DNA from: Minisyncoccota bacterium
GTDB lineage: Bacteria > Patescibacteriota > Minisyncoccia > Phycocordibacterales > UBA2100
DNA: 64,000 nt
Reading direction: 5' to 3'
Assembly: GCA_031291875.1 (NCBI GenBank)
Contig: JARLIE010000165.1
Span: forward strand, 1,119 to 65,118
Made by a program: the position numbers and the translations under genes. Under the pieces are notes generated by a model. It saw nothing but the letters and a program-made list of their open reading frames with translations, ran no database searches and was not told the DNA's origin. How positions within the stretch are numbered: the stretch's first letter is position 1; the number at the start of each line of letters is the position of its first letter. Shown piece after piece: positions 1-64,000 of the stretch.

Positions 1-610
1 CTTGCGATCCGCCCATAATGAAAACAACGGGCGCGCTCTGGTCGAGCTTGAGGAATTCATACCCGCCTTCTTTGGTAGGCGCTTCGATTTCCTTGCGGAT
101 CGGGTGCCCTGTTTGTGCGATGCGATCTCGAACGCGCTCAGGGAATTTTACCGCTGCTTCTGGATGCGCAACGGCGATCCACCTCGCAAACTTCGCCGAC
201 CAAAGAGAAACACGGCCGGGTGTCGCGTCGGCGTCGTAAATCGCGACGGGGATCTTCAGCAATCGAGCGGCATAGAGTGTTGGAAATGCCGCATAGCCGC
301 CCGTCGAAAAAATAATATCCGGATATAGGCCAAAGAGTTGGAAGGTCGCTCGAATGATGCCGAAAAAGGTAGCGACCATACCGAATACGTTGCCGATGCT
401 TCGGTCGCGGTGCATTTTTCCAGCGGCTGACGGCAGGTACTGAATATCGTGTTCGAGCAACGCTCGTTCGTCGAACGGTGTCGGACCCAAATAGTACAGC
501 TCCGGTTCGAGAAGTTTACGTTCGGTGCAGAGGTCTTGGATCGCTTCCGAGACGGCGATCAACGGATAAAAATGTCCGCCTGTTCCCCCGCCTACGAGCA
601 CGATCTTCAT
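1..610 (-). CDS. murG: UDP-GlcNAc:lipid I N-acetylglucosaminyltransferase MurG. Partial: the C-terminus runs off the window start.
   Basis: Reverse-strand translation from the ATG at 610 gives MKIVLVGGGTGGHFYPLIAVSEA..., the classic MurG glycine-rich N-terminus. The ORF is open to position 1. Confidence 0.85.
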   Translation of the reverse strand, partial: MKIVLVGGGTGGHFYPLIAVSEAIQDLCTERKLLEPELYYLGPTPFDERALLEHDIQYLPSAAGKMHRDRSIGNVFGMVATFFGIIRATFQLFGLYPDIIFSTGGYAAFPTLYAARLLKIPVAIYDADATPGRVSLWSAKFARWIAVAHPEAAVKFPERVRDRIAQTGHPIRKEIEAPTKEGGYEFLKLDQSAPVVFIMGGSQ

Positions 611-634
611 GCGTTCATTGTAGCGCTAAAAACC

Positions 635-1750
635 TCAATTTCCAGCGCCTTTTGTCTTCCCTTGTCGAGAAATGCTCAGGAGGATACCGGCGCTCGCGAG
701 TGAGGCGAGCATGGCGCTCCCGCCCTGGGAGACGAACGTGAGCGGGATACCGGTAAGTGGGGCGACGCCCAGCATTGATGCAATATTGAAGAACGCTTCG
801 AAGGTAAGGTACGTGGATATGCCGATACCCAAAAGTGTACCGAACATGTCCGGCGCATGGGCTGCAATGTAAAATCCACGCAAGCAAAATAGTAGGAACA
901 CGATAATAAGCGCGGTGCAGCCGACAAAGCCAAGTTCCTCACCCGCAACTGCGAAGATAGAGTCGCCCATCGGCTCGGGAAGATAGGTGAATTTTTGCAC
1001 GCCTTGCCCCCACCCTCGACCAAAAAATTCTCCTGAACCAATCGCGATTAGGGACTGTTTGATCTGATAGCCTTGCGTCGTCTGGCCCGTTGAAGGGTCG
1101 ATAAACGTATTTACGCGAGCGCGGATGTACGGAGTCGTAACGAAAAGGATTGCGAGTACCGCCGCAGCGCCGACGGCGACCGTCAACAGATGCAAGGGTT
1201 TTGCGCCGGCAACCCAAAAGACGGCAAATACGGCTGCGCAAAGGATCCCAAGCGTACCGATGTCCGGTTGCGCGACCAAAATGAGTGATGGTAATGCAAT
1301 GATTGCCGCGAATCCACCGAGGCCCCATTGCCAGGTACCCACCTTTGAACGCATGGCGGTAAAGTACGCTGCGGCCATCATGACGGACCCTATTTTCATC
1401 GCCTCAGAAGGTTGGAGATTGATGGGACCCACGACGATCCATCTCCTACCGCCCAAGAGTGTGGCACCCACGTGCGGCACGAAGACTAAGGCGGTCAGAA
1501 AAACAGAGAAACCAAATACGTACGGCGCGTAGCGCCTCCAGATTCGATAGTCGATCACTGCGCAAAAGATGAGCGCGACCAATCCGGCTCCAACGCCTAG
1601 TACGAGGTGGTTGAATACAACGGAAGAGATATTGCTTTGGCCACGCGCGAGCAAGCCGAAAGCCGCCGAGGCAAAAATAAGACAGCCGCCGATCAATAAG
1701 ACAACGAGCAAGAGTACCAACACTTTGTCCACGCGAAATGCTTTCTTCAC
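635..1750 (-). CDS. ftsW: SEDS-family lipid II flippase / peptidoglycan glycosyltransferase (FtsW/RodA).
   Basis: 371 aa polytopic membrane protein. FtsW/RodA-like conserved regions are present (e.g. ...GSGEFFGRGWGQG... and ...FVSQGGSAMLASL...). It sits between mraY and murG as in dcw clusters. Confidence 0.85.
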   Translation of the reverse strand: MKKAFRVDKVLVLLLVVLLIGGCLIFASAAFGLLARGQSNISSVVFNHLVLGVGAGLVALIFCAVIDYRIWRRYAPYVFGFSVFLTALVFVPHVGATLLGGRRWIVVGPINLQPSEAMKIGSVMMAAAYFTAMRSKVGTWQWGLGGFAAIIALPSLILVAQPDIGTLGILCAAVFAVFWVAGAKPLHLLTVAVGAAAVLAILFVTTPYIRARVNTFIDPSTGQTTQGYQIKQSLIAIGSGEFFGRGWGQGVQKFTYLPEPMGDSIFAVAGEELGFVGCTALIIVFLLFCLRGFYIAAHAPDMFGTLLGIGISTYLTFEAFFNIASMLGVAPLTGIPLTFVSQGGSAMLASLASAGILLSISRQGKTKGAGN

Positions 1751-1754
1751 AGTG

Positions 1755-2819
1755 TTATTTTACTGCCAGGATTGCGAGCAGGACGCCGGCAAACGCAAGA
1801 ATGATGGAAAGTACCCAGTAGCGCATGACTACTTTGTAGCCAGGCCAGCCGAGCGCCTCGAAATGATGATGGAGTGGTGCGATTTTGAGCAGTTTGCGAT
1901 GAAAAACGCGCTTCCAGATGATCTGCAAGACGTCGGAAAGAACGGTAATAACCAGAAGACCACCAATAATGGGAAGCACGGCTACTCCCACGCCCGAGGC
2001 GAGCTGGTCGGTCATGAAAGCGATCGAACCGAGCGCGAGGGTAAGTGCCATCGTGCCGGTATCGCTCATATAGAAACGCGCGGGCGGAATGTTAAACCAC
2101 AGGAATGCCAAAAGGCCGCCGACGGTTGCCGCGCAAAATGCCGCGAGATCGATTTGGCCGTAATCGTACGCGATGATTGCGTAGGCGCCGAAAATCGAGG
2201 CGAAAACACCGCCGGAGAGTCCGTCGATGCCGTCGATCACGCCCGAGGCGTACAAGCATAGCGAGATGAACATAAAAACAGGCACGATCCCCCAGCCGAG
2301 TGCAAGCGGGGCGGAAAACGGAATATCAATCGTCGTTACGCCGAGTTTTGCCCAAAACCACCACCCGATGAAAAACGAAAGCAGGCACACGATCAAGAGC
2401 CGATAGCGAAGTTGGATACCGCTCCCCTGGGGTCTGATAACAAGGATGTCGTCGATAAGGCCCACGCCGGCGCCGATTAAGAGCGAGGCGAACGGAATCC
2501 ATGTTTCGTTGCGGCTGAGAAAGTTGAGGCTCATGAGGCCGGAGCTTTTAAGAATGAGCGCGAGTGAGGCGATCAAAACCGTAGTGATAGTAATGCTCGC
2601 CCAAACTATAATTCCTCCCATGCGCGGTGCACGGGTCTCATTGACCTGGTGGAGTCGATTGAATTCTTCTGCTGTCTTGCCGTCGAGTGCTCGTTTGCCC
2701 GCCGTCTTCTTCCAAGCTTTGTATTCGTAGAGATAGTGCGAGAGTATGGGTGTCATCGCGATACCGATCAAGAAGGAGAAGGTTGCCGGGAGCAGCACTC
2801 GTTCAAGCTCGGAAAACAT
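1755..2819 (-). CDS. mraY: Phospho-N-acetylmuramoyl-pentapeptide transferase MraY.
   Basis: 354 aa membrane protein with DGIDGL and HHHFE motifs. dcw cluster context. Confidence 0.9.
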   Translation of the reverse strand: MFSELERVLLPATFSFLIGIAMTPILSHYLYEYKAWKKTAGKRALDGKTAEEFNRLHQVNETRAPRMGGIIVWASITITTVLIASLALILKSSGLMSLNFLSRNETWIPFASLLIGAGVGLIDDILVIRPQGSGIQLRYRLLIVCLLSFFIGWWFWAKLGVTTIDIPFSAPLALGWGIVPVFMFISLCLYASGVIDGIDGLSGGVFASIFGAYAIIAYDYGQIDLAAFCAATVGGLLAFLWFNIPPARFYMSDTGTMALTLALGSIAFMTDQLASGVGVAVLPIIGGLLVITVLSDVLQIIWKRVFHRKLLKIAPLHHHFEALGWPGYKVVMRYWVLSIILAFAGVLLAILAVK

Positions 2820-2833
2820 GGCTTTATTGTACC

Positions 2834-3823
2834 CTATTTCCCCTGCTGTACTGCTTCTTGGGCAGCGGGAATCAGCTGCTCCATATCCGTGAAGCGACCA
2901 TCTTGCGTTGAGCCTAATACAATAGCTACCACCTCATGGCCGCCGGTCGTAAAGACGATCGCGAGATTGCCTCCTGCGAGATCGGTGTATCCCGTTTTGC
3001 CCATTATGATTCCCGGAATTTTATCGAGCACGGTGTCGGTATTGACCCCTGTCGCTACAGTGCCCGTTGTTGAGCGAACGGTCACTTGCGGTTGCGCGGT
3101 TGCTCCGAACGTGCCCGGCGAGGTCGTCGCTGCATAACCGTAGAGGATTGCCATATCGTGCGCGGAACCGTATGCACCGGATTGGGTCGTGGAGAGATCG
3201 AGGCCGCTGTCATTCAAAAAATACGTATTCGTAAGTCCGAGCTGCTGGGCGATGTTGTTCATGCGCCAAACAGTGGCGTTTTGCTGCGGAGATTGCGGGA
3301 ATTGCTGGTGGATGGTGTCGTTGGCAGACGAGGCGAGCAGATCCGCACCGTCGTCGGACGAGGCGGTAAGGGTGAAGCTAATGACATCGCTAAGCGCCCA
3401 CGTTTGTCCGGCCGGTAAGCGAGCGGTGCCTCCACCTGGCGGCGCGTCGTATTTTGCCGGTGTCGCTATCAGAGTGTCAGGTTGCAACGCACCACTCACC
3501 GCAAGGACAAGCGCGACCTTGGTGAGCGACGCGAGCGGGAGCTGCGCATTCGCATTTTGCGAGTACAGGTCTTTGCCCGTCGTGAGGTCGAGCACGTACG
3601 CGCTCTTTGCGATGAGGGTGGTTGAAGCAAATGGATCGGGTTGTTCTTGCGTTTCAATCACCGACGCAGTTTGCGCGGGAGACGGGGCAGGATAGATGAA
3701 TCCGGCGAAGGAATAGGCACAAAAAAACGCTATCGCACCGAGAGAAAGTACCGCAACGGCAGCGCCAGCGAGGCGCAATGAGTCAGTTTCCTTCCGGTTC
3801 TCGTGCGGTTGTTGAGTTTCCAT
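2834..3823 (-). CDS. D-alanyl-D-alanine carboxypeptidase (peptidase S11, PBP5/6-like).
   Basis: SLTK active-site motif (LASLTKVALVL) follows an N-terminal transmembrane anchor. The ORF extends to 3889, but the upstream part overlaps scpB, so the internal Met at 3823 is preferred. Confidence 0.7.
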   Translation of the reverse strand: METQQPHENRKETDSLRLAGAAVAVLSLGAIAFFCAYSFAGFIYPAPSPAQTASVIETQEQPDPFASTTLIAKSAYVLDLTTGKDLYSQNANAQLPLASLTKVALVLAVSGALQPDTLIATPAKYDAPPGGGTARLPAGQTWALSDVISFTLTASSDDGADLLASSANDTIHQQFPQSPQQNATVWRMNNIAQQLGLTNTYFLNDSGLDLSTTQSGAYGSAHDMAILYGYAATTSPGTFGATAQPQVTVRSTTGTVATGVNTDTVLDKIPGIIMGKTGYTDLAGGNLAIVFTTGGHEVVAIVLGSTQDGRFTDMEQLIPAAQEAVQQGK

Positions 3824-4379
3824 GGCCAAACGGCTCGCTCGCCTTCTGTGCTTGTTCGAACGAAGCCAATTCGCCGCGGATTGTATCATATTCTGGCAAT
3901 CCCTGCGCGGAGGTTACGCCCAAATAAGCGAGCAATTCAGCCGTGGGACGGTAGAGGTATTCTCGCGCATCGTCCGGGTTGCCGGCGCGCTCAAGAAGGC
4001 CACGGGCAAGCAAATTGCGAACAGAGGTCGAGGAGTTAACGCCGCGGACATAGTCGATTTGCGCACGGGTCGATGGGCCGCGATACAAAATAATCGCGAG
4101 CACCTCAAGACCCGCCTCCCCTATTTCTTTACCGAGTTCCTTTTGGAAAGCCTTTTCGAGGGATTCGTGCGCCGCCGGCGCGACGGCAAGCGCGATTTCC
4201 GTATCAGTGGTAATCACAGTAATACCTCGTCCCGCAACAGCATCTCGTAAAGTCGTGACGGCAACGTCGAGCTCTTCCGGCTTACATTCTAGAAGCTGGA
4301 GTAATTTCTTTCTCGAGAGCGAACCTCCCTCTGCAAAAAGAAAAGCTTCGAGCTTGATCGCAAGTTCTGAGGTGTTCAT
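3783..4379 (-). CDS. scpB: Segregation and condensation protein B (ScpB).
   Basis: 198 aa with tandem winged-helix ScpB-like sequence (LEAFLFAEGGSLSRKKL ...). It overlaps scpA by 4 nt. Confidence 0.8.
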   Translation of the reverse strand: MNTSELAIKLEAFLFAEGGSLSRKKLLQLLECKPEELDVAVTTLRDAVAGRGITVITTDTEIALAVAPAAHESLEKAFQKELGKEIGEAGLEVLAIILYRGPSTRAQIDYVRGVNSSTSVRNLLARGLLERAGNPDDAREYLYRPTAELLAYLGVTSAQGLPEYDTIRGELASFEQAQKASEPFGHGNSTTAREPEGN

Positions 4380-5116
4380 ACGCCGAATTTTGGAACGCCG
4401 GAGACGTTCTCGAGTTCTATTGTAATATCACTGAATAATTTTTCCTGTGTGACACTTGCGTTGCCGTGACGCACGAGCTCCAGCATGGCCAAGAAGTGCA
4501 CGATCCGTGATTCCTTGTCAGCGCCGTGCGTGAGTTCGCTGAATCGGGTCCTAAATGCGCGCTCGAGACGAGTTTTCAAACTTTCGATTACATCTTCAAG
4601 GGCCAAAACGGGGGCGATGGCTGCCTGTATGAGGGCATCTGGTTTGGGCAATGTATTCAAAATTCTGCGTGCCGCAGAAAGCACTGTTGCGAGCGAGGTT
4701 TCCGACGGTGTAAAAACCGGCTGCCGATCCGGCGCTCGCTTGGGCAGTATGAGCGGCACCCTGCCCCACTCCTTGCGCAACGCCTTTGCCGCTTTACGGA
4801 AAATCGCGTACTGCGCGAGACGTCGTTCGAGTTCTTCCACCGACTCACGCTCCTCTTGTGAGAGCTCAAGAGTGGGCAGAAGCGTTCGGGATTTGATAAG
4901 GAGCAGTGTCGAGGCGACGAGAATAAACTGAGCGGTTTCGCCGAGCGGCAGCTCAGGAAGATTTTCAACGTATGCGAGGTATGCGTCGCAAACTTGCGAG
5001 AGTGAGATTTCGGACACCGGCATCTTTCTCTCCTCGATCAGGTTGAGTAGCGCTTCGAGCGGTCCTTGAAATTTTTCCGTTGCGAGCTCAAACCTGCCCG
5101 CGAAGTTTTCGGTCAT
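4376..5116 (-). CDS. scpA: Segregation and condensation protein A (ScpA, kleisin).
   Basis: 246 aa ScpA-like protein immediately upstream of scpB. Confidence 0.8.
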   Translation of the reverse strand: MTENFAGRFELATEKFQGPLEALLNLIEERKMPVSEISLSQVCDAYLAYVENLPELPLGETAQFILVASTLLLIKSRTLLPTLELSQEERESVEELERRLAQYAIFRKAAKALRKEWGRVPLILPKRAPDRQPVFTPSETSLATVLSAARRILNTLPKPDALIQAAIAPVLALEDVIESLKTRLERAFRTRFSELTHGADKESRIVHFLAMLELVRHGNASVTQEKLFSDITIELENVSGVPKFGV

Positions 5117-6444
5117 GCGTCGGTTCGATTTTCCGAAAGCGGGTAATCGATTCGGTTCATATCGCGTGGGAACATCGTCGCTTCACGAATGTTTTTGAGA
5201 CCGAGAATTTGCATCGTCATGCGCTCTGCGCCGAAGGCAAACCCACCTTCCGGCGGTACCCCGTAGCGAAACGCTTCGAGGAACATAGCGATCTTTTGGG
5301 GATCCATGTTCCAGAGCTGGACGTGCTCCATAAGTTGCTCGTAGTCGTTAATGCGACGGCCGCCCGAGAGCCACTCCACGCCTCGGCATAAAAGGTCCAT
5401 ACCTTCGTTAAACTCAGGCTGCTCGGGATTCGGATACACATAGAAGGGTTTCTGACGCGTCGGGTAGCCATAGACGTAGACGAAGTCCGAACCCGTTTCC
5501 TCTTTTACAAGCTCGCACAACCGACGCTCCTGTTCGGGATTCAGATCTTTGTCTTCAGGGACGCCAAGTTTTTGAAAAACTTCCGTGAGCGAATAGGTCG
5601 GGGTCTTCTCGAGCATTACCGGCACCGTTGTGCCAAGGAACTCGAGTTCTTTTGCACACTGCTCACTTACTCTCTGGAGGATAAAGCGCACGGTGGCTTC
5701 GGACATATCGCGCACATCGGTCCATGAATCGATGAAGCCCATTTCGGCGTCGAGCGAAACGATTTCCGTGAGGTGGCGGGTCGTTGTGCTCGGCTCCGCG
5801 CGAAAAACTTTGTTGACTGAAAATACGCGCTCGAACGCGGTCATAACGATCTGCTTGTAGAGCTGCGGAGATTGCGTGAGGTATGCCTTTTTGTCGAAGT
5901 ACTCTACCTGGAATACTTCCGCACCTCCTTCTGCGGTTGCTGGCGCTATCGCCGGGGCTTGGAATTCGAAGAAGCCTTCTTTCTTCATAAATTCCCGGAA
6001 CGAATCTATGATGACGGCCTGTACCTTGAAGATTGCCTGGAAGCGCGGGTGTCGCAGTGTCAGTGCGCGGTGGTCGAGCTCGGTGGGAAGATCAAGGTTG
6101 AAACCGTCGACCGACATGTCGAACGGAAGCGGCTCTGCCTTGGCGAGCACAGTGATCGAATCGATCGCGAGTTCAATATCTCCGTTTTCAACTTTCGCGT
6201 TTACGTTTTTCTCCGGTCGCGTGTTCACTATACCCTCGATCGAAAGCACGTATTCGACGCGAATATCCTTTGCACTTTCAAACGCGCCGCTTTTGGGTGG
6301 TACAACGGTTTGAATCGTGCCGCTGCGGTCGCGGATATCAAAAAAGACGAGCTTGCCCTGATCGCGACGAACGCTGACCCAGCCCTTGATCGTGACGCTT
6401 TCGCCGAGGTGCTGCTTGAGATCTTTAATGAGTGTTCTTTGCAT
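5113..6444 (-). CDS. aspS: Aspartyl-tRNA synthetase, archaeal/eukaryotic type (class IIb). Possibly non-discriminating.
   Basis: 443 aa with an N-terminal OB fold. Motifs: GGAEVFQVEYFDKKAYLTQSPQLYKQ and FRAEPSTTTRHLTEI. The length is typical of archaeal-type AspRS rather than the bacterial ~590 aa type. Confidence 0.75.
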   Translation of the reverse strand: MQRTLIKDLKQHLGESVTIKGWVSVRRDQGKLVFFDIRDRSGTIQTVVPPKSGAFESAKDIRVEYVLSIEGIVNTRPEKNVNAKVENGDIELAIDSITVLAKAEPLPFDMSVDGFNLDLPTELDHRALTLRHPRFQAIFKVQAVIIDSFREFMKKEGFFEFQAPAIAPATAEGGAEVFQVEYFDKKAYLTQSPQLYKQIVMTAFERVFSVNKVFRAEPSTTTRHLTEIVSLDAEMGFIDSWTDVRDMSEATVRFILQRVSEQCAKELEFLGTTVPVMLEKTPTYSLTEVFQKLGVPEDKDLNPEQERRLCELVKEETGSDFVYVYGYPTRQKPFYVYPNPEQPEFNEGMDLLCRGVEWLSGGRRINDYEQLMEHVQLWNMDPQKIAMFLEAFRYGVPPEGGFAFGAERMTMQILGLKNIREATMFPRDMNRIDYPLSENRTDA

Positions 6445-6445
6445 A

Positions 6446-7393
6446 CTAGTCGTTGAACGAGACGCCGATTTTTTGGCGTACGTCTTTCATTTTTGCCGAT
6501 GCGAGTTCGCGCGCTTTCTCGCTCCCCTCTTTTAGAACGCGAATAACCGTCTCATCCGATATGTTCGCGCGTCTCTCACGAATCGGCGCAACAAACGCCT
6601 CAATGTCCGCAATGAGCGCTTCTTTGCTGGCCTTGTAGTTGCCCTTATTCGCGGTGTACACAGGCGCGAGCTCTTCTCGGCTCTTGAAAAGCAAGTGGAT
6701 ATTGTAAACGTTGCTCGGGCTCTCGCCGCCGGAGTCGGTGATGATCGCCATAACCGCTTTTGTGATCTCGTCTTTTGTCGCAAAAAGCGGAATCGTATTG
6801 CCGTAACTCTTACTCATCTTTCTGCCGTCGGTGCCCGGCACCACGGCGACATCTTTTTGGATCATCTCTTTGGGCTCTTTGAACGTTTCGCCGAATGTCG
6901 TATTGAATTTATGTGCGATTTCACGGGCATATTCGATGTGCTGTCGTTGGTCTTCACCGACCGGGACGACGTCGGTATCGTAGAGAACGATGTCCGCCGC
7001 CATAAGTGTCGGATAGGTAAAGAGTCCGACAGTCGCTTCTTTTCCTTTTCCCGCCGTATCTTTGTACGCGTGTCCAAGTTCGAGTAGTGACATCGGGATG
7101 ATGGCGTTGAAGATCCACGAAAGTTCTGTGTGTTCGGAAACGTCGGATTGCTTGAATATCACGGCCTTTCTCGGGTCTACGCCGACGGCGAGGTAATCCC
7201 TCACGATGTCGATCGTGTTTTCGTGCATGAGCTTAGGGTCGCGGACGGTCGTGAGCGCGTGATAATCCACGGCGCATAGGAAACTCTCGTAGTCTTCATA
7301 CAAGTCCAAAAAGAGCTTCAGCGCGCCAAAATAGTTACCGATGTGAAGGGTACCCGAAGGCTGCAAGCCCGTAAAAAGCCGTTTTCGCGCCAT
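6446..7393 (-). CDS. trpS: Tryptophanyl-tRNA synthetase.
   Basis: N-terminal TGLQPSGTLHIGNY (HIGH region) and KMSKS motif. 315 aa. Confidence 0.9.
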   Translation of the reverse strand: MARKRLFTGLQPSGTLHIGNYFGALKLFLDLYEDYESFLCAVDYHALTTVRDPKLMHENTIDIVRDYLAVGVDPRKAVIFKQSDVSEHTELSWIFNAIIPMSLLELGHAYKDTAGKGKEATVGLFTYPTLMAADIVLYDTDVVPVGEDQRQHIEYAREIAHKFNTTFGETFKEPKEMIQKDVAVVPGTDGRKMSKSYGNTIPLFATKDEITKAVMAIITDSGGESPSNVYNIHLLFKSREELAPVYTANKGNYKASKEALIADIEAFVAPIRERRANISDETVIRVLKEGSEKARELASAKMKDVRQKIGVSFND

Positions 7394-7402
7394 ATTTCAC
7401 CA

Positions 7403-8974
7403 CTATACCGTATGAAGCTCGATTATGAAACGAGATCCCTTGTCCTTACCGTCGGATTCCGCCCAGATTTTGCCGCCCATGCCTTCGATGAAGGTTTTGG
7501 CTAAGTAGAGGCCCAAGCCAGTCCCTAAGAGGTTCATCTTTTGTGCATCAGCTCGCGAGAACTTTTGAAAAAGATTCGAAATGGTTTCCTGCGGAATGCC
7601 CACGCCGGTGTCCGCAACCACAACCCGTGCCATGCCATTGCGCTTTTCGATCGAGACAGTGACACCGCCCGATTTGGTGTATTTAGTGGAATTGTCGATC
7701 AGGTTGCCGACTACTTCACGGAGTTTCGCTTCGTCGGCGTAGGTCATAAGCCCTGGGAAATCTATTTTGACGTCGAGACCCAGCCCTTTTTCGCGCGCGT
7801 GCGCCTTAAAGCCTTCGCCGATGCTCGCGATGGTTTTGCCGAGATCGATTGCGGCGACGTTGTAAGAAATTTGCCCGAGCTCGAGCTTGGATTTGTTGAG
7901 GAATTCTGAAATCAGCGAAAGCACGGTGTCGCCGTTGACCTGGATCTTTTCGGCGATGTCGCGCACTTGGTCGCTCACCTCCCCTGCGGTACCGTCGGCA
8001 AGAAGCGACGCATAGCCGCGCATCGCGGTAATTGGATTGCGGATTTCATGCGAAGCGAAGGACATGAATTCCGATTTTTCGTTGGACAGCCGTTCGATTT
8101 CTTCGCGCTGCTCCACCTCTTTGACGACACTGCGAACCATGAGCACGGAAAACGCGAGCACGAGACAAAAGACGCTCGCGTGGAAAAGTATTTGGGTGCC
8201 GCCAGTGGAGAGTACGACTTCAAGGAGGGTTGCGACGGAAAGCAGGAACGCCACGACCTCGGTCGCAAGTACTTTTACGTTGAGGAGGTGGTAGCGGAAT
8301 ATCGCATAAGCGGTGCAGGCAATAAGCGGGAAAATAAACAGTGCGGAAAGCGGCAAAAAGCGCGCGTCGTTGAATCCGGCAGGCAGAATGATATTGAAGG
8401 TGACGATGCACAGGAACGTGAGAAGTGTTCCGATACACATCATCAAAACTTGTCGTCGCTCGACGTCTTTGCTATTGACGACTTTGCGCACCAAAGTGAC
8501 GATGCCGGCGATAATAAATGCAAGGACAAGGATAGCGAAGAGCGCGATGCCCGGGCCATTTTGAATTTGTGTCACGACACCGGTAGCCGAGGTTGCTTGT
8601 ACCTGATCGAAAACCAGTGGCGTGAGTGTGAGTAGCGAAGTCAGCGCAACGATCGGTATGAGCACGAATTTGTAGGTTTTCGAAAACGGCACTTGGGATT
8701 CGGGAAATACATAGCACAGTTGAAAGAACGTGAACGCGTGCCAACAACCAATGAAAATGATTGCACGTACGATCCAAAGCCCGATGAGAGACGGCGTCGA
8801 TTGGTATTGTGCGTAATTCGCTGCACTCCAGAGGATTGTAATTAGCGAGAATGCGAGAAACGTGCGATTCGTGATACTGGCCTGGTTGTTGAAATAAATC
8901 GTAAAACCTAACAGGCCGATGCCGGCGGCGGTGATCCCCACCGAAAGAAGATCGAGATTGAATGCGAATATCAT
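7403..8974 (-). CDS. Sensor histidine kinase with a polytopic (about 8 TM) N-terminal sensor domain. No adjacent response regulator.
   Basis: H-box FASHEIRNPITAMRGYASLL and a C-terminal HATPase_c region (GGVTVSIEKRNG...DTGVGIP...GTGLGL). The ORF extends to 9073; the Met at 8974 gives a 4-nt overlap with the upstream gene. Confidence 0.85.
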   Translation of the reverse strand: MIFAFNLDLLSVGITAAGIGLLGFTIYFNNQASITNRTFLAFSLITILWSAANYAQYQSTPSLIGLWIVRAIIFIGCWHAFTFFQLCYVFPESQVPFSKTYKFVLIPIVALTSLLTLTPLVFDQVQATSATGVVTQIQNGPGIALFAILVLAFIIAGIVTLVRKVVNSKDVERRQVLMMCIGTLLTFLCIVTFNIILPAGFNDARFLPLSALFIFPLIACTAYAIFRYHLLNVKVLATEVVAFLLSVATLLEVVLSTGGTQILFHASVFCLVLAFSVLMVRSVVKEVEQREEIERLSNEKSEFMSFASHEIRNPITAMRGYASLLADGTAGEVSDQVRDIAEKIQVNGDTVLSLISEFLNKSKLELGQISYNVAAIDLGKTIASIGEGFKAHAREKGLGLDVKIDFPGLMTYADEAKLREVVGNLIDNSTKYTKSGGVTVSIEKRNGMARVVVADTGVGIPQETISNLFQKFSRADAQKMNLLGTGLGLYLAKTFIEGMGGKIWAESDGKDKGSRFIIELHTV

Positions 8975-10017
8975 ACGGCGAGTAGCCCGGGAGGCTTTCT
9001 GTTCGATCGCGCGGTCGCGGGCCGGATCGGTTCCCCTATGCGCAGGAGCATGGCGATCGTCCCCTCTTTGCATTCGAAGGCGTCGTAAATCACGCGACGG
9101 GCTTCAAGAATGCGCGCCTGTACGTCCGGTTCAAGCCTGATGTTCGAACCGAGGCGTAGATACTCGGCAAGGTAGAGTAACCCGGCGAGCGGTTGCGCCG
9201 CGAAGTCATCGTTTACAACTTTGAGCCATGCGCGCTCAAACGCTCTACCTGCGCTAATGTAATCGCGAGATTCTGTTCGATCGATGCTGATCGCGACGAT
9301 CGCGCCAGAGGATGCATAAACTGCGGCATTACTCTTTGCGGCCATGGAGGCGAAGCCAATCGCGTTCAGTGCTCGCATAATCGGCCAATACTTGATGAGT
9401 TTGAAAAGAAACTGGATCGGAGGTGGTAATTCCGTGGTTTTGATATACAAACCGGGCTCGCCATTTTTGTTCTTATGCGCGTCCCATAGAATGCTCTGGA
9501 AGAAAAAATAGTGCAGCTCCTTCGTTCGCAACGCGGCCTCTTCCATCATGCTGACGGCGTTCGCGATCGCTTCAATACGTTTACGATCAGTAACAACGTT
9601 TATGTGTGCACTGCCGACTTCTAGTGCACGCAGCCCATCAAGTATCTCTTCAGAGATCTCCGTTTTATAGGCGCCTCGATTGGTGTGCCGCTTTGCAACG
9701 GCGTCGATCAGTGGATGGTTCGGGCGAATATGACCAACAAATTTCACGATTGCCGCAGCATGCGTGTCGAGCGGCGACGATACATCGCACAAGAGCCCCT
9801 CGTGTTCGGCTGCGATCAATAGGTTTTCGATTACTGCGCCGAGAGAAAGATAGGTTCCTCGAGATTCAACATTGAGGATAGCGTGATCGCGTTCCGGATG
9901 CACGAATATATCGATTTCGTCGTCGTGCGCGCGGAACGACCACGGCTGTGAGTTGTCGCCGGAGGGAGCTTGTACTGCTGCACGAAGGATGCGTTCGAGA
10001 CGATCCTGTTCGATCAT
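8971..10017 (-). CDS. Tandem nitroreductase-fold (FMN-dependent oxidoreductase-like) protein.
   Basis: N-terminal RILRAAVQAPSGDNSQPWSF (nitroreductase signature). A second half begins at KRHTNRGAY. 348 aa, about 1.5-2x the length of a single nitroreductase domain. Confidence 0.65.
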   Translation of the reverse strand: MIEQDRLERILRAAVQAPSGDNSQPWSFRAHDDEIDIFVHPERDHAILNVESRGTYLSLGAVIENLLIAAEHEGLLCDVSSPLDTHAAAIVKFVGHIRPNHPLIDAVAKRHTNRGAYKTEISEEILDGLRALEVGSAHINVVTDRKRIEAIANAVSMMEEAALRTKELHYFFFQSILWDAHKNKNGEPGLYIKTTELPPPIQFLFKLIKYWPIMRALNAIGFASMAAKSNAAVYASSGAIVAISIDRTESRDYISAGRAFERAWLKVVNDDFAAQPLAGLLYLAEYLRLGSNIRLEPDVQARILEARRVIYDAFECKEGTIAMLLRIGEPIRPATARSNRKPPGLLAV

Positions 10018-11126
10018 AATTCGAGACCAATTTTTCCGAGGAAATCTTTGCGAGCAGCTTCGCGATCCGCTCGCCCGTCGGCATAGCTGGGATCCAATAT
10101 CGCGTCGAAATTAACTTCGCATTTTGCGCTCATAAGCGGTCGCTTGAGTGCGAGCTGCTTGAGGGCGTAGGCGATCGCGACGCCAGAGAGCGTGGCGGCG
10201 TCCACCAGTTGCGGCCACGAGTAGATGGTCTTTCCCACTTCGAGCAGTGAAGACATCATACGTGGAACAATAAAACCGGGACCTGCGATTTTCGTAGCTA
10301 GTTTCGGCAGCTCCGTTGGCGGAAACGATTTGAATTCGTCGATAGTGATGTCACCGATCGCTCCGTTGAAAAGCGATGCGTTTTTATCCAGATCAAATCG
10401 ATCGGCTTCAAAGATAATGTTGTCGCCGTTATCTGTTGCCATAATGACCGGAATCCCTCGGGCGCGCGCTTCCAAGCGAAGGCGAATCTTCATCTCGAGG
10501 TTGTCTGTCTCTTCGACAAGCACGTCTATATCCGACAAGAATGCATCCATATTCTCGGCTGAGACACCGTCTGCAAATGCTTCCACGTGCGCGTACGGGT
10601 CGAGCTGATAGATGTATTCGCGCGCAAGATCGCACTTCTTGCGGCCGACGGCGAGAAAGTCAAAGCGAATGCGATTGAGGTTGGAGGGCGAAACAGTGTC
10701 TGGATCGGCGATTTTTATTCGTTGTCCGCCGCCGAGGTGGGCGAACGTAAAGAGTCCGTGGCTGCCGACGGATAATCCTGCGTAGGCGACGCGCAGTCCA
10801 TAGAGTGCCTGCTGCTCTTCGGCAGTGATGATATTTCGATTGCGCGCGGTGCGGAGCTCCAGGTGTTCGGCCTCGGGCAAGTAGTGTGCGAGCACACCGT
10901 TCCAGGGGAAGTAAAACCATTCGCCGAAGGATGGGTTTGCTCGCTTATACTCTTCCGTAAAGGCGGCAAGCTCCGCTTTGTACTCACGGACAAATTTGAA
11001 TCGCGGGTTGCGAATCAAGAAAAGATCTTCCAGTAAATCGTCGTACGCGTCTATGATGTGCGTTGGTTCGGTTCGTTCTTTAAAGGCTTCTAACGATTCC
11101 CCTGAAGGGTTATATCTCTCCGGCAT
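10014..11126 (-). CDS. E1-like adenylyltransferase (ThiF/MoeB/HesA family) with a ~90 aa N-terminal extension.
   Basis: Rossmann motif LRVAYAGLSVGSHG and ADPDTVSPSNLNRI, equivalent to the ThiF VDxDxVxxSNLNRQ region. An RxR..ITAEEQQAL lead-in resembles the MoeB/ThiF start. A C-terminal CxxC is absent. Confidence 0.7.
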   Translation of the reverse strand: MPERYNPSGESLEAFKERTEPTHIIDAYDDLLEDLFLIRNPRFKFVREYKAELAAFTEEYKRANPSFGEWFYFPWNGVLAHYLPEAEHLELRTARNRNIITAEEQQALYGLRVAYAGLSVGSHGLFTFAHLGGGQRIKIADPDTVSPSNLNRIRFDFLAVGRKKCDLAREYIYQLDPYAHVEAFADGVSAENMDAFLSDIDVLVEETDNLEMKIRLRLEARARGIPVIMATDNGDNIIFEADRFDLDKNASLFNGAIGDITIDEFKSFPPTELPKLATKIAGPGFIVPRMMSSLLEVGKTIYSWPQLVDAATLSGVAIAYALKQLALKRPLMSAKCEVNFDAILDPSYADGRADREAARKDFLGKIGLEL

Positions 11127-11153
11127 GCGGAAATTGTAGCATTTGTTTTACCG

Positions 11154-12692
11154 CTACTGAGTACGAATTACCCACTTTTGCTTGATGTCGCGACGAAAGT
11201 ACGTCGGATCCTCGTGCGGCCAAAAGAGTAGGCGGGGTATCGCGCGATCTCCCAGGAAGGTAAAGAGTTCCTGGAACTCGCCATTTTTCTCGCAAAGATT
11301 TTTGACGATCTCACTCGAGAGCTGCGCGCTGAAAGCCTGGCTTGCCTCTTTGCCATCATGCATCTCGATATTGATCTCTAAGTATTGGTCATTCGCATCG
11401 CTGAATTTCGTCATGAGTGTAAAGCGGCCGGTCAGGAATGCAGCGTATGGTTCCTGGAGCAGAGTTTCGCGAATTGTTTCGGGATAAATCTGTAAGCCGT
11501 AGAGGGTCGTGGAAAGATCCGAGCGCTCATACACGTAGACGAACGGAAGTTTCGCGAGTTTCGAATCGATTTTGTTAGCACGCATCTTCTTTTCCAAATC
11601 GATTCCGTGATTCTCGAAGATGTCGGTGATTTGCTTGAATGAAAACACCCCGCCATTATCGCCGATCGAATAGCGGCAAAGCGGCATCGCGCTGTCCCCT
11701 GTCACATACAGCTGCCCATCAACACATTCGAAATGAGTGAATTCCGACGTGTACTGGGCGAGTGTCGGCGTCTTTGAAATATCGCCAAAAAGGGCTTTAA
11801 AGAGCGCCGGTTTCTCTGCTGCGATTCGTCTTATCAAGATAGAGAGCGGCGTTTCGGCGGCCATCGTACCGAGATCAGCACTGCCGTAGATGTTCATCGT
11901 ATCGGTCAGCGGATTTTTGATGTTCGTTTTTGCAATAACGTAGTCGCGGAATTGCTCGGTGAATGCCTCGGCGGCAAATACAATACCGAACTTGTACTTC
12001 GAGAGTGAGATCCCTGTGGCGATTGCGTCGTCGATCACGTCTTTAATGAATGGCGGATAGCCGGCAAGAATAACCTGGTCGTAATTCGGAGCGAGCTGTT
12101 CAAGCGCTTTTAGAATTTCACTCTTGTTGATGCCCGGCGTTATGACGGATATCGGATGGCCTCGCCGACCCAGCAGTTGAAATGCTTGGTAGGTCAATAG
12201 CCCGCCAATCCATACACCCATACCAAAACAGACAATGATAAGCGTTGGTTTCGATTTTGAGAGCGAGCTTTGTAGAAAAAATCGCTCGTGAATTAACGCC
12301 GATTGCTCATCCACGGTAAATGAGCGCGCGAAGTAAAACGGCTTTCCTGTGGAACCTGACGTCGAGGTCATGACGTGCGGTACAGCAAGCGTGCCTCCCC
12401 AAAATAGTTCCTTGTAGGGATACGCGCGCAAGTAGGAGTCCTTACTCATGACCGGCACTCGGTCGAGTTCGGCATCATTCTTTATGGTTGCCGCAACAAT
12501 AGAGCGGCTCTTGAGGAATTTTTTGTATGCCGGCACTTCAGCCGCCATCCGCTTGAAAAGACTCAAAACGGGGGAGGGGCTTTCCTGAAGCGTTTTCGTA
12601 GCGACCGGCTTCTTTTTTGGAGCTAGTGTTCGACTCATACTGACGGAGAAATTATAACACGGATACTGCCTCCTTGTCGAGTACCTGCTCAA
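11154..12692 (-). CDS. Adenylate-forming enzyme of the phenylacetate-CoA ligase / coenzyme F390 synthetase / CapK family.
   Basis: P-loop-like AMP motif MTSTSGSTGKPFYF. PaaK-like N-terminal region (VPAYKKFL...DRVPVMSKDSYLRAYP). 512 aa; the true start may be the internal Met (MAAEV...). Confidence 0.65.
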   Translation of the reverse strand: MSRYSTRRQYPCYNFSVSMSRTLAPKKKPVATKTLQESPSPVLSLFKRMAAEVPAYKKFLKSRSIVAATIKNDAELDRVPVMSKDSYLRAYPYKELFWGGTLAVPHVMTSTSGSTGKPFYFARSFTVDEQSALIHERFFLQSSLSKSKPTLIIVCFGMGVWIGGLLTYQAFQLLGRRGHPISVITPGINKSEILKALEQLAPNYDQVILAGYPPFIKDVIDDAIATGISLSKYKFGIVFAAEAFTEQFRDYVIAKTNIKNPLTDTMNIYGSADLGTMAAETPLSILIRRIAAEKPALFKALFGDISKTPTLAQYTSEFTHFECVDGQLYVTGDSAMPLCRYSIGDNGGVFSFKQITDIFENHGIDLEKKMRANKIDSKLAKLPFVYVYERSDLSTTLYGLQIYPETIRETLLQEPYAAFLTGRFTLMTKFSDANDQYLEINIEMHDGKEASQAFSAQLSSEIVKNLCEKNGEFQELFTFLGDRAIPRLLFWPHEDPTYFRRDIKQKWVIRTQ

Positions 12693-13704
12693 TGGCCCCT
12701 ACAACTGCCGCCATATGCTCCGGTGCCGGGATCGCGAAACGCAGCGTTTCGCGCAGTAGTTCCTTCGCCGTATCGTCCCATGTCTTTCGCTCCCCCGCGC
12801 TCACTCGTATGCCAGCACTTGCCAAGGATTCGCAAATTTCATTTGCACGAGAATGGCGAGTCAAAATAAAATTACAAGACGATGGATAGACGAGCAGGTG
12901 AGGAAAGCGAGCAAGCGCCGTTGCGAAAACAGCACGCTGCTCGATGATGAGTGCTTTGCGCTGCTGGAGCTCACTAACTCGAGAAAGGACTATGTTTGCC
13001 GCATAGACGCTCGGCCCCGGAATGATCCAGGGCAAGGTGCCAAATAGATCTGAACGTAGTTCTTCAGCGATTTCGCGGCTCGTGATGGCGTATCCGACCC
13101 GAATCCCGGGGACGCCGAATGCTTTGGATAATGTACGCAGCACGATAACCGGTTGCTGCGCAACGGCTTGCAGAGCGCTCGAGCCTCCATATTCACCGTA
13201 GGCCTCATCACTAACGACTAACACACCGACCTCACGGGCTGCTGAGAGTATCTGGGAAAACGCACTATCTCCTAACGTGCTGCCGAGCGGATTGTTGGGT
13301 TCGCACAAGAACACAACGTCGACTTCCTTGTTGCGGATGCATTGTAGGGTTTCTTCGAGCGGAAATACGAATGTCCCGTCTTGCTCGCGGTAGTACAAGC
13401 GCACCGTTTCGAGCGGCGTCTCCATCAATACTTTTTCATAGCCGGAAAAGGTCGGCAAAATGAGGAGCGTGCGATAGCGACGCTTCGCGCAATACCGAAC
13501 GGTGGCTCGAATGGCTTCGTCAGAACCAGGTGTTAAGCACACGCTCTCTTGCGGAACGCCGGCGTACGTCGCGATATTTGCCGTGAGCTCGTCGTAGGAT
13601 GGATAGGTGGAGAACGCGGAGCGCGGCATGTTGCGCAAGAGCGCAAGCGTGTCGTCGTCGAGTAACCAATAGCTCTCGTTCAGATCGAGCGGAATGATTT
13701 CCAT
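12652..13704 (-). CDS. PLP-dependent class I/II aminotransferase (HisC/CobD-like).
   Basis: LDLNESYW start region, CEPNNPLG motif, and LRTLSKAFGVPGIRVGY (PLP lysine). The ORF extends to 13836; the Met at 13704 gives a 4-nt overlap with the upstream gene. Confidence 0.75.
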   Translation of the reverse strand: MEIIPLDLNESYWLLDDDTLALLRNMPRSAFSTYPSYDELTANIATYAGVPQESVCLTPGSDEAIRATVRYCAKRRYRTLLILPTFSGYEKVLMETPLETVRLYYREQDGTFVFPLEETLQCIRNKEVDVVFLCEPNNPLGSTLGDSAFSQILSAAREVGVLVVSDEAYGEYGGSSALQAVAQQPVIVLRTLSKAFGVPGIRVGYAITSREIAEELRSDLFGTLPWIIPGPSVYAANIVLSRVSELQQRKALIIEQRAVFATALARFPHLLVYPSSCNFILTRHSRANEICESLASAGIRVSAGERKTWDDTAKELLRETLRFAIPAPEHMAAVVGAIEQVLDKEAVSVL

Positions 13705-13706
13705 GA

Positions 13707-14195
13707 TCACGATCTGGCAAATGCGATACCGATATAGGCAACAATCAGCCACCAGAGCTCGTAGGAGGATCCGAAAATATTCTGTGTTTGCGAGCTGAAG
13801 TGCCAAATGGACGCGAGTGATCCGACCTGCATCCAAATACAGACGAGCACGACCGTCGTTGAAACGCCGACGAGAATTCCTGCAAGCGGAGAGCTCGATT
13901 CGGAAAAGCTCATAGTTGCTCGAATGAAAAGTATGAGCAGGATGATTTCAATCGCTAGGAAGACGAGTGCTTGTGGCAACCCGGCGTGGAATTGGCGCAC
14001 GATTGAGCCGAGCAAAAACGCGTTCGGTGCAACCGAAAAGAGAGTCACCGCTACGGGAAGCGAGAGCGAAAGCGCTGTGGCGATACTGGTGCCGCGCAGC
14101 ATGCTGAAAATAGTAATAAGAATGGCGATCGAACCGATAATGATCCAATCCGAAGGAACCCCGGAGGCAATCTGGGTCATCGACTGAAAATCCAT
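13707..14195 (-). CDS. Small polytopic membrane protein (about 4 TM), unknown function.
   Basis: 162 aa, hydrophobic throughout. It starts 9 nt downstream of the dnaJ stop. Confidence 0.5.
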   Translation of the reverse strand: MDFQSMTQIASGVPSDWIIIGSIAILITIFSMLRGTSIATALSLSLPVAVTLFSVAPNAFLLGSIVRQFHAGLPQALVFLAIEIILLILFIRATMSFSESSSPLAGILVGVSTTVVLVCIWMQVGSLASIWHFSSQTQNIFGSSYELWWLIVAYIGIAFARS

Positions 14196-14204
14196 ATGCG
14201 CGAA

Positions 14205-15278
14205 TTATAACCCCTCCTTTCGTAGCTCTTCGATCGCTTCTTTTGCTTTGCGGGATAACTTCTTCGGGAATTGTATGTCGATGCGAACCATGAGGTCGCC
14301 GCGACTGCCGCGACCGTACGGAATGCCTTTGCCACGCACTCGAATGAGCTCGCCGTGTTCGACGCCTGCTGGTACGTTGATTTTTTCTTCACCGTCCAAT
14401 GTTGGAATAGTGTAGGTGCCGCCCAAAAGCGCGTCGCTGAGCTTGACCGAAAGCGACGTCGTGAGCGTGTTGCCGTCACGGGTGAATCGCGTGTCTTTGC
14501 GAACGTGGAGCTTTACATACAGATCGCCCGCGCTTCCTGCGGAAGTGGCTTCTCCTCTCCCCGGCATGCGAATCATTTCTCCGTCGTCGACACCGGCTGG
14601 AACGACAATGTGAATCTCCTCTTCGCGCTTCGCGATACCCTCTCCGTGGCAATGTTCGCACGGGGTCTCTGGCACCTCGCCCTTGCCTTTGCAGCGCGGA
14701 CACAAGCGCTCTTGGGTGAATGTCCCGAAGAGAGAGTTGCGTGTTTCGCGGATCGAGCCCTTGCCATTGCAGCTGGTGCACGTGGTCATCTTAGAACCCG
14801 ATTTTGCTCCCGTGCCCGCACACACCTGACAAACCCCCATCTTGGAGATAAGTACGCGACGTTCGGTACCGAAAACAGCCTCCTTGAACGAAAGCTCAAT
14901 ATCGATGGATATATCACGTCCGCGATTGGCGCGTTGCCCACCTTGACCGAAGAATTCAGAGAAAATGTCACCGAGATCAAACTCGAACGCTTGACCGTTG
15001 CCGCCAAATCCCGCGCCGAACGGCGCTCCTTGGGAGAAGTCGAAACCTCCGAAGCCTTGCCCGCCGCCTCCGGCGAATGTCTTGCCGTAGGTGTCGTATT
15101 CGGCCCGCTTCTTTTTGTCTGAAAGGACAGCGTAGGCTTCGCTTGCTTCTTTGAACTTTGCCTCGTCGCCACCTTTTTTGTCTGGGTGATATTTTTGAGC
15201 AAGCTTGCGAAATGCTTTCTTGATTTCTTCCTCGGTAGCGCTTTTCGGAACCCCGAGAATGTCGTAGTAGTTTTTCAT
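14205..15278 (-). CDS. dnaJ: Chaperone DnaJ (Hsp40).
   Basis: J-domain (YYDILGV...HPDK), a G/F-rich linker, and four CxxCxGxG zinc-finger repeats. Confidence 0.92.
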
Positions 15279-15350
15279 AGCGAATCAGTATTGTACTGTA
15301 AACCACTTCCAAAGCAAAAGACGCCTCGTTTCGAGACGTCTTTTGCCTTT

Positions 15351-17219
15351 TTATTGTTGCGGGGGCGTTTGGTCTTGGGGCGGCTGCTCGCCTTGGTTAC
15401 CTCCGGTGGAAGAACCACCTTGGCCGGACATCGACTGTCCGATCGTGCTCATTGCGCTTGAGAGCTGTTCGGACGCAGTTTTGATCGCGTTTGCGTCCGT
15501 GCCATTGCGAGCCGCTTTCGCAGCATCAAGCTTTTCCTGCACGTTCTTTTTGATGTCTTCGCTCACTTTATCGCCATATTCGCGGAGCGCTTTCTCTGCC
15601 GCATAGATGTTTTGGTCGGCGCTATTTTGCGCCTCTACCAACTCTTTCTTTTCGCGGTCGGTGTCGGCGTTTTTCTCAGCATCTTGGCGCATTTTTTCGA
15701 TATCGGTTTCCGAGAGACCGGAAGAGCCTTCGATGCGGATGGACTGTTCTTTACCGCTCGTCTTGTCCTTTGCCTTGACGGTGAGGATGCCGTTCGCGTC
15801 GATGTCGAAGGTTACCTCAACCTGCGGAACTCCTCGTGGAGCCGGCGGAATGCCGTCCAAATTGAAACGTCCGAGTGATTTGTTGTCTGCAGCCATCGGG
15901 CGCTCTCCTTGCACGACGTGGATCTCAACAGACGGTTGATTGTCGGCAGCAGTTGAGAAGACCTGTGACTTCGCTGTCGGAATAGTGGTGTTGCGTTCGA
16001 TAAGGCGTGTGGCGACGCCGCCCATCGTCTCGATACCCAGCGAAAGCGGGATCACGTCGAGAAGCAATACGTCCTTTACGTCACCCTGCAAAATGCCGCC
16101 TTGGATTGCCGCGCCGATAGCAACAACTTCATCAGGGTTGACGCTCATGTTGGGCTTTCGGCCGAAGTATTCCTGCACGGCTTTTTGAATCGCGGGCATG
16201 CGAGTCTGTCCACCCACGAGGATGATCTCGTTGAGTTCACCGACCTTAAAAGGCGATGCGTCGATCGCGCGCTTCGTGATCATGAGCGCCCGCTCGACGA
16301 ACTCGCGGGAGAGCTCTTCGAGCTTTGCGCGGGTGAGTTTGACAAGGAGATGCTGAGGACCGGCAGCGGTGGAGGTAATGAACGGAATGTTCACCTCTGT
16401 TTCGAGTGCGCTCGAGAGTTCGATCTTTGCTTTCTCCGCGGCTTCGTCGAGTCGCTGACGCGCGAGAGGATCAGTGCGCACATCGATGCCGGATTCCTTT
16501 TTGAATTCATCGGCGAGCCAATCCATGATCTTTTGGTCGATGTCTTTGCCACCCAAGTGCGCGTCACCGTCGGTCGATCGCACCTCGATCACATCGTCTC
16601 CCACCTCCAAGACGGAAATGTCGAACGTACCACCGCCGAAGTCGAAGACGGCAATCTTTTCGTTCTTCTTTTTGTTGAAACCGTACGCGAGCGCGGCGGC
16701 TGTCGGTTCGTTGATGATGCGCTTAACGTCGAGGCCGGCAATTTTTCCGGCGTCGCGGGTCGCCTGACGCTGGGTGTCGTTGAAGTAGGCAGGGACTGTG
16801 ATCACTGCTTCTGTAACAGTTTCGCCAAGGCGCGCTTCTGCGTCTTGCTTCAGTTTCTGTAAAATCATCGCGGAAACCTCTTCCGGGCGGTACCATTTGT
16901 CCGCCATCTTGACCTCGATACCGCTGTTATCCGTCTTCCTGACTTCAAACGGAATAGATTTGATGTCTTTTTGCACACCCGCCTCGTCAAAGGTGTGCCC
17001 AATGAAGCGCTTTATTTGGTAGATGGTGTTTTGCGGATTGGTCACTGCTTGTCGGCGCGCCAATTGACCAACAAGTCGCTCACCACCCTTAGAGATGGCG
17101 ACGATCGACGGTGTCGTGCGTCCACCCTCTGCGTTTTCGATGATATGAGGCTCACCTCCCGTGACATATGCCACTGCGGAGTTGGTTGTGCCCAGATCGA
17201 TACCGATGATTTTAGCCAT
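15351..17219 (-). CDS. dnaK: Chaperone DnaK (Hsp70).
   Basis: [18 protein letters not shown] and the full 622 aa Hsp70 architecture. Confidence 0.95.
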
Positions 17220-17255
17220 AGCTTTAGAATTAGTGGGTTAATGAAGACATAAATT

Positions 17256-17284
17256 TATATATGCTTCTGAAAATCGCTTGTCAA
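17256..17284 (-). promoter_or_regulatory. Sigma70-like promoter for dnaK (TTGACA, 16-17 nt spacer, TATATA).
   Basis: On the minus strand: cTTGACAagcgattttcagaagcaTATATAaat, about 35 nt upstream of the dnaK ATG. No CIRCE inverted repeat was seen. Confidence 0.45.
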
Positions 17285-17345
17285 GATTTGTCCGTTCGAA
17301 GGGTGCCGCTTGCCACTATATACAATGCGCACCTTTGTAGCTACG

Positions 17346-17888
17346 TTATTTTTTTACGATGACTTGCGCTGGGCGCAGAACACGCTCCCCTATTTTGTAA
17401 CCGTACCGCATGATCCTGAAGACGGTTCCAGGTTCGCCGGGCACTTCTTCGGTCTCTTCGACGGCCTCGTGCTGCCGGTGATCGAACTTCTCTCCAGCTT
17501 TGCCGAATCGTTCTATGCCATTTCGCGCGAGTGCATCCAAAATTTGATTGCGGATGAGATCGACACCGGTTCTCCATTCTGGAGCAACTGACTCCCAAGT
17601 CGGGGAACCTGCCGCCATATCGAATCCGTCGAGGGCCGGCAAAAGGTCTTCGACAAAAGATTCAACTGCACGTTCGCCGGTACGTTTTGCTTGATGTAAA
17701 AGTTCTTGCCGTGAATTTACCATGTCGGCCTTGGCGCGTTGCCAGCCGTCGAGGTATTCCTGGCGCTCCTTCTTCGCTTTCTCGAGCTCGTCCCGGAGTT
17801 TTTTAAGTTTGGCTTTCGCAGCACCGACGTCCCCAAGCTCGTCCTCGGGTTCGAAATCTATATCTTCCCTTTCGAGATCGTCGTTCAT
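17346..17888 (-). CDS. grpE: Nucleotide exchange factor GrpE.
   Basis: 180 aa with a coiled-coil N-terminus and a GrpE C-terminal domain (…VFRIMRYGYKIGERVLRPAQV…). Immediately upstream of dnaK. Confidence 0.85.
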   Translation of the reverse strand: MNDDLEREDIDFEPEDELGDVGAAKAKLKKLRDELEKAKKERQEYLDGWQRAKADMVNSRQELLHQAKRTGERAVESFVEDLLPALDGFDMAAGSPTWESVAPEWRTGVDLIRNQILDALARNGIERFGKAGEKFDHRQHEAVEETEEVPGEPGTVFRIMRYGYKIGERVLRPAQVIVKK

Positions 17889-17972
17889 GAGCGCGAGTAT
17901 AGCATAAGCGCCCTTCGGGCTTCACTTCTCATCCAACTGCTACCAAAAGGCTCCCTTTCGGGAGCCTTCTCG

Positions 17973-18365
17973 TTAGCGCTTACTCCACTGCGGAGCTCGG
18001 CGTGCGCCTTTGAGGCCGAACTTCTTGCGTTCCTTAGCGCGAGGATCGCGTTTGAGGAAACCTTTCACTTTTAAATCTTTTCGTTGTTCAGGAACGAGGG
18101 CGATGATGGCGCGCGAAAGACCGTGACGCACCGCGTCTGCCTGGGCCTTATGACCGCCTCCTTGAACCTTTGCAGTAACGGCGTAGGTGGCACCGAGCGT
18201 TTGCATCGGAGAGAACGCTGTCTTCACCATTTGCTCGAGTGGGAAATATTCCTCAGCCGTCTTGCCGTTGACCATCATCGAGGCGTTCTTCGCTTCCGTA
18301 ATGCGAACGCGCGCCGAGGCTGTTTTGCGACGACCGACTGCTTCTGTGTATCCGTTCTTTGCCAT
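17973..18365 (-). CDS. rpsI: 30S ribosomal protein S9.
   Basis: 130 aa ending ...GLKGARRAPQWSKR. S9 family sequence (GRRKTASARV...). Confidence 0.9.
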   Translation of the reverse strand: MAKNGYTEAVGRRKTASARVRITEAKNASMMVNGKTAEEYFPLEQMVKTAFSPMQTLGATYAVTAKVQGGGHKAQADAVRHGLSRAIIALVPEQRKDLKVKGFLKRDPRAKERKKFGLKGARRAPQWSKR

Positions 18366-18387
18366 AATTGTAGTGAGTATAATCGAA

Positions 18388-18747
18388 CTATTCGGTGATC
18401 GTAAGGTTTTTGAGGCGCGACGTCTTCATCGTGTTGCGCGGAAGCATGCGTGAAACAGCGCGGCGGATTGCTTCTGCATTGCCGCCTTTGCGAGCAACGA
18501 GCTGTGCCATCGATTCGATTCGGAGTCCGCCCGGGTAACCAGAATAGGTCGTATAGGTCTTTTGCGTGCGCTTCTTCTCGCGGGTGTAGATTTTTGAAGC
18601 GTTAACGATGCTCACCTTCACCTTGGAATCGATGTGCGGTGTGTAGTCTGCACGAGTCTTACCCATGAGAGCCTTCGCTGCGGCCGAAGCGACGCGACCA
18701 AGCGTCTGGCCTCCTGCGTCGATCGTGTATGTTTTTTCTTCTGTCAT
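18388..18747 (-). CDS. rplM: 50S ribosomal protein L13.
   Basis: ...YTIDAGGQTLGRVASAAAKAL.... The ORF extends to 18786; the internal Met avoids overlap with rplQ. Confidence 0.85.
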   Translation of the reverse strand: MTEEKTYTIDAGGQTLGRVASAAAKALMGKTRADYTPHIDSKVKVSIVNASKIYTREKKRTQKTYTTYSGYPGGLRIESMAQLVARKGGNAEAIRRAVSRMLPRNTMKTSRLKNLTITE

Positions 18748-18751
18748 AAGA

Positions 18752-19105
18752 TTATTGTACGAATTCGATACGAGCTTGCTCGCCAACGCGCTTGCCGATG
18801 CGACCGAGCTTCACGATGCGAGTATATCCGCCTGCGCGGTTGGCGTAACGAGGGGCGATGGTCTCCTTGAGCTTCTTCGCGGCTTCGCTAGAACCGAGGC
18901 GAGAAACAACGTTGCGCTGCGAGGCGAGCGTACCCTTCTTACTTTCGGTGACAAGACGTTCGACGAACGGGCGAAGTTCCTTTGCCTTCGCGACAGTGGT
19001 CGTAAGACCTTCTTGGAGCACCAAGGAGCGCGCCAAAGAGCGAAGCAGTGCGGTGTACTGCCGCTTGGTTCGATGCAATGTTCGTTTGGCTACATGGTGT
19101 CTCAT
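18752..19105 (-). CDS. rplQ: 50S ribosomal protein L17.
   Basis: 117 aa L17 sequence (MRHHVAKRTLHRTKRQ...). Downstream of rpoA as in the alpha operon. Confidence 0.9.
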   Translation of the reverse strand: MRHHVAKRTLHRTKRQYTALLRSLARSLVLQEGLTTTVAKAKELRPFVERLVTESKKGTLASQRNVVSRLGSSEAAKKLKETIAPRYANRAGGYTRIVKLGRIGKRVGEQARIEFVQ

Positions 19106-19123
19106 AGAGGTAAGGTAAATGAA

Positions 19124-20098
19124 TTACTGGGAACGAAGCGTGAGGCCGAGATTGGAAAGCGCGCGTTTGATGTCCTGCAATCCCTTCTGGCCGAGGCCTT
19201 CGATCGAGAGCAGGTCGTCTTCTCGCTTGCGTACCAAGCCACCAACGGTGCGGATCGATGCGTTGTCGAGCGCAGCCTCAACCCGCTGCGGGAGTTGCAA
19301 TTCCGTGATGCGAGTCTTGAGCATTTCTGCGTCCATTTGGCTCGCGCGGTCTTCGCGGATAGCCGGGTGGTTGACGTCCGTGATTGCGGAAAGTTCAGGA
19401 ACTTCCTCTTCCTTGAAACCGACGATCGACTTGAGCTGATGAATCATGGTCTCGATCGAGGATTCAAGCGCTTCGCGAGGCGTGAGGGATCCGTCGGTCT
19501 CGATAAGAATTCGGAGACGGTTGAAGTCGGTGCGGTCGCCGACGCGCATGTTTTCAACTTCATAGTTGACGCGGCGAATCGGAGAGAAGATCGCATCGAG
19601 CGCAATCATACCGATGTCGACTCGTTCTTTTTGGTGCTGTTCCTTCGGAACGTAGCCAAGGCCGCGTTCGGCTGAAAGCTCCATTTCAAGCGAGCTCTTG
19701 CCGGTGATCTCGGCGATGTGCTGCTCCGGGTTCAGGATTTCTACTTGTCCGGGCAAGTTGAGATCAGCTGCGGTCACGTCTTTCGGGCCCTTCGCGTCGA
19801 GCGTGATCGTTTGCGGCTCGTCACTCGTGAGTCGGAAGCGGATCTTGCGGATATTGAGCAAGATAGTGACAACATCTTCCTTGACACCTTCGATGGTTGA
19901 AAATTCGTGCGCAACTCCAGGAATCTTGACGTGCGTTACAGCCGCGCCTCGAAGTGAGGAGAGGATGATGCGGCGAAGCGAGTTGCCGAGCGTGTAGCCG
20001 TAACCCGGGTACAAGCCGTCGATCTCATACGTACCACTGCGCTCCGATTCGGAGACAACGCGCGGTTTCGATGGAAGTGCGATCACGTAGTCGGACAT
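19124..20098 (-). CDS. rpoA: DNA-directed RNA polymerase alpha subunit.
   Basis: 324 aa with N-terminal dimerization and C-terminal alpha-CTD domains (...GYGYTLGNSLRRILLSSL...). Confidence 0.92.
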   Translation of the reverse strand: MSDYVIALPSKPRVVSESERSGTYEIDGLYPGYGYTLGNSLRRIILSSLRGAAVTHVKIPGVAHEFSTIEGVKEDVVTILLNIRKIRFRLTSDEPQTITLDAKGPKDVTAADLNLPGQVEILNPEQHIAEITGKSSLEMELSAERGLGYVPKEQHQKERVDIGMIALDAIFSPIRRVNYEVENMRVGDRTDFNRLRILIETDGSLTPREALESSIETMIHQLKSIVGFKEEEVPELSAITDVNHPAIREDRASQMDAEMLKTRITELQLPQRVEAALDNASIRTVGGLVRKREDDLLSIEGLGQKGLQDIKRALSNLGLTLRSQ

Positions 20099-20178
20099 AA
20101 AATTTGTATGAAGAATACCGGGTTACTAAATTTGATAAAGCGGCGCAAGCGAGAGATAAAACGCACGCCAGTATACCA

Positions 20179-20784
20179 TCACCTGCTGTAAAATTCAAAT
20201 AGTGTCGAATAATCCAGCCCGGCTTCGACTTGGTTGTAGTGCGGCTCTCCGGTGACTTCGATTGTGAGCAAGTTGGCGTCCACGGTAAGCCACTGCGGCA
20301 CCGGACGTTTATCCTCCTTTTCAGCGAGCGAAGCGTAAAGTGAACTGGAGCGAACTCCTTCGCGAACCTCAACCTTGTCCCCTGCCTTCAAGCGGTGCGA
20401 CGGGCGAGTAATCTTTACCCCGTTTACCTTGACGTGTCCGTGCGAAACGGCTTGGCGTGCTGCGCGGCGAGTCGGCGAGAAGCCAGCGCGATAGAGAACG
20501 GAGTCGGCACGCATCTCGAGCGAGCGGTGCAAGTCTCCGGTCGGGTCCTTGTGCCCGATTGCTGCTTGTGCGTAGTTGGAAAGCTGCTTTTCCGAAAGGC
20601 CGTAGGTGTAGCGAATGCGCTGCTTCTCGAGAAGCTGGCGTCCGAAATCCGAACCTCCGCGGCCGCCGCGGCGCTCCTTCTTCGCGCGCGCTTCGGAAAA
20701 CGCAAACTTTTGCGTTTGGGTTTGCTCGAAGATTCCTGCTCCGAGGCGCTTGGCAATCTTGTATTTTGATTTAACGGGAAGCAT
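20179..20784 (-). CDS. rpsD: 30S ribosomal protein S4.
   Basis: 201 aa S4 with the S4 RNA-binding domain (...RLDSVLYRAGF...). Confidence 0.9.
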   Translation of the reverse strand: MLPVKSKYKIAKRLGAGIFEQTQTQKFAFSEARAKKERRGGRGGSDFGRQLLEKQRIRYTYGLSEKQLSNYAQAAIGHKDPTGDLHRSLEMRADSVLYRAGFSPTRRAARQAVSHGHVKVNGVKITRPSHRLKAGDKVEVREGVRSSSLYASLAEKEDKRPVPQWLTVDANLLTIEVTGEPHYNQVEAGLDYSTLFEFYSR

Positions 20785-20799
20785 ATGAAATTTTGAAAA

Positions 20800-21234
20800 T
20801 TAGACGCGGCGGGCTTTGCGCGGGCGCGGACCGTTGTGCGGAACGGGAGTCTCGTCCGCGATACGGGTTACGTCGATGCCCTTGCTCGCGAACCCACGAA
20901 GCGCTGACTCTCGTCCTGCGCCGACGCCGCGGATAACGACATCCACCTCCTTAAGGCCGATAATGTTCGCTTTGTCACCGAGAAGTTCTCCAACCTTCGC
21001 TGCGGCAAACGGAGTTCCCTTCTTCGCCCCGGAAAAACCAAGCGCACCAGCTGAAGACCAGGCAACGGCGTTGCCACCCTTGTCCGAAAGGAGCGCCTTC
21101 GTGTTGTTGTAGGTGGCGTGAATGTGGAGCGTGCCGGCAACAATGTTCTTCTTGGCAACACGTGCCAAAGATCGAGACTTGAGTCCCTGGTCGACGCTAC
21201 CTCCAGATTTGCGGATGATTCGCTTTTTTCCCAT
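20800..21234 (-). CDS. rpsK: 30S ribosomal protein S11.
   Basis: 144 aa (...GTLHIHATYNNTKALLSD...). Confidence 0.9.
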   Translation of the reverse strand: MGKKRIIRKSGGSVDQGLKSRSLARVAKKNIVAGTLHIHATYNNTKALLSDKGGNAVAWSSAGALGFSGAKKGTPFAAAKVGELLGDKANIIGLKEVDVVIRGVGAGRESALRGFASKGIDVTRIADETPVPHNGPRPRKARRV

Positions 21235-21260
21235 AAGAATTTAGTAGATGTGGATTGATT

Positions 21261-21641
21261 TTATGTCTTCTCAAGCTTGCGGCGACCTGACGTCATCGTG
21301 ACACGCTTGTTGCCTCGGACGGTGCGCGAATTGGTTTTCGTGCGCTGACCGCGGGCTGGCAGGCGTTTGGTGTGACGAGTGCCGCGGTAGGCCTTAATGT
21401 CGCGCAGGCGGCGAATATTGGCACTGATTTCGCGCTTGAGCTCACCTTCGAGAGTAAACTTCTCGATTGCCTCTCGAAGAGAGGTCTCTTCCTTTGCGGA
21501 GAGATCCGCCGGTTTGCGATTGGGCTCGATATTGAGTTCGGTAAGCGTTTGTTCTGCGCGTGATCGTCCGACTCCGTAAATAGAAGTCAAAGCGATATCA
21601 AGGCGCTTTTCAGGTACGGTAACTCCAGCGATACGAAGCAT
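21261..21641 (-). CDS. rpsM: 30S ribosomal protein S13.
   Basis: 126 aa (MLRIAGVTVPEKRLDIALTSIYGVGRS...). Confidence 0.9.
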   Translation of the reverse strand: MLRIAGVTVPEKRLDIALTSIYGVGRSRAEQTLTELNIEPNRKPADLSAKEETSLREAIEKFTLEGELKREISANIRRLRDIKAYRGTRHTKRLPARGQRTKTNSRTVRGNKRVTMTSGRRKLEKT

Positions 21642-21646
21642 AATGA

Positions 21647-21763
21647 TTATCCTTGGCGTTGTTTATGACGAGGGTTGGACGAACAAATGATGCGCAGGCG
21701 ACCGCTCCGGCGTACAAGCCGGCAGTGCATGCAGATCTTCTTAACGGAAGCTTTCACTTTCAT
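21647..21763 (-). CDS. rpmJ: 50S ribosomal protein L36.
   Basis: Internal Met of the 87-aa ORF gives [38 protein letters not shown] (38 aa, a zinc ribbon). Confidence 0.9.
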
Positions 21764-21773
21764 GTTGAAAAAA

Positions 21774-21980
21774 TTAAACTCTCCTGACAATTCGAGCTCT
21801 TCCGCCGTATGGATCCAGTTCAAGTTGAACCTTATCACCGACGAGCACTCGAATGCGGTGCAGACGCATTTTTCCCGCGAGGTACGCAAGCGTAACTTCA
21901 CCGGAATCAAGCTTTACCCGAAATAGCGTGTTTGGAAGCGCCTCTTCGACGATTCCTTCCACAACTTCAGCGGGAGCCAT
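21774..21980 (-). CDS. infA: Translation initiation factor IF-1.
   Basis: ...[52 protein letters not shown].... S1-like OB fold, started from the internal Met. Confidence 0.88.
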
Positions 21981-22033
21981 ATCTGCGCGTCTATGTATAG
22001 CAGCAATCGATTTCCGAGTCAAGAAATCGCGCT

Positions 22034-23494
22034 TTATTGGGAGGCCGCAGGCGGTTCGACGACCACGCTGATGTCTGAAGGATTGGCCGGAAAGGTTGTT
22101 TTCCAGAAAGGCTCGATACGAGCATGGGCCTGCTGGATGCCCGGGAAGCTGCTTGTAATCGTCGTGAAGGCGTTTTGGTCGTGCCCTGCGAGGTCTGAGG
22201 CGAGTGCCACCGTATCGACTTGCCAGACGAGCGTACCGGTACCCGCAAGTTGGAAGCTAAAGGGATCGGTACCGAGCGTCGAGGACGCTTCGGTAATGCC
22301 TTGGGCCGCAAACTTTGCTCCGGGGATGAATGCAAGTGGAACATCCGCAGAGGTTTCCCCGGCATTTGCAGCGAGCGCCTGTGTGAAGGAAGCAAGATCA
22401 AGAACGGGAGTCTGGATAGTTGCTTGTTCATTGATCTGTACGCTGCCGTTCGCTGCAGGTGTGTTGGGTAGGTCTTGATAGGTAATTTGTGTCAATCCCG
22501 GCAGAAGGATCGTTGAAGTGCCATTTTGTGCAGCAAGCGCTGTTTGCGCCTCTTGAGAGAGCTGGCTCTGGAGCGCAGCGCGCGTACTGCTCAAGGTCGT
22601 CGGGTCGACAGCTGCCTGCGTGCCCGAGTAGCCCCCTGTCGTCGAGGCGGTCGATTGTGCGTAGATGTTCGAAAACATAGCCGGTGTCGATTGCAGGCCC
22701 GGGACGGTAAAGCGAGAAACTGCGGAAATGTTGTATTGCTGGCCTGGCTGATCGGCTACGATCGTCGTTGAAATGTGCCCAGGAGTCGTTCCTGACTTGC
22801 CCGGAACAACAACAGCAGTAGGGATGCGGAAAATGAGACCGTTCGGAGTCTCGAAACGAGTATTGGCGATCAATTTGACGGGCCCAGTCGAGTAATCATT
22901 GTAGACAGTGATATTTCCCTGCGCTCTGGTTTCAACATCTTGAGTTCCTTGCGCCTGAACCGTCTTCGATGCTTGGAGGCTGGAGCTTACCAGGGTGTAG
23001 GCGATGGTGTTCGGCGTGTTGTCGGCCGCCGGATAGGCGGTGAATTGAGAGGTTTGATCAAACGTGATGACGTGCGAGCGAGGAATCACCGTAACCGTTG
23101 TCTTTCGAAAGGCAAAGAGTGCGAGGCCGGCAAGCAGCACGATGAGAATGAATGCCACAATCCATGGCCACCAACGGAACGTCTTCGGTCGCTTCGGCTT
23201 GGGCGGAAGCGGCGGAACACCGAAGTCGGATGGATTTCGCTGATCGTTCACCGCAGGTCGTGAGGGTCTCGAAATGCGCTGAGGAGCATTGATATTTCGA
23301 ATACTTCGCTCGGGTGTCGGAACCTCTTCTTCCACTACTTCGTCCTCGGGCTCATCTTGTGGCTCGGGAGACGGAGGCGGGGTTACTTTGCGAGGCGCTG
23401 GTGCTGCGTTTACCCGAACGGCGCGGCGCGGCGCGTCATCCGGCGGTGTGATGTCTTGAAAATAGTCTTTTGCCATAAATCGGAAGTATATCAC
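22034..23494 (-). CDS. Hypothetical membrane-anchored protein with a Pro-rich cytoplasmic N-terminus and a large Ser/Thr/Gln-rich extracytoplasmic domain.
   Basis: 486 aa with a single TM (WWPWIVAFILIVLLAGLALFAF). No recognisable catalytic motifs. It occupies the position usually held by secY/adk/map upstream of infA. Confidence 0.45.
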   Translation of the reverse strand: MIYFRFMAKDYFQDITPPDDAPRRAVRVNAAPAPRKVTPPPSPEPQDEPEDEVVEEEVPTPERSIRNINAPQRISRPSRPAVNDQRNPSDFGVPPLPPKPKRPKTFRWWPWIVAFILIVLLAGLALFAFRKTTVTVIPRSHVITFDQTSQFTAYPAADNTPNTIAYTLVSSSLQASKTVQAQGTQDVETRAQGNITVYNDYSTGPVKLIANTRFETPNGLIFRIPTAVVVPGKSGTTPGHISTTIVADQPGQQYNISAVSRFTVPGLQSTPAMFSNIYAQSTASTTGGYSGTQAAVDPTTLSSTRAALQSQLSQEAQTALAAQNGTSTILLPGLTQITYQDLPNTPAANGSVQINEQATIQTPVLDLASFTQALAANAGETSADVPLAFIPGAKFAAQGITEASSTLGTDPFSFQLAGTGTLVWQVDTVALASDLAGHDQNAFTTITSSFPGIQQAHARIEPFWKTTFPANPSDISVVVEPPAASQ

Positions 23495-23512
23495 GCATGG
23501 AAGCGCGGAGAT

Positions 23513-24649
23513 TTATGAAGAAAGCTCCGTGTTGACAAGATTGCACGCGATGCAAAGATCTGCGTCCGTAAATAACGAAGGCTCGTTTTTTGGAACACCG
23601 GAGAGTTGGCGGACCGTGAATGAGCCCGCAGTGAGCGACCGGGTGGTCGCCGTAAACTGAGTAAAGTCGATGCGGGCAAAGAATCGCGAAAGCCACGGCG
23701 CAAGCGATGGCGGCACAATGAGAATCAGCTCGTCCGGAAGTTTGCGCCCGGCAGTCACCTTCGCCAATGCTTCACCGAAGACGTGGACGAGCTCCGGCTC
23801 CGCCTTTGCAATAGAATCTCGCAACTCTGTGCACGCCGCATCGTCGCACTCATCCTTCTCGAGCATATCCATGAGCGTGATTGTTTCGGCCGCAGGCTTC
23901 CCCTTAGCGAGGGTATCCATGATTTGTCGCACGCCTTGTTCGACGAGCACACGTTGATCGAGCACTCCTTTGTGGACCGAAATCAGATCCGTCGCCTCGC
24001 CATCCATCTCGACGATGAGGTATGAGCCCGAAGGGTCGATTTGTGTTGCCGCGACGAGATCCGCTCTCGCGCTCGAGCGCCAGAGAATGCTTGTTCCCGG
24101 GAACAGTTTCGCGAGCGCTTCTGTCGCACCAGTTTTAATACCCTTGTCACAATCGCTTATAAGTGTAAAAACATCAATTTCTTGGGCGCGCTTCGCGGCG
24201 GGATCGGATGCGGGATAGCCGTTTAGAAGGATCCGAGAGACGCTCGCCTCCATAAAATTTGCCCGGTCTATGTCTTTTTGAGTCTCGAGTGCCTGTTTGG
24301 CTAGTTCGGAAATCATCGCATCCGTAATAGCTGTCGCACGATCTAGTTTCGTACCCGCCGAACCCGAAAAGGACCTGCTCCAGGGCGAACCGACAACGAC
24401 ATAACACGTAGAAATCGCTTTTTTTCCAACCTTGGTATACTCCGCCAAGACCTTTTCGCCCGCGGTAGCAAGCGCCTGTAGCACACCGGAGAGCTGTGCC
24501 TCCTTGCTTCTTACCTCGAGCGCAAGCTCCTCCCTTGCGTGCGCCAGAAGTTCCGGTTGTTGACCGGTTTTGAGAAGCGCGATCCCTGCACTGCCGCTTT
24601 CGATCAGGGCGATCGCCACTACTTGTCCGTTCGAACGCTTGCCGAACAT
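23513..24649 (-). CDS. Hypothetical protein, possibly of the actin-like ATPase fold (FtsA/PilM-like). Assigned from weak motif resemblance only.
   Basis: An internal start MFGKRSNGQVVAIALIESGSAGIALL (phosphate-1-like) and a later YLIVEMDGEATDLISVHKG (phosphate-2-like). The ORF extends to 24880. Confidence 0.3.
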   Translation of the reverse strand: MFGKRSNGQVVAIALIESGSAGIALLKTGQQPELLAHAREELALEVRSKEAQLSGVLQALATAGEKVLAEYTKVGKKAISTCYVVVGSPWSRSFSGSAGTKLDRATAITDAMISELAKQALETQKDIDRANFMEASVSRILLNGYPASDPAAKRAQEIDVFTLISDCDKGIKTGATEALAKLFPGTSILWRSSARADLVAATQIDPSGSYLIVEMDGEATDLISVHKGVLDQRVLVEQGVRQIMDTLAKGKPAAETITLMDMLEKDECDDAACTELRDSIAKAEPELVHVFGEALAKVTAGRKLPDELILIVPPSLAPWLSRFFARIDFTQFTATTRSLTAGSFTVRQLSGVPKNEPSLFTDADLCIACNLVNTELSS

Positions 24650-24662
24650 CGGCTCTATTGTA

Positions 24663-26579
24663 TCAGAGCAAAACGGCCTTAATGCGACGAATGCCCGAGG
24701 CAACGGCCTCCTCCTTTTGAATCTTAAAGACTCCGGCAAGTTCTTTTGTGTTTTGTACGTGCGGGCCGCCGCAGAATTCGATGGAAAACGCGCTTGAGAA
24801 CTCAGGATCTTCAGACGTCGCCTCTTTTGGACCGATTGAATAGACAGAAACCATATCGGGATACTTTGCGCCGAATTCATGCTCTGCGCCGAGCTTCTCA
24901 GCCTCTTCCTTTGGGAGAGTTGAGCGTGTGACTGGCAGCTCTTCTTTAATTTTTTCGTTCACGATTTTCTCAACCTCGGCAATCTGCTCTTTCGTCAGCT
25001 TCGACCCGTACGAAAAGTCGATGCGGAGTCGCTCTTGCGTGATATTGGAGCCCCGTTGGTGTACTTCGGGCCCGAGAACCGTCTGTAGCGCCTTGAGAAG
25101 CAGGTGGTGCGCCGTGTGCAGCCGTGTGGTCTTTTCGGACGTGTCGGCGAGACCGCCCTTAAATTTTTGTTCGGATCCGGCTCGAGAGAGATCGCGATGC
25201 TTCTTCATTTCTCGCTCGAACCCATCGGTATCGACGTCGATGTTGCGCTCGCGAGCCAGTTCCAGCGTCATCTCGAACGGGAATCCGTACGTGGTGAAAA
25301 GGGTGAACGCCTCGGAAGCCTCGATGTGGCCTGTCGCGGCGATCTTTTCGAATTCCCGCATGCCGACCTCAAGCGCCTTGCCGAACTGTTTCTCCTCCTT
25401 CCAGATCTCGCTCGTGATCAGTTCGTACGCCTCCTCGCTCGCGAGCTCCGGATAGGCCTGCTTGTATTTTTCTATAATAAGAATCGCACAGCGATTGAGC
25501 ATACTCTCTTCGTTTTGGTCTTGCGGTATGCCCAGCTTCTGAGCATGTTGTGCCGCTCGACGGATAAGACGCCGCAACACGTACCCCCGCTCGGTGTTTG
25601 ACGGTCGTACGCCGTCGCCGAGCATCATGGTGGCGGCTCGCATATGATCCGCGATTACCCGAAACGATTTTTGGTATCTGCTGTCGTTATATTCCTTGCC
25701 CGAAAAGTGCTCCAGTAAGGTGACTATTTCCGAAAGTGCGTCCACCGCAACGAACACATCCGGATTTCCCTGCGCGGCTGCGGCGAGGCGCTCGAGGCCC
25801 CCGCCAAAATCGACGTTGCGCTGCGCGAGTTTCTCAAAGCCGCTTTCGCGCTTGATGAATTCCATGAATACGTTGTTGCCGATTTCCATAAATCGGCCGC
25901 AATCGCAGTTGGGGTGGCATTGTGCACCGTATTTGGGATCGTGGGGCGTACCGAAGTCGTAAAACATCTCGGAATCCGGTCCACCCGGCTCACCCACCGG
26001 CATGTTGGCTGGCTTCCCTGCACGACTCCACCAATTCTTGCTTACGTCGTACGCGAAAATGCGTCCGCCGCGCATGCCAAGACGATAGCCGTCGGCTTCG
26101 GATCCGATCGAAACGAATTCCGCATCGATACCGACGCTCGCAAACATCTCTTTCCAAATGTCGATCGATTCATCGTCTTGCGGTACGCCGATCGAAGGTT
26201 CTCCGGCAAAAACAGTGACGTACAAATTTTGAGGATCAATACCAAGCTCTTGCGTGAGAAACTCAAACATCCATGGTATCTGCTCGCGCTTGAAGTAGTC
26301 GCCGAGCGACCAGTTGCCGAGCATTTCAAAAAACGTGGTGTGGCGGTTGTCACCAACCTCGTCGATGTCTACCTCACGAAACGATTTTTGACTGTCGGTG
26401 ATACGCGTGCCGAGCGGGTGCCGCTCGCCGAGGAGGTACGGGATCATCGGCTGCATTCCGGAACCCGTAAAAAGCGTGGTCGGATCGTTTTGTGGTACCA
26501 GCGACGCGCTCGGAATAATCGTGTGTCCTTTCTGTTCGAAAAACTTCAGATATTTCGAGCGAATTTCGTTGATGGTCAT
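24663..26579 (-). CDS. alaS: Alanyl-tRNA synthetase, truncated form lacking the C-terminal C-Ala/DHHA1 region.
   Basis: The N-terminal catalytic core (FTGSGMQ..., WSLGDYF) and an editing domain with HTAHHLL and CGGPHV motifs. 638 aa versus ~870 aa for canonical AlaRS. Confidence 0.88.
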   Translation of the reverse strand: MTINEIRSKYLKFFEQKGHTIIPSASLVPQNDPTTLFTGSGMQPMIPYLLGERHPLGTRITDSQKSFREVDIDEVGDNRHTTFFEMLGNWSLGDYFKREQIPWMFEFLTQELGIDPQNLYVTVFAGEPSIGVPQDDESIDIWKEMFASVGIDAEFVSIGSEADGYRLGMRGGRIFAYDVSKNWWSRAGKPANMPVGEPGGPDSEMFYDFGTPHDPKYGAQCHPNCDCGRFMEIGNNVFMEFIKRESGFEKLAQRNVDFGGGLERLAAAAQGNPDVFVAVDALSEIVTLLEHFSGKEYNDSRYQKSFRVIADHMRAATMMLGDGVRPSNTERGYVLRRLIRRAAQHAQKLGIPQDQNEESMLNRCAILIIEKYKQAYPELASEEAYELITSEIWKEEKQFGKALEVGMREFEKIAATGHIEASEAFTLFTTYGFPFEMTLELARERNIDVDTDGFEREMKKHRDLSRAGSEQKFKGGLADTSEKTTRLHTAHHLLLKALQTVLGPEVHQRGSNITQERLRIDFSYGSKLTKEQIAEVEKIVNEKIKEELPVTRSTLPKEEAEKLGAEHEFGAKYPDMVSVYSIGPKEATSEDPEFSSAFSIEFCGGPHVQNTKELAGVFKIQKEEAVASGIRRIKAVLL

Positions 26580-26644
26580 CGAATTAAAATAGCGTGAGCC
26601 GCACTTTTGCGCAATGAGCCTCTGGGCGCTACTATGCCCGAGCT

Positions 26645-27916
26645 ATGAACTACAACACCCACACCCTCAAAAACGGCCTGCGAGTCGTCCTTGCCCCGAT
26701 GCCGGGCACCGAGACCGCAACCGTCGTTATTATGACTGGCACCGGCTCGCGCTATGAGGACGAGCGGGAAAACGGCCTCGCGCACTTTCTCGAGCACATG
26801 TTCTTTAAGGGTACAAAAAAACGACCAAGCGCGAAGGCGATCAGTGAGGAGCTAGATGGCGTCGGCGCGGTTTACAACGCGTTTACGTCCAAGGATCGCA
26901 CAGCGTACTACGCCAAGGTCGGTGCCCAATACGTGGAGGTCGCGCTAGACGTAATTACGGATATCTTTTTGAACTCGACGCTGCCTGAAAAGGAAATCAA
27001 CAAAGAGCGTGGCGCGGTCATTCAGGAAATAGATATGTACGAAGATATTCCGATGCGCATTGTCGACAATGTCTTCGAGGAGCTCCTCTTCGGCAAGGAT
27101 CACCCGCTTGGCCGTACCATTTTGGGGCCAAAAGAAAATATCCGTGCGTTTTCTCGCAAGGATTTCGTGACGTACCGCAAAAAGCATTACAACGCAGCGA
27201 GTTCCGTCGTTTGCGTAGCCGGCAACTTTGACGAGAAGAAGACCTTGGAAAAAATACAGAAGGTGTTCGGCAAATTGCCGAAGGCGAGCGTCTCGAAGCC
27301 GATGCTCTTTGCGGACGCGCAGCGCGGCGCGCGCGTCGCGATCAAGCAAAAGAGCACTGACCAGACGCAGCTCATGCTCGGACTGCCCGCCTATCCCTAC
27401 CTCCACAAGGACGAATACGCGCTTGCGGTGCTTTCGACCTTGCTCGGCGGCAGTATGTCGAGCCGACTCTTCACTGAAGTGCGCGAAAAACGTGGTCTTG
27501 CCTACTCGGTGCAATCCTGGATCGAGAAATACCCCGACACCGGCTATTTTGCGGTGCAGGCGGGCGTCGAACACGGCAAACTCGAAAAGGCCATAGAAAC
27601 CATTATCGCTGAATTCCGCAAAGTGAAGGTGAAAAAAGTTTCTGCTGCGGAACTAAAGAAGGCCAAGGCATACTTGAAAGGAACGACAACGCTCTCACTC
27701 GAAACCAGTGACGAGGTTGCCCAAAACGCGCTCACTTCTCTGCTTGAAATCGGTAGAATTCGTTCGCTCGAAGAGCGCCTGCAGCTGATCGATAAGGTTA
27801 CGGCCGAAGATCTTCAACGCGTCGCCAAGGACATTTTCAAATCTGAGAAGTTGAACCTCGCTATCATCGGGCCGCACCCGGACGAACACAAATTCGTTCC
27901 GCTTCTCAGGATCTAG
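26645..27916 (+). CDS. M16-family zinc peptidase (pitrilysin/insulinase-like).
   Basis: HFLEHMFFKGT (inverted zincin HxxEH) plus the downstream E of the motif. 423 aa. Confidence 0.8.
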   Translation: MNYNTHTLKNGLRVVLAPMPGTETATVVIMTGTGSRYEDERENGLAHFLEHMFFKGTKKRPSAKAISEELDGVGAVYNAFTSKDRTAYYAKVGAQYVEVALDVITDIFLNSTLPEKEINKERGAVIQEIDMYEDIPMRIVDNVFEELLFGKDHPLGRTILGPKENIRAFSRKDFVTYRKKHYNAASSVVCVAGNFDEKKTLEKIQKVFGKLPKASVSKPMLFADAQRGARVAIKQKSTDQTQLMLGLPAYPYLHKDEYALAVLSTLLGGSMSSRLFTEVREKRGLAYSVQSWIEKYPDTGYFAVQAGVEHGKLEKAIETIIAEFRKVKVKKVSAAELKKAKAYLKGTTTLSLETSDEVAQNALTSLLEIGRIRSLEERLQLIDKVTAEDLQRVAKDIFKSEKLNLAIIGPHPDEHKFVPLLRI

Positions 27917-28593
27917 AGCCAGCTGATCGGCTGCTTGCCGTGCGCAAGTAGGTACTGATTTGTTTTGCTGAAGGGCTTGGAGCCGAAAAATCCGTGGTAG
28001 GCGGAGAGCGGCGATGGGTGCGCCGATTGGATAATCTCGTGCTTTGCCCAATCCACCAGGGTTCCTTTGGATTTTGCATAGTTGCCCCAGAGAATAAAAA
28101 CGAGGTTTTCTTTTTTGTCGGAAAGCAGACGAATCACGGCGTCAGTGAACTGCTCCCATCCCTTGCCTTGGTGCGAACCCGCTTTGTGTGCCTGTACGGT
28201 TAGTGTCGCGTTCAGAAGCAAAACTCCCTGCTTGGCCCAACGCTCCAAATCGCCCGTTCGATGCTCGAGCTTTTGCCCGAGATCACTCTCTAGTTCTTTA
28301 AAAATATTTTGGAGTGAGGGCGGAAGCCGCACACCTTCATTTACTGCAAAGCAAAGTCCATTGGCCTGCCCCGGACCGTGATACGGATCCTGGCCGAGAA
28401 TAACAACTTCGACCTTATCGAACGGGCAAAGCTCAAATGCGCGAAAGATATTCTTTGGTGCCGGATACACGATGGCGCTTTTATATTCGCTTTTCACGAA
28501 CGCTCGGAGAGTTGTGAAATAGTCTTTCCCGAACTCCTCTTCAAGAGCACTTTTCCACGACGGCTCCATCTTGACGTCATCCGCGTCAGCCAT
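27913..28593 (-). CDS. ung: Uracil-DNA glycosylase (family 1).
   Basis: VVILGQDPYHGPGQANGLCFAV and a downstream HPSPLS motif. Confidence 0.88.
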   Translation of the reverse strand: MADADDVKMEPSWKSALEEEFGKDYFTTLRAFVKSEYKSAIVYPAPKNIFRAFELCPFDKVEVVILGQDPYHGPGQANGLCFAVNEGVRLPPSLQNIFKELESDLGQKLEHRTGDLERWAKQGVLLLNATLTVQAHKAGSHQGKGWEQFTDAVIRLLSDKKENLVFILWGNYAKSKGTLVDWAKHEIIQSAHPSPLSAYHGFFGSKPFSKTNQYLLAHGKQPISWL

Positions 28594-28596
28594 ATG

Positions 28597-28851
28597 CTAC
28601 CGAACGCCTTCGTCGAAAAGAATCTCGTGTTTTCTTTCAATACCACCGCGATTGTAACCTCGCATACTGCCGTCACTCGCGATGACGCGGTGGCACGGGA
28701 TCGAAGGATCGTAGTTGGAGCGCATAACTGCGCCGACGGCTCGCGCTGCTTTCGGATTACCCGCTCTCGTCGCTACTTCTTTGTAGGTCATCGTCTTCCC
28801 TTTGGGAATTTTTCGGACGATGTCGCGGACTTTGTCTGCAATAGTTTTCAT
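28597..28851 (-). CDS. Stand-alone O6-alkylguanine-DNA alkyltransferase C-terminal (DNA-binding/active-site) domain protein.
   Basis: IPCHRVI active-site motif and an MGMT-type helix-turn-helix. The ~84 aa form starts at the internal Met with a 4-nt overlap; the ORF extends to 28962. Confidence 0.65.
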   Translation of the reverse strand: MKTIADKVRDIVRKIPKGKTMTYKEVATRAGNPKAARAVGAVMRSNYDPSIPCHRVIASDGSMRGYNRGGIERKHEILFDEGVR

Positions 28852-29663
28852 ATACCGAGTGTTGCGCGCTGATCCGGTTGTTCCATCGCCTGCTTCTTTG
28901 CCTTCGCTTGGAATGGGATCAACTTCTTGCCCACTGCTTCGCGGTAGCGGCAGTAATCGCAATCTGCAGACGACTCGGGCAACTCGTCGCTATCTAAACA
29001 AGTCTTAATTGCGACCAGCGTTCCTTCAACCCACGAATCGTCGCCGCTGTACGGAATAAGCGTAAGTTCGAACTCGAGCTTTCCGTCGAACGCCTCTTTG
29101 TCTTTGCTGGCATTTGCATATACCCAGTAGCCTGTATTTGAAACCGTAAATCCATTCTGGCGCAAAAGCCACTGATAGACCTCGATCTGGCGCTTGTAAC
29201 CGTCGTGCCAGGCTTCGTCGAGCGATTCTATTTTTCCATCCTTGCTCGTAGCCTTGTAGTCGACTACGATTAATTCATCGTTGGGCGTTACCCAGATATC
29301 GTCGACGCCGCCGCAGACAGTGAGTCCGGTGTGGTGTTCGCAGACTATGCCGCCGCGCAGCGAGTCGCGCCACTCGTCCATTTGTGTATGGGCGAATGGA
29401 ACGGCGTCGAGCCCGTAGGCTTTCATCAGCGGGTGTGCCGATTTTGCGGCACGATGCGCGTCGAATTCTTTTTTAAGGAGCGCGTCGACTGCCGAGTTGA
29501 GGTTAAAAGGAAAACCCGGCGGCCGAGCCGTGCCGAGCTTGTTGTCGATATAAAAGCAGCGCTTGCAGTCCAAGAAAAGCGAGATTTTCGAACGCGAAAG
29601 ACGGAAATGTTTGCCGCCGTAGTTCCAATTGTGGTTGCGGTCGGGCTTGTAGTAACCACTCAT
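28848..29663 (-). CDS. Cas4-like / RecB-family PD-(D/E)xK nuclease with a predicted 4-Cys iron-sulfur cluster.
   Basis: N-terminal CKRC, central ...VVDYKATSK (D-x-K of PD-(D/E)xK) and a C-terminal CDYCRY. 271 aa. No CRISPR context. Confidence 0.6.
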   Translation of the reverse strand: MSGYYKPDRNHNWNYGGKHFRLSRSKISLFLDCKRCFYIDNKLGTARPPGFPFNLNSAVDALLKKEFDAHRAAKSAHPLMKAYGLDAVPFAHTQMDEWRDSLRGGIVCEHHTGLTVCGGVDDIWVTPNDELIVVDYKATSKDGKIESLDEAWHDGYKRQIEVYQWLLRQNGFTVSNTGYWVYANASKDKEAFDGKLEFELTLIPYSGDDSWVEGTLVAIKTCLDSDELPESSADCDYCRYREAVGKKLIPFQAKAKKQAMEQPDQRATLGI

Positions 29664-30220
29664 CGCGTGAGTATACCACTCCCTCCATTTTGACGCTCAA
29701 AATCACTCTCAATTGAGCCTTCGTGCGCCGCAAACCAATGCTTAAAACGATTTTCTATGTACCACATGCCGGTGAGAACAATGAGCGTTAGCAACGCGGA
29801 AAAGACAGAAACAGAGTACATGCCAAAACCAACCGCCATACCGATTGCCGTTGCAATCCAAAGGCACGCCGCAGTGGTGACTCCATGAACCGTGTCGCCC
29901 CGGAAAATAATCAATCCAGCGCCGATAAAACCGATGCCCGTCACGATACCGGGCGCGAGTTGAAGCGGCTGGATATTGACGACGCCTAGATAAACGCTGT
30001 CGACGTAGTTGGTAATCAGAATGAAAAGGCAGGCGCTCATCGCGACGAGTCCGAACGTGCGCATGCCGGCAGGCTGACGAGCGAATAATGCTCGTTCGGT
30101 ACCTATGATGCCTCCCAAAAAGAGCGCGAGCATCAACTTCACAAACATAACGGCAGTAGGATCGATGAGAAGCGCGGGTCCCGTTATCATAGGCAAAAGT
30201 ATATCATTCAAATACCGCAC
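29660..30220 (-). CDS. mgtC: MgtC/SapB-family membrane protein.
   Basis: 186 aa; 4-5 TM with the MgtC-like N-terminal conserved region (...GGIIGTERALFARQPAGMRTFGLVAMSA...). Confidence 0.7.
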   Translation of the reverse strand: MRYLNDILLPMITGPALLIDPTAVMFVKLMLALFLGGIIGTERALFARQPAGMRTFGLVAMSACLFILITNYVDSVYLGVVNIQPLQLAPGIVTGIGFIGAGLIIFRGDTVHGVTTAACLWIATAIGMAVGFGMYSVSVFSALLTLIVLTGMWYIENRFKHWFAAHEGSIESDFERQNGGSGILTR

Positions 30221-31032
30221 AAGAGGCGTGCCTCATCGAGTACTTTCGGGACCCGATCGGGCTTTACTCCGTATTCTTGCAGGAGGTGCGAGGTCGTCAC
30301 GCTTTTGCAGAGCACAACCTTATTGTCGAGTAATCGTCGTTTCTCGCCCTCACTGAGGGAGGTGAGGCAGGTGATCGGATGCACTTTTCCCTCTTCGATC
30401 ATCGCGAGTAGGCCTCGAGTGCGGGGATAATCCCAGCCCAAGAGAGTGAGGTTTGAACAGCGAGCGTACCGAATTGCATTTCGAGTGAACGTGGTATTCG
30501 TAACCAGCCAGCCTTCGTCGACGCGCGACGAAGCAAGTGGCGCCTGACGGAGGTCGTCGTAGCGCGCTTTGACGTAGAGCGCATCTTTGACGTCAGTCTT
30601 CCCTCCCGGGTCGTTGTGAAATTTTGCCTCGATGCCGATGCGTCTGCCCTGTTTTTCTGCGAGTACATCCACCTCATGAGAAACGCAGCGGCCGGTAAGT
30701 GTTACCTCTGCTTTCGCGCTCCAGCCGTTCGAACGCAGGACTTCGGCAAGAAACGATTCAAACGGGTAGCCAGAGGGGCCCAGCGCGAAGACCGCTCGCT
30801 TGATTGAATAGCGGGCGGCGACCGGCGGAACTTCTTCGTTCTTTAGCGTTTCGAATGCGTGGCGATAGATATCTTCCGTACGTACTCCCGGGTGAATCTC
30901 ACTGAGAACTTTCGCGAGAACACGCGCGCGTGCCGTCGAAGATGCACCGGCGAGCTGCAGTGAGTGTTCAAGCTTTGCCGGATCAAACGGCTCCTGTGTT
31001 CCATCTGCCTTGGTAATAAGAGGATGCGTCAT
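30208..31032 (-). CDS. ATP-cone domain fused to a restriction-endonuclease-like (Mrr_cat-type PD-(D/E)xK) domain.
   Basis: N-terminal ITKADGTQEPFDPAKLEHSL...EDIYRHAFETL is ATP-cone-like. The C-terminal region contains EVDVLAEK...RIGIEAKF (D...E-x-K). The ORF extends to 31194; the internal Met gives a 4-nt overlap. Confidence 0.55.
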   Translation of the reverse strand: MTHPLITKADGTQEPFDPAKLEHSLQLAGASSTARARVLAKVLSEIHPGVRTEDIYRHAFETLKNEEVPPVAARYSIKRAVFALGPSGYPFESFLAEVLRSNGWSAKAEVTLTGRCVSHEVDVLAEKQGRRIGIEAKFHNDPGGKTDVKDALYVKARYDDLRQAPLASSRVDEGWLVTNTTFTRNAIRYARCSNLTLLGWDYPRTRGLLAMIEEGKVHPITCLTSLSEGEKRRLLDNKVVLCKSVTTSHLLQEYGVKPDRVPKVLDEARLLCGI

Positions 31033-31445
31033 AGCGATGATGAAGAAGCAGCGACGTCGGTGATGATGGTTATCGGCAAAGGCTTTCCGTCGAGTGTCGC
31101 TACAAATTGAACGCCTGTTGCCGGCGCAAGCGCAACCGCCTGAAATGCTCGCGGCGCCGGCGCTTTCGGACAATCGATAGAGGGATCTTGCCAACTCTGA
31201 AACGCGAGCAAATATTCGGTATCGGAAACTTTCTGCGTGGCCACACTAAGCTCGTCACAGGAAAGCGGCAATACCAGTATGCCACTCAAACTGTGCGTTC
31301 CCGGAGTTACGATGTCGTGGATAGCGAGTACGCCGGGATTTTGCGCTTGCAAAAGGGCGAAGTTTCCAAGAACAACGAATATCGCAAAGAAGGCCGCGGT
31401 CGCGACGATAGCGAACCAGACGAGTCGTCGGACCGTGTCCATCAT
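31029..31445 (-). CDS. Hypothetical membrane-anchored protein.
   Basis: Single N-terminal TM (LVWFAIVATAAFFAIFVVLG) followed by a soluble domain. Start inferred at MMDTV. Confidence 0.4.
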   Translation of the reverse strand: MMDTVRRLVWFAIVATAAFFAIFVVLGNFALLQAQNPGVLAIHDIVTPGTHSLSGILVLPLSCDELSVATQKVSDTEYLLAFQSWQDPSIDCPKAPAPRAFQAVALAPATGVQFVATLDGKPLPITIITDVAASSSSL

Positions 31446-31476
31446 TGCACCAGTATAAACGGTTGTAGACGCTCGG

Positions 31477-32520
31477 TTACGATAAGCTGTTGATGATGCC
31501 CCCGCCCAAGCAAATTTCGTCTTGATACAGTACGAGTGACTGACCAGGAGCGGCGAGGTGCGCATCGTCGAATGTCACGTCCAATACACCAGCGCTTTCG
31601 TCGATCTTTACCTCAAACGGATGTTCGCGATATCGAGCCTGCGCCTGCAGGGTTGTGCCAGAAAGCGGCACACTTCCGATCCAATGCGGCTGCGCGACGC
31701 TCGCCCGTCGACGATTTGCGTCTTCACGCTTACCAGAAACATGAACAATATTTTTATCGACATCGATGTCGGTAACGAAATGCGTACCAGATCCCGTCGC
31801 GGTAAAGCCATGACGTTCGCCGATCGTATAGAGCGCAGCGCCATCGTGTGAGCCGATACGAGTTCCCTGTTCGTCCATGACATCACCCTTCTTGAGTTCG
31901 ATGAATCGTCCGAGGAACTCTTTGAGTGAGACGTCGCCAACGAAACAGAGACCCTGGCTATCGGGTCGAGATGCGTTCGGTAAGTTGAATTTGTGGGCGA
32001 GTTCGCGCACCTGCGGCTTCTCAAATTCACCAACAGGAAAGAGTGCTCGGGCAAGGTCTTCCTGCGTCAACTGATACAAAAAATAGGATTGATCTTTGTT
32101 TGTATCGAGCCCTCTGAGAAGCTGGTGCGAGCCCTCTTGCGAGCGAATGCGCGCGTAGTGACCTGTTGCGATAGAATCTGCACCGTTTTTGAATGCCCAC
32201 TCGGCAAAATGGCCAAATTTGATCGTGCGGTTGCACAGAACGTCCGGATTGGGAGTTACACCCTGCGAATAGTTAGCGATCATGTCGCCGACCACCTCCT
32301 TTTTATATTCTTCGGAAAGGTCGACCTCGAGAAACGGAATCTGTAGCGCCGCCGCAACGCGCATCGCGTCGAGCCGATCCTCCTTCCAGGTGCATTCAAT
32401 GAACTCCGGGGACCAGATCTTGATGAACGCGCCGACGACAGTGTGGCCGCGCTCTTTTAGGAGCGCTGCTGAAACGGCAGAATCCACGCCTCCTGAAAGC
32501 CCGACAAAAACAGTAGCCAT
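31477..32520 (-). CDS. mnmA: tRNA-specific 2-thiouridylase MnmA.
   Basis: PP-loop SGGVDSAV and the catalytic Cys region. 347 aa from the internal Met. Confidence 0.85.
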   Translation of the reverse strand: MATVFVGLSGGVDSAVSAALLKERGHTVVGAFIKIWSPEFIECTWKEDRLDAMRVAAALQIPFLEVDLSEEYKKEVVGDMIANYSQGVTPNPDVLCNRTIKFGHFAEWAFKNGADSIATGHYARIRSQEGSHQLLRGLDTNKDQSYFLYQLTQEDLARALFPVGEFEKPQVRELAHKFNLPNASRPDSQGLCFVGDVSLKEFLGRFIELKKGDVMDEQGTRIGSHDGAALYTIGERHGFTATGSGTHFVTDIDVDKNIVHVSGKREDANRRRASVAQPHWIGSVPLSGTTLQAQARYREHPFEVKIDESAGVLDVTFDDAHLAAPGQSLVLYQDEICLGGGIINSLS

Positions 32521-32567
32521 ACATGCAGCTTGCCGCCTGCGGCGCTCGGACGCAAGTATGCCGCACC

Positions 32568-33602
32568 CTAAATCCCGAGATACACGTGTTCGTTGTGGAG
32601 CTGCTGCGCCCACGTCTTTGCGTAGTGCGTAACTCCCGTGTGGTCGGCAAGATAGTAGAGATACGGGCTCGACGTGGCCTCCGCGGCGGCGACGATCGAA
32701 TCGAGCGACGGGCTTCCGATTGGCGTCGGCGGCAAACCTTTACGAACGTACGTATTGTACGGAGAATCGCTCTGGAGATCCTGAATCGTCAGTTGAGAAT
32801 CACTTCTTCCGGTCGAATACACGAGCGTCGGGTCCGCCTGCAGCGGATACCCTTGCGCGATCCGGCGCCAGAGAATACCGGCAATCATCTGCCTATCTTG
32901 CGTCGCCGGCGCTTCGTCCTCTACGATCGAGGCCATCGTGACGATGTCAGAAAATGAATGCGTGGAGCTCGCGAGTATCGGTTTAACGGAAGAGACTTGT
33001 AGATCAAAATTTTGACGCATGGCTTGGATGACCATCGCTTCGGTTGCGTTCGGTAGGAAAAAGTACGTGTCTGGGAAAAGATACCCTTCGTCGATACTCG
33101 TTTGTGCGAGGAAGTTGTCGGCGTTGAAGCGCGGCAGCTCCGCTGCAAAGATACTCGACATTTGCTTCATGGTTGCGCCTTCCGGAATCCTGATTCGTAT
33201 GGGAACTAGGCCGTACTCCCCAACCGCGAGTGCATGCGCGACGTAAAAGATATCTTCCGGCTGCTTAAATTCATAATCACCGGCATGCACACCTCGCTCA
33301 CGCCCAAGCACCATGATTAACACTCGAAAAACGAGCGGGCTGCGGATCACGCCATCTTCGTAGAGTGTTTGCGAAATCGTATCGAGCGACGCACCCTCAG
33401 GGACCGTGACGAGTTGGTCCGTCGGAAAATGCACGGGCGGCTGAATGACAAAAATATATGCGGCTGCCGCAAGCGCGCCGGCGAAAAAGATAACCAAGAT
33501 CGTTCGGCGGTTTGCCCGCGGACGCCAGTCCTTTGACAAGCGATCTTGTTCGGACTGCGACCATCTGAAAAACCGTTCTATAAAACGCTCGAGCGAGTTC
33601 AT
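32568..33602 (-). CDS. mltG: Endolytic murein transglycosylase MltG (YceG-like).
   Basis: N-terminal TM and a YceG domain with LQADPTLVY and GLPPTPIGSPS motifs. Confidence 0.85.
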   Translation of the reverse strand: MNSLERFIERFFRWSQSEQDRLSKDWRPRANRRTILVIFFAGALAAAAYIFVIQPPVHFPTDQLVTVPEGASLDTISQTLYEDGVIRSPLVFRVLIMVLGRERGVHAGDYEFKQPEDIFYVAHALAVGEYGLVPIRIRIPEGATMKQMSSIFAAELPRFNADNFLAQTSIDEGYLFPDTYFFLPNATEAMVIQAMRQNFDLQVSSVKPILASSTHSFSDIVTMASIVEDEAPATQDRQMIAGILWRRIAQGYPLQADPTLVYSTGRSDSQLTIQDLQSDSPYNTYVRKGLPPTPIGSPSLDSIVAAAEATSSPYLYYLADHTGVTHYAKTWAQQLHNEHVYLGI

Positions 33603-33611
33603 GAGGGAAGG

Positions 33612-35096
33612 TTATTTGGGAAGATTCGCGGGAGCTGCCGATTTGGTGGACGGAATGCGCTCCAGACCCGGTGCTTGGACTGTTGCGGACGGCGGATGCC
33701 AGAGAGTAGCCAGTTCTTCGACTGTCAAAATCGAGCTTGGGAAAACCCACGGCGTATGGAATCCAGCGCGACGTCGGTAGACATCAAAAAATCTCCTGGG
33801 CATCAATACATTGCGTCTATATCCATGAAAATCCTGCCACGGGTAATCGAAGGGATTGCCCCAACGCTGCGGTCGAAGGTATGACATATACGTTGGGTTG
33901 CCATAGGGCTTCCAGATCCAGCGAAGGCTCGTGAAATACGGGCCCCGCGGCTGACCGGTCGTGATATAGACGCCGTGGCCGATGAACTCAAACGGCAATT
34001 TGCTGACGTTTCGTTCCATCGATTGCATGATCTGATTTTGCATCCAGGACGGTCTTGGTTGCGGTTGTCGTCCGCTTCCCTCGTGAGCTCCGGACGTTTG
34101 CAGTTCGTGTTGGACCGCCTCAAGCGCTTGCTGCGAAACAATCGCGCCGCGCGATCGCCATTTGTCGACTTCGTCTTTGGTCGCTTTGCGCCAGTCGTCG
34201 TCGCGATCACCTGTACTGAGAATGCCGTACTTGCCACCGCGTCGAATGACCAGCGAGATCCAGGCCTGTTCTTGTGGTTGAATCGAGCTCATGAATTCGA
34301 TAATGGTCGAAAGCGGGTCGACCTTGTGCTCTTCTTTCGGGTCTTTATCGAGCTCGTAATCAATGTAAGTACGTAGCGGATAACAGTCGATGCGGTCGAA
34401 CTTGCCATCGCCGTATTTGCCAAATTTTCCCTGGGGCAATTTGCTCCAGTCGGTTGGGAAGCACCAGTGTTTGTCCGGATCATATTTGAATTTGGACGCG
34501 TAATCTTCGACTTCGTACAATTCGACTTCCGGATACTGGCCGTAGATTGCCTGTTCGACGAATTCCTTCATCGATCCCCAGCACCAGATATAAAAATGAA
34601 CATCGCCGCCGAAGCTCGCGATCTCAAAAGCAAAGAAAGGGCGTACCTGTCCCTTCCAGGCGCGGTCCAAAAAGCTCGCCTCACCGGAAGAGAGCCAAAG
34701 GTTGGTGAGTGCAACCTCCATCGCGCGTGGTGATTTCGTAATGTCTCGCGGGACCTTCATCTCGAGCAATACCGGCTTGCGTCCTGCGAGAAAAAGGGAT
34801 TGCACATACCACACCCAGATTCGGAACGCCCCAATAACGAGAACAACCGGCGTCCACACGGGCGCCGTTCCTACCATCCATTCGAACGCAAAGAGCGGCA
34901 AGTTAGGAATCTCAAGCGATAAAATGCTCAAAAGTCCCAAAAAAAGAATAACGAGGATAAGCGCGCGCGAAACTCCCCACTCGCCGAGCCAATCGACGAA
35001 TTCGTGGAGATTAAAAATGTTGAAGCCGACTGTTTTTTTTCCGACTTTTTCACCAAGTTCGCCGAGAAAAGTCTCTTCACCGTGCCCGCCTGACAT
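33612..35096 (-). CDS. Hypothetical protein with N-terminal TM helices and a large Trp/Tyr-rich domain.
   Basis: 494 aa. No motif I can assign. Confidence 0.4.
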   Translation of the reverse strand: MSGGHGEETFLGELGEKVGKKTVGFNIFNLHEFVDWLGEWGVSRALILVILFLGLLSILSLEIPNLPLFAFEWMVGTAPVWTPVVLVIGAFRIWVWYVQSLFLAGRKPVLLEMKVPRDITKSPRAMEVALTNLWLSSGEASFLDRAWKGQVRPFFAFEIASFGGDVHFYIWCWGSMKEFVEQAIYGQYPEVELYEVEDYASKFKYDPDKHWCFPTDWSKLPQGKFGKYGDGKFDRIDCYPLRTYIDYELDKDPKEEHKVDPLSTIIEFMSSIQPQEQAWISLVIRRGGKYGILSTGDRDDDWRKATKDEVDKWRSRGAIVSQQALEAVQHELQTSGAHEGSGRQPQPRPSWMQNQIMQSMERNVSKLPFEFIGHGVYITTGQPRGPYFTSLRWIWKPYGNPTYMSYLRPQRWGNPFDYPWQDFHGYRRNVLMPRRFFDVYRRRAGFHTPWVFPSSILTVEELATLWHPPSATVQAPGLERIPSTKSAAPANLPK

Positions 35097-35189
35097 GGCA
35101 AAAGTATAGCATTGGAATCACAACGAAATATCCTCGGCAAGAAAGCTTGCCGAGGATAGGTCGTACCAAATCTTTTTGGTCAGTACAGG

Positions 35190-36212
35190 TTACTTTGAGA
35201 GCGCGTAGCGTCCGTCCGGAAGTCGAGTGAAGACGCTGCTTTGGAGGTTGACGGCGATAGTCGCGTCTTTGACGTAGCGTTCGCGTTTTACGCGATCAAC
35301 GATGTCTTCGCGAGAAAGCGGACCTTCGCGCTGCAAGATGCCCTTGATAACCTCGCGAACGACACCCGGTTCATAGCCCCATTCTTTGAGCGCGTAGAGA
35401 CCGCGACCGACGAGCACGAAACGGCCGTCCTTGATGAGTTCGTTGTGAGTCGTCGCAGGATGAGCTTCGCGACCGAAGAGCTTTTCAATGCCCTTTGCGA
35501 CTTCCGTAAAGTGCATCGGAGAGCCGTGGCGCTTCAGCGTGAGATACGCAAAGTCACGGGTGTTCTTGATGCGAACGTGTGGCGAATCTTGGCGACCCCA
35601 CTCCCCGAGCGGGTTTTTGCCGATGCGCTTCGAAACGATGAGCCAGCGGCGCATGACTTCCGGTTCGCGCTGCTTCACGCCCTCCTGCTTGAGGTGCTTT
35701 GCAAAAAGCTGCAAAAACTCCTCTTCCGGCGTGAGGCGGTTGGATTCGATAGATTCGTACAAGTTGGTGAGCGCCGATTCGATTGATTCGGCAAGCTGGT
35801 GGTCGATGTGCCAACGGTCTCGGAAATCGGTCGATTCGCGTTTGTCGTTGAAGTGCGTACCGACGGTGAGCAAAAAGATGAGATGGTTCTCATCGGTTGA
35901 AGTTTTCGCGAGTTCTTCGAGAACTGTTTCTTCCGCCAAGAGGCCGCCGAGAGCTGCGATCGCGCGCTTCATTTCTTCAAGTTCGCTCTGATGCTCCGCG
36001 TAGGCATCTGAGTCGCGAACCGAGGCGAGACCATGGTTCTCGATCTGACGGATGCGCTCGCGAGTGATCCCGTATTCCTTACCGATTGCGTCGAGGGTGC
36101 GGGTCTCGCCCTTCGAATTGAGACCGAAACGGTCGACAAGTACCCGGCGCGAGCGATCCGGGAGGTCGGAAAGGAGGTCCTTCGTAATATTTTTGGGCTG
36201 AAATGAAAGCAT
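35190..36212 (-). CDS. DNA-binding protein with an N-terminal sigma-70 region-4-like HTH and a C-terminal HARE-HTH-like domain.
   Basis: RSRRVLVDRFGL...TLDAIGKEYGITRERIRQIENHGL (region 4) plus a C-terminal MHFTEVAKGIEKLF...GRGLYALKEW. Confidence 0.55.
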   Translation of the reverse strand: MLSFQPKNITKDLLSDLPDRSRRVLVDRFGLNSKGETRTLDAIGKEYGITRERIRQIENHGLASVRDSDAYAEHQSELEEMKRAIAALGGLLAEETVLEELAKTSTDENHLIFLLTVGTHFNDKRESTDFRDRWHIDHQLAESIESALTNLYESIESNRLTPEEEFLQLFAKHLKQEGVKQREPEVMRRWLIVSKRIGKNPLGEWGRQDSPHVRIKNTRDFAYLTLKRHGSPMHFTEVAKGIEKLFGREAHPATTHNELIKDGRFVLVGRGLYALKEWGYEPGVVREVIKGILQREGPLSREDIVDRVKRERYVKDATIAVNLQSSVFTRLPDGRYALSK

Positions 36213-36398
36213 GGTGCGAGTGGATTGACTAACCTGTTCTACGTATGGTCTACCTTATAACAAACCTTGTAAATCCTGTCAAATCCCCTCCTAAGGCCTT
36301 GGGCCGTTCCGAGAGCCTTTTACGCTCAAACTATACCGTAGAAGAGCAACGTAAGGCCGCGCGGCAAACATGTGTGCGTAAGAGCGGTAAATTCGTAG

Positions 36399-37250
36399 CT
36401 AGAATTTGATAAGCGAACGCAAATTCGAGAGCACGGTACTGCCTCTGGTGACTAGCGTGCTTCCGAGCCATTGCAGGAGTGATGGCTGCGTCGTCGCGGG
36501 GGAAAAGTTGCTTTGCGGCGACTGACTGGGAGCATACGACCCACTTGTTGTGCTTTGCGACACAACGATCGTAGAAGTTTGTGGGACCGGCATATTCTGC
36601 GGCGTCGAACTCGAGAGCACCGGCGTGCTTGTAGAGATTTTTACCGATACCGAAGAGCTTGCTTGAAACTTATTCGGCGAGGAGGTGGACTGCGTGTAGT
36701 TGATTGGCGCACTGGTGGTTGCAGGCAGCAAGACAGTTGTGCTTGCTATTGTGCTGGAAGCAATGCTAGCACTGGTGTGTAGCACGAACGGTAACGTCTG
36801 CGGTAACGGCGCAATGGCATCCAGAATCCCGATCGACGTTGATGCGGCCGCGTTTATAGCCGGCGATCGAGCTGCCTGCCCTACCTGCAGCAGACTTGTC
36901 AGAAAGCCGATATCACCGGGAGTCGTTGGAAATGCCGCCGTAGCTGCGCTAAAGGTCGTAATACCGCGATCGGTAGAAATAGTAACTATCTGCGAACCAG
37001 ACGCACTAAGACTCGCAATACAGCCCGCAGCGCTTGTTCCTTCACAAACATAGGTAGTTTGCGTCGAGGTACTCTGTGCAAGTTCCGCCGCGACCGCCTG
37101 CGCCGCCAGTGATTCGGGCTGGTAGGCGATGTACGCGCGCATGCCCGCGACACTCGAAAGAATGACGACGGTCGTTACCGCCATGATCCCTGTTGCGATT
37201 TCGAGAATTCGTGCGAGGGCACTTTTTTTCTCCGGTTCCATTACCAGCAT
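36399..37250 (-). CDS. Ser/Thr-rich low-complexity surface protein with an N-terminal membrane anchor.
   Basis: 283 aa; about 40% S/T with a hydrophobic N-terminus. Confidence 0.45.
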   Translation of the reverse strand: MLVMEPEKKSALARILEIATGIMAVTTVVILSSVAGMRAYIAYQPESLAAQAVAAELAQSTSTQTTYVCEGTSAAGCIASLSASGSQIVTISTDRGITTFSAATAAFPTTPGDIGFLTSLLQVGQAARSPAINAAASTSIGILDAIAPLPQTLPFVLHTSASIASSTIASTTVLLPATTSAPINYTQSTSSPNKFQASSSVSVKISTSTPVLSSSTPQNMPVPQTSTIVVSQSTTSGSYAPSQSPQSNFSPATTQPSLLQWLGSTLVTRGSTVLSNLRSLIKF

Positions 37251-37313
37251 TGTACCAACGGATTCATCGCTATTTTGCGTTTATCCCGCAACCGGTATAC
37301 TTTTCGAATTCGA

Positions 37314-37387
37314 GGGCGGTTAGCTCAGTTGGTTAGAGCGCACGCTTCACACGCGTGAGGTCACAGGTTCGATTCCTGTACCGCCCA
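37314..37387 (+). tRNA. tRNA-Val (anticodon CAC).
   Basis: Hand-folded cloverleaf: acceptor GGGCGGT/ACCGCCC, D arm GCTC...GAGC, anticodon loop TTCACAC, T arm ACAGG TTCGATT CCTGT, discriminator A. No encoded CCA. A TATACT -10 box lies ~15 nt upstream. Confidence 0.85.
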
Positions 37388-37430
37388 CAGGACAAAGAGA
37401 CGCCGAGTGTGTATAGTAATCGCTACGTTC

Positions 37431-38153
37431 ATGACACCCGCGCCGATCATCTTTCTTATCGCGATCGCAACCTGCTGCTCAACCTTGCTTGGCGGCTCGT
37501 TCGCTTTGCGTCTCAAGGACCATCTCCATTTGATTTTGGGCTTTAGCGCTGGCGCCGTTATCGGTGTCGCTTTTTTTGATCTGATGCCGGAATCGTTACA
37601 ATTGGCCACGACCTCGTATCCGATATCTGCGATCGTTTCATTGATGGCGCTCGGTTTTCTGACCTACCTCGTCCTCGATCGAATGGTGAGTCTGCATTCG
37701 CATACTGAAGAAGAAAATAGCAGCCGAGAAAATGCTGGCGCAACTACCCTTTCCGTCCACAGTTTCCTCGACGGCGTGGGTATCGGACTAGGCTTCCATG
37801 TATCGGCCGCGATCGGTGCAGTTGTTGCAGCAGCTGTTTTGGCACACGATTTTTCGGACGGTATCAACACGGTAAATATGGTATTGAAAAACGGTGGCGA
37901 CCGATCAAAAGCATTTCGGTGGCTCGTGGTGGACGCTATTGCCCCGGTTGCAGGGGTCGCGATCACCTTCTTTGTCTACGTCGCGCAAGCGGAGCTCGGA
38001 TTATTGCTCGCGCTCTTTGCGGGATTCTTCCTCTATATCGGCGCAAGCGATCTTATTCCTGAGAGTTACCACGAACATCCGGTGCGCCTAACCACGGTGA
38101 TGACAGTGCTCGGTGCGGCGGTGATTTACGCGATCATTGCAATCGCAGGATAA
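37431..38153 (+). CDS. ZIP-family (ZupT-like) divalent metal transporter.
   Basis: HSFLDGVGIG and LAHDFSDG motifs with 8 TM. The ORF opens at 37407. Confidence 0.8.
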   Translation: MTPAPIIFLIAIATCCSTLLGGSFALRLKDHLHLILGFSAGAVIGVAFFDLMPESLQLATTSYPISAIVSLMALGFLTYLVLDRMVSLHSHTEEENSSRENAGATTLSVHSFLDGVGIGLGFHVSAAIGAVVAAAVLAHDFSDGINTVNMVLKNGGDRSKAFRWLVVDAIAPVAGVAITFFVYVAQAELGLLLALFAGFFLYIGASDLIPESYHEHPVRLTTVMTVLGAAVIYAIIAIAG

Positions 38154-38197
38154 AGCGCTGTTACAAAGCGAAATTTTCTGCTAAAATCGCGATTCAA

Positions 38198-38268
38198 CGG
38201 GCTGTAGTATACCGGTAGTACGCACGCTTCGGGTGCGTGTAGACTGGGTTCGATTCCCAGCAGCCCGA
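38198..38268 (+). tRNA. tRNA-Pro (anticodon CGG).
   Basis: Acceptor CGGGCTG/CAGCCCG, anticodon stem CACGC/GCGTG with loop TTCGGGT, T loop TTCGATT, discriminator A. Confidence 0.8.
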
Positions 38269-38310
38269 CATGGCTTAGGTCGCTCTCATCGGAGCGATTC
38301 TTGGCGTGAA

Positions 38311-38381
38311 CGGGCTGTAGTATACCGGCAGTACGCAAGCATGGGGTGCTTGTAGACCGGGTTCGATTCCCGGCAGCCCGA
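38311..38381 (+). tRNA. tRNA-Pro (anticodon GGG).
   Basis: Near-duplicate of the first tRNA-Pro with anticodon arm CAAGC ATGGGGT GCTTG. Confidence 0.8.
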
Positions 38382-38404
38382 AACGATCAGACAGGTATTC
38401 CAAA

Positions 38405-38440
38405 AGCAAAATGACCTCGCCTTGAGCGGGGTCATTTTGC
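38405..38440 (+). terminator. Hairpin terminator-like element after the tRNA-Pro pair.
   Basis: AAAATGACCTCGCC...GCGGGGTCATTTTG inverted repeat. Confidence 0.4.
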
Positions 38441-38739
38441 GAGCGGGTGTGGACACATCGTATATTACTTCGAACCGACTGAAAACCTATCTAGAACGCT
38501 TTTGGGAGTACTATCAGACCAGTCCGGTATTGCAGGAATTGCTTGAAGATGCAAAGCCGTTCGCGGTTCAGTAGGGGCACCATGAGAGTGTAGAAGTATG
38601 CGGTAGGGCGCAACAACTACGACCAGAACCCCACTAACTAGTGGGCATGTAGTGGAAGCCGTCAAATATCGGTGAAATAACGGAGAGATGTGAAAACGGG
38701 ACGCTCCTTCTCTGGCAACTTTCGATCTGTGGCGTGTCG

Positions 38740-39045
38740 CAAAACTCGGAAAACTCACTGCAAGAACTACTCTCGAAACTTCTAGGGGCCATTACAGCGA
38801 CTTTGTCTAAATTTAGAGCCATAATTTAGCACTCTCTCAAAGAAATAAAATGGAGTTTCGCGAGTGGTTTGTGTAGTAAAACCAGCTAGTTTTCCGACAC
38901 AAAAATACGTTCGACTTTCAGAGGTCATACGTGCTCCGGGAACTCCAAAAACTCACTCCGGAAATTGTACAGGAACCCCTGAGTTGGTCGACGCTTTTTA
39001 ATCTATAAATAGAGCCATTTATTGAGCGCAGCTTAGAAAATTGTT
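38740..39045. repeat. Two degenerate ~100-nt direct repeat units in an AT-rich non-coding region.
   Basis: Unit A: aaaactcggaaaactcactgcaag...ctaaatttagagccataatttag. Unit B: aactccaaaaactcactccggaa...ctataaatagagccatttattgag. They are about 195 nt apart. Confidence 0.5.
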
Positions 39046-39102
39046 GTGAGTTTTTTGACAGTTTTCGGAGCGAAAATGTCGAGTTTTTGGAGCAGAAAAT
39101 CC

Positions 39103-39792
39103 TCACTTGGATGGTCGTTTCAGAGGTTTATTCAGTAGGGTCAGTTTCGGCACGTCCCTGCCGTCCCACGCGGTCTTTAAGCGGATCTCCGTCACCTGGC
39201 CGCTTTCTTGGTACAGCTTCACAACGAGCACCGACTCACCGAGTGCGCCGCGTGACAAGGCGGCCACATCGTTGCCCGCAGCAACGGCTAGCCGAAGCGA
39301 CCGATCTGCAAGCATTTCCCGGTCCAGCATGTTGTTGAAGATGTCGAGGTAAACGGTCTGGTGCGGGTAGATGTCTCTCACGGCGGCACCGTCTTTGTTC
39401 AGCTGCCCGTGCGTCCATAAAAGCGGCATCGGGAAAAAGTCCTCACGCCGGTCTCCGCTGTCGATGATGCTTTCTATGTACGCCTCAACCGACCTCGCCG
39501 TGAAAGCTCCTTTGTTTTCGATGATGACTCTGCCGACATGAAGGATCGCCATTGACTCCGAGTCATCGACTTCTGATGGGTCTCGGTGAGGTGTGACGGT
39601 CACTCCTTGAACGACGAGATCGCTTTTCTCGGGCCGTCGCCTCCACCATTCGCTCAAAGGTGGGGACAAAATACCGATCGCGAGGGCGACTACGACTGCC
39701 CAAAACTCAGGCGTGAGATAAAAGAGCGTTGAGAAATGAGCTGCAATACTTTGGAGCGCACCTATCACCGACTGGAGTTGGCCCGGTTGCAT
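39103..39792 (-). CDS. Hypothetical membrane-anchored protein.
   Basis: 229 aa with an N-terminal TM (FWAVVVALAIGILSPP). Confidence 0.4.
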   Translation of the reverse strand: MQPGQLQSVIGALQSIAAHFSTLFYLTPEFWAVVVALAIGILSPPLSEWWRRRPEKSDLVVQGVTVTPHRDPSEVDDSESMAILHVGRVIIENKGAFTARSVEAYIESIIDSGDRREDFFPMPLLWTHGQLNKDGAAVRDIYPHQTVYLDIFNNMLDREMLADRSLRLAVAAGNDVAALSRGALGESVLVVKLYQESGQVTEIRLKTAWDGRDVPKLTLLNKPLKRPSK

Positions 39793-39830
39793 CCTTCAAT
39801 CTTACTCCTCATTGAGATCTCTGCACCAAT

Positions 39831-40346
39831 TTAATTGGTCAAATATGGCGTAGCCAAAGAGACGAAGCCTTCAATTGAAGTGCATTTTTGTCCATTCACC
39901 GTACAGTCGTCTATCGCCGCATCCGCCGCATTTATCGTTCCATCTGGGTTCAAGCCGAATGTCATACTGCCTAGAGTTGCGTTAGCTTCAACATCAACTA
40001 GAAAACGATTGTCAGAAAAGCCCAAATCGCTATTGTTGGACGTAGAGATAACATGGAACTTCCAGTCAACCAAGATAAGACATTTATTAAGCGTGGTGTT
40101 GTAGTGATCTTGATAATTTAATGAGTCTCCCGCGGCGACGTTAACACTAGTCGCGCCCCATTTATTTTGGAAATAAGTTGCGGCATCCTGGGCGCATGAC
40201 CTGCTTAAATTGAAGTTTGTACTTTGCGTTTGTGCTGTCGCTGGTTGGGTTACTGCTGAACGGTCAGAGCTTTGCACAATAACGTATGCACCTACGGCTA
40301 AAATTGCAGCTCCAATACCGATCAAAATGATGTTATTCGAGTTCAT
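39831..40346 (-). CDS. Hypothetical secreted protein (signal peptide/anchor, 4 Cys).
   Basis: MNSNNIILIGIGAAILAVGAYVIV... N-terminus. 171 aa. Confidence 0.4.
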   Translation of the reverse strand: MNSNNIILIGIGAAILAVGAYVIVQSSDRSAVTQPATAQTQSTNFNLSRSCAQDAATYFQNKWGATSVNVAAGDSLNYQDHYNTTLNKCLILVDWKFHVISTSNNSDLGFSDNRFLVDVEANATLGSMTFGLNPDGTINAADAAIDDCTVNGQKCTSIEGFVSLATPYLTN

Positions 40347-40361
40347 AAATATGGCCGCTGC

Positions 40362-41126
40362 TTATTGCGCCTGCATCGTCACCGACGTGCTTGTGCCGTA
40401 TCCAGTGAAAGTCACAGTGTTGGTGCCAGGCTGCGTAAACACGTAATTGAACTCATAGAAAGGATACGTGCCGTAGACTCCGCCAACCGTGAACATGCTT
40501 TCTGATCCCGATCCGTGAAGCACCATGTTTTGGTTGGGATCGGTCGTCGTTATCGTTATGTCGCCGCCGTCGGTCGCGCCGCCCTGTGGTGTAACGACGA
40601 TTACGCCGAGATCGGCATACTGACTGTCTGAAAGGTTACCCGCTTGGTTTAATTCATTTGAGCACGACGCGCCGGTTGGTTCTACGGGCGAGCATCCGTC
40701 CGCAATTGCTTTTATTATCGAAGACGACGCCACAGTGTGCTGAGCGTTTGTATTATACGAATTGGATCCGACCGAATTGTTTACCCCGCTTCCTGAGCTG
40801 TAGCCCACAACCATGAGGCTGTACTGACTCTGCATGATTGTTGAGGTGGCCGATTGCGCCGAAGCTGTGGGGCTGGGCGTACTTGATATCGTTTGCGAGC
40901 TTTGTGGAGCCTGTGGCGCATTTTGTGCGGGTTGCTGAGCCGTTATCGTAGCTGCCGCGCCGATCGGTGAGGTTGAAGCCGCAGCAATTGCTTGGTCGGC
41001 CGATTGGATCGCGTCATTGACTATTGCGTTTGCCTGAGCTCGTAAATCTGCCGGCACGTTTGTTGCCGACTGGAGGAGAATAAGAAGCGCGAGTGCTGTT
41101 TTGAGTAATGCGATGGCCTGAGACAT
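40362..41126 (-). CDS. Hypothetical secreted Ser/Thr/Gln-rich protein.
   Basis: Signal peptide MSQAIALLKTALALLILLQSATNVPA, then low complexity, then a Gly/Thr-rich C-terminal domain. Confidence 0.4.
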   Translation of the reverse strand: MSQAIALLKTALALLILLQSATNVPADLRAQANAIVNDAIQSADQAIAAASTSPIGAAATITAQQPAQNAPQAPQSSQTISSTPSPTASAQSATSTIMQSQYSLMVVGYSSGSGVNNSVGSNSYNTNAQHTVASSSIIKAIADGCSPVEPTGASCSNELNQAGNLSDSQYADLGVIVVTPQGGATDGGDITITTTDPNQNMVLHGSGSESMFTVGGVYGTYPFYEFNYVFTQPGTNTVTFTGYGTSTSVTMQAQ

Positions 41127-41219
41127 ATGCTTGTGCTAAGCGGGTAATGTCTGAGGCGGGAGAAAACACAAAGCCCGCCACCAGGAGGCCTTGCGGCCAC
41201 ATAAGAGTTTCCCCTTATG

Positions 41220-41262
41220 ACGTACAGCACGCCCTGAATGACGGGTTTTCTGTGCTGTACGT
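41220..41262. promoter_or_regulatory. Perfect 11-bp inverted repeat (candidate operator) in a divergent promoter region.
   Basis: ACGTACAGCAC-N21-GTGCTGTACGT between the secreted-protein operon (minus) and the wHTH regulator (plus). Confidence 0.5.
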
Positions 41263-41391
41263 TTTCGCGCCATGCCACCGATTTCTCGATGGTTTAGGCA
41301 CTAGCCTTGCGGCTCGATATTGGTTGTGTGTGATAACGATAGCATAGCGAGCCGTCGGCATAAAGTGCGCTCCGTGATAAAGTCAGCGTTA

Positions 41392-42084
41392 ATGATTGAC
41401 CAGTATCTAGCGCAAAGGGCCATCCTAGAGGCGCTAGAGGGCAAACTTGAGGCCATGAGAGGTTCCGGCGAGCTCGGGGCCGATACTATTGTCGAGCTCT
41501 ATTTCTTTGACGATCTGGTACAAAAGCATAAAACAATTTTTAGAGTTGCGACCGTTGAAGACGTCGCTCTCGCGATCTCAAAAGTTGAGGAAAAATCGGA
41601 CGGTCGTTTTAAACTCCTCTCACTCAATCCCTCCATAGCTGATCGGGACGTAGTAAGAGTTGCCCTAACACACGAGGCGGGTAGGCCGTTGACTGACATT
41701 TCAAATCTCTATTGGAAACTAAAATATAAAGAGGGGTCTAGTGTGACAAATGCGCCTCTCGACTCAAAGATATTTTGGTTGACTCCCCGCGAGATATATT
41801 CGACGATCTCAAATGCCAAGAGGTCATTCTCCTTTCGGCCAGGCGGCGTGCAGTTTCGTCTATTGCGCTGGTTTTCCGAACACAAAGGGTTCACTGGCAG
41901 TAAAGAGCTCGCGCAGGAACTCGATACGACAACGCGAACGATTGCCACAGACATCGCAAAATTGAAACGTAAGGCCGATGACGCTTTTGGTCTCGACGAA
42001 AGTAGTTTTATCGAAAGCAGCCAGGGCGAGGGCTACCGGCTTGCCGCAGCAATAAAAATCAAACTGGATCATGGTACGTCGTAG
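41392..42084 (+). CDS. Transcriptional regulator with a C-terminal OmpR/PhoB-type winged-helix DNA-binding domain. The N-terminal domain is atypical and possibly a degenerate receiver.
   Basis: The C-terminus ...QFRLLRWFSEHKGFTGSKELAQELDTTTRTIATDIAKLKRKADDAFG...GEGYRL matches the trans_reg_C pattern. The ORF opens at 41320. Confidence 0.55.
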   Translation: MIDQYLAQRAILEALEGKLEAMRGSGELGADTIVELYFFDDLVQKHKTIFRVATVEDVALAISKVEEKSDGRFKLLSLNPSIADRDVVRVALTHEAGRPLTDISNLYWKLKYKEGSSVTNAPLDSKIFWLTPREIYSTISNAKRSFSFRPGGVQFRLLRWFSEHKGFTGSKELAQELDTTTRTIATDIAKLKRKADDAFGLDESSFIESSQGEGYRLAAAIKIKLDHGTS

Positions 42085-42193
42085 CTGCTGTTGATAAAGT
42101 CCGCCTGCTCCTCTCAATTTACGACTCCTTTCGGAGAGCGATTGTAGCTATGCCGTATATACGCCGTAGCGTCCTCTCTCGCAAAATTGAGAG

Positions 42194-42427
42194 GTGAAAC
42201 AAGAAGCCCATGCCACAGATGCGAGCGACTTTCCGGTTGCCTTTAGCTCCGAACATGCCCACGATAATACGCGAGGGCCGGTCGTTTCTGTGGCAGAATA
42301 TAGAAAGCTCGCTGCGGACGAAACGAGCAGCGATGATGACATCCGACGGCGATTGCAATACTTGGAAGCGCTGTGTAGGCATGTGATCCGAGAGGAACTC
42401 AAAAAATATGTCGATGAACAAAATTGA
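42194..42427 (+). CDS. Small acidic hypothetical protein upstream of, and overlapping, the recombinase start. A recombination directionality factor role is possible.
   Basis: 77 aa ORF. It overlaps the recombinase ATG by 20 nt. Confidence 0.3.
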   Translation: MKQEAHATDASDFPVAFSSEHAHDNTRGPVVSVAEYRKLAADETSSDDDIRRRLQYLEALCRHVIREELKKYVDEQN

Positions 42428-44189
42428 AAAAGAAATGCAGCAGCTCGTACAGAACGCCAATCGCTATGTTGGCAGAGAAGGCCTTGTTTATGCGCGTGTC
42501 TCGAGTAAACGGCAAGAGTTAGAAGGTCACGGACGCGAAGGGCAGGAGGAACGCTGTAAGCAGGATTTGCGGTCAGTTGGCGTACCCTATTGCCGCACAT
42601 TCCCCGACACTTTCACCGGCGCTGGCGACTTTATGAAGCGTCCAGCAATGCGCGAGATGCTGGCGTACATAGACTCCAATCCGCACAAAAAATACGTAGT
42701 GGTATTCGATGATCTAAAACGATTTGCGCGAGATGTTGAAGCGCATATCAAATTAAGAGCGGCCTTCAAGTTCCGAGATGTTGAATTACGCTGCCCCAAC
42801 TACAATTTCGATGAGACTGAAGAGGGAGAGTTCGCAGAAATTATATTTGCCGCCCAAGCACAGCTTGAGCGCAAGCAAAATCGGCGTCAGGTCATCCAAA
42901 AAATGAAAGCTCGCCTAGAGCTTGGATACTGGCCCTTTGCCGGTCGTAGAGGATACGACATGGTCAAAGACCCTATGCACGGCAGATTGCATGTTCCAAA
43001 CAAGGAGGGCAAAACAATTATGCGGCAGGCACTTGAGGACTTCGCCTCAGGCAATCTGGTACGCAGAGTTGATGTTGCGCGTTTTCTCTTCGATCGCGGC
43101 TTCTGGAAAAAGTCAAAGAGAACTCCCGAGCATTTCATCGACGACGCCACGGCGATGTTGCAGGACGTATTTCACGCGGGCTACGTTGAATATCCTAAGT
43201 GGGGCGTGTCGCGCCGCAAAGGTCGGCATAAAGGAATAATCTCGTTGGATACACACGAGCTCATACAGAAACGATTGAAAAAGGACGTCGCCAGCGCGCG
43301 TATTCGATTGGATATATCGCCAGAGTTTCCCTTGCGCGGATTGCTTGTATGTCCTGACTGCAAAGAAAAGCTCACCGGCGCACCCTGCAAAGGTGGCCCT
43401 AAAAAATACAGCTACTATTACTGCAAAAATAAAAAATGCGCCCTTTATTCCAAGATGTTGCGAAAGGCAGATGTGGAAAGGGACTTCAACAATCTGCTCC
43501 GCCGCAATCGCCTCAAGGCAGATCTAGATGCGGTCGTGGAGCTAACCTATGATCGGGTGTGGAAGCAGGAGGTCGTCGATGTAAGGCGACAACAAGCTCT
43601 CAAGGAGCAGCAACGAGAGGATTTGCAGCAAAAGATACGTGACCTTTCCGAGCTTGCCCGTACGACCACGTCAGCAACAGTAAAAAATGTCTACGAAAGC
43701 CAGATCGAAGAAGCCGCCAACGAGTTGGAACAAAAGGGGCCTGCAAACGCCTCAAAACGCGACCTCAGAGTGCCTTATCGAACTGCACTCGCTAAGTCGA
43801 CTGCTGTGCTGAAAAACCCAATAACCATATGGGAAAAGGTGGATGTGATGGAAAAACATCGCCTCTATTTTTTCCTTTTCGAGGCGCGTTTGCCTTACAC
43901 CAAAGGAGAGGGCTATCGAACTGGCGATTTACTAAGCAGCACAAGGGTTTTTGAGGAGTTTGCCAACGCAAACTCGGATGATGTGGACCTGAGGGGAATC
44001 GAACCCCTGCCTCCGCAATGCGAATGCGGCGTTTTACCACTGAACTACAGGCCCGAGTGTCGCAATATCCTATCAGCACTACCGGATATTTACAATTTAC
44101 TCGAGCCCGTTCGAAAACTCCTTAGCGAGCAGCCACTTTTACTTTCTCTCCGCAGCGCAAACAGCGAGTCTGCGCCAATCTTGTCTTGA
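42408..44189 (+). CDS. Large serine recombinase (resolvase/invertase N-terminal catalytic domain, recombinase domain and zinc ribbon).
   Basis: Catalytic region GLVYARVSSKRQ...; the resolvase fold; a later zinc-ribbon CPDCKEKLTG...YYYCKNKKC; and a coiled-coil. The last ~70 codons overlap an antisense tRNA-Ala and a small minus-strand ORF, so the C-terminus is uncertain. Confidence 0.8.
   Translation: MSMNKIEKEMQQLVQNANRYVGREGLVYARVSSKRQELEGHGREGQEERCKQDLRSVGVPYCRTFPDTFTGAGDFMKRPAMREMLAYIDSNPHKKYVVVFDDLKRFARDVEAHIKLRAAFKFRDVELRCPNYNFDETEEGEFAEIIFAAQAQLERKQNRRQVIQKMKARLELGYWPFAGRRGYDMVKDPMHGRLHVPNKEGKTIMRQALEDFASGNLVRRVDVARFLFDRGFWKKSKRTPEHFIDDATAMLQDVFHAGYVEYPKWGVSRRKGRHKGIISLDTHELIQKRLKKDVASARIRLDISPEFPLRGLLVCPDCKEKLTGAPCKGGPKKYSYYYCKNKKCALYSKMLRKADVERDFNNLLRRNRLKADLDAVVELTYDRVWKQEVVDVRRQQALKEQQREDLQQKIRDLSELARTTTSATVKNVYESQIEEAANELEQKGPANASKRDLRVPYRTALAKSTAVLKNPITIWEKVDVMEKHRLYFFLFEARLPYTKGEGYRTGDLLSSTRVFEEFANANSDDVDLRGIEPLPPQCECGVLPLNYRPECRNILSALPDIYNLLEPVRKLLSEQPLLLSLRSANSESAPILS
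43984..44054 (-). tRNA. tRNA-Ala (anticodon CGC) with the G3:U70 identity pair.
   Basis: The reverse complement folds as GGGCCTG TA GTT CAGTGGTAA AAC G CCGCA TTCGCAT TGCGG AGGC AGGGG TTCGATT CCCCT CAGGTCC A. The acceptor stem has the G3-U70 wobble. Confidence 0.8.
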
Positions 44190-44277
44190 TGTATTTATTG
44201 CCGCATTCGCATACGACGACGGCGATCTCGTTCGGATTATCAATCCACTTACCGTCTTTGAAGAAAGTTTTTCCCAT
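44122..44277 (-). CDS. Small zinc-ribbon protein (51 aa) immediately downstream of the DEAD-box helicase gene.
   Basis: Manual translation gives MGKTFFKDGKWIDNPNEIAVVVCECGNKYIKTRLAQTRCLRCGEKVKVAAR with a CxC...CxxC pattern. It is below the ORF-track length cutoff. Confidence 0.4.
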   Translation of the reverse strand: MGKTFFKDGKWIDNPNEIAVVVCECGNKYIKTRLAQTRCLRCGEKVKVAAR

Positions 44278-44278
44278 A

Positions 44279-45490
44279 TTAGTCGACGAAGGTGAGTGCC
44301 TGCCCCAGCTTCCCTGCGCGGCCGGTTCGGCCGATGCGGTGGACGTAATCCTCGTAGGTTGTCGGGAGATCGTAGTTGATTACGTGCGAGACGTCCGCAA
44401 CGTCGATACCGCGAGCGGCAACGTCGGTTGCGACCAATACACGAACGCGATTGTCCTTGAATTGCGAAAGCGCTTGCTGTCGCTTGCTTTGGTTTTTGTT
44501 GCCGTGGATGGATTCGGCGGCGATGCCACGCTCGCGGAGCATTTTCGAGAGCTTCTCAACACCGTGCTTGGTGCGGCCGAAGACCAAAACCTTGCTGAAA
44601 TCCGGCTGGATAAGAAGGTCATGGAGCATGTCGAGCTTAGCCTTGCCGTCCGTGAGTCGGACGACGCTTTGGCGGACATTGGCAGCCGTGTCGCGTGTTT
44701 TAACAGATACGCGAGCAGGGTTGTTGAGGAAGTCCCCGATCAGCGCTTCGATTTCGCGCGAGAGTGTCGCCGAGAAAAAGAGCGTGTGTCGCTTTTTGGA
44801 CATTCGAGAAAGAATGTACTTCATGTCGTGGATGAATCCCATGTCGAGCATGCGATCGGCCTCGTCCAAAACTACCGTGTTGAAACGAGAGAGGTCGAGT
44901 GCCTTACGCTCCATAAGATCCTTGAGACGTCCCGGCGTGCCAATGACGAACAATGGATCGTAGCGCAACGTGCGGATTTGCGGATTGATGTTGGCACCTC
45001 CGACAGCGCACAAGGAAACGAAACCGGAGTTGGCAGCGAAGTCGTTGAATTCCTCCTGAATCTGTACGGCGAGTTCGCGGGTCGGAACGATGACGAGCAC
45101 GCGCTCGCTGCGATCCTTCACGACCTTGTCGAGAAGCGGGATGAGAAATGCGCCGGTTTTGCCGGTGCCGGTATTCGCAATACCGACGATGTCCCGACCC
45201 TCCAAGATTTGCGGGATCGCCTGATCCTGGATCGGTGTCGGTGTTATGTAGCCTTTTTGGGCGATGTTTTCTTTAATGCGCTCATCGATAGCGAAATCGG
45301 CGAAGCGATGCGTCGGGACGTACGGAGCTTCCGTTTCCGTGACGGGTCGCTCGTTGATAAATCGCGACACGTCGATACCCTGCGTTTTCGCTCTGCGGTG
45401 CGATTGCTGGCCGCCTCGAAACGGACGTCGGCCTGATTGCTGAAAACGCCCGCCGCGGTGTGCTGAATAAGATCTGAATGAATTTGCCAT
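44279..45490 (-). CDS. DEAD-box ATP-dependent RNA helicase.
   Basis: Q motif, AxTGTGKT, PTRELA, the DEAD box (VLDEADRMLDMGF), SAT and HRIGRTGR motifs, after a Gly/Arg-rich N-terminal tail. Confidence 0.9.
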   Translation of the reverse strand: MANSFRSYSAHRGGRFQQSGRRPFRGGQQSHRRAKTQGIDVSRFINERPVTETEAPYVPTHRFADFAIDERIKENIAQKGYITPTPIQDQAIPQILEGRDIVGIANTGTGKTGAFLIPLLDKVVKDRSERVLVIVPTRELAVQIQEEFNDFAANSGFVSLCAVGGANINPQIRTLRYDPLFVIGTPGRLKDLMERKALDLSRFNTVVLDEADRMLDMGFIHDMKYILSRMSKKRHTLFFSATLSREIEALIGDFLNNPARVSVKTRDTAANVRQSVVRLTDGKAKLDMLHDLLIQPDFSKVLVFGRTKHGVEKLSKMLRERGIAAESIHGNKNQSKRQQALSQFKDNRVRVLVATDVAARGIDVADVSHVINYDLPTTYEDYVHRIGRTGRAGKLGQALTFVD

Positions 45491-45670
45491 AATGAACCCG
45501 AAGTACGGGCCTTTTCCGCCGAGGCGGAGCTAAAAGTAATGTGTCGAACGATCTCGGGATTCGCCCTTCTCGTCTCACGGGCGGCCTTGGGTTCCCAAGA
45601 CAAAATCTTATGGAGAATGTTTGACTCGGTGAGTATAGCAGAAGAGAAGGCACTCGTCAAATGATATGCT

Positions 45671-45700
45671 TGACAATAAAAAGAAGACATGATAATCTTA
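45671..45700 (+). promoter_or_regulatory. Sigma70-like promoter for cspA, which has a ~100 nt 5' UTR.
   Basis: gcTTGACAataaaaagaagacatgaTAATCTtag. Confidence 0.4.
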
Positions 45701-45800
45701 GCGAATCAAACCGGGGCCTGATCCAGACGAAGTACGGATCGAGCTTCACTCCAGTCTCCTGTCTTGATGCAATTACACGAAACTATATTCTCTCATTGCC

Positions 45801-46001
45801 ATGCAAGAAGGAACTATCGCCCGTCTCACTGATAAGGGATTCGGGTTCATCAAAGTCGACGGTCGTGAAAAAGATGTCTTTTTCCACTCCAACGAGCTTA
45901 CGAACGTCACGTTCGACGAGCTTCGCGAAGGCGACAAATTGACCTTTGAGATCGCGGAAGGCCCGAAAGGTCCTAACGCAATCAAAATCAACCGCGTCTA
46001 A
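45801..46001 (+). CDS. cspA: Cold-shock protein (CspA family).
   Basis: 66 aa with the RNP1-like KGFGFI and RNP2-like VFFHS motifs. Confidence 0.92.
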   Translation: MQEGTIARLTDKGFGFIKVDGREKDVFFHSNELTNVTFDELREGDKLTFEIAEGPKGPNAIKINRV

Positions 46002-46051
46002 CGCTTGATAGGTTTGCGCAAAACGCCCGAAGCAATTCGGGCGTTTTGCTT

Positions 46052-46354
46052 TTAGGAAGCGAGTCGGGACAAGAGCGTGTCTATTCCTGTCCGCATTTCC
46101 TTCGAGATCCCTGGATCATTCAGAAGATCGTCGATCGTTGCCTTCAGTACGCTATCAATGGTGGTTTCGTTATCGAAAAGATACGTAGGAAACTCGCCGA
46201 ACTGTTCGAAGTATTCAATAAACGAATGCTTACGAACGGAGGCGTCCTTATGCGTGGCCTCGGCCTTCATCTCCTCGAAGTTAAATTTCTTTCTTCTCGG
46301 TTCTTTCTGGAGCGGCACGAGCGGATTTTTCTTCACGACTTTAGTATACCGCAA
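46052..46354 (-). CDS. Hypothetical protein.
   Basis: 100 aa ORF. No motif recognised. Confidence 0.35.
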   Translation of the reverse strand: MRYTKVVKKNPLVPLQKEPRRKKFNFEEMKAEATHKDASVRKHSFIEYFEQFGEFPTYLFDNETTIDSVLKATIDDLLNDPGISKEMRTGIDTLLSRLAS

Positions 46355-46364
46355 ATCGTGCGCT

Positions 46365-46835
46365 TTATTTGATGTTCACGATCTTGTACTTCTGCGAACC
46401 TTTCGGCGTCTCGAACGTAAAGAGGTCGCCTTTCTTTTTGTTCATCAAAGCCGAGCCTAGCGGCGAGAGGTGCGAGATTTTGTGCTCGTGCATGTTTGCC
46501 TCGGCAGACCCGACGATCTCGTACGTGTGCTCTTCCTTTTCGCCCTGCTTTTGGATGGTGACGACGGAGCCAAGGGAAACAGTCGAGCTTCCCTTTCCGT
46601 GCTCAATAATGCGCGCGTGCGCGAGCTGCTCCTCAACATTGCGGATTCGATCTTCTGTCGCAGCCTGGAGGTTGCGCGCTTCTTCGTACTCTGCGTTCTC
46701 GGAAAGATCCCCGAGCGAGCGAGCGTACTCAAGCTGTTCCGCGATTTCGCGGCGACGAACGGTCTTCAAATGCTCAAGCTCTTGGGTAAGTTCGTCGAAC
46801 TTTTCCTTGCTTAAATAGTTGGTTTCTTCATTCAT
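46365..46835 (-). CDS. greA: Transcription elongation factor GreA.
   Basis: N-terminal coiled coil with ...LGDLSENAEY... and a C-terminal FKBP-like domain. Confidence 0.88.
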   Translation of the reverse strand: MNEETNYLSKEKFDELTQELEHLKTVRRREIAEQLEYARSLGDLSENAEYEEARNLQAATEDRIRNVEEQLAHARIIEHGKGSSTVSLGSVVTIQKQGEKEEHTYEIVGSAEANMHEHKISHLSPLGSALMNKKKGDLFTFETPKGSQKYKIVNIK

Positions 46836-46888
46836 ATATGGTGAGTTGCAGCATTATACAGGATTTGCCGCACGCAACAATACTTGCG

Positions 46889-48589
46889 TCAATTCACGTA
46901 TTCGGGATGATTTGCGATAAGCCACTGGAAGAAAGGGATCAAACTCGCCTCGGCGTTGTGGGTCTCGGACGCCGGTCCTTTCTCCAGAACGACGGCAAAC
47001 GCGTATTTGGGATTGTCTGCCGGCCAGTACCCCACAATCCATGAGTTGACCCACTGGTTGTGTGCGCCGATCTGGGCTGTACCTGTTTTGACCGCCAACT
47101 GGATACCCGGGAGATTGAGAACATTGTCGATTGCATCGCTTCGGTTCGAGGTGATAGCGAGCCTCATACCATCGCGAACGATTGCGAGATTCGAATCTGA
47201 AATGGGAATCTGTGTAAATTGCGGACTCGAAGAGGCAAGGAGCTGTGGTGTGAGTAATTTGCCGCCGTTCGCGATAGCTGCGACGAACCTAGCCGCCTGC
47301 AGCGGCGTCACCTGGAATCCGAACTGTCCGATGCCAGTGTGATAGGTGTCGCCAAGTAGCCAAGTCGGATTCGAGGGAAAAACGGAAGCTTTCCATGCTG
47401 GCGATGGGACGAGTCCCGCTTGTTCGCCAGGGAGTTGGATTCCCGTTTTGGTGCCGAGGCCGAACAACTCGGCGTATTTATCCAGTCCGGAGACACCGAG
47501 CCCTTGTTGGCCCTGGTATCCGCCGGCGATGGTGTAGAAATATTCGTCGGAAGAGACGGCGATCGCCGTTTCCATATCGATCGGTCCGTGCACCGTCCAG
47601 TCGTGGAAAATACTCGGTTGACTGGGATTGTAGGGGTTTGGAATCGTGAGCGCGCCGGTCGAGACGAGGATTTTATTCGGCGAAATGATACCAGCGTCGA
47701 GCGCACCTGCAGCGAAGATGGTCTTTACGATCGAACCCGGCGCATACAGGCCGCCGACGGCACGATCGAGGAGCGGTGAGCTCGGATTCTCGGTCGCTGC
47801 AGCGATCGCCGCGTTATCACCCTGAACGAACGCATTGTTGTCGTATTGCGGGAAGCTCGTAAGCGCGTACACCTGTCCGGTACGAACGTCCATAATGACC
47901 CCCGACCCTCCAACGAATCCGTCGACAGAAGCTCCTTGTACGATCGATTTATAGAGCTCTGCTTGCAAATTAGCGTCGATTGAAAGATACAAATTTTCAC
48001 CGTCTTGTGGCGGCGTAACAATATCGGAGCGTATCTGACGGCCGTGCGCGTCTGTCTCGATCATTGTCGCACCATTTTTGCCTTCAAGCAGCGAATTGTA
48101 CTCGAGCTCCAATCCAGAAGTACCCGAATAATCCGTGCGCCACCAGTTGCCCTGCTTATCAACCTGCGGATACGACAAAAAACCAAGGAGGAGTGAGAAT
48201 CCCGGCTGAGCAATGTACTGACGCAGGGCGAAGGGCTTCGTTGAGGAAGCGCTCGTTTGTGGTGCGGCGACGTTCCAGGCGAGTTCGGTCCCATTACGAT
48301 CGTAAATAATGCCGCGTTGGGCAAAGAGAATATTGCTCGAAAGCGTGTTTTGGAGCGAAATTTGCGCGAAGGTCGCGCCTTGTGCGACCTGCAACGTGAA
48401 CGCACGAGCGCTAAAGGCGATCGCAATACAGGCAAATACGACGCCGACGCCGAATATCGCGCGACGAGACATAGGCCGCTCTACGCGTCCCTCAAACTGC
48501 GTGCGGTTGTGCGCCGGCAAATTGGAAGAATCGAGGAAGATCTCCTCAGGCGCTATTTCATGAATCGTGACGCGCTTGCGGCGGAACAT
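46889..48589 (-). CDS. mrdA: Penicillin-binding protein 2 (elongasome transpeptidase).
   Basis: N-terminal TM; SxxK as GSIVKT; KTGTAQ (KTG box). It lies directly downstream of mreBCD. Confidence 0.85.
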   Translation of the reverse strand: MFRRKRVTIHEIAPEEIFLDSSNLPAHNRTQFEGRVERPMSRRAIFGVGVVFACIAIAFSARAFTLQVAQGATFAQISLQNTLSSNILFAQRGIIYDRNGTELAWNVAAPQTSASSTKPFALRQYIAQPGFSLLLGFLSYPQVDKQGNWWRTDYSGTSGLELEYNSLLEGKNGATMIETDAHGRQIRSDIVTPPQDGENLYLSIDANLQAELYKSIVQGASVDGFVGGSGVIMDVRTGQVYALTSFPQYDNNAFVQGDNAAIAAATENPSSPLLDRAVGGLYAPGSIVKTIFAAGALDAGIISPNKILVSTGALTIPNPYNPSQPSIFHDWTVHGPIDMETAIAVSSDEYFYTIAGGYQGQQGLGVSGLDKYAELFGLGTKTGIQLPGEQAGLVPSPAWKASVFPSNPTWLLGDTYHTGIGQFGFQVTPLQAARFVAAIANGGKLLTPQLLASSSPQFTQIPISDSNLAIVRDGMRLAITSNRSDAIDNVLNLPGIQLAVKTGTAQIGAHNQWVNSWIVGYWPADNPKYAFAVVLEKGPASETHNAEASLIPFFQWLIANHPEYVN

Positions 48590-48610
48590 GCGCGTACTAT
48601 ACCAAATTCC

Positions 48611-48865
48611 CTATGACAAAAGTTCTTTGCGCAACGGCTCGAATGCCCATACGACGAGTACTGCGAAAATGGTGAAAAGCGGAAGTCCGTGAAAGCCCGC
48701 TCCGGGCGCGAGCCAAAGCAAATCCATGAATACGCCGAGCGCGATTGCCTCCCACGCGCGAAAGCGCAGCGAGAGTGCAAGGATGCAGATCAGCGGGATG
48801 TACCACGTCCAAAAGATCGCAGCTATAAAGCCGATGACGGCGACAGCAATACGAAGGGCGTTCAT
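48611..48865 (-). CDS. mreD: Small membrane protein in the MreD position (putative MreD-like).
   Basis: 84 aa, 3 TM. It lies between mreC and the PBP2 gene, but is shorter than canonical MreD. Confidence 0.45.
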   Translation of the reverse strand: MNALRIAVAVIGFIAAIFWTWYIPLICILALSLRFRAWEAIALGVFMDLLWLAPGAGFHGLPLFTIFAVLVVWAFEPLRKELLS

Positions 48866-49644
48866 GGGGATACGTAGACGTATTGCAACGACGAGAGTGA
48901 GACTGGGAGCGAGACGTATACCGCCTGCTGCGCGTTCGCAGGATTCGAGTCGACGTGCTGTACGACGCCTACGGGACGATTTCCCATTTGTGGAGAGAGC
49001 ACAGGATCCCCCACTGCTACCGTGACGCCATGAGGAACCTGCGCGATAGCCTGGCCGCCCGAGCCAGCAGCTACGACAGAGGCACTATCGATGGTTACCG
49101 GCGTCTGCTGTCCCGATGCGAAGAGTTCGGTTACGAGCGATTGATGCGCCTGAACTTGCGAAACTTTGCCGACAACGAAATTGCCGGAGGTAAGCGCGAG
49201 CGATCCGACGGAAACTGAATCCGCGCTACCGGCACCGATCGAAAACGTTCCATACGGAGAACTTATGATCGAGGAGATGATTGGAGCCGCAAGACCAGGG
49301 GTCGTTTGTGCCAAATGTTCGAGAGACGAGAGAGATTGATTTTGCTGTTCGAGCGCAGCGTATGCGCCGCTTTGTAACTGCTCTTGCTGCAATTGCGCCT
49401 GGAGTGCCGCGATCTGCGCCTCAAGCGCGCCCCGGGTCGTGAAATAACCGTTTGCGCCAATCGCCTCACCTGCTTTGCCACCGACCGAAGCGATCGGAGC
49501 CGCTATATCACGCGCGAGCGACGAAAGCTTACCGCCGAGCGCAATATTCAAAAGCAACACGACCACCGCGAGGAACGTCGCCAACATAAGCCGCCGCCGG
49601 GCATTCCTGCCGGATGATCCGCTGTTGCGAAACCCGTTCGCCAT
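48862..49644 (-). CDS. mreC: Rod shape-determining protein MreC.
   Basis: N-terminal TM, a coiled-coil (LQAQLQQEQLQ) and a C-terminal beta-rich domain. Internal start MANGF. Confidence 0.75.
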   Translation of the reverse strand: MANGFRNSGSSGRNARRRLMLATFLAVVVLLLNIALGGKLSSLARDIAAPIASVGGKAGEAIGANGYFTTRGALEAQIAALQAQLQQEQLQSGAYAALEQQNQSLSSLEHLAQTTPGLAAPIISSIISSPYGTFSIGAGSADSVSVGSLALTSGNFVVGKVSQVQAHQSLVTELFASGQQTPVTIDSASVVAAGSGGQAIAQVPHGVTVAVGDPVLSPQMGNRPVGVVQHVDSNPANAQQAVYVSLPVSLSSLQYVYVSP

Positions 49645-49645
49645 A

Positions 49646-50716
49646 TTATTCCGTCGGCACCAATTCTTCGTCGCTGCCAAGCAATGTCTCCCGGTACGTA
49701 TCCATGTCGTTGAGAATCGCCGAAGTGCCGCGAACGACTGCGGTAAGCGGGTCCGTAGCGACAGTGACGCTTACACCCAAGTGTCGAGTCAATAATTCTG
49801 GCAACCCCCTGATAAGCGCGCCCCCACCCGCGAGGAAAATTCCCCGCTGCATAACGTCGGAAACAATTTCCGGGGGCGTTGTTTCAAGCACTTCTTTGAT
49901 CGACTCGATCAAATCTTCGATGGAGTGTCCGATCGCGTTGCGGATGTCCTGGTCGCTGATAACGATCTCACGCGGAAGCCCAGTCACGAGGTCGCGTCCA
50001 CGAATGACTGCTTCTCGTACGTCGCGCGAGGGTTGGACGCTCGCGATAGCGATCTTAATCTCTTCGGCGCTTTTTTCTCCTATCAAAAGTTTGAACTCAT
50101 TGCGAATGTGCGCGGAGATATCCTGATTGAAACGATCGCCCGCAATGCGAATGTTGCGCGCATTCACCAAGCCGCCAAGCGAAACGATACCAATGTCGGT
50201 CGTGCCGCCGCCAATGTCGATGATCATGCTACCCGAGGGCGAGTGGATCGGCAGTTCGATACCGATTGCCGCAGCCATCGGCTCTTCGATGATATGCACC
50301 TCACGAGCACCCGCGGCGCGTGCTGCGTCGCGTACGGCGCGAACTTCGACCGAGGTGATACCCGAAGGCACGCCGACCGCAACTCGGGGCCCGAGAAGCT
50401 TTGTGTGACCGGCCTGCGCTTTATTGATGAGATATGAGAGCATTTCGCTCGTGATTTCGAAATCCGAGATCACGCCATCGACGACCGGTTGCACCGCGAC
50501 GATATGACTCGGCGTGCGGCCGAGCATGTCCTTCGCCTGCTGGCCGACAGCAACGATTTGGCCTGTCTTTTGGTTTACCGCGACAATCGACGGCTCGTTG
50601 ATGACGATGCCGCGATCTTTCACCCACACGAGCGTGTTAGCTGTGCCAAGATCGATACCAATATCATTCGAAACGAGGCTGAGTGCCGAATCTCTCCACC
50701 GACGCACCTTGCTCAT
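49646..50716 (-). CDS. mreB: Rod shape-determining protein MreB (actin homologue).
   Basis: ...DIGIDLGTANTLVWV..., DIGGGTTD. The ORF extends upstream to 50905; the start is chosen to avoid overlap with proS. Confidence 0.88.
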   Translation of the reverse strand: MSKVRRWRDSALSLVSNDIGIDLGTANTLVWVKDRGIVINEPSIVAVNQKTGQIVAVGQQAKDMLGRTPSHIVAVQPVVDGVISDFEITSEMLSYLINKAQAGHTKLLGPRVAVGVPSGITSVEVRAVRDAARAAGAREVHIIEEPMAAAIGIELPIHSPSGSMIIDIGGGTTDIGIVSLGGLVNARNIRIAGDRFNQDISAHIRNEFKLLIGEKSAEEIKIAIASVQPSRDVREAVIRGRDLVTGLPREIVISDQDIRNAIGHSIEDLIESIKEVLETTPPEIVSDVMQRGIFLAGGGALIRGLPELLTRHLGVSVTVATDPLTAVVRGTSAILNDMDTYRETLLGSDEELVPTE

Positions 50717-50741
50717 ACCGCTGTCCATACGTGTCTTCATA

Positions 50742-51995
50742 CTATTTTTGTAATTGCTGTACAACTTCCGAATCTTGCACAAAGCCTGTCGAACCGCTTT
50801 GACGATCGACGCGCTCGATTCCACCCTCCGACATAGTCTTTTCTGAAACCACGAGACGAGTCGGGATACCGATGAGATCTGAATCGGCAAACTTTTCACC
50901 GGCACGCACGTCGCGATCGTCGTAGAGCACGTCGATGCCGCTGTCTTTCAAGAGTTCATACAGACGATCTGCTTCCTTTATCACATCCTCGTTACCGCTT
51001 GAGATTGCGACGAGGTGCGCGGAAAACGGCGCGACCGATTCGGGCCAAACAATCCCTTTTTCATCCGCAAACACTTCTACTAGTGCACCAAGCAGGCGCG
51101 AGGTGCCGATTCCGTAGCATCCCATAACAGGCGCCGCTTCGGAGCCGTCTTTTTGCTTGAACTTCAATCCGAGCGCATCCGAAAAACGGGTTCCTAAGCT
51201 GAAAATGTTGCCGACTTCGATCGCTTTTTGCTCGACGAGTTCCTCTTGCGTGACGCCAAGATCGCCCAACACCTCCGGGAGCAGCACTTCTTTGTTGATC
51301 GCAATTTTCTTACCTTCGTGAACGTAGATTGTGTCTTCTCCTATCGGGGAAAGACACTGAAATTCGTGGCTGTACTTGGAGAAAACGCCGCCGGAAGCGA
51401 AGGTGCGGTAGGTGCGATCACCAATACCCAAGCGCTGGAAAATTTTGACATACGCTTCGGCAACTTTTTCGTACACTTTTTCGTGTTCGTCTGCACTCCC
51501 GGCGAAGCTGTACATGTCTTTCATCAAAAATTCTCGGCCGCGCATAATGCCGCTCTTTGCGCGCTCCTCATTGCGATACTTCCACTGGATCTGGTACGCA
51601 AGCTTGGGAAGATCTGCGTACGAGTTGAGGTAATCGCGCATGATGTTCGTAATCGGCTCTTCCGCGGTGAACGCGAGCGATGTGTCGGCACCGTTTTTGA
51701 GCTGAGTCTTGAACCAATTGTCGACAACCTCGTCACTCCAACGACCGGTCTTTTCCCAGAGTTCTTTGTTTTGCAAAACGGACATGGTGAGTTCTTGCCC
51801 GCCGACGGCGTTCATTTCTTCACGCACGATGTCGTTGATCTTATTGAGTACCCGCAGCCCGAGCGGCAAAAACGAATAGACGCCGGCCATTTCTTTGTGA
51901 ATGTATCCGGCGCGAATGAGGAGTTGGGCATTCTTCGCGACCTCGTCCTTAGGAGCGGTCTTTCGAGTCTTTGTGAAAAGCTCCGATTGTCGCAT
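50742..51995 (-). CDS. proS: Prolyl-tRNA synthetase, minimal form without the INS editing domain.
   Basis: The N-terminus MRQSELFTKTRKTAPKDEVAKNAQLLIRAGYI is typical of ProRS. Class II motifs and a C-terminal anticodon-binding domain. 417 aa. Confidence 0.85.
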   Translation of the reverse strand: MRQSELFTKTRKTAPKDEVAKNAQLLIRAGYIHKEMAGVYSFLPLGLRVLNKINDIVREEMNAVGGQELTMSVLQNKELWEKTGRWSDEVVDNWFKTQLKNGADTSLAFTAEEPITNIMRDYLNSYADLPKLAYQIQWKYRNEERAKSGIMRGREFLMKDMYSFAGSADEHEKVYEKVAEAYVKIFQRLGIGDRTYRTFASGGVFSKYSHEFQCLSPIGEDTIYVHEGKKIAINKEVLLPEVLGDLGVTQEELVEQKAIEVGNIFSLGTRFSDALGLKFKQKDGSEAAPVMGCYGIGTSRLLGALVEVFADEKGIVWPESVAPFSAHLVAISSGNEDVIKEADRLYELLKDSGIDVLYDDRDVRAGEKFADSDLIGIPTRLVVSEKTMSEGGIERVDRQSGSTGFVQDSEVVQQLQK

Positions 51996-52012
51996 AGCCG
52001 AGCTATTGTACT

Positions 52013-53104
52013 TTAGGCAAGCAATCGTGCAATGTCGTTATATGTCACAGTGATCATCAGAAGGATGATCAGCGCCACCCCGATCGTATTGAGCAACTGT
52101 ACGGCAAGTTTCGGTGCGCTTTTTCGCATAATCGCCTCGATCGCCAAGATAAAAAGACGGCCGCCGTCAAGCGCGGGAATCGGAATGAGATTGACGATCG
52201 CAAGGTTCACAGAAATGAACGCGGCGAGCTCGATAACCTCCCCAACACCACTTCGCTCCGCTTGTCCTACCTGGGAAACTAATCCGACAGGCCCTTCGAC
52301 GCCTGAGAGGTTCGGCGAACCCTGGAGTGCGGTTTGAATAATTCCCCAAAGCCCTTGTGCGATGAGAACGAAAGAATTGCCGGTTGTGTAAATCGCCTGC
52401 TGCATTGCTTGCAACGGCGAGAGTGCGACGTTGGCGACCATCACTAGCCCGATTCCGATCGCGGGCTGTCCCGCGTTTTGTGTGTTCACCCCATTGGCGG
52501 GGACAACGCTCGAGCTCGTGGTAGCGTTTTGGTGAAGGTACGTTACCGTTAGTGGTACTCCGCCGTGATCCGAAACGAATGCCACCATGGCCGAAGGCGT
52601 GAGCGCAGCGGGCGCGTCGCCGCGCGAATCTTGTATTGAAATGATCTGATCGCCTGCTGCGATGCCTGCAGAATCAGCCGGCGAACCGGGCAATACATCC
52701 GAAACGAACAGTTGTGCGCTCTGATTGGGCTGCAATTGATCGACAACTGCGGGTACTCCCACACCCAATGCGACGGCAAAAAGAACATACGCGGTAATCG
52801 CGTTCATCGCGACTCCTGCAAGGAGAATAATTGCCTGTTTCCAGCGCGGCGCGTCGATGAAGCTTCCCTTACCATGCTCGTTTGCGTCTTCCTGCTCGCC
52901 AAAAAGACGGACGAATCCGCCAAAGGGTATCCAATTGAGCGTGTATTCGGTGCTGTTAATGGTGCCCATCAGCAATGCACGCGGAGGAAATCCGATGCCA
53001 AATTCTTCCACGCGTACGCCAAATAGTTTTGCAGCGGTAAAGTGTCCAAGTTCATGGACCAAAATCAGAAAGACTAGAATGACGACCACTACAACAGCGG
53101 TCAT
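52013..53104 (-). CDS. rseP: Site-2 protease RseP (M50 family) with a PDZ domain.
   Basis: HELGH motif in TM1 (ILVHELGHFTAA); a PDZ-like segment; a C-terminal LDGG motif. Confidence 0.85.
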   Translation of the reverse strand: MTAVVVVVILVFLILVHELGHFTAAKLFGVRVEEFGIGFPPRALLMGTINSTEYTLNWIPFGGFVRLFGEQEDANEHGKGSFIDAPRWKQAIILLAGVAMNAITAYVLFAVALGVGVPAVVDQLQPNQSAQLFVSDVLPGSPADSAGIAAGDQIISIQDSRGDAPAALTPSAMVAFVSDHGGVPLTVTYLHQNATTSSSVVPANGVNTQNAGQPAIGIGLVMVANVALSPLQAMQQAIYTTGNSFVLIAQGLWGIIQTALQGSPNLSGVEGPVGLVSQVGQAERSGVGEVIELAAFISVNLAIVNLIPIPALDGGRLFILAIEAIMRKSAPKLAVQLLNTIGVALIILLMITVTYNDIARLLA

Positions 53105-53652
53105 GAGCTCATCTCTGTCTCTTTTGTTTCGAACATTCCTTCGAGCTCTTCGTTGGCTGTGTCGATTTTTTTCTGCAGCTCGTTCTTAAGCGAGAATTTG
53201 TCGTCCTCAGTGATTTTGGAATCACGCTCAAGCTCCTGGATAAGCTTCCATGCTTCATCGCGCGCAATACGAATCGCGGCACGAGCTTCTTCGAGTTTCG
53301 CCTTCGCCATCTTAAGGAGTTCCGTGCGGCGCTCACCGGTTAAATCCGGAAACGTGACTCGAACAACTTGACCGTCGGAAGAGGTGCCGACACCGAGGTT
53401 GGCTGCGGTTATAGAGCGCTCAACATCTTTTATCGTGGAAGCATCATACGGCTGGACTCGAATCGTACGGGCGTCCTCAACACCGATCTGGGCAACTTGC
53501 TTGAGTGGCATCATCGAGCCGTAGGTCGAAACACTCACACTATCCAAAATGGCCGGATTTGCGCGTCCAGTACGAAAATTGCGGAATTCTTTGCTGAGCC
53601 AGTCTTTGGCCGCAGCTACTTTTGTTTCAAGTGGTTTGAAGTCGAATGGCAT
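53101..53652 (-). CDS. frr: Ribosome recycling factor.
   Basis: 183 aa RRF sequence (...FRNFRTGRANPAILDSVSV...). Confidence 0.9.
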   Translation of the reverse strand: MPFDFKPLETKVAAAKDWLSKEFRNFRTGRANPAILDSVSVSTYGSMMPLKQVAQIGVEDARTIRVQPYDASTIKDVERSITAANLGVGTSSDGQVVRVTFPDLTGERRTELLKMAKAKLEEARAAIRIARDEAWKLIQELERDSKITEDDKFSLKNELQKKIDTANEELEGMFETKETEMSS

Positions 53653-53689
53653 ATGAAATGAGTATAGCTTACTGGTAAAAAGGAGTATA

Positions 53690-54331
53690 TCAGATTAAAA
53701 GTGCGACCTGCTCAAGCAATGCCTTTTGCAGAGATCCTTTATCCCCAAGGTATTTTCGAGCCCGGTACACGGCCTCAAGTGCTGCTCGATTGGCTTCGAT
53801 GTTATTGGACAATGATCGTTCAAGTTCTGCAAGAAATTCGACTGAGCTTGCCACATCCCGCTTATCGTCTTCATCCTTGTCCAAAAGCGGCTTGAGCAAC
53901 TCGAGCCGCTCAGCAGGCTTCGCTGTAATAAACTGATGAGGATCGATTGCAAATTGCGCGACGGCGGAATCAATTGCAAGCAGTTGAGCGCGGGATCGAA
54001 GTGTCGGTAAGAGTATCTGCGGCGATGGAACCACGATAAAAAAGAGTGCGTCGCCGGACGGCTCCTCGAGTGTCTTCAGTAAAGCGTTTTGCGCGTCGAC
54101 AGTAAGGCCTGGCGTAACGATCACGAATACCCGACGACTCGATGCTATCGCTCGTGAGCCGGCTCGCATCGAGAGTTCTCGGGCCTCATCGATACCAAAG
54201 CTCGGATACTCCCGGACATACACATCCGGATTTCCCCGAGGAGCGATTCCCTCTTTTTCTAGCAGGGAAAGAATGGAGTCGATCGTTTGGCCGTTTCCCT
54301 GCACCAGCTGCACGTTGCCGACGAGATTCAT
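53690..54331 (-). CDS. holB: DNA polymerase III delta-prime subunit (clamp-loader AAA+-like).
   Basis: LLKTLEEPS and TLRSRAQ motifs. 213 aa with no Walker A, consistent with delta-prime. Confidence 0.6.
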   Translation of the reverse strand: MNLVGNVQLVQGNGQTIDSILSLLEKEGIAPRGNPDVYVREYPSFGIDEARELSMRAGSRAIASSRRVFVIVTPGLTVDAQNALLKTLEEPSGDALFFIVVPSPQILLPTLRSRAQLLAIDSAVAQFAIDPHQFITAKPAERLELLKPLLDKDEDDKRDVASSVEFLAELERSLSNNIEANRAALEAVYRARKYLGDKGSLQKALLEQVALLI

Positions 54332-54343
54332 GCGCCGAAATGC

Positions 54344-55360
54344 TCAACGCTTTGCGATAATCGCTTTTTTGTACGTATCCAAGTGTTTGAGGGCTTCACC
54401 CGTCCCTTTGGCGACGCAATAGGGCGCATCTTTCGCAAGGCGAGCCTTCACACCAGTGCGGCGGAAGACGAGCTCCGGGAGGTTGCGCAGAAGGCTTGAG
54501 CCGCCTGTCATCGTGATGCCATTGTCGATAATATCAGCGGCCAATTCCGGTGGAGTTTCTTGCAAGACATCTTTGATGGCTTGTACCATGGTACGCAATT
54601 CTTTACCGATGGCGCGCACCACCTCGTTGGTACCGAGCTCGATCGAACGCGGGAGCCCCGTAAGGTGGTCGCGGCCCTTCACGGTCATCATGAGCTCTTC
54701 GTCGACGGGAACGGCCGAGCCGATGTGGATCTTAATTTCCTCAGCCATCTTGTCGCCAATGCCGAGATTGAAGGTCTTCTTGATGTAGTCGGCAATCGCA
54801 TGATCAATGGCATTGCCCGCGCACTTGACCGAAGTAGAAGCGACAATGCCGCCGAGCGAAATGACGGCAACGTCCGTCGTACCACCGCCGATGTCCACAA
54901 TCATGTGTCCACGCGCCTCGTGAATCGGGATGCCAGCGCCGATCGCCGCCAGGATTGGCTCTTTTACGACGTATGCCTCGCGCGCACCCGCTTTCGTTGC
55001 GGCCTCAACGACAGCGCGGCGCTCCGTCGATGTGACACCGGCAGGAACTGACACCATTACTTCAGGTTTGAAAAGATTCCATTTTCCGAGCGACTTGCGG
55101 ATGTAGTAGCGGAGCATCGCTTCGGTCACGCGATAATCGGCGATAACACCGTCCTTCATTGGGCGATACGCGATAATTTCGTCAGGGGTTCGGCCCACCA
55201 TTTCTTTCGCCTCGTTGCCGATCGCGAGGATCTTGTTGTCGCCATGCGAAACAGCAACAACCGAAGGCTCGTTCAAAACGATGCCGGTGCCCGGGACGAA
55301 GACCAGAACGGTCGTGGTACCAAGATCGATACCGAGTTTCGGAGAAAACGAATAGGTCAT
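54344..55360 (-). CDS. Second MreB/Mbl-family actin-like protein.
   Basis: KLGIDLGTTTVLVFV, DIGGGTTD. 338 aa. Confidence 0.85.
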   Translation of the reverse strand: MTYSFSPKLGIDLGTTTVLVFVPGTGIVLNEPSVVAVSHGDNKILAIGNEAKEMVGRTPDEIIAYRPMKDGVIADYRVTEAMLRYYIRKSLGKWNLFKPEVMVSVPAGVTSTERRAVVEAATKAGAREAYVVKEPILAAIGAGIPIHEARGHMIVDIGGGTTDVAVISLGGIVASTSVKCAGNAIDHAIADYIKKTFNLGIGDKMAEEIKIHIGSAVPVDEELMMTVKGRDHLTGLPRSIELGTNEVVRAIGKELRTMVQAIKDVLQETPPELAADIIDNGITMTGGSSLLRNLPELVFRRTGVKARLAKDAPYCVAKGTGEALKHLDTYKKAIIAKR

Positions 55361-55402
55361 AGCTCGGGCATTGTAGCGTGCTTACCCGCTTTCACAAACG
55401 TG

Positions 55403-55537
55403 TTGACAGCAATAAACGACAGCAGTAGTATCCGAAGCAGCTCAATTCACCAATTCGGCTTCCCCAACGCCCCCCCTGATGGAGGCCGAATACCCAGAGG
55501 CCACGCTTTTCCCCCAAGAGCGTGGCCTCATTTTTTT
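55403..55537 (+). ncRNA. Candidate small RNA: a near-consensus sigma70 promoter, a ~100 nt transcript and an intrinsic terminator.
   Basis: TTGACA-17nt-TAGTAT at 55403-55431. Internal hairpin AATTCGGC...GCCGAAT. Terminator hairpin GAGGCCACGC...GCGTGGCCTC followed by TTTTTTT (55490-55537). Confidence 0.4.
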
Positions 55538-55880
55538 ACATACGGTCTTGCTGCCTGCTTGCCGTGCGAGGCGTAACCTTCCCCGCTTTACCTTTCTCTC
55601 TAGGATCTGACGAGTCTGTCTCGTGCTTTTTGGGATTGATCTCCCACCAGAATTTCTTCGAAAAGTTCTGTGAGTCGTCGCAGACTCGTTTGAGATAGTA
55701 CAAATCTTTGGTGGGAATTTTTTCAAGCAATTTCCCCATTCGAGACATGGTTATCTTGGGATAGTTATCACGCATGCGCTGCGCGTTGAGTCGCTGACAA
55801 AAATACTTCATGAGTTCGCCGCGCTCTGTCTCTTTCGACTTCGAAAGTGTACGTTTGATGTGATCCTTGATGTGTTCCAC
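55536..55880 (-). CDS. Hypothetical small basic protein.
   Basis: 114 aa Lys/Arg-rich ORF. Confidence 0.35.
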   Translation of the reverse strand: MEHIKDHIKRTLSKSKETERGELMKYFCQRLNAQRMRDNYPKITMSRMGKLLEKIPTKDLYYLKRVCDDSQNFSKKFWWEINPKKHETDSSDPREKGKAGKVTPRTASRQQDRM

Positions 55881-55924
55881 CTACCCATTGTAGCAAAAGT
55901 CGAAATCTGCTATGGTGCAGGTCC

Positions 55925-56061
55925 GTTGCCTCGCCCCTTGGTACCGCCGCACCGAGGGTGTGAGGCGGGTCGGCGAGAGATGGCGCAATGGTCTCTCGTG
56001 CAGCCGCTCTCGCCGGCCCACATATTGCTCTTAGAGCCGCCCATGCGGCTCTTCTTTTTTT
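55925..56061 (+). promoter_or_regulatory. Structured GC-rich leader or small RNA ending in an intrinsic terminator 15 nt upstream of the def ATG.
   Basis: 13-bp stem GGGTCGGCGAGAG...CTCTCGCCGGCCC (55967-56019) with a nested hairpin GAGAG-N13-CTCTC, then the terminator AGAGCCGC CCAT GCGGCTCT TCTTTTTTT (56033-56061). Confidence 0.4.
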
Positions 56062-56075
56062 GCTATAGTTCCGCT

Positions 56076-56639
56076 ATGCGAGAAATCATACCCAAGGAGC
56101 ACAACCCCGCACTTCGAAAAACGGCCCAACCGCTGTCGCCTGAAGCTATCGTAAGCGATGAGATTCGCGACCTTATTGCACAAATGCAGGCTTTGCTCGC
56201 AAAGGAGAAATACGGCGTTGCCTTGGCGGCACCACAGGTGGGCGAAGCGATACGGCTTTTTATTGTTTCAGGAAAGGCGATCGCGCGGGACTCGAGAAAC
56301 GCTCCTGATGAGCCGGAAAGCGAAAATGAAGTTGACGAGTCGGACGACGAGTCCTCGATTCCGGATCAGGTGTATATCAATCCCGAACTCATCAAGCTGT
56401 CGCGCAAACGCGTCGGCAAACACGAAGGCTGTCTTTCGATACGCGGCAAGTGGGGCATCGTTCCCCGAGCCGAGAAAGCAACCATTCGCGCATACGACGA
56501 GGAGGGCCGGCGTTTTACTCGAGGTGCTTCGGGATTTTTGGCACACGTATTCCAGCATGAGATGGATCACCTCGACGGCGTCCTGTATATCGACAAGGCG
56601 ACGGAACTGTACGACGATGAACCGGACGATGAAAACTAA
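56076..56639 (+). CDS. def: Peptide deformylase.
   Basis: GVALAAPQVG, EGCLS, HEMDHLDG motifs. Start taken at the internal ATG at 56076; the ORF's upstream extension overlaps the terminator structure. Confidence 0.88.
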   Translation: MREIIPKEHNPALRKTAQPLSPEAIVSDEIRDLIAQMQALLAKEKYGVALAAPQVGEAIRLFIVSGKAIARDSRNAPDEPESENEVDESDDESSIPDQVYINPELIKLSRKRVGKHEGCLSIRGKWGIVPRAEKATIRAYDEEGRRFTRGASGFLAHVFQHEMDHLDGVLYIDKATELYDDEPDDEN

Positions 56640-57405
56640 CCCTCGCTTTGTATTTTTTGGTACCGCGCCGCTTGCCTCCGGTGTCCTTTCGGAACTCGCG
56701 CAAGCTGGTTTTGTGCCGGAGCGAATCGTGGAATCCGCCAAAATACAGCCCGAATTCGTCGATGAGCTCTCGAAAGAATCTTGGGATGTTTTCGTTGTCG
56801 CTTCGTTCGGCAAAATCTTGCCCAAGCGGCTCATAGAACTCCCGAAACACGGCACACTCAACGTGCATCCTTCCCTTTTGCCAAGACTGCGCGGTGCTTC
56901 ACCTATGCGCTCAGCGATACTTACCGACGAGCGCGAGACCGGCGTATCGGTCATGCTTTTGGATGAACAAATGGATCACGGCCCGCTCCTCGCTCAAAAA
57001 AAGATCCTCGTTGAGCCTTGGCCGCCGCGCGGACGGGAACTCGACGAACGATTAGCCCACGAGGGTGGCAAATTACTCGCGCAAGTACTGCCGCTTTGGA
57101 TAGAAGGCGCAATCCAACCACAGGAGCAAAATCACGATCTCGCAACCTACTGTGTGAGATTCTCGAAAGAAGACGGTTTGCTGGACCTCAATGACGATCC
57201 GCATAAAAACCTCTTGAAGATTCGGGCTTTTGACGGCTGGCCGGGAACGTACGCGTTTTTTGAACGTTCAGGCAAAAAGATCCGCGTACAAATTCTCGAC
57301 GCGCACATCAAAGACAACGCTCTTGCGATCGATCTCGTGAAGCCAGAGGGCAAACGCGAGATGAGCTACGAAGCCTTTTTAAATTCGGGCGCAAAGCCGC
57401 TATAG
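56629..57405 (+). CDS. fmt: Methionyl-tRNA formyltransferase (short form).
   Basis: MKTNPRFVFFGT start; HPSLLPRLRG motif; overlaps the def stop by 11 nt. The first ~155 codons of the annotated 415-aa ORF are an out-of-frame overlap of def. Confidence 0.85.
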   Translation: MKTNPRFVFFGTAPLASGVLSELAQAGFVPERIVESAKIQPEFVDELSKESWDVFVVASFGKILPKRLIELPKHGTLNVHPSLLPRLRGASPMRSAILTDERETGVSVMLLDEQMDHGPLLAQKKILVEPWPPRGRELDERLAHEGGKLLAQVLPLWIEGAIQPQEQNHDLATYCVRFSKEDGLLDLNDDPHKNLLKIRAFDGWPGTYAFFERSGKKIRVQILDAHIKDNALAIDLVKPEGKREMSYEAFLNSGAKPL

Positions 57406-57420
57406 CCACATCAAGCGCAC

Positions 57421-57786
57421 TTACTCAAGTCGGAGTAAGCGCTTCGCGAGTGCGCCGCCTCGGCGCCACAAGCGGTTGTGCGTCCTCTTTTCCTTGCGAA
57501 GCTGCATGAGCAATTCGTCCTTGGCATTGTCGATTGCCGCGTTAACGGAAGGTTCATGGTTGTGAGCAACAAGTCTCGCCGATCCGGGCCGAACGAGCTG
57601 AATTTCGGCAAAATACTGATATTCACTGTGCTTATGGTGGCCGGTAGCGCGACCGAGCTCGACCTCCAAACGAGACTGGGTGGCGTCTAGGCCCAGCGAC
57701 TTTTCAACCTGCGCAAGCTTATCGTCCAAATAATCGGAAACCTCGGGAGTCATCTGATAATCGGTAGTTTTGACTCGTAGATCCAT
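57421..57786 (-). CDS. hpf: Ribosome hibernation promoting factor / RaiA family.
   Basis: MDLRVKTTDYQMTPEVSDYLDDKL... (YfiA/HPF fold). The ORF extends to 57987. Confidence 0.8.
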   Translation of the reverse strand: MDLRVKTTDYQMTPEVSDYLDDKLAQVEKSLGLDATQSRLEVELGRATGHHKHSEYQYFAEIQLVRPGSARLVAHNHEPSVNAAIDNAKDELLMQLRKEKRTHNRLWRRGGALAKRLLRLE

Positions 57787-57868
57787 AACGACAGTATACC
57801 TGAGAGAATTGCGAGAAACCTGTGAATATGAAAAGCCTCCGCGCGTGCGCGGAGGCCTTCGTGAAAGA

Positions 57869-58279
57869 TCAGAATCGCCAGAAGCGGCGTCCTCTGTGCT
57901 GGCGTTCGCACGACGTCGTCCGAAAGACTTCGCCGAGGAAATCGATGAGATCCATTTCTTGAGGTTTGAGACACGTCTCGTCCTCAAGCACTTCGAGCTC
58001 GACGCGAAAAGTATGAATGTTCGCGTTGCGATTCATTCGCTTGACCTGCAAGAGCCGAACGAAACTGAACGTCAGATCGTCGCCGAGATACCCTTCGTAG
58101 ATGCCGGGCTGCGCCAGGTTGAGTATCTGATTCTCAAGTGCTTTTGCCTGCATCTCCATAGATTTTCCAGCGTCCTGAGCGACGCTCAGAGCGTTCAGTA
58201 GAGCCTGAAGTTCCTTTGCGGTCGGCAATGCATCCTTATCGTGAGAATCGAGACTTGCGAGTGTAGCACTAGGCATCAA
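57869..58279 (-). CDS. Hypothetical protein.
   Basis: 137 aa from the internal Met with an AAAGG RBS-like sequence. The upstream part of the ORF would overlap tRNA-Asn, so it was trimmed. Confidence 0.35.
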   Translation of the reverse strand: MMPSATLASLDSHDKDALPTAKELQALLNALSVAQDAGKSMEMQAKALENQILNLAQPGIYEGYLGDDLTFSFVRLLQVKRMNRNANIHTFRVELEVLEDETCLKPQEMDLIDFLGEVFRTTSCERQHRGRRFWRF

Positions 58280-58385
58280 TAGGTACCTTTCGTTGTTGCC
58301 TCTGTTTACTATACTTTCTACAGCGCCGTTTATTTCAAATCGATGGTGTGGACGGCAATTATCCGCATATCCGCAGCTGACCGAA

Positions 58386-58413
58386 TTGCCCTGCGATTTT
58401 TTTCGGCTATACT
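58386..58413 (+). promoter_or_regulatory. Promoter for tRNA-Asn (TTGCCC-16nt-TATACT).
   Basis: The -10 TATACT lies 11 nt upstream of the tRNA 5' end. A tRNA-Val upstream region carries the same -10. Confidence 0.4.
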
Positions 58414-58424
58414 CTCCCCTACAT

Positions 58425-58496
58425 TCCCCGGTGGCGCAACGGTAGCGCAGCTCCCTGTTAAGGAGTTGGTTGTAGGTTCGAATCCTACCCGGGGAG
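58425..58496 (+). tRNA. tRNA-Asn (anticodon GTT).
   Basis: Acceptor TCCCCGG/CCGGGGA, D arm GCGC AACGGTA GCGC, anticodon loop CTGTTAA, T arm GTAGG TTCGAAT CCTAC, discriminator G. No encoded CCA. Confidence 0.85.
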
Positions 58497-58500
58497 CAAA

Positions 58501-58529
58501 CTTGACAAGATAGATTACGTATTCTACAA
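58501..58529 (+). promoter_or_regulatory. Near-consensus sigma70 promoter (TTGACA-17nt-TACAAT) for the small ORF at 58569.
   Basis: cTTGACAagatagattacgtattcTACAATtac, followed by a GGAGGT RBS 6 nt before the ATG. Confidence 0.45.
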
Positions 58530-58568
58530 TTACATTTACGAGATCTTTCAAGTCTACTGGAGGTAGCA

Positions 58569-58841
58569 ATGGACATATCCATCTTCCTGAAATACCCCGG
58601 ATATAGGAAGGGACTTCGCCTTGTCATCACGGATACGAACAGCTGGCATTTCGTCTACAACACGGAGCGGAAAGAGGGGGACGAATTTTTTGATGGCGGC
58701 CATGCATCGCTCTGTGCACTTCTCAATCGATTCAGGGAAGTATTCGGGCAAGCGTTGGGTGATGAATGGTATTGTCATGTCGTCCAGCAACTATTCCGCT
58801 ATCACGTGCGAAAGGTACGACAGAAAAGAGCACGCGCGTGA
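58569..58841 (+). CDS. Small hypothetical protein (90 aa) with a strong promoter, RBS and terminator.
   Basis: RBS GGAGGT. Downstream terminator CCGCCCAC...GTTGGGCGG TTTTTTT at 58846-58885. Confidence 0.5.
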   Translation: MDISIFLKYPGYRKGLRLVITDTNSWHFVYNTERKEGDEFFDGGHASLCALLNRFREVFGQALGDEWYCHVVQQLFRYHVRKVRQKRARA

Positions 58842-59024
58842 TCGTCGACCCGCCCACGGAGCCGCTCGGCCTCGGTTGGGCGGTTTTTTTATGTTAATTT
58901 CAGTACCTGCAATTCATCGAATGCTTTTATCCAATCCACGGTTCTGAACTTGTCCAACGAAGGGAGCATATTTGACACTACTTATAATACGTGTTATTTT
59001 TAATTTGGAAAGGAGGTGATGTAA

Positions 59025-59210
59025 GTGAAAAAGAATCTTGCTGAAGTTTTGCAGCAGGACGATGTGCAATCTGAGCTTCTGTTTCATCAAGGATGCTCCG
59101 TGTACTACGCGGGCAATAAACAAGAAGCTATTCGGCTCTTTGAAGAGTCGTTGAAACTTTGTCCTGATAACCAAAACGCGAAAAGTGCACTGGAACAACT
59201 AAAAAAATAA
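59025..59210 (+). CDS. Small helical (TPR-like) protein with a GTG start.
   Basis: AGGAGGTG RBS 7 nt upstream of the GTG. 61 aa (...AIRLFEESLKLCPDNQNAKSALEQLKK). A terminator hairpin AACCTCGTCA TCTG ACGAGGTT lies downstream. Confidence 0.45.
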   Translation: MKKNLAEVLQQDDVQSELLFHQGCSVYYAGNKQEAIRLFEESLKLCPDNQNAKSALEQLKK

Positions 59211-59609
59211 ATCACATCACTACATGCGATGAGGAAATCCTTCGTCTGGCCGACCGTAAATCCGGCAAACGGCCTGAAGGGCACCACCTATGAGTGGCTA
59301 TGGCAACCCATCGTAATTTCTTTCCAACCTCGTCATCTGACGAGGTTTACTGTTTTATGAGAAATCTGGAATGCGAAAATAGTAATCTAAATTGATGATA
59401 CGGGTTCTAACGTCGTCAAAGATACGGAGCAAGTGTTTTTAAATCTCAATTGTGTAGTTTATTTTTGATGTCAATTACGGCTTCAAGTCGCGTCTAGCTA
59501 TCTATGGATGTATCTCTTCGCTATTTGGGCGTTTTTTTCCGCAGCTTTCGAGACGTACTACAACAACTCGATGTACAAGTAGGTTCCATTCCTGGTTTAC
59601 AATACAGAG

Positions 59610-59930
59610 ATGAAAACTCACGTGCACCCGCATCAGCGCAATCGCTCCGAACCGTTTCCTTCGGACAACTTCTGGCTTTGGCTGCTTGATGGCATCGTCA
59701 TGGTTGCCGGAGTGCTTGGGCCGCTGTGCACGTTACCGCAAGTTGTAATTATTTACGGAAGCCATCATGCAGCGGGCGTTTCAGTATTGACTTGGGGTCT
59801 TTATGCTATTTTGGACGTCCCGTGGATTCTGTACGGGCTGGCGCATCGACAAAAGCCTATTCTCTATAGCTACCTTTTGTGGTGCACATTTAACTCTCTC
59901 GTCGCAATCGGTGCGATTCTGTACTCGTAA
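59610..59930 (+). CDS. Small 3-TM membrane protein, possibly of the PQ-loop/SemiSWEET family.
   Basis: 106 aa with a PQ motif in TM1 (GPLCTLPQVVIIYGSHHAAGVS) and three hydrophobic helices. Confidence 0.4.
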   Translation: MKTHVHPHQRNRSEPFPSDNFWLWLLDGIVMVAGVLGPLCTLPQVVIIYGSHHAAGVSVLTWGLYAILDVPWILYGLAHRQKPILYSYLLWCTFNSLVAIGAILYS

Positions 59931-59991
59931 GACTAAAAGATAAGGCGGGAGCATTGCTCCCGCCTTGGTTGTGAACGTCCACGCTGGCCGA

Positions 59992-60306
59992 TTACTGGTT
60001 CTGCGCCGTATGATCGTTGTGATCGATCGAACTGTAGCCGGTGACGACGCCGCTGAAGCAGCCGTAACCGTTGCAGCAGGAGCACGGGCCGCCGGGATAT
60101 GTGGGAAAGCCGTAGTAACACGAGCCGATGTTGGTCGAGCAGATCCAGGCTGTCTTGTCGTTGGGATCCACCCGCTTGGGGACGGGCGTAAAATTGCGCG
60201 TCTCCGACGGCGTGAAGTTCGCCTTGATCAAGGACCCTGCTTGAGCCGAAGCCGGACCGAACGCAAACGTCGCGGCAATCAAACAAAGAACTGTCGCCCT
60301 TCTCAT
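59992..60306 (-). CDS. Secreted cysteine-rich small protein (signal peptide plus a ~80 aa mature peptide with 7 Cys).
   Basis: AAGGAG RBS 7 nt upstream of the ATG at 60306. MRRATVLCLIAATFAFGPASAQA followed by ...CSTNIGSCYYGFPTYPGGPCSCCNGYGCFSG.... Confidence 0.55.
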   Translation of the reverse strand: MRRATVLCLIAATFAFGPASAQAGSLIKANFTPSETRNFTPVPKRVDPNDKTAWICSTNIGSCYYGFPTYPGGPCSCCNGYGCFSGVVTGYSSIDHNDHTAQNQ

Positions 60307-60426
60307 TTCAGAACTCCTTATTGCCTTGAATGCGGACAATTCCGCACCCAGCGATCGTAAAGTACGTTTTATCTAAAAAAAGTCAATACCGTCTTTGTGG
60401 ACAAAATCAACGAGTAGGTTAGTCTC

Positions 60427-60993
60427 TTGGACGGTTGCACCTTACCAATGGAGGTTTCTGTGCACGCATTTCGTTGGCTCTTTCTCTCGTGCGTACTTAT
60501 GCTCGGCGGCTGTCTCCAATCTGAAGAGCGGCCGTTCTCTACCCAAGCCGGCGACGCCGTCCAAGCGGCCGGAAAATATAGTTGCAAAAACAACACAAAG
60601 ATACAGTGGCTGATTCAGCTGGAGTCAAACAAGCAGTATCAGTACGTCTGGATCCACGAAGGCGACACTTCGGCGGTCCCGATCACGTTCCACGCAACCG
60701 GAAGCGACGGCGTATACCTCGCTTCCGCGGCAAGTGCGAATACACCAGGTGAAATGTTCGCGCTCGTTAAGATTAAGCAGTCGCAAGTATCCTTCTTCTT
60801 GTTGCTCGAGGAGCAGTACAGCGGCGTTCAGCAGCTCGCGGCTCAGTACAACGTGAAGGTGGATACGAAGAACTCCTGGTCCTTCGTGCGCGGCGCCTTG
60901 AGTGATCAACGCTTGTTCCTCATGGCACTTTCGCACAACGAAAGCCTATGGACCTTCATGGACAAATGCGTTTTGGCGAGTCCGACCGAGTAG
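60427..60993 (+). CDS. Hypothetical lipoprotein.
   Basis: Lipobox LMLGGC within an N-terminal signal. 188 aa. Confidence 0.5.
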   Translation: MDGCTLPMEVSVHAFRWLFLSCVLMLGGCLQSEERPFSTQAGDAVQAAGKYSCKNNTKIQWLIQLESNKQYQYVWIHEGDTSAVPITFHATGSDGVYLASAASANTPGEMFALVKIKQSQVSFFLLLEEQYSGVQQLAAQYNVKVDTKNSWSFVRGALSDQRLFLMALSHNESLWTFMDKCVLASPTE

Positions 60994-61085
60994 CCACCTA
61001 ACGAGCCTGTCGCCATAGGCCATACTTGCTCATTAGAATAAGAACAGCCCCTCCCGGGGCTGTTTTGCTACGGTATACTTTACCC

Positions 61086-61253
61086 ATGAACGCGAAACCT
61101 CTCGTTTGGATCGGTCTCACGGTCGGATCAACGCTCGGCAGCATGATCCCTCTTTTGTGGGGTGCAGGCGAGCTCTCTTTCTCCAGTATTTTTCTCGGCG
61201 GCGTCGGCGGCGTTGCGGGAATACTTCTCGGTTACAAATATTCCGATTTCTAA
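61086..61253 (+). CDS. Small 2-TM membrane protein.
   Basis: MNAKPLVWIGLTVGSTLGSMIPLLWGAG...GGVGGVAGILLGYKY. The ORF opens at 61026. Confidence 0.35.
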   Translation: MNAKPLVWIGLTVGSTLGSMIPLLWGAGELSFSSIFLGGVGGVAGILLGYKYSDF

Positions 61254-61362
61254 CAAAACGCCGTGTTTTCCAGAGACCAGAGAGTAGTCAAATCGAATCT
61301 AGTGAGTGTTATGTGAATATGTCGCCGTATTCTTCCAGAAAATCGCGTGCTATCATCCCGCC

Positions 61363-62208
61363 ATGCTTAGCTTGGTGCAGGCTGTCGTTCTTGGCGTACT
61401 CCAAGGAGTAACGGAGCTCTTTCCGATTTCAAGCCTTGGACATAGCGTTCTCTTGCCGCATCTCTTCAGTTGGCACATCGATCAAACGAATCCACAATTC
61501 CTTGCCTTTCTCGTGGCCACACACTTCGGTACGGCACTCGTCCTGCTTATGTTCTTTTGGCAGGACTGGCTAAAGATTATTTCCGGTATTTTTCGCTCAC
61601 TCTACCAGCGCGAAGTACGCGAAGACGATACCTACGCAAAAATCGGTTGGCTCTTGGTAACCGGAACCATACCCGCCGGCATTCTCGGCATTCTCCTCCA
61701 AACACAACTTCAAGCGCTTTTCGGTTCAGCGCTTCTCGTTGCGGCAGCGCTTGCCGGCAACGGCGTGATGCTGTTTGTCGCGGAGAGACTACGCGCCCGC
61801 ACTACCCAGGAAGCGTCGCACGACGATGCGATCGCTAAACTTTCTTATACGCAGGCCCTTGGCGTGGGCGCCGCACAGGCTATAGCGCTTATTCCAGGAT
61901 TTTCTCGGACGGGCGCCGCGATCGCCGGCGGTCTTTTGGCGGGCCTCTCACACGAAAACGCGGCCCGCTTCGGCTTTCTTCTCGCAACACCGATTATCTT
62001 TGCCGCCGCAGTCTTAAATGCCCCGCAATTGATTTATGGAGGTTCAGATTTCATCAAAACCACTCTTCTGGGGGCGTGCTGCGCCGCGATCGCGGCTTAC
62101 ATCTCGGTTCGTTTTCTAACCGAGTATTTCAAGACAAAAACACTCACCCCCTTTGCTGTCTATTGCTTTCTTGCGGGAGTAGCCGCGTGTATCGCGCTTG
62201 TGCGTTAA
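61363..62208 (+). CDS. uppP: Undecaprenyl-diphosphatase (UppP/BacA).
   Basis: LGVLQGVTELFPISSLGH (N-terminal SxxH region) and PGFSRTG (the PGxSRSG motif). Confidence 0.85.
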   Translation: MLSLVQAVVLGVLQGVTELFPISSLGHSVLLPHLFSWHIDQTNPQFLAFLVATHFGTALVLLMFFWQDWLKIISGIFRSLYQREVREDDTYAKIGWLLVTGTIPAGILGILLQTQLQALFGSALLVAAALAGNGVMLFVAERLRARTTQEASHDDAIAKLSYTQALGVGAAQAIALIPGFSRTGAAIAGGLLAGLSHENAARFGFLLATPIIFAAAVLNAPQLIYGGSDFIKTTLLGACCAAIAAYISVRFLTEYFKTKTLTPFAVYCFLAGVAACIALVR

Positions 62209-62426
62209 GCGCGTTTAGGGCCCGAGGTAAACCAGGCAACCACCAGTAGCGCAAGGCCGAGAATCAGGCTTGCCAATCCATGCTTAAAGTGAGCCACCAA
62301 TACACCGGCCTCATAGCCGGGCATAAAGGTTGCGAGCGATCCTGCCGGTGTCATCCAGTAATAGATAGCAACGGCAATAAAAACGATACCGAGGACTGCC
62401 GAACCCCAAACAAAAGTCTTGTTCAT
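62205..62426 (-). CDS. Small 2-TM membrane protein.
   Basis: 73 aa from the internal Met MNKTFVWGSAVLGIVFIAVAIYYW... Confidence 0.35.
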   Translation of the reverse strand: MNKTFVWGSAVLGIVFIAVAIYYWMTPAGSLATFMPGYEAGVLVAHFKHGLASLILGLALLVVAWFTSGPKRA

Positions 62427-62538
62427 AAAGCGATAATACCACGCAGTGCACCGTTTTTTGCGGTTTTCCACAAGAAAGGAACATTTCCGTACCCCGACCG
62501 CAAGAACCCGAAATATGCCTGCGTGGTACCATGCCTCT

Positions 62539-63948
62539 ATGGCCAAAGAGACCCCGCGGCAGACTAATCCCCTACGTGTACCCCCGCATGATATTGAAAT
62601 GGAGAAAGCGCTGCTCGGCGCCTTGATGCTCTCGCAAAACGCGATGTACGAAACGGCAGATCTGGTTAGTCCAGATTCCTTTTATTCAGGTAAACATAGA
62701 ACGATTTATTCGGCGATGCTCGCCCTCCACGTAAAGAACGATCCGGTAGACGTTGTTGCAGTCACCAGCAAACTGAAAGAGCGCCAGGAACTCAAAGACG
62801 TCGGCGGCGCGGTATATCTCACTGAGATCGTCAACGCAGCCGCGTCACCAGGCAGCGCAAAGCACTACGCCGAAGTGGTGCAAAGCAAGTATGTATTTCG
62901 CACGCTGATTGAGGCGTCGCAAACAATCGGTGAGCTTGGCTTCGAGGAGCAGCGGGATGTCGAGGAAGTGCTTGATGAGGCACAGCAGGCGATCTTTGCC
63001 GTGACCCAGGCTCCCGGCATGCGCGGTTTCAAGGAGCTCAAGGCAGAACTCGGCGGCGCAATGGAGCGCGTCGAGCAATTGCAAAAACACGACGGCGGCT
63101 TGCGCGGTGTACCGACTGGCTTTCAGCAACTCGACAACCTTCTCGCGGGCCTGCAAAAATCCGACCTTATTATTCTTGCGGCTCGACCGAGTATGGGTAA
63201 AACAGCGCTCGCGCTCGATATCGCCCGTCTTACGGCAACCAAGCACAACACTCCTGTCGGCATCTTTTCGCTCGAAATGTCCTCGGATCAGCTGGTAGAC
63301 CGCATGCTCGCCGCACAAGCGGGCGTCAACGCGTGGCGCTTGCGTACCGGCAAGATAAAGAACGACGAGGAATTCGACCGTCTGCAAGACGCGCTCGGTT
63401 CCCTTTCCGAAGCACCTATCTTTATCGACGACAAGCCAGCCACCACCGTGCTCGGTATGCGCTCGGCTGCAAGACGTCTGAAGAGCGAGAGAGGCTTGAA
63501 ACTCATTATCGTAGACTACTTGCAGCTGATTACGCCGACGGCCATGCGCTCGGACACTTCTCTTGTCCAGCAAATCACGGAAATTTCTCGCTCGCTCAAG
63601 GCCATGGCGCGCGAACTTGAAGTCCCAGTCCTTGCGCTCTCGCAGCTCTCTCGCGCCGTCGAGCAGCGTGGCGGTCGTCCGCGCCTCTCAGACCTTCGCG
63701 ACTCCGGTTCGATCGAGCAGGATGCCGACGTCGTTATGTTCATCCACCGCGAGGACATGGTGGGCAACCGTGCTGCAAACGAGAAGAACAATATTGCTGA
63801 GATTTTAGTCGAGAAACACCGTAACGGCCCTATCGGCAAAGTCGATCTGTTCTTCGATGACGAAAAGACGACCTTCAAGCCGATCGACAAGAGCGACTTT
63901 GCCGATTTTGTGACGCAGGGAACCGTCGAGGGCGATGCGCCGTTTTGA
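62539..63948 (+). CDS. dnaB: Replicative DNA helicase DnaB.
   Basis: An N-terminal DnaG-interaction domain (PHDIEMEKALLGALM), Walker A ARPSMGKTALAL, and the RecA-like fold with LIIVDYLQL. The ORF opens at 62446. Confidence 0.9.
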   Translation: MAKETPRQTNPLRVPPHDIEMEKALLGALMLSQNAMYETADLVSPDSFYSGKHRTIYSAMLALHVKNDPVDVVAVTSKLKERQELKDVGGAVYLTEIVNAAASPGSAKHYAEVVQSKYVFRTLIEASQTIGELGFEEQRDVEEVLDEAQQAIFAVTQAPGMRGFKELKAELGGAMERVEQLQKHDGGLRGVPTGFQQLDNLLAGLQKSDLIILAARPSMGKTALALDIARLTATKHNTPVGIFSLEMSSDQLVDRMLAAQAGVNAWRLRTGKIKNDEEFDRLQDALGSLSEAPIFIDDKPATTVLGMRSAARRLKSERGLKLIIVDYLQLITPTAMRSDTSLVQQITEISRSLKAMARELEVPVLALSQLSRAVEQRGGRPRLSDLRDSGSIEQDADVVMFIHREDMVGNRAANEKNNIAEILVEKHRNGPIGKVDLFFDDEKTTFKPIDKSDFADFVTQGTVEGDAPF

Positions 63949-64000
63949 TTTGATCCATGCCGGACCCTATCGAGCGTCTCACAGCTCTCTTTGAAAAGTT

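Follow-up and report, generated by a model that had tools for sequence, protein, structure and literature searches.

The region described here is, with high probability, a 5,534-bp integrative element that belongs to a widespread family found in Patescibacteria and that was placed at the 3' acceptor end of a tRNA-Ala(CGC) gene by its own large serine recombinase (LSR), the reading frame of which holds attP. The architecture of the element, its junctions, the split of the recombinase gene, the circular form of a relative and the selection acting on the detached tail can be established by comparison of sequences. The original prediction of an integrated mobile islet carrying a serine recombinase is upheld by relatives located at tRNA or tmRNA genes, by their unrelated cargo and by the circle of one of them, but the boundaries of the islet have to be corrected.

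Junctions at the acceptor end of tRNA-Ala

The integrated element extends approximately from position 38452 to 43987 of the window (i.e., the whole 64-kb stretch of DNA that was analysed) and has the hexamer GTGGAC at both ends. The target and its surroundings comprise the following features:

38198-38269, plus strand: tRNA-Pro(CGG)
38311-38381, plus strand: tRNA-Pro(GGG)
38406-38440, minus strand: host-side hairpin with a 15-bp stem, followed by TTTTGG on the minus strand (inverted repeat I23/I4)
38449-38454, plus strand: attL core GTGGAC (left junction), located by comparison of the junctions of six integrated loci and two contiguous attP forms
43983-43988, plus strand: attR core GTGGAC, i.e., nucleotides 69-73 of tRNA-Ala and the first trailer base, on the opposite strand
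43983-44054, minus strand: tRNA-Ala(CGC), the integration target (ARAGORN and Rfam, 68.7 bits)

All three tRNA genes are thus found where they had been predicted. The tRNA-Ala, whose G3:U70 pair can be read straight from the sequence, is the target and the tRNA-Pro pair a mere neighbour; the mature tRNA-Ala sequence is intact after the insertion, the 3' trailer alone having been replaced. The two cores of the window are identical over 7 nt (TGTGGAC) and throughout the family the identity at the junctions amounts to just 5–7 nt (GTGGA or GTGGAC), which fits an LSR, unlike the islands made by tyrosine integrases. The crossover most likely occurs inside GTGGA, the favoured dinucleotide being the GA at 38452-38453; the exact dinucleotide is inferred from the dyad symmetry, which peaks around GA across seven attP sequences, and the reconstructed attP of the window (CTCGGATGATGTGGACACATCGTATATT) reads GATGTG-GA-CACATC at its centre. 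The reconstructed attB (GCGAGCGGGTGTGGACCTGAGGGGAATCG) has the order hairpin-GAGCGGGTGTGGAC-tRNA and looks natural, because a real unoccupied tRNA-Ala(TGC) site in the relative L170 mirrors the layout of a hairpin, a few nucleotides and GTGGAC. The half of attB lying outside the tRNA is poorly conserved between loci, which is unusual if the protein reads both half-sites. The hairpin at 38406-38440, which lies outside the element in the attB flank, is presumably the orphaned intrinsic terminator of tRNA-Ala.

The islet had originally been thought to be bounded by both kinds of tRNA, with att-like repeats to be sought between 38400 and 39100. A classical genomic island having the tRNA-Pro pair and tRNA-Ala as its ends would account for the fact that the 3' ends of both tRNAs point into the islet and for the same tRNA-Pro ... 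tRNA-Ala bracket in the relative L171, but it is refuted by the mapping of the junctions and retains a very small probability. Indeed, the left junction is found 71 nt past tRNA-Pro, beyond the terminator-like hairpin, long att repeats are absent, with only the 7-nt TGTGGAC being shared, and a search of the 64 kb for further copies of the tRNA-Ala 3' end gave none with 14 or more matches in 20 positions. Furthermore, the host gene TspO and ~175 nt intervene between tRNA-Pro and the junction in L171, the tRNA-Pro genes lie on the opposite side of tRNA-Ala in L170, and other members of the family reside at tRNA-Ala or tmRNA genes that lack a tRNA-Pro in their vicinity.

The compositional break that had been noticed is real, though modest, the GC content of the element being 0.500 as compared to 0.536 for the rest of the window (z = −3.4) and lower than that of all 475 windows of the same size outside the element; the backbone has 53.6% GC and not the 55% initially stated.

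A recombinase gene that spans its own attachment site

The sequences coding for the recombinase are distributed as follows:

42408-43988, plus strand: LSR, conserved body (residues 1-527) with catalytic domain, recombinase domain and zinc ribbon with coiled coil
43989-44189, plus strand: read-through tail, the last 66 codons of the 593-codon ORF, antisense of tRNA-Ala and its 5' flank
38449-38574, plus strand: detached LSR C-terminal piece, VD + TSYITSNRLKTYLERFWEYYQTSPVLQELLEDAKPFAVQ + stop, in frame with the LSR across the core (39 codons at 38455-38571, stop at 38572-38574)

The body yields Pfam matches to Resolvase (2.8e-18) and Zn_ribbon_recom (2.8e-6) and a PHROG match to integrase (4.9e-50). 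No sequence-level match of the LSR to any solved LSR was found; the AlphaFold model of the homologue P0079 matches the structures of the SPbeta, Bxb1, phiC31 and LI integrases. Alignment of 18 homologues indicates that the invariant residues, among which are the YxRxSS serine motif and the four zinc-ribbon cysteines, are all retained in the open ORF of the window and that conservation stops at V526/D527, which coincides exactly with where tRNA-Ala has its 3' end and falls inside GTGGAC. More than 1,000 LSR homologues exist in Patescibacteria; in the best 120, whose 3' ends were examined, the continuation is an antisense tRNA or tmRNA in at least 94 cases by regular expression and in about 105 by eye. 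Thus, of the predicted 593-codon recombinase overlapping an antisense tRNA-Ala, the ORF (42408-44189) and its domains stand, while the last 66 codons are not conserved as protein, either in the 18 aligned homologues or in the tails of the 120.

Two of these 120 homologues continue instead with ...LKxYLSRFWxYYQxSPxLQKxLE, and the same peptide, starting from VD (GTGGAC), in frame and on the same strand, is found at the far end of the element in the window and in L083, L170, L171 and L172, these elements spanning 5.5–10.6 kb. The same split recurs in five further integrated relatives, at tRNA-Ala or tmRNA genes, and the LSR and its tail are contiguous in a 5,387-bp circle, recovered from two samples, and in one linear contig. 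In a reverse search, the tail-only ORF P0141 led to a locus (L178) where a LOOT RNA and a MerR regulator accompany the small ORF and an LSR whose 3' end lies in a tmRNA gene, while two library searches each returned 20 small ORFs ending in the tail motif. The tail is a conserved helical extension that follows the zinc-ribbon domain in the model of P0079. Its pN/pS ratio is 0.26 beyond the att arm; the comparison of pS (0.81) with pN (0.215) in codons 13-34 points to purifying selection at the protein level, and the lower pS (0.40) of codons 1-12 fits an additional constraint imposed on the DNA by the att arm.

The ~700 nt downstream of the tRNA-Pro genes (38382-39102) had been taken as non-coding, but contain this conserved coding piece; the description as AT-richer DNA with degenerate repeats holds for the remaining 528 nt. 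That the overlap between ORF and tRNA and a small ORF at 38422-38574 in an ordinary intergenic region are products of chance, a reading in whose favour only the shortness (7 nt) of the shared core can be invoked, has practically no probability and is refuted by the recurrence of the in-frame architecture in six integrated loci and two contiguous forms. With tblastn, E values of 1e-10 to 1e-15 link the tail of the window to the far-end pieces of L083, L170, L171 and L172 and to P0079 and P0117, in which it forms the C-terminus of a contiguous LSR; the phmmer E value of the tail against 1.84 billion proteins is 2.8e-10.

The presence of the attachment site within the recombinase ORF had gone unnoticed in the earlier reading of the region.

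According to the mechanism that we propose, attP would lie inside the LSR reading frame, 39 codons ahead of the stop, and recombination would take place within GTGGAC, the hexamer common to attP and to nucleotides 69-73 of tRNA-Ala plus one trailer base. Since the LSR gene spans the attachment site, insertion would leave its final 39 codons at the other end (38455-38571) and fuse the LSR body to the antisense tRNA read-through; the mature tRNA-Ala sequence would be kept and its terminator hairpin cut off. Upon excision, an LSR of 566 aa would be restored on a ~5.5-kb circle. The exchange of the C-terminal tail may alter the activity, directionality or stability of the LSR between the free and the integrated state.

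The circular contigs L175 and L176, each from a different sample, represent the same 5,387-bp circle: the contig ends overlap by 30 nt and are bridged by a 391-aa ORF, and the two sequences, rotated by 109 bp relative to each other, agree with 0 mismatches. Such a circle could in principle derive from a tandem array instead of a free molecule. No circular form or attP junction was seen for the element of the window itself, and a same-species empty site was not found, the closest genomes or contigs that could be found having 75–80% identity or less in the adjacent DEAD-box helicase protein. These findings, together with the existence of decayed relatives (L179, with a tail piece and one gene beside tRNA-Ala(GGC) and no LSR, and L002, with an orphan small ORF and no LSR), would suit an element that arrived as described above, lost the ability to excise and is now fixed in the chromosome. 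This is rather improbable, considering that the LSR ORF is open with all its invariant residues, that the tail is open, in frame and conserved, that the cores are identical over 7 nt, that the LOOT RNA is full length at 80 bits and that the small ORF is present. The copy in the window is probably still able to excise.

Shared core and exchangeable cargo

Between the detached tail and the LSR the element contains:

38575-39102, no strand: non-coding AT-richer stretch, 528 nt, GC 0.443
39103-39792, minus strand: cargo ORF, 229 aa, one hydrophobic segment at about residues 23-48
39831-40346, minus strand: cargo ORF, 171 aa, N-terminal membrane anchor or signal segment, 4 Cys, GC 0.438
40362-41126, minus strand: cargo ORF, 254 aa, signal-like N-terminus, Ser or Thr 25% of residues
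41186-41300, minus strand: LOOT RNA (Rfam RF03000), full length, 80.3 bits as compared to a gathering score of 46.4, E = 1e-15
41320-42084, plus strand: regulator candidate, C-terminal winged HTH of the HTH_11 type (Pfam HTH_11, E = 2.1e-8)
42194-42427, plus strand: small ORF, 77 aa, its end overlapping the LSR start by 20 nt

The LOOT RNA of the window covers the full 121-position model and precedes the first cargo ORF, which has the same orientation, by ~60 nt; throughout the family a gene of the same strand always follows it at a distance of 45–70 nt, and in most cases the RNA diverges from the regulator/LSR operon. Its hairpins covary (seven instances), and it occurs in eight of nine distinct elements and not in ~2.0 Mb of control Patescibacteria DNA. 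The inverted repeat that had been interpreted as a palindromic operator exists (a perfect 11-bp repeat, 41220-41230/41252-41262), but is one of the stems of this RNA. LOOT may regulate the genes of the element.

The divergent HTH gene that had been predicted is likewise present, its product having 254 aa if translation begins at the first TTG and 230 aa if it begins at the ATG at 41392, but its assignment to the OmpR type is not retained, since Trans_reg_C scores 17.4 bits, below the cut-off of 26.2, and no receiver domain is found. In other elements this slot is filled by a different regulator (MerR_1, HTH_17). The small ORF, correctly placed before the recombinase by the original prediction, occurs in eight of nine distinct elements. 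Its homologues (44–56% identity) immediately precede the LSR in each of the eight relatives that gave a tblastn match (among L081-084, L170-176 and L178), and L177 has at this position an 81-aa ORF that does not match it. The small ORF gives no Pfam or PHROG match and is a candidate directionality factor or regulator.

The three minus-strand ORFs, each with one N-terminal hydrophobic segment, agree with the three secreted or membrane hypothetical proteins originally described; none has a Pfam, PHROG or PADLOC match, and the one at 39103-39792 has no homologue in the other elements. Their part in interactions with a host, as originally suggested, is hypothetical. The adjacent 528 nt contain two degenerate ~197-bp units (91 of 201 aligned positions identical) and a cluster of the motif CTCSRAAAACTC, four copies of which are arranged as inverted pairs; neither an Rfam match above chance nor conservation in other elements was found for this stretch. 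No transfer genes are present in the element.

Relatives occur in hundreds of genomes of these candidate phyla. Their conserved core consists of the tail piece, the LOOT RNA, usually a regulator gene, the LSR and the small ORF, whose translation is coupled to that of the LSR; the rest is exchangeable cargo. Indeed, the cargo of one element is unrelated to that of the next (type I restriction-modification, Mrr, PIN/SDH protease, AbiEii and others), and L171, whose GreA is 93% identical and which shares the flanks tRNA-Val/Pro/Pro ... tRNA-Ala(CGC)-greA-PBP, carries a different element at the same tRNA-Ala, its LSR being only 56% identical.

Excisions under developmental control are known to be carried out by LSRs (SpoIVCA, SprA, XisF), and the insertion parts tRNA-Ala from a terminator-like hairpin, so that one could envisage a domesticated recombinase whose programmed excision serves the host, e.g., by reconnecting tRNA-Ala to its terminator. 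This is very unlikely, given that the cargo differs at every locus and is unrelated also in the free circle, that the family occupies different tRNA-Ala isoacceptor genes and tmRNA across genomes, and that one genome has both occupied and empty sites; the tRNA-Ala(TGC) site is empty in L170 and occupied in L083. A mobile family with exchangeable cargo remains the preferred reading.

Comparison with known systems

The GA core is also used by TnpX/TndX. The domain order of the LSR is like that of phiC31, Bxb1, SPbeta SprA, the Listeria A118/LI integrase and TnpX/TndX, as are the very short junction identity and the non-palindromic core, and the small ORF beside the LSR could likewise act as a directionality factor. 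Unlike these elements, the family described here is 5–10 kb long, lacks phage or conjugation genes, carries a LOOT RNA and inserts at the acceptor end of tRNA-Ala or tmRNA genes; according to a survey of 2014, no serine integrase was known to use a tRNA gene as its target (PMC4383910).

The location of attP within the integrase coding sequence and the tRNA target are shared with IntP/IntX of the Myxococcus phage Mx8 and with the SSV-type integrases. In Mx8, integration gives the integrase gene a new 3' end and does not destroy the enzyme (PMC6070905), as appears to be the case here, whereas the "suicidal" SSV-type integrases of archaea split their own gene upon integration (PMC7253208), leaving two inactive pseudogenes; the LSR of the window swaps only its last 39 codons and keeps the catalytic and DNA-binding domains on one piece. 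Furthermore, the Mx8 and SSV enzymes are tyrosine recombinases whose attP contains a tRNA fragment and gives rise to long direct repeats, in which they differ from this family.

Small cargo islands at tRNA or tmRNA genes, often with defence cargo, are also represented by the Islander/TIGER-type islands and by the Prochlorococcus tycheposons, 27 of 937 of which encode an LSR (bioRxiv 10.1101/2020.12.28.424599). On the other hand, the present family leaves no displaced tRNA fragment (5–7 nt being shared), is hosted by Patescibacteria and, unlike those elements, has no replication module that could be found; the accessible part of the island and tycheposon literature contains no description of a split recombinase gene or of a LOOT RNA.

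The LOOT motif stems from a survey of 224 motifs (PMC5737381), the accessible text of which states neither function nor genomic context, and its Rfam entry reads only sRNA gene; in the loci compared here it accompanies a single family of LSR elements.

Finally, the extreme C-terminus of an LSR (SprA) has been proposed to tune directionality (Abe et al. 2021, as cited in PMC12286644), and C-terminal extensions may replace or block the directionality factor (PMC12286644). With attP inside the recombinase ORF, the C-terminus of the protein differs between the free and the integrated state; thus, unlike the SprA-type control, in which the C-terminus is constant, a rearrangement of the DNA would here add or remove the tail.

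The islet and its recombinase

The tRNA-Pro pair, the tRNA-Ala and the ORFs from which the original prediction deduced an integrated islet are all present according to ARAGORN, Rfam and ORF calling, and their arrangement is listed here.

Features of the islet and its flanks (window coordinates, strand, identity)
37314–37388, +, tRNA-Val (ARAGORN and Rfam)
38198–38269, +, tRNA-Pro(CGG) (ARAGORN and Rfam)
38311–38381, +, tRNA-Pro(GGG) (ARAGORN and Rfam)
three cargo ORFs of 229, 171 and 254 aa, − (ORF call)
41320–42084, +, HTH protein, 254 aa, divergent from the cargo ORFs (HTH_11, E = 2.1e-8)
42408–44189, +, 593-codon ORF of the large serine recombinase (LSR), overlapping the preceding 77-aa ORF by 20 nt
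43983–44054, −, tRNA-Ala(CGC) (ARAGORN and Rfam)

The compositional break attributed to the islet is real though modest, the GC content being 0.500 in the element and 0.536 in the rest of the window (z = −3.4 against same-size windows, below all 475 of them elsewhere); at the level of individual genes the GC content of the element is mosaic, from 0.438 to 0.562. The lowest GC stretch of the window (0.44) is found at 58500–59600, directly after a tRNA-Asn (58425–58497); it is devoid of a convincing ORF and of a recombinase and may be another remnant at a tRNA gene.

Each of the three cargo proteins has a single N-terminal hydrophobic segment and none has a match in Pfam, PHROG or PADLOC; neither these proteins nor the HTH protein have counterparts in the other elements. 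Defence-system cargo was considered for the window and rejected, PADLOC yielding nothing beyond a WYL-like match below threshold in the HTH protein. The “OmpR-type” label given to the latter is not supported because Trans_reg_C scores 17.4 bits against a cut-off of 26.2 and a receiver domain is absent; this protein is a candidate element repressor.

The enzyme was correctly described as a serine recombinase of 593 codons whose 3′ end lies antisense over tRNA-Ala (Pfam, ORF and tRNA calls). Its N-terminal resolvase-type catalytic domain (PF00239, Resolvase; E = 2.8e-18, residues 27–171) contains the nucleophilic serine motif Y28, R30, V31, S32, invariant among 18 homologues, as are C315, C318, C339 and C344 of the zinc ribbon (PF13408, Zn_ribbon_recom; E = 2.8e-6); PF07508 (recombinase domain), recorded for many homologues, is undetected by Pfam in the window LSR. 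Sequence searches against solved structures returned no match and only fold comparison succeeded: the AlphaFold model of P0079, a homologue with a contiguous gene (mean pLDDT 82; long helices at 366–439, consistent with a coiled coil embedded in the zinc-ribbon domain), can be aligned over ~540 columns to the integrases of SPbeta, Bxb1 and phiC31 (E 6e-18 to 1e-11) and to the C-terminal domain of the LI integrase (E 6e-18 to 1e-10 for all four). Domain content, modelled fold and junction type place the element among the LSR-driven integrative elements. More than 1,000 significant homologues of the LSR are found in 5.8 billion proteins; the best 120 are 49–70% identical, mostly ~540 aa long and from Patescibacteria wherever the source is named.

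The read-through tail of the LSR ORF overlaps the 3′ end of a 51-aa zinc-ribbon-like ORF (44122–44277, −) located immediately after a DEAD-box helicase gene, with which it forms a conserved two-gene unit present in most of the relatives fetched as L001–L125 (47–83% identity).

The attachment site at the acceptor end of tRNA-Ala

In the alignment of the 18 homologues conservation reaches ...NSDDVD (V526 being invariant) and then collapses, the codon of D527 (43986–43988) lying inside the final bases of tRNA-Ala on the opposite strand. The unconserved homologue tails begin with GIEP, GFEP or RIEL followed by strings like TSSLQMRRST or PPQCECGVLPLNYRP, and correspond to tRNA T-arms and acceptor stems translated in antisense; tails of this type are carried by at least 94 of the best 120 homologues as judged by regular expression and by ~105 as judged by eye. 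Among the fetched loci, the LSR 3′ end overlaps tRNA-Ala(TGC) in L081–L083, tRNA-Ala(CGC) in L084, L170 and L171, and an aberrant tRNA-Ala-like gene in L172. The latter gene (L172:11570–11645, also in L173 and L174), uncalled by ARAGORN and Rfam, has G3:U70 and normal acceptor and T arms, together with an anticodon arm that by eye looks aberrant (7-bp stem, 9-nt loop). In L178, on the other hand, the LSR is inserted not at tRNA-Ala but at the 3′ end of a full tmRNA (ssrA) gene (L178:15919–16237), and the junction is GTGGAG instead of GTGGAC. Since the tail of this LSR, identical to that of the homologous protein P0055, belongs to a “...VEM.GIEP.C..” subgroup comprising 32 of the 120 homologues, tmRNA is probably the target of the whole subgroup. 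Like tRNA-Ala, tmRNA accepts alanine, and comparison of the loci shows the acceptor end of tRNA-Ala to be the place where the element integrates.

The left junction (attL) of the window element reads ...GCGAGCGGGTGTG-GA-CACATCGTATATT... and the right one (attR) ...CTCGGATGATGTG-GA-CCTGAGGGGAATCG..., the stretch in common being TGTGGAC (38448–38454 and 43982–43988). Of the att-like repeats anticipated at the islet ends only this short sequence exists, a long tRNA-derived repeat being absent. In L171 and L172 attL and attR are identical over no more than GTGGAC, and in L178 over no more than TGTGGA, so that the exchange must take place within GTGGA; across six loci the identity spans only 5–7 nt, without long direct repeats. 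The predicted junctions of the free form (attP) and of the empty host site (attB) are ...AAACTCGGATGATGTGGACACATCGTATATTACTTCGAACC... and ...GGTCATTTTGCGAGCGGGTGTGGACCTGAGGGGAATCGAACCCC..., respectively. The reconstructed attP of the window contains GATGTG-GA-CACATC, a perfect inverted repeat of the inner 6 bp around GA, and the dyad symmetry of seven attP sequences is best with GA at the centre (67 complementary positions vs 51–59 for the neighbouring dinucleotides). The crossover is likely to occur at this dinucleotide, GT, TG and GG being less probable alternatives.

On the tRNA strand the hexamer GTGGAC corresponds to G69-U70-C71-C72-A73 plus the first trailer base, and therefore the tRNA in its mature form keeps its sequence, the G3:U70 alanine identity pair included. 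That no tRNA fragment need be carried explains why the tRNA-Ala 3′ end recurs nowhere in the window, even at a threshold of 14 matches in 20 positions. As to tRNA-Pro, its candidacy as the second att partner was rejected, its inverted 3′-end similarity to tRNA-Ala being a generic T-arm likeness.

The host side of attL contains a hairpin with a 15-bp stem (38406–38440) followed by TTTTGG on the minus strand; in the reconstructed empty site this hairpin would follow tRNA-Ala at a distance of 11 nt, in the manner of a terminator. An unoccupied tRNA-Ala(TGC) site in L170 consists of a hairpin, TTATTT, GTGGAC and the tRNA, and adjoins Pterin_4a, Ddl and UvrC, being the site that is occupied in L083. 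The non-tRNA half of attB is poorly conserved between loci.

A long tRNA-derived direct repeat was considered as the element boundary, given the 19–20-nt copies of the tRNA 3′ end in L170 and L171, and was rejected: these copies sit in a host-side segment of ~175–200 nt that also flanks the unoccupied tRNA-Ala of L170. This segment is seen at tRNA-Ala 3′ ends (L170:5350–5547, L170:18940–19125 and, more weakly, L171:2408–2582), at both occupied and unoccupied genes of the same genome (L170), the two L170 copies showing clear homology along most of their length. Where the tRNA gene is occupied, the segment starts with the 19–20-nt copy, which extends up to the middle of the T-loop, and it ends in a terminator hairpin; the hairpins differ in sequence between the L170 and L171 genomes. 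Rfam has no match in L171:2300–2800 and none at gathering threshold for the L170 copies, and the segment could be a small RNA of a new kind or the scar of another tRNA-targeting element.

An exact-protein look-up of the adjacent DEAD-box helicase, 185,579 species genomes and metagenome contigs yielded no sequence from the same species and no direct empty site; the best helicase relatives are only 75–80% identical and synteny is lost beyond the helicase and the zinc-ribbon ORF. The nearest useful relative is L171 (GreA 93% and PBP 66% identical), flanked on one side by tRNA-Val, tRNA-Pro(CGG) and tRNA-Pro(GGG) and on the other by tRNA-Ala(CGC), greA and PBP. It holds a 9-kb element with an LSR 56% identical and an entirely different cargo, which includes an Mrr-like nuclease and seven ORFs of no assigned function. 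The same genes in the same place without a recombinase, a finding that would have spoken against mobility of the islet, were not seen.

The split recombinase gene and the circular form

Two homologues, P0079 and P0117, end differently from the others, with ...VD..LKTYLSRFWDYYQSSPSLQKALENA. The same tail peptide, VDTSYITSNRLKTYLERFWEYYQTSPVLQELLEDAKPFAVQ, starting with VD, is encoded in the window at 38449–38571 (stop at 38572–38574), at the opposite end of the islet and on the same strand as the LSR. The tail piece is also located at the far end of the elements of L083 (10,568 bp), L170 (6,019 bp), L171 (8,984 bp) and L172 (5,460 bp), in every one of which the LSR reading frame continues into it through the shared GTGGAC. 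In six integrated loci the full length of the element lies between LSR and tail; in L177 and in the circle L175/L176 the two constitute a single ORF. L175/L176 consists of two 5,417-bp contigs from two independent samples, both encoding P0079, that derive from the same 5,387-bp circle opened at different points (30-nt terminal overlap with 0 mismatches and a 391-aa ORF closing across the contig ends); it could represent a tandem array rather than a free molecule. What comparison of these loci shows is a recombinase gene split by integration and, in a relative, a free circular form; excision would restore a 566-aa enzyme.

Searched by phmmer against 1.84 billion representatives, the 41-aa tail matches 20 proteins at E ≤ 1e-3, all 39–201 aa long and matched at their C-terminus; in 11 of 11 inspected the sequence upstream of VD is unrelated. 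A profile of 22 tails matched only small ORFs, 20 in number and annotated as hypothetical, and a word-indexed search with a single tail sequence gave no candidates. In the reverse test, starting from the tail-only ORF P0141, LOOT (Rfam RF03000 RNA), a MerR regulator, the small ORF and an LSR were found downstream on the same strand; this element (L178) is 5,920 bp long and its LSR ends in the tmRNA gene.

In the P0079 model the tail is predicted as two helices (522–543 and 545–553) following the zinc-ribbon region, with block-mean pLDDT of 72–80. Beyond its first 12 codons pS is 0.81 and pN 0.215, a difference indicating that the tail peptide is under selection; in the first 12 codons pS is only 0.40, as expected if this part is also an att arm read as DNA.

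Two loci appear to be decayed elements: L179:10001–11087 has a tail piece and one 207-aa gene beside an intact-looking hairpin and tRNA-Ala(GGC), without LSR, and in L002:6012–6338 a homologue of the 77-aa ORF stands orphaned, the vicinity lacking an LSR. The assemblies L081 and L082 of the element encoding the homologue P0002 break inside it, ~1.7 kb upstream of the LSR, whereas L083 runs through; such breaks are the pattern expected for strain-variable or multi-copy sequence.

The 528-nt spacer after the tail piece (38575–39102) consists of two degenerate ~197-bp units, each with the motif CTCSRAAAACTC and an inverted copy ~125 nt apart; four of the six matches to this motif in the 64-kb window fall inside the spacer, which has no convincing Rfam match. 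A role as iterons or origin was rejected, the motif being missing from the other elements and the stretch not conserved in them.

The conserved core, a possible switch and comparison with known systems

Homologues of the 77-aa ORF, 44–56% identical, immediately precede the LSR and overlap its start in every one of the eight fetched relatives, circle included, where tblastn detected them; L177 has in this position an 81-aa ORF with no detectable match. The 77-aa product may act as a directionality factor or as a regulator. Comparison of element DNA revealed a 158-nt non-coding block common to the window and L171 (85% identical), which is a LOOT RNA (window 41186–41300, −; 80.3 bits vs a gathering score of 46.4) and extends over the entire model (positions 1–121 of 121), with GNRA-type loops. 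The supposed palindromic operator next to the regulator, a perfect 11-bp inverted repeat (41220–41230 / 41252–41262), is instead the long stem of this RNA. Compensatory changes affect 18 of the 27 predicted pairs in seven instances. LOOT is present in eight of nine distinct elements (window, L083, L084, L170, L171, L172, L175 and L178), the exception being L177, and a covariance model built from these instances did not find it in ~2.0 Mb of Patescibacteria loci picked via an unrelated marker. Downstream of LOOT, at a distance of 45–70 nt and on the same strand, comes a gene whose identity varies, and the arrangement is usually divergent from the operon of regulator, small ORF and LSR. A role as bridge-RNA-like guide for the att sites is rejected because the longest complementarity to attL/attR (5–8 nt) is no better than with shuffled controls; the complementary stretch is not at a constant position among the instances.

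The relatives differ from one another in their cargo, which shows no relationship from element to element: type I restriction-modification and DUF4145; PIN_12 and an SDH protease; an Mrr-like nuclease; FtsK_gamma; AbiEii and a mannitol-dehydrogenase-like enzyme; Trypsin_2 and Terminase_2. Comparison of the elements shows that the family conserves its core and varies its cargo. For Patescibacteria, whose tiny genomes are poorly understood and whose gene exchange routes are largely obscure, this 5–10-kb family represents a concrete, widespread vehicle with precise ends for defence systems and surface proteins; transfer genes are absent, and spread between cells by DNA uptake is speculation.

Could the DNA rearrangement itself be the directionality switch, through exchange of the LSR tail with the coupled small ORF and LOOT as regulator? 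We consider this possible but rather doubtful. The free circle would encode the 566-aa LSR, whose conserved 39-aa helical tail would make it integration-competent or mask excision; integration, by swapping the tail for tRNA-antisense sequence, would generate a different enzyme state, the integrated-form LSR with the small coupled ORF being either poised for excision or silenced, and LOOT would be the element's dedicated regulator of the integration/excision decision. After integration the LSR gene and the tRNA gene are transcribed towards each other, which may damp expression of the LSR. By analogy with known integrases, the tail exchange may alter LSR activity, directionality or stability: a published account links the extreme C-terminus of SprA and the C-terminal extensions of other LSRs to directionality (PMC12286644). 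The two natural LSR forms make C-terminal control of directionality directly testable, and the orphan family LOOT is placed in a defined genetic context. Furthermore, the reconstructed attP/attB pairs, which target a GTGGAC covering U70 of G3:U70 and common to the tRNA-Ala genes that were compared, could be used as tools for integration in organisms currently without genetics.

That the element is a prophage was rejected, since PHROGs matches the integrase alone and 2.9 million viral contigs contain five distant relatives (27–38% identity); virion, packaging, conjugation and relaxase genes are not found in the element by Pfam or PHROGs. Islander-type islands combine a full tRNA gene, a displaced fragment and a tyrosine integrase, whereas the window element has neither such a fragment nor such an integrase, none being detected in the window by Pfam or PHROG. 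As of 2014, tRNA genes were said not to be among the known targets of serine integrases (PMC4383910), and a minority of tycheposons carry an LSR (bioRxiv 10.1101/2020.12.28.424599). Compared with described LSR elements, the present one differs in its tRNA-gene target, in an attP inside the LSR ORF and in the LOOT RNA; a description of this LSR element family was not found in the literature searched, the coverage of which is incomplete. To the known repertoire it adds a serine integrase targeting tRNA-Ala and tmRNA genes and rewriting its own C-terminus upon integration.

There is also a likeness to Mx8 IntP and the SSV-type integrases, in which attP lies inside the integrase coding sequence and integration alters or splits the gene: in Mx8, integration provides Int with a new 3′ end and alters how it behaves (PMC6070905), and SSV-type integrases split their own gene (PMC7253208). 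The likeness is architectural only, these being tyrosine recombinases, the only ones for which an attP inside the recombinase ORF is described in the literature searched, and the window enzyme a serine recombinase. Furthermore, the “suicidal” SSV integrase is inactivated by integration, whereas the window LSR keeps its recognised domains (residues 1–527) on one ORF, integration exchanging only 39 C-terminal codons. Should the switch outlined here prove true, the family would be the first serine-recombinase counterpart of the self-splitting Mx8/SSV-type integrases, specific to the genes of alanine-accepting RNAs (tRNA-Ala, tmRNA) and a major accessory-gene vehicle in Patescibacteria.
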